A stretch of 20,000 nt of DNA from an uncultured virus (IMG/VR IMGVR_UViG_3300017772_000002) (lineage: Duplodnaviria; Heunggongvirae; Uroviricota; Caudoviricetes). The position numbers were made by a program, and so were the translations under genes. The notes beneath the pieces were generated by a model, which saw nothing but the letters and a program-made list of their open reading frames with translations, was not told the DNA's origin and made no database searches. Shown here piece by piece: positions 1 through 20,000 of the stretch (position 1 is its first letter; every line of letters starts with the position of its first letter). Location: IMG/VR virus record IMGVR_UViG_3300017772_000002, one strand, 5' to 3'.

Positions 1-213
1 TGGACTATCATGCCAGCCTTCGTATGGTGTTTCTAATGCATGACCAACTTCATGACCAACAAAAAGATCATAAACGTCTTTACCCATGTCCTTCCATAAT
101 GGAAGACCAAGTACTCTGTTTTTGATATCAAACCAAGGAGTCTGATAATTACCATGTCTAATAGTAATGTTCTCTTTGGCTAGAAGTTTTGGTAGGCTTG
201 AGTTGTTATACAT
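1..213 (-). CDS. N-terminal 71 aa (runs off window edge) of a HEXXH metallopeptidase-like protein typically found downstream of gp46 in marine T4-like phages
   Basis: Hand translation from ATG at 213: MYNNSSLPKLLAKENITIRHGNYQTPWFDIKNRVLGLPLWKDMGKDVYDLFVGHEVGHALETPYEGWHDSP. Has HEVGH motif, AAGGA SD and an upstream promoter. Not in the ORF track. Confidence 0.8.
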   Translation of the reverse strand, partial: MYNNSSLPKLLAKENITIRHGNYQTPWFDIKNRVLGLPLWKDMGKDVYDLFVGHEVGHALETPYEGWHDSP

Positions 214-239
214 AATATGATCCTTTTCAATATACGTAT

Positions 240-290
240 ATTATATCACAAACAAGAGGCATTGTAAACAGTTTTTGTGAAAAAAAGTGA
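240..290 (-). promoter_or_regulatory. sigma70-type early promoter of the HEXXH gene
   Basis: Minus strand: TCACTTTTTTTCACAAAAACTG-TTTACA (-35, 268-263), 17-nt spacer ending TGA, TATAAT (-10, 245-240). Extended -10 TGn; resembles the T4 early GTTTAC consensus. Confidence 0.85.
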
Positions 291-323
291 TTTTTTTTAT
301 ATTATTTTGTTATATACTTATAA

Positions 324-2039
324 CTATTTGATCTTAGAGAAGTTTCTATCCTTAGTAAACTCAATCTTAGATCTAAACTTATTTTCAAGAATATCGCCTT
401 TATGTGATATAATAAAGACGTTTGTTCCATCTTCCAAAGTGTTTAAAATCTTAGTCAAATTATCAATACCATCATGATCTAATGAAGAGTCAAAAGTTTC
501 ATCCAAAACCAGCAAATTAGTTGCTGCTGAGTTTTTCATTTTAGCTATTTGTCTCCAAGTAAAGAGTAATGCCAAATCGATACGTTGCTTTTCGCCTTCA
601 CTAAATGATGTATAATTAAACGCATCACGATGTCTAGATTTTATAGTCTCGTTAAAGATTTCATCTAAATGGAATGCGACAAAGAAATCCAAAACCTGTA
701 GATACTGATTAATAAGTCTATTCATTACCGGTAGATACTGTTTAATTACCTTAGTTTTAATGCCTGTATCTTTCAACATCTCGCCTATAACTTCATTATA
801 CGTGCGTTCTTCTACATAAGCGAGCTTTTTCTCTGTAACAGTGTCTTTTGATTCTCTTAATGTTTCAAGATCAGTCTTGGCAGTTTTAATATCACCAGAG
901 GACTGAAGTAAACCACTAATTTCCTTTTGAATCTTTTCTATTTCTTTTTGAATAAGATTAATTTTGTCATTATTTGAATTAATAGTTCTTTGTCTAGCTA
1001 TAAGATCCTTCATATTATTTTGACAATCTTTTAACTGAGTAATACATTCATTATTTTCTTCAGACAGTTCTTTCATACCTTGTTGTATATTTGCGGCTGA
1101 AGATTTAATATGACTTAATTTATTCTCTTTAATATTAACATCAATATCCTGATCACATGTTGGACATATTTCATTATCTTCAAAAAACTTTGCTTGGCTT
1201 ACTAAATCTTTTATTTTTGATTTGAATAATCTATCTTCAGATTTTATATCTGATATTTTTTGAGAAAGCTCATCGCTTCTTTTATTTTCGATTTCAGTCA
1301 AAGCATCTAGATTTTTACCAAGCTCTGCTGATTCATTTACTAAATTTTTAACATCACCCTCATAACCACCGATTGATTCTTCTTTAGATTTAATCATATC
1401 CTTATTAATAGATTGTAAATCACGGATATATTTGTTTTGAGTTTCGATCTTAGCTTTATAAAGATTTAATGAATGGTTTATTTCAGATAGTTCTTCTTTA
1501 ATTTTAGAATTACGTTCTTTTAATAGTGAATTCATTTTACTAAAGATATTAATATCGAGAAGGTCTTCAATAACCTCTCTACGTTGGCCTTGTTGTAATT
1601 GCATAAATGGAATAAATGAACTACTACCAAGTACTACTACCTGATGAAATGATTTATGGTTTAGCTTTAGAATATTTTGTTCTAAGAATTTTTGATAATC
1701 TCTAGCATTACTAGATTGATTAATCATATTACCATTTTGATAAATTTCAAACTTACCGGGTTTAATACCTCGATAAATTCTAAAATCAGAGTTACCAACA
1801 CTAAACTCAACTTCAACAACAGTACCCTTTTTATTAATACTATTGACTAGTTGATCCTTTTTAATATCCCTATGTGACTTACCAAATAAACCAAATGAAA
1901 GAGCATCCAACATTGTTGACTTGCCAGCACCATTAGATCCAACAACTAATGTTGATGGGGTTCTATCTAATTGTACCTTAATAGTATCATTGCCAGTTGA
2001 AAGAAAGTTCTTCCAGCTAACACTTTTAAAATGTATCAT
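324..2039 (-). CDS. gp46: Recombination endonuclease ATPase subunit (Rad50/SbcC-like)
   Basis: Walker A GSNGAGKST, central coiled coil with CPTC zinc hook, FSEGEK signature, Walker B LLVLDE, H-loop IISH. Follows gp47 with an ATGA overlap. Confidence 0.97.
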   Translation of the reverse strand: MIHFKSVSWKNFLSTGNDTIKVQLDRTPSTLVVGSNGAGKSTMLDALSFGLFGKSHRDIKKDQLVNSINKKGTVVEVEFSVGNSDFRIYRGIKPGKFEIYQNGNMINQSSNARDYQKFLEQNILKLNHKSFHQVVVLGSSSFIPFMQLQQGQRREVIEDLLDINIFSKMNSLLKERNSKIKEELSEINHSLNLYKAKIETQNKYIRDLQSINKDMIKSKEESIGGYEGDVKNLVNESAELGKNLDALTEIENKRSDELSQKISDIKSEDRLFKSKIKDLVSQAKFFEDNEICPTCDQDIDVNIKENKLSHIKSSAANIQQGMKELSEENNECITQLKDCQNNMKDLIARQRTINSNNDKINLIQKEIEKIQKEISGLLQSSGDIKTAKTDLETLRESKDTVTEKKLAYVEERTYNEVIGEMLKDTGIKTKVIKQYLPVMNRLINQYLQVLDFFVAFHLDEIFNETIKSRHRDAFNYTSFSEGEKQRIDLALLFTWRQIAKMKNSAATNLLVLDETFDSSLDHDGIDNLTKILNTLEDGTNVFIISHKGDILENKFRSKIEFTKDRNFSKIK

Positions 2040-3097
2040 ACAACCTCTAAGTTTTGAGCTTCAGTATAGAGCTTTCTCAATTCAACCTTTATGTGATCCT
2101 TATCTAAATCAGTCTCAACAGCATCAACATACGTATCTAGCAATTCACCAGTATCCTCAAGAGATACCTTTTCGTCTTCAATGCTATCACCTAAATATTC
2201 TTCAAAGGTTTCAGCAATTTTAAGTTCATATGTTTCTATGCTTTGTAGTTTATCAACAAATCGATCAAACATATAAAGATCAGTTTTATTAACAACAATT
2301 AACTTAATAAACTTATTAGCATATTCTGAAACATCAATTGTGTTATAATCGGTTTTAGTATCATCATAAACAATCTTTTTAAACATAGTAATTGGGTTTC
2401 TTACAGGTGTTACTTCACGTGTTTCAGTATCTAAGATATGGAAATACTTAGGATCATCACAATCAGACCAAGTAAACTCCATTTGACCACCAAGATAATG
2501 TACGTTTCCTTGACTTGATTTAGTATGGAAATGACCAGTTAACACACTTTCAAATCTAGAAAAAATATCAGCATTCATACCATGTGGATTAGTTATACCA
2601 GCCATAAGCTCAAAACCTTTAAGCTCTAAGTGAGCGCCAAGAATAGAAGCATTACAGTTCATAGCCCACTTCGTATATTCTTCATAATTAGCATTATTAA
2701 TCCATGGAATGAGACCAACCTTAAGACCATCATAATCAAGTACAGTAGGTTTCATAATGATATTCACATTGCTAGTAAAATAACCTAGCAATTCTTTAAG
2801 AGAACATAATTCATTAGTGTTTTTATAATAGACATCATGATTACCAGGGATAATATCCATAGTGATACCAAGATCACGCATAGGTTCAAGAAAATGTTTA
2901 CGATTTGCATTAAGAGCTTTAAAGTTTACAAACTTCCGATGCTCATAGTAATCACCTAAGTGTAATATGTTTGTAATACCATGTTCTTTTAGGTATGGAA
3001 AAAATATTTCACTATAAAATCTTTCTTGGTAATCTAAAAAAATGTCAGATGAATTTCTTACACCACAATGGGTGTCATTTAAAATAGCAATCTTCAT
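2036..3097 (-). CDS. gp47: Recombination endonuclease nuclease subunit (Mre11/SbcD-like)
   Basis: Metallophosphoesterase motifs DTH, LGD, GNHD, GHFH; synteny gp55-gp47-gp46. Confidence 0.97.
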   Translation of the reverse strand: MKIAILNDTHCGVRNSSDIFLDYQERFYSEIFFPYLKEHGITNILHLGDYYEHRKFVNFKALNANRKHFLEPMRDLGITMDIIPGNHDVYYKNTNELCSLKELLGYFTSNVNIIMKPTVLDYDGLKVGLIPWINNANYEEYTKWAMNCNASILGAHLELKGFELMAGITNPHGMNADIFSRFESVLTGHFHTKSSQGNVHYLGGQMEFTWSDCDDPKYFHILDTETREVTPVRNPITMFKKIVYDDTKTDYNTIDVSEYANKFIKLIVVNKTDLYMFDRFVDKLQSIETYELKIAETFEEYLGDSIEDEKVSLEDTGELLDTYVDAVETDLDKDHIKVELRKLYTEAQNLEVV

Positions 3098-3098
3098 A

Positions 3099-3674
3099 TT
3101 ATACCATAAATAATTCTAGTTTTTCTCGTTCTTTCTCAATCTTAGCAAACTCTTTAAGTTTAGCATCCTTGGTTCTAATTTGATCAATACGAGCTCTTAA
3201 GGTATCTACGTACTCCATAGTTTGAGCAGCACCATTATCATCCATTCCCATAGCAGCAAAATCTTCAATACCCATCTTTTCAATATATTTAAATTTTATT
3301 TCTTGTTGTTTCTTCTCTTTGGTAATACGCCTAATAAATGCAAAGAAACAAATTTGAGTAAAATAAGAAAATGCATTTGGATTACCTGTTCTTGTAGCAG
3401 TATCAATATTATAGTTATTAATAGCTCTCAAACAATTTTCAACTCCATCCATAACCATTTCTTCTCTATAAGTGTACCGAACGAAGTTCGGTCTGTGAGA
3501 CAGTCCTTCCGATATTTTCATGAAACAAGAGGCAATATAATTGGTTACCTTTGGGATTTCTTTTTCAGCTTCTTTTGCTGCATTTACAGATTTTACATAC
3601 TCAACAACCGCTAAGGAAAATTCCTTATTGTTCACATAATGTGGCTTAGCTTTCGGTTTGATTTTTGTGGTCAT
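3099..3674 (-). CDS. gp55: Late-transcription sigma factor
   Basis: HYVNNKEF, HRPNF..YTYREEM..DG.ENC and NAFSYFTQIC..AF.RRI.KEKKQ motifs typical of gp55; AGGAG SD. Confidence 0.96.
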   Translation of the reverse strand: MTTKIKPKAKPHYVNNKEFSLAVVEYVKSVNAAKEAEKEIPKVTNYIASCFMKISEGLSHRPNFVRYTYREEMVMDGVENCLRAINNYNIDTATRTGNPNAFSYFTQICFFAFIRRITKEKKQQEIKFKYIEKMGIEDFAAMGMDDNGAAQTMEYVDTLRARIDQIRTKDAKLKEFAKIEKEREKLELFMV

Positions 3675-3698
3675 AATTATCTCCTAATAATGTATTAT

Positions 3699-3728
3699 AT
3701 TATATCATAGTTTAAGGCAAATGTAAAC
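3699..3728 (-). promoter_or_regulatory. sigma70-type early promoter of the gp55-gp47-gp46 operon
   Basis: Minus strand G-TTTACA (3727-3722), 17-nt spacer ending TGA, TATAAT (3704-3699). Confidence 0.85.
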
Positions 3729-3759
3729 GTTTATTTCATAAAATTTATTTAAAATTAAT

Positions 3760-3810
3760 TCACTTTTTTTCACAAAAACCGTTTACAAATCATAAAAAGT
3801 ATGATATAAT
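3760..3810 (+). promoter_or_regulatory. Divergent orphan sigma70-type promoter pointing antisense into the 124-aa gene and uvsW
   Basis: TTTACA (3782-3787), 17 nt, TATAAT (3805-3810) with extended TG. 3760-3787 matches the promoter at 290-263 at 27/28 nt. Confidence 0.8.
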
Positions 3811-3846
3811 ATAGATGTTACCGGGGAGGTTAGGGGTATACTAAAG

Positions 3847-4221
3847 TTAATGATAGGTTGGTTCAATGTCTTCTTCATCGTCTGTATCATCATCTAATGC
3901 ACGCTCACCTTCGAGTTCATAATTATGTTTACTAAATTCACCACGTATGAGCTCTTGACAAGAATATTTAATGTATGATTCCTTTGTCTCTTCAACTACT
4001 TCTGTATGGTTAATCACAAACCTTTTCATGATCTTAAACACCTTTTTATCGGAAAACGGAAACCAGTCACCAAACGTAAACATTCCATCTGATGATACCT
4101 GCACGACCGCAGGTCGTTCTACGATAAACGCATGCTCATTTGAGCTTTGAACATAGCAAATAATATCTTCGCTATTTGTAAGTTTAAAATGTCTTATATC
4201 GACTTCTTTAATAGTTTCCAT
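3847..4221 (-). CDS. Hypothetical protein between uvsW and gp55 (possible Sm-like beta fold, acidic tail)
   Basis: FKLTNSEDIIC.V...P N-terminal pattern recalled from small marine T4-like proteins at this locus. ATG directly follows the uvsW stop. Confidence 0.75.
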   Translation of the reverse strand: METIKEVDIRHFKLTNSEDIICYVQSSNEHAFIVERPAVVQVSSDGMFTFGDWFPFSDKKVFKIMKRFVINHTEVVEETKESYIKYSCQELIRGEFSKHNYELEGERALDDDTDDEEDIEPTYH

Positions 4222-5730
4222 TTATATATTTATATCATGAACTTTATAGTCAAATTTTTCTTTGCTATAAATCCTGATCCTTTCAGCAGCATGTTGAAGC
4301 GTGTAATTTTTCTTTGATTTCCAGTGTAAGTCATCAGCTATATCGTATACCTTAGTATCTATACCATCAGCTGACTTTCTTAATCCTCTCCCGATGCTTT
4401 GTAAAACCCGAATTTGCGACTTACTAGGTGAAGCAAAGATAATGTTATGTAGACGTTTAATATTAATACCTGTAGAAAAAGTGCCCATACTAGCGACAAT
4501 GATCGCGTCATCTTGCTTCTCTGTAATCGCTCGTATCTCTTCCCTCGTATCAACATCGGTTTCACCTGATACATAAAACAATCTCCTCGTATTTCTAGGC
4601 AATTCATCAAACTTTTTCTGTAATAAATCATGAAGTGGCTTACCATGTTTATCTACAAACTGAAATAGTATCAATGTATTACCATTTTGATCCATAGCCA
4701 AATTAGCTATAAAATTATTTCTTGGTCCGTATTTTACTATAAAATCAATCTCTTCTTGATATTTCATTTTCGAAACTAACTTACAGTACTCATCGGTATA
4801 TTTCAATAACAAGACAAATATGTCTAGTTGTGATAAAGAATTTTCTTCAATCAACTCTTTAGTTGTGGTCACTTTAAATACCGGACCAAATAAGCCTTCT
4901 AATACTAACTGATGAGTTTGTGATCCATCTAAAGTACCAGTAGTACCAATTCTGTATTTAGCATTAACGCATTTTTCAAGTATTGACGTCAAAGATTTAG
5001 CTTTAAAGTTGTGTGCCTCATCACCAACAACCATACCAAAATCTTGAAACCAATTACTGTTTAGCTTATAAACTGACTGCCATGTTGTAATAATCACTCT
5101 TTGTTTTATATTATATTTTTCTTTACCTGCATAAATTTTATGACAATTTTTGCTAACATCCCAATCATCTTTTGTCGAGTAATCACCAAAATCAGAATAC
5201 ATTTGCTCAACTAATGATGTCGTTGGCACAATTAACATAACATTACCATCATTCATATCTAAGTAATATCTAATTGCTAAATATATGATTAAACTCTTTC
5301 CTGAAGCTGTAGGGCTTAAAAGCAAAGATTTTTTATCTGATAGCGCCCTCGAGAGTGCATCAAGTTGATAGGGCCGGGGTGTTATACCTACTCCGTTCAC
5401 AGAGAGTGACAGACCGCTCAGGAACGTCTCTATATCGTGTAACTCTTCTGTATCCGGCCTTCCGTACTTAGAATTATCCTCTGTAATGAGTTCATACCCT
5501 CTCGCATCGGCAAATTCCTTTAAATATTTGAATAAACCACCATATATCACCTTTTTTCTTAAGTCAAATAGGCGTATCTTCCCATCCCACATGCGATTTT
5601 TATACGCTGGCATGAATTTATACCCTGGAACATAAAAACAGAAGTGCTCTGTCAATTCCATCTCTATCCCCGGTTCGGTCACAACATGTAGAAAAACTTC
5701 GTTCTTCTTTTTAACAGTAATTTTTTCCAT
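4222..5730 (-). CDS. uvsW: SF2 DNA/RNA-DNA helicase UvsW
   Basis: WDGKIRLF N-domain, SPTASGKS Walker A, DEAH, TGT, QSIGRGLR motif VI; downstream of uvsY. Confidence 0.97.
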   Translation of the reverse strand: MEKITVKKKNEVFLHVVTEPGIEMELTEHFCFYVPGYKFMPAYKNRMWDGKIRLFDLRKKVIYGGLFKYLKEFADARGYELITEDNSKYGRPDTEELHDIETFLSGLSLSVNGVGITPRPYQLDALSRALSDKKSLLLSPTASGKSLIIYLAIRYYLDMNDGNVMLIVPTTSLVEQMYSDFGDYSTKDDWDVSKNCHKIYAGKEKYNIKQRVIITTWQSVYKLNSNWFQDFGMVVGDEAHNFKAKSLTSILEKCVNAKYRIGTTGTLDGSQTHQLVLEGLFGPVFKVTTTKELIEENSLSQLDIFVLLLKYTDEYCKLVSKMKYQEEIDFIVKYGPRNNFIANLAMDQNGNTLILFQFVDKHGKPLHDLLQKKFDELPRNTRRLFYVSGETDVDTREEIRAITEKQDDAIIVASMGTFSTGINIKRLHNIIFASPSKSQIRVLQSIGRGLRKSADGIDTKVYDIADDLHWKSKKNYTLQHAAERIRIYSKEKFDYKVHDINI

Positions 5731-6176
5731 TACATTCCACTAGTAAACTTATTCCACTCAATTATGTTTTTAATGTTTTGATGTCTCCATTTGATGTTTT
5801 CTAATATTTCCTTTAATGTATCTATAAGCTCTTGAGTATAATGCATTTTAGCTTGATGCTCTTGTATAAGAGGATCTGCATCATACCATTTATCCATATC
5901 GCCTTTAAGTACTGTAAGCCCGTCTAATGGATCATATGACCAGCCCTTTGCATCCATTTCAGCTTGAGTAAGCTTACCGTTATAGTGCATAAATTTATCT
6001 CGCAATAGTACCTTAAACTCAAGATCTAATTTCTTATATCTAAGTTTATTTACTGAATAAAGTTCTAAATACTTCGAATGAAGTTTTGCGGTATCTCGAG
6101 CTGACTGATCTAATTGAAGTTCATCAATAACTGAATCTTTTTTCCACATCTCAAGTATTTGTTCTAGGTTGTTCAT
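5730..6176 (-). CDS. uvsY: Recombination mediator UvsY
   Basis: W..DS.ID, KLHSKYL, IKNIIEW.KF.SG; position gp3-uvsY-uvsW; TAATG overlap with uvsW. Confidence 0.93.
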   Translation of the reverse strand: MNNLEQILEMWKKDSVIDELQLDQSARDTAKLHSKYLELYSVNKLRYKKLDLEFKVLLRDKFMHYNGKLTQAEMDAKGWSYDPLDGLTVLKGDMDKWYDADPLIQEHQAKMHYTQELIDTLKEILENIKWRHQNIKNIIEWNKFTSGM

Positions 6177-6197
6177 AATATCTCCATTGTATAAAAT

Positions 6198-6205
6198 TAT
6201 TTATA
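6198..6205 (-). promoter_or_regulatory. gp55-dependent late promoter of uvsY-uvsW
   Basis: Exact TATAAATA on the minus strand ~20 nt upstream of the uvsY ATG and GGAG SD. Confidence 0.75.
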
Positions 6206-6282
6206 TGTATACAGTTATGTAAACTTTAGTGTACATAGTTAAAACAATAGTTTAACCATTTCAATTTGTGTAAACTTATATA

Positions 6283-6741
6283 TTAACTAATATCAAAGTA
6301 TGTATACTTTAATGTAACATCTGCTTGTAAGTATTCTACTTCAGTTTGTTGAGTAGAAAATTCAACAGCCGATAGACTTGTTGGAAAGCAATCTTTAAAC
6401 GTTACTTCTTTTGTAACATTATTGTGACTACTTAATATAGCAAGAGTTGCATCTGATTTTTGCCCCTCACCTTTTTGTATAACATCATGCATCCAGTTAT
6501 ACATCTCAATATAATTTTCCATATCTTCGGTAATATTAAATCTAATATTTAATTCGCCAAAAGTCATACGATCGCCAGTCATACCCATATTTGATGTCTT
6601 ATATGGTAATGGAACTTCTGATATAGATAAATCTGGAAGCGTGACAGCAGTACAAAAATACTCAATATTAGAATATTTTGTTGAATCTATTTTGAATTGA
6701 AACCCTACAGGGCTTAAAAAGTTTTTATTTAAAGTAGCCAT
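6283..6741 (-). CDS. gp3: Tail completion / tube terminator protein (gp3-like, tube fold); true start most likely ATG at 6741
   Basis: MATLNKNFLSPVGFQF... and F.D.FPTSLS...F motifs; canonical position after gp23. The 23-aa extension in the ORF track starts at a TTG inside the structured RNA. Confidence 0.88.
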   Translation of the reverse strand: MATLNKNFLSPVGFQFKIDSTKYSNIEYFCTAVTLPDLSISEVPLPYKTSNMGMTGDRMTFGELNIRFNITEDMENYIEMYNWMHDVIQKGEGQKSDATLAILSSHNNVTKEVTFKDCFPTSLSAVEFSTQQTEVEYLQADVTLKYTYFDIS

Positions 6742-6746
6742 ATATC

Positions 6747-6754
6747 TATTTATA
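6747..6754 (-). promoter_or_regulatory. Late promoter of gp3 (predicted leaderless mRNA)
   Basis: TATAAATA-GATAT-ATG: only 5 nt between box and start codon, and no SD. Confidence 0.8.
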
Positions 6755-6773
6755 CAAGTTTGAAAGTTAAATT

Positions 6774-6869
6774 GAAGCAATGTGCGGTATCTTCCTCCGC
6801 GTACCCGCAACCAAGGCAGGATCTTAGTCTCTTCGTAACCTTTGTCACTTCTAGATCAACACTGCTTCT
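6774..6869 (-). ncRNA. Putative ~95-nt late-expressed structured RNA of unknown family
   Basis: 10-bp closing stem GAAGCAGUGU (6868-6859)/ACAUUGCUUC (6783-6774) enclosing two further stem-loop arms. GC-rich relative to other spacers; own TATAAATA promoter immediately upstream. Confidence 0.7.
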
Positions 6870-6873
6870 ATAT

Positions 6874-6881
6874 TATTTATA
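6874..6881 (-). promoter_or_regulatory. Late promoter driving the putative ncRNA
   Basis: Exact TATAAATA just downstream of the gp23 terminator and 5 nt before the first base of the closing stem. Confidence 0.8.
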
Positions 6882-6886
6882 CACAT

Positions 6887-6914
6887 AAAAAAAGGGACTC
6901 CGAAGAGTCCCTTT
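6887..6914 (-). terminator. Rho-independent terminator of the gp23 transcript
   Basis: AAAGGGACTC-TTCG-GAGTCCC-TTTTTTT: GC stem, C(UUCG)G tetraloop typical of T4 terminators, 7-U tail. Confidence 0.95.
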
Positions 6915-6940
6915 AAAGTACAAGACTATCTAATTAAAGA

Positions 6941-8314
6941 TTAGCTTGATGCAGGCTGAGTCATAATACCGTCTACTCTAAAGATTCTAAAGTATGGGTT
7001 AGATCTGTCCGCACCAACTGTACCGTCAGTAGCTACAAATGGGTTAGCAACCATGCCGTATCTAGTTTTGAAACCGATTCTTGGCTGGAAGTCTTCCTCA
7101 CCGATCGCTTTAACCATTGTTAAAGGAACGTATGGGCAGTAGAATACACCTGCGTCATATGGAGTAGTACCTCTGTAACCTACACAAACGTAGTCCTGGT
7201 TAGTACCACCAGCATACGGATCAACGTATACTTTGAACTTACCATTAAGAACACCAGCAAAAGTATTACCAGTATCATCTACGTTTAGGTTAGTTGCCAA
7301 TGCTGGGCTATAGTCAAGCATACCAGAAGCAGCAAGTACTGAAGCAACGTCAGAAGAACAGATTACATAGTTACCTTTTCCTCTTCTTGTTTCTTTAGCA
7401 ATTACATTAGCTTCTCTTTCGATTTGAATAATCAAACCTTTAGCTTTTTCAGCCAACCATCTGCCGTCTGTGTCAGTAGCCATGTTAAAGATACCTTTAA
7501 TAGCGTTAGAAGCTTGACCAGCACCTAGCTTAGCAGTTCTGTTTACAGTTCTAACAACTTCTCTGTTGATTTCCGCAAGGATTTCAGAAGAAAGGATGTT
7601 AGCAAGCTCGCCTTCAGCGTCTAGACCGTGGATTGCTTTAAGATCTTGAGCAAGTTCCATAGTGTATTCAGCTTTAAGAGCTCTTGACTTAGCAGTTACT
7701 GTAGCTTTCTCGATTGAGAATGCCATTTCACCGAATGAACCGCCTGAACCACCAGTACCTAGAGCTTCAGAAGCAGCTGTAGACATACCAGCTGAGTAAT
7801 CAGAAACGATTTCACCAGCAGTTTCGTTTGTGCCTAAGTTATTATCACCGTTATCAACAGCTGTTTCTAGACCAGAAGGACCTGCTTCTTGAGCTGTACC
7901 ATGGCCAGAGAATGCAGTGTTTGCTTCGTCCATGAAAGCTTCAGTTTTTGTAACTGTGCCGTCACCAGCAACATTTACATACTTAGACTTCATAGCAAAG
8001 ATTAGACCAGTAGGACCAGTCATAGGCTGTACACCAGCGATATCGTAAGCGATAAGGTTTGGCATTGCACGTCTTACCAATGAGATAAGAACGGGATTAA
8101 AACCAGCTACTTCAGCGCCAGTTGCGTTATGAGGAGCGTCTTCTCCAAGGAAGGTTCCTGATTTAGCAACAGCATCTTCTCTAGCTGCGATTTCTTGGTT
8201 TTCAAGAAGTCTAGCTGTAACAGCTGCTTTATGACTATCTTGAATTGTTGGAACATCTGTGTGCTCGAGAACCGGGCTCCACTTTTCCATTAAGTTTTTG
8301 TCTGCGTTAAACAT
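6941..8314 (-). CDS. gp23: Major capsid protein
   Basis: LISLVRRAMPNLIAYDI.GVQPMTGPTGLIFAM, KSRALKAEYT.ELAQDLKAIHGLDAE.EL, YCPYVPL, FQPRIGFKTRYG. Likely gp21 cleavage site after FLGE58. Confidence 0.99.
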   Translation of the reverse strand: MFNADKNLMEKWSPVLEHTDVPTIQDSHKAAVTARLLENQEIAAREDAVAKSGTFLGEDAPHNATGAEVAGFNPVLISLVRRAMPNLIAYDIAGVQPMTGPTGLIFAMKSKYVNVAGDGTVTKTEAFMDEANTAFSGHGTAQEAGPSGLETAVDNGDNNLGTNETAGEIVSDYSAGMSTAASEALGTGGSGGSFGEMAFSIEKATVTAKSRALKAEYTMELAQDLKAIHGLDAEGELANILSSEILAEINREVVRTVNRTAKLGAGQASNAIKGIFNMATDTDGRWLAEKAKGLIIQIEREANVIAKETRRGKGNYVICSSDVASVLAASGMLDYSPALATNLNVDDTGNTFAGVLNGKFKVYVDPYAGGTNQDYVCVGYRGTTPYDAGVFYCPYVPLTMVKAIGEEDFQPRIGFKTRYGMVANPFVATDGTVGADRSNPYFRIFRVDGIMTQPASS

Positions 8315-8331
8315 TTTTAGTTTCCCCTATA

Positions 8332-9459
8332 TTAGACTTTGTTATATTTTGATATAGCTGATGTGTATCGAGCCATTGTGTCACTGACGTCAACCGGAGC
8401 TTCGTCGGTGCCAACTAAGTTTTGAGCTTCATCTACTGATTCTTGAGCTTCAGTTTTAAAATAAGACTCTTTAACTACGTTTACTTTCATTTCGAAAGTT
8501 TCTGCAGTATCAAAGTCAATATCTTCTACCAAAGATGCAAGCTTTTCAGCTTCAGTTAATGCAAGCCCAACAGAAGCATTTCTTACGATCTCAGCTCTTT
8601 CCAAGTTGGAAACAGATTCGGTCAATGCAATATTTTCTTCTGTTGTTTTGTTTAAAGATTCTTCGAGTTCAGTAACCTGTTCTGACAATTCGTCAATCAG
8701 ATCAACTTTACCTTCTGGAACCTCAATGTAATGTTCTTTGAACACTGATTGTAAAGAAGCCATAAAGTCTTCAGCAATCTCAGTCCTAAGACCAGTTTCA
8801 ACTGCAACTTTATTTTCTTCCATCCAGTTACCAACCACATAGTTAAGGTAAGAATCTACCTTTTCTACAAGCTCGGACTTGATTTCTGAAACTTCTTCTT
8901 CAAGGTTTTGAACGTACTCAGACTCTAGTCTTTCGATTTCTGAACCCACTTTTGATTTAAGGGCAGCTTCGAAGATGATTCCAGCTTTAGCTTGGAAACC
9001 ATCTGACAAAGTAGCTTCTTCAGCAACTAGGTTGTCAAGGTCTTCTTGGTAGTCAATATGTGCAACGTCTACATCAACGTCTTCTTTCTTGACTGAAGCT
9101 TTCTCTTCAACATCAGGTGCCTTAAGTGTTTTCACAACGCTAGAATAGATTCTTTGTGCGTCAATTTTTTTAGAGTTTTTCAACATATCATTTACTGATG
9201 CCATGATTGCTGCTTTAGTTTTAGGCATTGGCTCTTCTTCCTCTTCGACTTCTTCGTCGTCGTCAGAATCGTCGTCATCGTCGTCCTCATCGGACTCTTT
9301 GACTTCTTCCTCGTCACCTTCTTCTTCAGCATCATCATTAGCTTCTACGATTTCTTCGTCTTGAACTTGTTCGTCTTCAACGAGCTCCTCGTTTGAAAGC
9401 TCTTCAGTTTCTGATACGTCTTCGACTAATTCATTATTTTTGATTTCGTCTAATGACAT
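8332..9459 (-). CDS. gp22: Prohead core scaffolding protein
   Basis: Acidic coiled coil, IFEAA, KVDSYLNYVV..WM.EN..A; lies between gp21 and gp23. Confidence 0.95.
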   Translation of the reverse strand: MSLDEIKNNELVEDVSETEELSNEELVEDEQVQDEEIVEANDDAEEEGDEEEVKESDEDDDDDDSDDDEEVEEEEEPMPKTKAAIMASVNDMLKNSKKIDAQRIYSSVVKTLKAPDVEEKASVKKEDVDVDVAHIDYQEDLDNLVAEEATLSDGFQAKAGIIFEAALKSKVGSEIERLESEYVQNLEEEVSEIKSELVEKVDSYLNYVVGNWMEENKVAVETGLRTEIAEDFMASLQSVFKEHYIEVPEGKVDLIDELSEQVTELEESLNKTTEENIALTESVSNLERAEIVRNASVGLALTEAEKLASLVEDIDFDTAETFEMKVNVVKESYFKTEAQESVDEAQNLVGTDEAPVDVSDTMARYTSAISKYNKV

Positions 9460-9473
9460 AATTTATTCTCCTA

Positions 9474-10127
9474 TTAAGAATTTACAAGTTTAGAGAGGAA
9501 ATTTTTAAAAGCTTTAATCTCGACATCAGATGAACTAATACCTCGAGCTTCCTTGATTTCAGTCTCAATTTTTTCAATTTCTTGTGGACAAAGCACGCCA
9601 TTATTCCATACCCACTCAACACCTTCCATAATTCCATTGACAAATGCCTCTGGAGCTGAAGGGTCTTGAACGATATCTACTGTAGACAACATAAAGTCAT
9701 CTTTCACATACATAGCGCCATTTTTTTGCACAAGACTTCCCATACCACGACTTGATACACCAAGCTTAACGCCACCATCGAGCAAACCTTTTACGATCTG
9801 ACCCATAGGAGTTTCTAAGATTGATGCTTTTCCAATAACATTACTTCCGTCAAATCTGAGTTCAGTAATCTTATGTGAAACTTTATCTAAGTTAATGGAA
9901 GGACCTTCAGGGTGGTTTAATTCCCCAACTGCTCTTCCAGTACTTACTTGATCTTTTACGTATTTATTAACGGCATTCTCCAAGATTTCTTTTGGATATA
10001 CTCTGCCATTTCTGTTTTTAGAATCAGCTTGCATAAAAACACCCTCAATACAGAGAGTTTTTTTACCGTTAACTTTTTCTTCAATAACCTCTAGGTTATT
10101 GTCATTGTATTCTGCTATAAGGTTCAT
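9474..10127 (-). CDS. gp21: Prohead protease
   Basis: IEGVFMQ...KNRNGRVYP, GELNHP (catalytic His), GVSSRGMGS (catalytic Ser), DIV.DPSAP.AFV. Confidence 0.98.
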   Translation of the reverse strand: MNLIAEYNDNNLEVIEEKVNGKKTLCIEGVFMQADSKNRNGRVYPKEILENAVNKYVKDQVSTGRAVGELNHPEGPSINLDKVSHKITELRFDGSNVIGKASILETPMGQIVKGLLDGGVKLGVSSRGMGSLVQKNGAMYVKDDFMLSTVDIVQDPSAPEAFVNGIMEGVEWVWNNGVLCPQEIEKIETEIKEARGISSSDVEIKAFKNFLSKLVNS

Positions 10128-10145
10128 TTACTTATTTCCGTTTAG

Positions 10146-10313
10146 TTATTCCTCTTCTTTAGAGGCTTGTCTATCTTGTAATGTAGATGCCACTTCGATT
10201 TTTTTAGCATCAAACGCAGCTGACAACTTGTCAGCCATGATAGTATTAAAATCTTTACCAGCTTGAACGTTGTCTCCGCTCTTTACATTATCAATTAGTT
10301 CTGCAATATTCAT
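10146..10313 (-). CDS. Small prohead core protein (gp67-like), 55 aa
   Basis: Hand translation: MNIAELIDNVKSGDNVQAGKDFNTIMADKLSAAFDAKKIEVASTLQDRQASKEEE*. AAGGA SD and late promoter upstream; fills the gp20-gp21 gap; shorter than any ORF in the track. Confidence 0.85.
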   Translation of the reverse strand: MNIAELIDNVKSGDNVQAGKDFNTIMADKLSAAFDAKKIEVASTLQDRQASKEEE

Positions 10314-10335
10314 TATTTCCTTTTCCTATGTTATA

Positions 10336-10343
10336 TATTTATA
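10336..10343 (-). promoter_or_regulatory. Late promoter of the gp67-gp21-gp22-gp23 head operon
   Basis: Exact TATAAATA in the spacer after gp20. Confidence 0.85.
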
Positions 10344-10361
10344 AAAAATTAAATTTCAAGA

Positions 10362-11852
10362 TTAAAAATCTTCATCATCAATGTCTTCAATTTCACCAGA
10401 TGCTTTCTCATCAGCTATTTGTTTCTGTATTTCAGCAATTTCATCATCAGATTGTCTTAAAACATTCTTACGAATCCACTCATTAGATACATATTTTCCA
10501 ACATATTCATCCATTTGAGCTAACATCTCAAATCTTTCTCTTAGAATTTCAGCTTCTTTTAGTTCGCTAAAGTAATTGTCTTCAATAAAATCAAAGGCAA
10601 TATCTTCTTTAAACATGTGCCAATCTTCTTTAGTAACAATACCTTTCAATAAACATTGTGTTCTTAAAAGCTGTACAAATAAATCACTAAATCTTTTTCT
10701 TAATCTATCTAAAAACTTTTTAAATTTAACTTCGTCTCTTGATATTTCAGTAGACCTACCTAAATTAAATCCAGATTCTTGTTCTAAACGATTAACTGGA
10801 ACATTTAGTGATTTGTATAATTTCTTTTGGAAATATATAATATCATCGATTTGTCCAAGATTCTCACCACCAGGAAGCGTTGAAATCTCAGTACCTCTTC
10901 CGCCTTCTCTTCGAGGTAGGAAGAAATCTTCAAGCATTGACATATGCTTGCGATCATCTTTAATATCTCCAGTTTTAGCATCATAAACCAACTTATTTCT
11001 ATATTGACCCATGATATTTTTTAAATATTCTTCTGCTTTACCTTTTGGAAGGTTACCAACATCAATATAAAATATTCTTCTTTCTGGAGCTCTACTAATT
11101 CTATAAATTACTAGAGAATCTTCCATCATTCTAAGTTGATTTACAGGTTTAATTGCTTTCTGTAAATGCGATAAAATTCTTTTACGTGTGGGATCCAGCA
11201 TCCCAGAAGTACAATATGCAATAGAGTCCGGATGTATTTTTAATCCTTGTCCATCATTTGCCATTTTTCCATCTTGAAATAAGAAGTACTCTTCTGACTT
11301 CTTAATAATATTAGCCCCGGTTTTTGGATCTTTTTCTTCTTCTACTTCTTTGATCTTTCTTAATTTACCGGGATCAATATATCTTAATTCTTTAATACCA
11401 GCTTTTGGATTTTTTGTATCAATCAAAATATGGTATGGTAATCTACCGTCGATATACCATTTTCTAAAAATATCATGCGAGTATGCGTTAAAATGAAGTA
11501 ATGAGATTATATTCTCAAATTCTTCTTTTATAGCCCCTTTAATCTTGTCAGATGCATTTAGTTCATCCATAATAATTTCAATAGGTGCTGATCTACTATC
11601 ACCAACAATCGCTTCATTGACGATATCTTCAATTGCGGCATCGCACTCAGGATGCGAAGCAATATCTCTATACTTATGAATAAGATCTACTTCAGTCTTA
11701 GCTGAGTCGCCATCAATATCTACATACTGGCCAAAATGACCACCTGTATTAATAACCCCAACGCCATCTTCATCTGTATTTGGAACAAAGGAAGGAAGCT
11801 CAGGAAGCTTTTGTCCTTTCCTATTGATCTCAAAACCAAAAAGTTCTGCCAT
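10362..11852 (-). CDS. gp20: Portal vertex protein
   Basis: MAELFGF, NQLRMMEDSLVIYRISRAPERRIFYIDVGNLPK.KAE.Y, EDFFLPRREGGRGTEISTLPGG. Confidence 0.99.
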   Translation of the reverse strand: MAELFGFEINRKGQKLPELPSFVPNTDEDGVGVINTGGHFGQYVDIDGDSAKTEVDLIHKYRDIASHPECDAAIEDIVNEAIVGDSRSAPIEIIMDELNASDKIKGAIKEEFENIISLLHFNAYSHDIFRKWYIDGRLPYHILIDTKNPKAGIKELRYIDPGKLRKIKEVEEEKDPKTGANIIKKSEEYFLFQDGKMANDGQGLKIHPDSIAYCTSGMLDPTRKRILSHLQKAIKPVNQLRMMEDSLVIYRISRAPERRIFYIDVGNLPKGKAEEYLKNIMGQYRNKLVYDAKTGDIKDDRKHMSMLEDFFLPRREGGRGTEISTLPGGENLGQIDDIIYFQKKLYKSLNVPVNRLEQESGFNLGRSTEISRDEVKFKKFLDRLRKRFSDLFVQLLRTQCLLKGIVTKEDWHMFKEDIAFDFIEDNYFSELKEAEILRERFEMLAQMDEYVGKYVSNEWIRKNVLRQSDDEIAEIQKQIADEKASGEIEDIDDEDF

Positions 11853-11876
11853 TTTTATATTTACCTCAATATTATC

Positions 11877-11900
11877 GGAAGGGAGTTAGTTCTCCCTTCC
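11877..11900 (-). promoter_or_regulatory. Hairpin in the gp20 5' leader
   Basis: GGAAGGGAG-AACTAA-CTCCCTTCC perfect 9-bp stem between the late promoter and the GAGG SD; no U-tract on the coding strand. Confidence 0.7.
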
Positions 11901-11908
11901 TTTAATAT

Positions 11909-11916
11909 TATTTATA
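11909..11916 (-). promoter_or_regulatory. Late promoter of gp20
   Basis: Exact TATAAATA just after the gp19 stop. Confidence 0.85.
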
Positions 11917-11922
11917 ATGCTT

Positions 11923-12450
11923 TTACGAAGTGGTTCCAGACTCCCAATATTGAACCTGTAACTCAACTGTAAATTCTTCAATCTGGTTTTCATTGTCATA
12001 TGAAAGTTCGATTGTAGAAAGATTAGTTGGGAAACAACCTCTCATATCGTAAGTTTTGGTTACTTCTCCTTGCTTATTAAGCTGCTCAACAATAATGTCA
12101 GCCATATAATCAGTAGGATTACTTTGACCAGTATTATTGTTGTGTTCGCTGATACCATTCATCCATCTTTCAAAAGAGTTTCTCACCGCGAAATCAGTAT
12201 CATTAATCACTGTTAATGTTACTGGTTCGAATGTTCTATCACCAGCTAATTGTAGTTGTCTGCCTCTGAATAATACAGGTACAGGTGCTACAACTGATGA
12301 AGGAAACTGAGCTCCTTTGATCAAGAAAGAAGAAAGTTCAACATCACCTTGAGCATAAGCAGGGAAGTTACATGTTACTTTGAACATGTTAGAGCGGGCG
12401 CCACCACCTACTAGCTTGGATTTAAAATCATCTACGCCTAAAATTGCCAT
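11923..12450 (-). CDS. gp19: Tail tube protein
   Basis: GGAR.N.F.V, FRGR.L..AGDRTF, FPTN.S.IELSYD....IEEF.V...VQYW. Confidence 0.97.
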   Translation of the reverse strand: MAILGVDDFKSKLVGGGARSNMFKVTCNFPAYAQGDVELSSFLIKGAQFPSSVVAPVPVLFRGRQLQLAGDRTFEPVTLTVINDTDFAVRNSFERWMNGISEHNNNTGQSNPTDYMADIIVEQLNKQGEVTKTYDMRGCFPTNLSTIELSYDNENQIEEFTVELQVQYWESGTTS

Positions 12451-12468
12451 TTTTTCTTCTCCTAGTTA

Positions 12469-14172
12469 TTAACCAGCGATTTCAGAGAAATCTACTCCGG
12501 TTCTTGTTGCAATAAAGTTAAGTGTTATGAAGTTAATAGATCTTGAAGGCTTGATAAAGATATCAGCAACAAATCTATTAGCATCGATTACCTGACCAGT
12601 GTTGTTAGTTTCATCACAAACAACTCTAAAGTCAGTCATACCACGTCTGCCTTTAACATCTCTCATGAATGGTTCGAGCATATTTCTAAACTGAGCTCTT
12701 GTAAATTCATCATTGAATTCAAAGAGTTGAGCTTTTGCCGCAGTAGCAACTGATTTTTCTAGAACAATGAATAGTCTTCTAACATTGATTCTATCAAAAG
12801 CACTTGGCTTGCTTAATAGTGTTTTATCACCAAATAGCATAGTTCCTTGTCCTGGGAAAGATACTAGAGGATTAACTCTACCTTTGTAGAGACTATCTCT
12901 ATCAGCTTTCTTAGGATTATATGCCAATTTAGTTACACCAAATAGTTGACCTCTGTTAACGCCAGCTGGAGAGAACCAAGTGTCAGCAACCTGATCAGTG
13001 TTTGCACAAAGACCAGCGCAAAGACCAGAAGCACCAATCCATCTGTAAACATCATTGTATTTGTCATAAACATATACAGCGCCTGAATCAACAGAAGCAT
13101 ATGATGTAGAATTAATTGATAGCTGATTAGAATCACCATTTACCCAATCAAGTACATCACTTGCTGGAGTATCAGTACCAACTGAATCTTCAATTGGCGG
13201 CGATAAGAATGCCATACAATCTTTTCTTGTGTTACAAATTTCGATTAGTTTATTACAAATGGTTTTACTACCATCAGCATCTGGATAAGCAAACAATAGG
13301 TTAACATCCTCTGTTTCAGCATCAGATAACATCATGAAACCGGTATTGATTTCACCTGCAGTTGGTGCATTATCGTCAACACCACCTGTAAGATTAGATG
13401 TAAGTACAGCTGTACCAGTTACAAATGCTACTCCTTCATCAACTTCTGTAGTTGAAGGATCATCAACTGGATTAGTACCAGCATTAGTTAAAGCTGTTGG
13501 ATGACCAGTCCAATAAATATAACTGGATGTTCTATTGATTACTTCTTTATAATAGTTGCTTTGACCATCAGACTTCTTAGATTCTGAAGCCTGCGATACA
13601 AATGGGAATGTTTCTAGAACAGTCCCTGCAGTTCCACTCCACGCGCCAGTTGTGTCTACAACAGCAATGTGTAATTCGTCGTTAGCGTATCCATTTAAAG
13701 TTCCATAATCGGAAGTTCCTGGAGCGCCATCGAAGCTGCCTGCTTCGTTAAATGCTGCCCAAGCTGTAGCATCAGCTGGACAGATTGTTACTTTAAGCGA
13801 GTTACCTAGTTTACCTGGGTATCTAGCAATAAATGTTCCGTCAAAACTTAAAGAATCATAATGATCCTCATTCTTGACGAGTTTAGCAGTTCCATCGGTC
13901 GCATTTTTATGACCGGAAGCTACTCGTACTACTTTAAGCGCGTTACCATACTTTAAGAATGATGCAGCAGTTAAAAAGTACTTATAAGTATTGGAATCTG
14001 GTGTTCCGAAGATACTAGCTAATTCTGTTTCTGAACCAACCGTTCTAACTTCTTCTACTGGACCCCAATTGAAAGACCCTGCAAATCCACCAATACTGGT
14101 TGATACTGCAGGTATTACGCCCGATGCGTCAATTTCTTTGACTTGGACGCCTGGTGATACTTGAAATGCCAT
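12469..14172 (-). CDS. gp18: Tail sheath protein
   Basis: SPGV.VKEID, WGPV, WFSPAG.NRG, GDKT......AFDRINVRRLF, FEFNDEFTR, IKP.RSINFITLNF.ATRTGV.F.E. Confidence 0.98.
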   Translation of the reverse strand: MAFQVSPGVQVKEIDASGVIPAVSTSIGGFAGSFNWGPVEEVRTVGSETELASIFGTPDSNTYKYFLTAASFLKYGNALKVVRVASGHKNATDGTAKLVKNEDHYDSLSFDGTFIARYPGKLGNSLKVTICPADATAWAAFNEAGSFDGAPGTSDYGTLNGYANDELHIAVVDTTGAWSGTAGTVLETFPFVSQASESKKSDGQSNYYKEVINRTSSYIYWTGHPTALTNAGTNPVDDPSTTEVDEGVAFVTGTAVLTSNLTGGVDDNAPTAGEINTGFMMLSDAETEDVNLLFAYPDADGSKTICNKLIEICNTRKDCMAFLSPPIEDSVGTDTPASDVLDWVNGDSNQLSINSTSYASVDSGAVYVYDKYNDVYRWIGASGLCAGLCANTDQVADTWFSPAGVNRGQLFGVTKLAYNPKKADRDSLYKGRVNPLVSFPGQGTMLFGDKTLLSKPSAFDRINVRRLFIVLEKSVATAAKAQLFEFNDEFTRAQFRNMLEPFMRDVKGRRGMTDFRVVCDETNNTGQVIDANRFVADIFIKPSRSINFITLNFIATRTGVDFSEIAG

Positions 14173-14236
14173 TTTTTTGTCCTCTCAAATTGAGTTATTA
14201 ATAAGTTTTCATAATACGGTTATATTCAATCAGTTT

Positions 14237-14250
14237 TATTTATATAAATA
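14237..14250. promoter_or_regulatory. Late promoter of gp18 (minus, 14237-14244) overlapping a plus-strand TATAAATA (14243-14250)
   Basis: Palindrome TATTTATATAAATA. Confidence 0.8.
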
Positions 14251-14267
14251 ATAATTCTAAGGGATAT

Positions 14268-15890
14268 TTATGACGTAAGATGCCTTTTTAGTGGATCATA
14301 TGAATGATCTTCAAACCAAACATTACCTTCGCCATCGCCTTTACCTTCTATATTACTATTACTACCATCATTAATAATACCAAAAGGCAACATGTCGTCT
14401 TGAATAGCTTGTAATTGCTCTCGATATAATAAATTTTTCATATCAATATTAGTCAATCCTTGAAATATATCAGTTGAAGTAAACCAAGCAAACATAACTA
14501 AATTCATAACTAAATCATCGTGGTTAGGAGCTTGAGCCTCAAACGAATTACCTCTTGCTACAAATGTACACATTTCGCTAATAGTCTCAGCATCAACAAT
14601 GTGTAATTTCTTTTGGCCAATTAAATCTTTTAGTGTTGAACAGCCAATTCTTTTTACTCTTCGAGTCATAGTAGCACCAATCGAATTAGCTTTTACTTGT
14701 GATTCTACAAACATATTTTCATATTCTAAATCATAATACAAACCATTACAAACAACTGCACCCTGATCATTAGACTCAACTATTATATATGCCTCATTGT
14801 AAATCATAGCGTACTTGTAACATATATCTGGCAATAGCATTGGAGATATATTATTATCTCTAAACACACAAACCTGCTTAAATGGATTTACTGATGTGTC
14901 AATTATAGTAAATGTACTGTAATCCTGGCCCCTACCTTTCGAAACATCGACTGTCATTACATAGTGATGGTCTTCTTTAGGCTTTTCATACATAAATAAG
15001 TGTTCATTAAAATCCATAGGCCTTTGAGATTTTTGAGCTAATAAATCACTAGCATCGATAAGTGTATTACCTCTTCCATGAAAGTTATTTCCAAATTCTT
15101 GGTCAAACTGAAGCTCTGAAGTATTAGCTATGGTTTGAGCTTTCCAAGCTTCATCTCTTCCAGGTACATCCCACCAATCAACTCTAAACGCTTTAAATTC
15201 ATTGACATATGTTGTTGCTCCTTCCCATATCTTATGATATACATTACCAATACCATTAGCAGTAGAAGTAATAATAACCTTAGTATCCTTACCGGATGAT
15301 ACAACAGGATAAGTTGATGTATAAAACTGAGCATCATTTTCGACAAAGGCAAACTCGTCTAAGAACAATAGGTTAATAGATAAACCACGAATAGAACTAC
15401 CAGAAGTTGCAGATGCAATAAGCTTTGAGTTATTTGAAAATTCAATAGATCCTTTATTCAATGCTTTACAGCCTGGCTGTAAAAAGAATGGCAAGTTTTC
15501 TAACATAAGTGTTACACGAGATAACATTTCTCTTGCTGTAGCGCCTTTGTTAGCTAATATAGCTATTGTTTTTTCTGAGTGGAAACATGCATACCAAAGT
15601 AAATACCCCACAGCAGCAATAGATTTACCAGACTGTCTACAAGCCAACACAATAGAAAATCTATTCTCATTAAAATGATTAAACATATTTTCTTGGTATT
15701 GATAAAGATTAAATGGTACTAAACCATCATCAAGCGAAATAACCTTGAGATATGTGCGAGCAAAATATGCAGGATCCATCATGCATTTTCTGTACTCTTT
15801 AATTTGTTCTTCTGTAAATTCAGCTTCTACGCCATCCCGTTTTACATTGGGATTGCCCATATAGCCTTCATCATTTTTTGGGCGTGACAT
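14268..15890 (-). CDS. gp17: Terminase large subunit
   Basis: RQSGKS Walker A, LLFLDEFAF Walker B, ITSTANG motif III, nuclease DVSKG.G.DYS and HDDLVM. Confidence 0.98.
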   Translation of the reverse strand: MSRPKNDEGYMGNPNVKRDGVEAEFTEEQIKEYRKCMMDPAYFARTYLKVISLDDGLVPFNLYQYQENMFNHFNENRFSIVLACRQSGKSIAAVGYLLWYACFHSEKTIAILANKGATAREMLSRVTLMLENLPFFLQPGCKALNKGSIEFSNNSKLIASATSGSSIRGLSINLLFLDEFAFVENDAQFYTSTYPVVSSGKDTKVIITSTANGIGNVYHKIWEGATTYVNEFKAFRVDWWDVPGRDEAWKAQTIANTSELQFDQEFGNNFHGRGNTLIDASDLLAQKSQRPMDFNEHLFMYEKPKEDHHYVMTVDVSKGRGQDYSTFTIIDTSVNPFKQVCVFRDNNISPMLLPDICYKYAMIYNEAYIIVESNDQGAVVCNGLYYDLEYENMFVESQVKANSIGATMTRRVKRIGCSTLKDLIGQKKLHIVDAETISEMCTFVARGNSFEAQAPNHDDLVMNLVMFAWFTSTDIFQGLTNIDMKNLLYREQLQAIQDDMLPFGIINDGSNSNIEGKGDGEGNVWFEDHSYDPLKRHLTS

Positions 15891-16311
15891 CTATAATCTC
15901 TTCCTTTGCCTTAGCTTCTTTATCAGCTTTAGCGAATAATCTTTGTAGATCTGCAGTACTACCAACAAATAAATTATTATTAGTTGTAGTTTTTTTACTT
16001 TGTGATTCGCCTGCCAAATCTTGTTTACTTTTTTGCAGAGTCATAAGTTTATCAGTAACATCACCAATATCTTTTATGGCTTTAGATAATACTTCAAATG
16101 CTCTTGGGTGTTCGGATTCTCTAGCTAATTCAGCTAAAACATCTAAGGATTTTACACCGGTGTCTATAAGGTCTTTATAAGTTTTTCTTGAATACTCGTA
16201 ATCGTCTTTAACCTCAGTTTGATCTTTGGTTAAAGTTGCAGGAACTTTCTTATCTTTTTTCTCTGGCAAGTTCTTATTCAGGCTTGCCTGCATTTTTTCT
16301 AATTTATCCAT
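15871..16311 (-). CDS. gp16: Terminase small subunit
   Basis: DYEYSR, ESEHPRAFEV, NNNLFVGST.DLQ; overlaps the gp17 start. Confidence 0.95.
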   Translation of the reverse strand: MDKLEKMQASLNKNLPEKKDKKVPATLTKDQTEVKDDYEYSRKTYKDLIDTGVKSLDVLAELARESEHPRAFEVLSKAIKDIGDVTDKLMTLQKSKQDLAGESQSKKTTTNNNLFVGSTADLQRLFAKADKEAKAKEEIIDVTPKK

Positions 16312-16318
16312 AATATAC

Positions 16319-17065
16319 CTATGTTATATTTACATTAACAGTATAGTCGTCGTCCTCGTCAGAGCTCTGTGGAGTTATTGTGAAATCCATATTCTCTAAT
16401 ATATTTTCATTATTAGCGTCAGCGTTAAAGTCAAAATTAACTTCTCTAATAACGCCTTGGTTTTCTGTTGGTCCAAAGAACTTCATCTTCATTGCAAAAT
16501 CTAATTGATACGTCAATACTCTTCTTGTTACAAAGTCACCCTCATAATCATCGCTTATATTTACAGACGTTAATACAATTGGAACGTCTTGTTTATATGC
16601 AAACCCATCAACCGGCCTAATAGTAATAGTATATTCTGGTTGAAAGTACGGTAAAATTTGTTCAACAACTTGTAATCCATCATCTTGATTTTTTGCTAAA
16701 ATATACAATGACATGTTTATATTATATGCAACTTGTTGTTTTAATGTTTTCTTTTTAGTAGGATCTGTAGCATGGTTTTCGCTTATTACATTTCTTTTAC
16801 CAAGCTTTTGACTTGAGTCAATGTCTAATGAGGTTATTTCAAAAGCCATTCTTGGTAGTTTAATAGCCATTGAAGCTTCTTGATTTGTATTTTGGTCTAA
16901 TCTAGCTAGAAACTTTTGTTTAGGGCCATAAGCCAAAGGAACTTTTATTTGATTAAGGACATTACCTTTACCATCTTGTCTTATAACACTTATATCATTA
17001 AATAAAGTACCAAAGACTGCTACAGCCTTTCTCATTGTCGCGTGATAAAAATGATTACCAAACAT
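16319..17065 (-). CDS. gp15: Tail sheath stabiliser / tail terminator
   Basis: FYH...RK.V..FGTLFNDI, VPLAYGPKQKFL, LPRM.FEI, QILPYFQP. Confidence 0.96.
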   Translation of the reverse strand: MFGNHFYHATMRKAVAVFGTLFNDISVIRQDGKGNVLNQIKVPLAYGPKQKFLARLDQNTNQEASMAIKLPRMAFEITSLDIDSSQKLGKRNVISENHATDPTKKKTLKQQVAYNINMSLYILAKNQDDGLQVVEQILPYFQPEYTITIRPVDGFAYKQDVPIVLTSVNISDDYEGDFVTRRVLTYQLDFAMKMKFFGPTENQGVIREVNFDFNADANNENILENMDFTITPQSSDEDDDYTVNVNIT

Positions 17066-17994
17066 TAGTATGTCTCCGATGGATCGCCAAATGGATTAGT
17101 TTCAGTAAAGTCTAAGAATCCATCAGCATCTATTTCAAATGCTATATTACTTGAAGCTCCATCATTTGCAAATGTATCATCATCAGTGACGTCACCAATG
17201 GATGTTATAAAGCCTGTAACATTAGATTTACTACCAGTTAAAGGTATAGTTGATGACACGACGAAATCCTTAGCTTCAGTAGATCCAGTGACTCCAATAT
17301 TTGAAACACCAATATCTGAAGATACATTTGAGCTTTTAGTTAAGGTTTGAACTGTACCATATACGCTTATAGCTGGATCTGTAGAAACAACTTGTGTTAC
17401 TATTTCTCCTAACTCAAAGTGTTGATTATTCGTAACTGAAACCACCAATGGAAGTTGATAAGAGGTTTTAACTTCTGTAACATCAATTTCACCAACTCCA
17501 GTATCAAAGTCTTCATCATTATATTCAAACAAGCTACAATTAAGTTTATAAACTGGAAGGTTTGATAATTGATAAAATGGTTGTTCATGCTCAACGAATG
17601 TAATTTCAAAAAACTTATTTGTCATGGGTAGAAATATAAGATCACCTTCCATTGGTCTTATAGTTTCTACATCATTATTCCATACGCCAACTAAACCGGC
17701 CCACTGTTTTCTTGCTATAACGAAGGTTACTTCATCTCTTATTTCTAATCCAAATTTTTGATATAAATCTCCTGCTCCATCAAAACCTTCTGGATTTTCA
17801 ATATATGCTTCAATCATATAAGCATCATCAAATTTAGATGCGTGATCTTCGCCTAAAATGTCGTCTCTATTAACTAAAGTCCTTGGTATATAATAAACAT
17901 CTTGTCCATATATTTTTAGTGACTCAATTATTAGATCTTCATAAACATTCTGCTCGGATGCTACTGATTGAGAAAAGTATACGCTTCTAGGCAT
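17065..17994 (-). CDS. gp14: Neck protein
   Basis: E.LKIYGQDVYY.PR, KFGLEIRDE, P.EGDLI..P, EHEQPFYQL, C-terminal DF.E.NPFG. Confidence 0.95.
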   Translation of the reverse strand: MPRSVYFSQSVASEQNVYEDLIIESLKIYGQDVYYIPRTLVNRDDILGEDHASKFDDAYMIEAYIENPEGFDGAGDLYQKFGLEIRDEVTFVIARKQWAGLVGVWNNDVETIRPMEGDLIFLPMTNKFFEITFVEHEQPFYQLSNLPVYKLNCSLFEYNDEDFDTGVGEIDVTEVKTSYQLPLVVSVTNNQHFELGEIVTQVVSTDPAISVYGTVQTLTKSSNVSSDIGVSNIGVTGSTEAKDFVVSSTIPLTGSKSNVTGFITSIGDVTDDDTFANDGASSNIAFEIDADGFLDFTETNPFGDPSETY

Positions 17995-17997
17995 TTA

Positions 17998-18747
17998 TTA
18001 CCCCGTATAAAAGTCAACTGGTTGTTCCCAGTTTAATCTGACTTCTTCATTTAATTTGTCTATTTCTTCTTTAGCGTCTTCTAATATTTGTCTACCATTA
18101 AAAGTTACGCCACCTGGCATTACCATTCCTTCAAATTTAGATAAATTAACTCCCCATTGCATTTTAATTAACGCTGTTGCATATCTCTTTAAGAAATAGT
18201 CGTTATAAACGTCCGTAAAAGTTGCTGGATCTATTATTCTATAACATTCAACAATAATATAATCATCAACTAAGATTTCTTCTGACCAATCCATATCAAT
18301 TCTTAATTGGTTTTTATGCCTTTCAAAACTAATATGCTTATCGTCTGAATCAATAATCATGTCTAACATAGATAACCATTGCATTGACATTTCATAATCA
18401 ACTAATGAGCCCATATATCCCATTGAATAAATGTCATTCAAATGCATTTGATACCTTACATCAAACATATTACTAGTAGATCCACCTTCTCTTAGTGGAA
18501 AAATTCTAACGACATCAGTTACTAAATCATTAATTGGAATATAACCATTTGTAATATTATCTGCAGTAACTTGATGCTTTAAATAAATTTTTTCAATAGC
18601 ATCTGCGTGATAATGTTGATAAAATTGTAAAGCTTCATCTATTCTATCTTCTACTTGATCATCATCAACATTAATCTCAACGACAGGCGCACCTAATGCT
18701 CTTAAGCAATAATCGATTAGTGTTTGTCTTGAATTAGGTTTTGCCAT
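17998..18747 (-). CDS. gp13: Neck protein
   Basis: YCLR.LGAPV.EINV..DQ..DRIDEA, LKRYATALIK.QWG.NL.KF.G..MPGGVT.NG. Confidence 0.96.
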   Translation of the reverse strand: MAKPNSRQTLIDYCLRALGAPVVEINVDDDQVEDRIDEALQFYQHYHADAIEKIYLKHQVTADNITNGYIPINDLVTDVVRIFPLREGGSTSNMFDVRYQMHLNDIYSMGYMGSLVDYEMSMQWLSMLDMIIDSDDKHISFERHKNQLRIDMDWSEEILVDDYIIVECYRIIDPATFTDVYNDYFLKRYATALIKMQWGVNLSKFEGMVMPGGVTFNGRQILEDAKEEIDKLNEEVRLNWEQPVDFYTG

Positions 18748-18772
18748 GTTATTTCCTCTAATTTCTTATATC

Positions 18773-18780
18773 TATTTATA
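18773..18780 (-). promoter_or_regulatory. Late promoter of the gp13-gp17 operon
   Basis: Exact TATAAATA between the tail fibre stop and the gp13 GAGG SD. Confidence 0.85.
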
Positions 18781-18781
18781 A

Positions 18782-20000
18782 TCATTTGTTTTTTAGTTGT
18801 TCTTTTAAGTCATCAATCTCAGCTTTAAGCTCTTTAATTGATTCTACTAACATTGGAATAACCCCATCATAACTAATAGTTTTAACTTCTCCAATATCTT
18901 TATCTTCACCAATACTTACTAATTCTGGCGCATGCTCTTCAACTTGTTGTGCTATAAAACCAACTTGATCTTTACCTCTAGATTCTTTTTTCCAATCAAA
19001 TATTACACCATCTAAGCCCAGTACTTTATCTAAGCAATTTTCTAAAGGTCTAACATTTTTCTTTAACCTAATATCAGAAGTTGTATTAGATGAATACGCT
19101 GTAATATTAGCATCAGCATGGAAATTACCATTGTCATAAAATAAAAATTCACCAGAATTAGAAGCTCCAAACATTGAAATGTAATCTGCATTAGTATCTT
19201 CTTGGCGACACCTGATCATAGTAGTGCCACCAGCTATGACATCGATTTGATCAACTCCCGGAAAGACCATTCCGGTATTGCCATCACCATCATGGTAATA
19301 TGCGTTTGTTTCTATATACCCACTTGTGGCAATATTAGCAGATCCAAAATCTCCACTAGCTAAAGAAGTAGAAATTGTCCAAGTTTCATTTGAACTACCA
19401 TCAACCTGCACAGTTGCATTACCAGTGACTGCGCCAGTTAAATTAATAAGAAAGGCTCTATCAGTTGTCCATTTATCAGCATTTGGATGATAATTGTCCA
19501 TAAAGACTCTTTGGAAAGCATAAGCACTACCATTACCAACCCTACCAAAATACATATCATCTGTATTGATACCCAAAGATATCTGACTGTAATAACCATT
19601 ATTATTACCATGATTCGTAATTATATTATGATACCAGCCATCAGCTGGGTTTCTTGGAGCAGCGCCATCTAAACCAGTACCACCATTACCAGCCTGATCC
19701 ATCCATTGAAGTTTAGAAGCACCAAAATCTATTACTGCGTCTTCAACTATCTTTTTATGGTTATGCGAATCATCAGCAACTGCTGCTGTAAGTGTAAAGT
19801 TAGCAGAACCATCAAATGAAACGTTACCACTTAAGTCACCAGCTAATGTTAATGTTCTTGATGTGGTCCATTTATCAGCATTTGGATGATAAGCGTCATG
19901 AAATATAGTTTGAGTAGTTAGCCCAGTTCCACTAGTTGCATCTTTGTATCCAACTTTTACTCCCCCATTGTAAGGAGATTGAATAATAACATGGTCATCA
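18782..20000 (-). CDS. Tail fibre/spike protein, C-terminal part, with Peptidase S74 intramolecular chaperone; 5' end lies outside the window
   Basis: Frame read by hand is open from the window edge to 18782. G/N/T/S-rich fibre repeats; SDIRLKKN autocleavage motif, GFIAQQV, terminal coiled coil LVESIKELKAEIDDLK. Confidence 0.9.
   Translation of the reverse strand, partial: DDHVIIQSPYNGGVKVGYKDATSGTGLTTQTIFHDAYHPNADKWTTSRTLTLAGDLSGNVSFDGSANFTLTAAVADDSHNHKKIVEDAVIDFGASKLQWMDQAGNGGTGLDGAAPRNPADGWYHNIITNHGNNNGYYSQISLGINTDDMYFGRVGNGSAYAFQRVFMDNYHPNADKWTTDRAFLINLTGAVTGNATVQVDGSSNETWTISTSLASGDFGSANIATSGYIETNAYYHDGDGNTGMVFPGVDQIDVIAGGTTMIRCRQEDTNADYISMFGASNSGEFLFYDNGNFHADANITAYSSNTTSDIRLKKNVRPLENCLDKVLGLDGVIFDWKKESRGKDQVGFIAQQVEEHAPELVSIGEDKDIGEVKTISYDGVIPMLVESIKELKAEIDDLKEQLKNK
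19467..19892. repeat. Exact 27-nt direct repeat (19467-19493 and 19866-19892) encoding YHPNADKWT in the fibre
   Basis: gtccatttatcagcatttggatgataa occurs twice, 399 bp (133 codons) apart, in frame. Confidence 0.92.

Follow-up and report, generated by a model that had tools for sequence, protein, structure and literature searches.

A tRNA-shaped RNA between the capsid and tail completion genes of an uncultured T4-like phage is a member of a widespread, apparently uncatalogued family

Positions 6774..6868 on the minus strand of the window (the whole stretch of DNA analysed, 20,000 nucleotides from an uncultured virus) hold a 95-nucleotide element for an RNA with the shape of a tRNA, located between the genes for the major capsid protein gp23 and the tail completion protein gp3. 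It belongs to a new family of phage tRNA mimics, absent from Rfam 15, that is widespread in aquatic phages and apparently uncatalogued. The element is very probably a real non-coding RNA derived from a tRNA. A first-pass annotation of this DNA had placed a dedicated, structured RNA gene with late expression here. The letters and coordinates it quoted are all present in the sequence, and a dedicated late gene is still what is predicted, on the evidence of covariation among relatives, a late promoter box of its own and an end stem that begins at, or in one case one base from, the predicted +1 in the copies between gp23 and gp3.

The window is part of the genome of a T4-like myovirus and its genes, all on the minus strand, include those for neck, terminase, sheath, tube, portal, protease, scaffold, gp23, gp3, UvsY, UvsW, late sigma factor and SbcCD-like proteins. 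The upstream neighbour of the RNA is the gp23 gene (6941..8314, minus strand; PHROG 138, E 7e-154). On its 3' side lies an intrinsic terminator hairpin followed by a run of U (6891..6914, minus strand); one such terminator was found where 0.2 are expected, and the hairpin is also present in most of the gp3-linked relatives that have enough upstream DNA. The T4-type late promoter of the cargo slot, TATAAATA, is located at 6874..6881 (minus strand). According to the accessible text of PMC2988020, the T4 late box starts at -13, so the predicted +1 is G6868, the first base of the end stem. There is a second late promoter, for gp3, at 6747..6754 (minus strand), as the first-pass annotation had noted, and by the same rule from the same text its +1 falls on the A of the gp3 ATG. 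The gp3 gene itself (6283..6741, minus strand; PHROG 45 and annotated gp3 homologs) is about 37% identical to its best cultured match. With the ATG five nucleotides past the box, as in all five copies of the gp23–gp3 slot, its late mRNA is predicted to be leaderless. The same arrangement, a late box with an ATG five nucleotides downstream at the predicted +1, is seen on the minus strand at both 6754–6739 and 4234–4219, and a leaderless late mRNA is likewise predicted for the open reading frame at 4221. An 8-bp TATA box starting at -13 and a gene for the late sigma factor gp55 (3099–3674) are both present in the window, consistent with a T4-type late transcription unit. The window contains nine TATAAATA boxes, against 3.56 ± 1.86 in shuffles, and eight of the nine are on the coding strand. 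Contigs from four expression runs are evidence neither way on transcription: a 455-nt contig from one run, probably DNA, covers 6368–6822, and in the other three the element is uncovered. The nearest record to the window is a 6.3-kb fragment that contains neither the element nor a tmRNA.

The element has a GC content of 49%, compared with 34% in the window, and matches the family model with 108 bits, the model including an identical copy (locus L001, which is not independent). Its parts, all on the minus strand, are described here with tRNA numbering. The 5' strand of an acceptor-like stem, P1 (6859..6868), forms 10 bp with the 3' strand (6774..6783), after which no CCA is encoded. Residues U8 and G9, the 5' strand of the D stem (6856–6853), A14 and G15 follow (6851..6858), leading into an enlarged D loop (6826..6850). 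This loop is composed of two purines, an inserted hairpin (6848–6835), the tip of which is variable across the family, and a purine-rich strand ending in ARACU; in two members it reaches 84 nt. Next come A21 and the 3' strand of the D stem (6821..6825), pair 11–24 being U-A in 55 and A-U in 38 of 93 aligned sequences. An anticodon-like arm with a free loop, of 2–9 nt across the family, occupies 6804..6820. It is connected by three nucleotides, YAC (6801..6803; the variable loop, with C48), which are UAC in 97 and CAC in 5 of the 102 members, to a T-like arm (6784..6800). The latter has a stem of five positions, with A.A at 53–61 in the window copy, and a seven-nucleotide loop, GGAAGAU, in which positions 54 and 58 take particular states across the family.

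The family was collected by pattern scans of viral and metagenome contigs, which gave at least 115 distinct matches to the 3' pattern in at least 282 loci. Membership was then defined by the 3' pattern together with the 5' core and at least six of seven P1 pairs, leaving at least 102 distinct sequences in at least 269 loci; the 13 matches dropped are chance matches, one truncated copy and four matches in prokaryote genomes. The family is larger than the 102 distinct sequences among the matches listed. A scan of 185,579 prokaryote genomes revealed no full copy; none of its four pattern matches has the 5' core, and the best family-model score there is 24 bits, at a site picked by the pattern. 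No copy was found among cultured phages by blastn with the window stretch and two divergent members, nor by the family model on phages Melnitz, Phosso, C48C1 and T4, a set of four without a positive control. At the gathering score, Rfam 15 gave no match on the window or on the element in 20 member loci, so that the family which the first-pass annotation did not recognise is not one of those in that collection; matches at E <= 10 are weak and driven by the terminator. A beta_tmRNA match starting at the element in L392 and L419 aligns to the unpaired 5' flank of that model and to an insertion, which does not amount to homology. Likenesses to SAM-I, twister, twister-sister, hairpin, HDV-like, SRP and yjdF RNAs, judged by consensus features, were dropped for lack of an Rfam match.

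For the comparison of structures, 93 of the 102 members were aligned with MAFFT, leaving out four with long inserts and five near-duplicates or truncated copies. In this alignment the cloverleaf is paired in 90.8% of cells, compared with 66.5% in shuffles and 32–40% with slid partners, and 22 of its 28 pairs change on both sides. The covariation score is 0.639 versus 0.188, scores that are inflated by the relatedness of the sequences, with P1 also part of the membership filter. P1 is 92.8% paired with ten of ten pairs covarying, which upholds this stem exactly as it had first been drawn; the anticodon-like stem is 97.4% paired (five of five covarying) and the T stem 93.1% (three of five). The D stem is paired in all sequences and contains the one pair that switches between U-A and A-U. 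The inserted D-loop hairpin is paired in 65.7% of cells of the alignment, in which one subgroup is shifted, and has at least four pairs in 81 of the 102 members when these are parsed singly. Given no structure, RNAalifold returned P1, the D stem and both 3' arms, plus two pairs that extend the D stem. By this evidence the structure of the family is under selection, with compensatory change in every helix, and the fold is a four-way cloverleaf in tRNA order: a long acceptor-like stem, U8 and G9, a four-base-pair D stem, R14 and G15, a large loop with its hairpin, A21, the anticodon-like arm, YAC, and a T arm with five base pairs and a seven-nucleotide loop, stacked directly on the end stem.

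The first-pass annotation had advised comparing the fold with shuffled sequences and seeking compensatory changes in homologs. The 95-nt segment folds with z = -2.42 (three of 200 shuffles are as good) and the opposite strand with z = -0.99, and the stems are kept with compensatory changes in the 93 aligned relatives, once the inner fold is corrected. The fold it drew is 82.7% paired overall and, in the window, 4–5 kcal/mol less stable than the cloverleaf. Within its second arm, the inner hairpin 6848–6835 is retained, and the outermost pair, 6857–6820, has to be given up, being broken in 53 of 93 sequences. Its third arm is paired in 66.7% of cells only, two of its pairs being broken in 73 and 62, respectively, of the 93 sequences. 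The supposed single-stranded linker belongs to the anticodon-like hairpin, 6820–6816 with 6808–6804, of which it makes up the 5' strand and loop.

The order of acceptor, D, anticodon and T arms is that of a functional tRNA, and with class I tRNAs (with the D arm of the Glu type) the family has in common the helix order, U8, the four-base-pair D stem, A21, the connector with C48, the five-base-pair T stem and the seven-nucleotide T loop. It differs in having no anticodon, no CCA, a long end stem and an altered elbow. The anticodon-like loop is most often six nucleotides long (45/102); a seven-nucleotide loop occurs in 19 members, with 15 different sequences, and no anticodon is conserved. In place of a 7-bp acceptor stem with free discriminator and CCA there is an end stem of usually nine or more base pairs, positions 0 and -1 being paired in 91 and 87 of the 102, and CCA is encoded in one member. 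From the loop of 2–9 nt, the near-absence of CCA (1/102) and the stem extending beyond 7 bp in most members, it follows that the RNA can neither decode nor be charged as encoded. The T-psi-C loop and the G18 G19 elbow are also lacking: UUC is present in none of the 102 T loops, position 18 is A in 99, and A18 and R19 replace the two guanines. There is no covariation between positions 19 and 56, so the elbow pair of tRNA has been lost, which weakens the role as a tRNA mimic. Of the core contacts U8-A14-A21 and G15-C48, residue 14 is A in 68 and G in 34 members, and this G could still pair with the U that ends the D loop; residue 15 is G in 99, where it is pairable with the C before that U; in three members U15 breaks G15-C48. 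This alternative pairing with the end of the D loop fits equally well, and a longer, kinked helix may have taken the place of the contacts U8-A14 and G15-C48.

Across the family the T loop reads GGNRGAU or UGWRAAU, with positions 54 and 58 G/G in 92 members and U/A in 10, and never mixed, though the search pattern allowed mixing. On a quick tree from a short alignment this switch needs four changes, two of them forced by strong branches. The tmRNAs around 32 parsed spacer copies have the same two states (23 G/G, 9 U/A), and eight of the nine U/A tmRNAs carry a G/G cargo RNA, so the loops of tmRNA and cargo are not matched phage by phage. When only 5' patterns were used, a 3' test of structure alone was passed by 16 of 208 matches, every one of which has both YAC and a family T loop; the conservation of these two features is accordingly not merely an effect of the search pattern. 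A model built from the family only and run unfiltered on 14 loci gave 20 non-family matches with E <= 5, of which 11 coincide with tRNA or pseudo-tRNA genes in the same orientation; real tRNAs score low with it, at 9–24 bits with rough E-values. With a relaxed threshold, ARAGORN called one member as tRNA-???. When 19 isotypes were compared with the family core, tRNA-Glu was best, on three parsed genes of 128 and with all scores negative, so that a Glu-type parent is a lead only. The best tRNA-like match of the family model is a pseudo-tRNA near a family member, at L468:1010-1082 (-), which has a Glu-type D arm, a six-nucleotide anticodon loop and a canonical T loop; it possibly resembles the ancestor of the family.

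Of the 102 members, 38 are inside the spacer of a permuted tmRNA, 15 are near a tmRNA gene, 37 are near tRNA genes and 12 have neither context, several of these coming from short loci. Five are in the gp23–gp3 slot, with P1 starting at the predicted +1 in four and one base off in the fifth. These five form one clade (SH-aLRT 95) that adjoins a tmRNA-spacer copy (92), and two of them begin with the closing-stem start that is commonest in tmRNA spacers (14 of 32), which suggests a move from the tmRNA spacer into the late slot, the direction being unproved. Both slots are exchangeable. Among 41 tmRNA spacers in the examined loci, a sample biased towards carriers, eight contain other cargo instead of the RNA, and in three of the examined loci (L107, L425 and L538) the RNA is absent from the tmRNA spacer and located elsewhere. 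Of 29 regions upstream of gp3, two have the RNA, one of them the twin of the window; the others contain an ORF of 64–67 residues, an ORF of 72 residues, a short two-box spacer or a single box. Two boxes alone are thus no proof of an RNA gene, as some of the regions with two boxes have other content. The 64–67-residue ORF, which has a lipoprotein-like signal, is located in the late slot just upstream of gp3 in L004-L013, L026, L028 and L029, and the unrelated 72-residue ORF in that of L019, L021 and L022. Enlarged tmRNA spacers, in which the RNA takes up only the 3' part behind another segment, are found in L492, L429, L453 and L481. Neighbouring ORFs include T4-like gp59, gp32 and RegA at some loci, and no recurring partner gene was found among 134 ORFs scanned (of 168 non-redundant) in loci of about 2 kb on each side.

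Several known RNAs show similarity to the family, the bacterial Y RNAs most of all in the way it would work. The Y RNAs YrlA and Yrn1, as described in the accessible text of Chen et al. (2014, PMC4201824), are likewise non-coding, non-decoding tRNA mimics of about 100 nt with nearly invariant D and T arms, and also occur in phages, YrlA RNAs in 22 of them. In the present family there is no Rsr motif (0/102), and no Ro60 gene was found within the roughly 2 kb scanned on each side; the arms, unlike those of YrlA, are in normal tRNA order. A hairpin is inserted in the D loop, and the T loop is of the G54/G58 type. The intervening sequence of permuted tmRNAs (RF04321/RF01849/RF01850) is related by position, since 38 of the 102 members fill that spacer, and by the T-loop variants shared with tmRNAs. 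An intact tRNA-Ala lies inside one such spacer, according to the part of Nawrocki et al. (2025, PMC11915505) available; the family differs in not being an intact tRNA, in having a conserved core of its own and in occurring also outside tmRNA genes with its own promoter. Phage Melnitz has a two-piece tmRNA (PMC9004378, accessible text) and, by the family-model search, is without the RNA. The family is not tmRNA itself, which would have a G3-U70 acceptor with CCA and a tag reading frame: G3-U70 is present in 3 of 102 members and CCA in one, and the window has no tmRNA match. The T4 species 1 and 2 RNAs (rnaC, rnaD), manA and GOLLD are similarly stable or predicted phage RNAs in tRNA clusters. 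The family model does not match rnaC or rnaD; manA is directly downstream of four of 20 members scanned (3–45 nt, in the tRNA clusters of L372, L404, L440 and L441) and GOLLD is near two, with no overlap with the element. No published description of the family was found in the literature searched, which covered few subscription papers, and the accessible texts of PMC9964418, PMC9004378 and PMC5737381 do not describe it. Fremin et al. (2023, PMC10690425), in the accessible text, report a covariation set from IMG/VR in which five candidates overlap tRNA calls; a motif search of three of the six supplementary files and a contig-name search of four of the six gave no match, and one of the 8,495 candidates may be this family, unnamed.

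The reading we favour is a tentative one, namely that the family consists of stable RNAs, derived from tRNAs but able neither to decode nor to be charged, that would be made late and act as decoys. That the RNA acts in trans is probable; the decoy mechanism, which may or may not be right and on balance is somewhat more open to doubt, is the weakest step. In the phage of the window, the gp55 polymerase would transcribe the RNA from G6868 and its 3' end would be trimmed near the stem, and in other phages it would be released by processing of the tmRNA spacer or of a tRNA precursor. It would work in trans through its shape, presenting the core and T arm of a tRNA or tmRNA and lacking the parts that are cut or modified, i.e. 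the anticodon loop, the UUC of the T loop and the CCA end. The host protein occupied by the decoy would be one that attacks tRNA or tmRNA or turns them over; a defence nuclease directed at tRNA, or a decay nuclease, is the likeliest candidate. Selection is seen on the core, the T loop and the end of the D loop and not on the letters of the anticodon-like loop or end stem, which argues for a folded surface kept for a partner. The elbow is changed by the hairpin inserted in the D loop, by A18 and R19 and by the T loop GGNRGAU or UGWRAAU, and the RNA is transferred whole among tmRNA spacers, tRNA clusters and late-promoter slots. For cutting in the T loop, a Schlafen defence nuclease of prokaryotes depends on U54 and U55 (PMC13462974, accessible text); no link of the RNA to a particular defence system was found. 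That such uncuttable look-alikes of tRNA or tmRNA, with a rebuilt elbow and late expression from a tmRNA spacer, a tRNA cluster or a promoter of their own, are RNA-only inhibitors of tRNA-targeting antiphage nucleases is a rather doubtful extension; if true, it would amount to counter-defence by RNA, aimed at the translation arm of bacterial immunity.

Rather than acting as a decoy, the tRNA-like fold could be a cis-acting element that guides RNase P or RNase E to their cutting sites in precursors of tRNA and tmRNA, or else shields the 5' end of a gp3-UvsY-UvsW read-through transcript. This is improbable, if the least so of the alternatives: 90 of the 102 members are in or near tmRNA or tRNA genes, some 3–12 nt from the end of a tRNA, and no terminator was found 3' of the RNA in the window, but the RNA is missing from eight of the 41 carrier-biased tmRNA spacers and present elsewhere in three loci with such a spacer, 27 of 29 gp3-upstream regions lack it, and in the gp23–gp3 slot it starts at its own predicted +1 with nothing upstream to cut off. 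The stem of the family also exceeds 7 bp, with 91 of 102 members paired at position 0 and 87 at position -1, a 7-bp stem being a major RNase P determinant according to the accessible text of PMC4201824. Slightly lower still we place a catalytic or ligand-binding RNA, a self-cleaving ribozyme or aptamer with its tRNA topology shared or rebuilt from tRNA, whose D arm, shaped like a kink-turn, would dock on the T loop. Many junction and loop letters are invariant, two adenines, invariant or almost so, lie on either side of the inserted hairpin, in line with the kink-turn consensus, and a self-cutter would suit a spacer that needs to be opened; no ribozyme or riboswitch of Rfam 15 matches, however, there is no common downstream gene, and tRNA ancestry explains both the 54/58 switch and the in-register matches on tRNA genes. 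Much the same low probability is given to a partner of the phage tmRNA system, binding SmpB, tmRNA or a tmRNA-specific nuclease and tuning trans-translation. A tmRNA gene is in the examined locus of 53 members, a G54/G58 loop with a 3-nt connector ending in AC is common to the RNA and tmRNAs, and 24 of 27 letters of a D-loop insert recur in one phage tmRNA lineage; against it are the 37 members among tRNA genes with no tmRNA in their locus, and the D stem and anticodon-like arm that the RNA keeps, a space that SmpB fills on tmRNA. The 24 letters are in the helix-2 strand of the tmRNA at L031:1493-1519 (+), also in L036 and L041-L043, and in the insert of member L447, though by eye the pairing differs; the likeness would go back to past recombination or to chance.

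A functionless passenger, a decayed tRNA tolerated by processing enzymes, would be in keeping with the patchy presence in exchangeable slots and with other degenerate tRNAs in the same clusters (L468), but it leaves unexplained the compensatory change in every helix, the invariant non-tRNA letters across 102 variants and the preservation behind a dedicated promoter in five copies with diverged spacers. Covariation largely refutes it, and we consider it very unlikely. That the RNA is a Y RNA of the Yrn1 type, which has a long end stem besides its D, anticodon-like and T arms, and is a ligand of a Ro60/Rsr protein is hardly credible: Yrn1 admits a drawing with a D arm, a T arm and an anticodon-like arm whose loop has six nucleotides (PMC4201824, accessible text), the commonest loop size in this family, but the motif GNCGAAN0-1G is found near the 5' end of none of the 102, no TROVE domain is present among the 134 neighbouring ORFs (loci of about 2 kb on each side, against a criterion of about 4 kb), and no Y RNA of Rfam matches. 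Equally remote are the functions that the first-pass annotation had envisaged, a CsrA/RsmA sponge, a Shine-Dalgarno mimic or a regulatory gp3 leader. CsrA recognises the core ANGGA, and sponge RNAs repeat it in several hairpin loops. GGA is present in 88 of 102 T loops, partly forced by the search pattern, yet ANGGA is in none of the T arms, there is a single loop, and the U/A variants do not have GGA. As for the mimic, GGAGG is in 28 of 102 T arms only, and the loop behaves as a tRNA T loop. A TTG in the 3' strand of P1 is in frame with gp3 in the window, but in four of five copies a stop or a frame change interrupts this extension; with the gp3 ATG immediately past its own box and 97 of 102 relatives located away from gp3, the leader falls away as well. 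The CCUU pseudoknot also suggested would involve a stretch that is a variable stem-loop, with no three-base match to the T loop in 84 of 102 members.

The family adds a well-supported and widespread phage RNA with a tRNA core and an unusual arrangement of D loop and T loop. The window copy predicts that tRNA-like cargo of tmRNA spacers can stand as a gene with its own promoter, from which it can be argued that the cargo is selected as an RNA and not only as filler or cutting signal. An RNA of about 95 nt with 100 natural variants is immediately open to synthesis, probing and testing, and it offers a way into the question why tRNA-like RNAs without decoding capacity are retained by large phages. 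Some other elements in the window and in the loci of its relatives deserve mention. The tRNA-Glu genes of L097, L369, L383 and L422 have A instead of U at the start of the T loop, another departure from UUC. At L105:1489-1568 (-), and also in L115 and L122, a different RNA-like element has a similar end stem and a G/G-type T arm, with another core. Downstream of a late box that lies between gp19 and gp20 in the window there is a hairpin of 9 bp with a purine-rich, Shine-Dalgarno-like strand (11916–11870, minus strand), which does not match the GP20 motif of Rfam. Between the terminase and sheath genes, at 14250–14237, TATAAATA boxes overlap on both strands.
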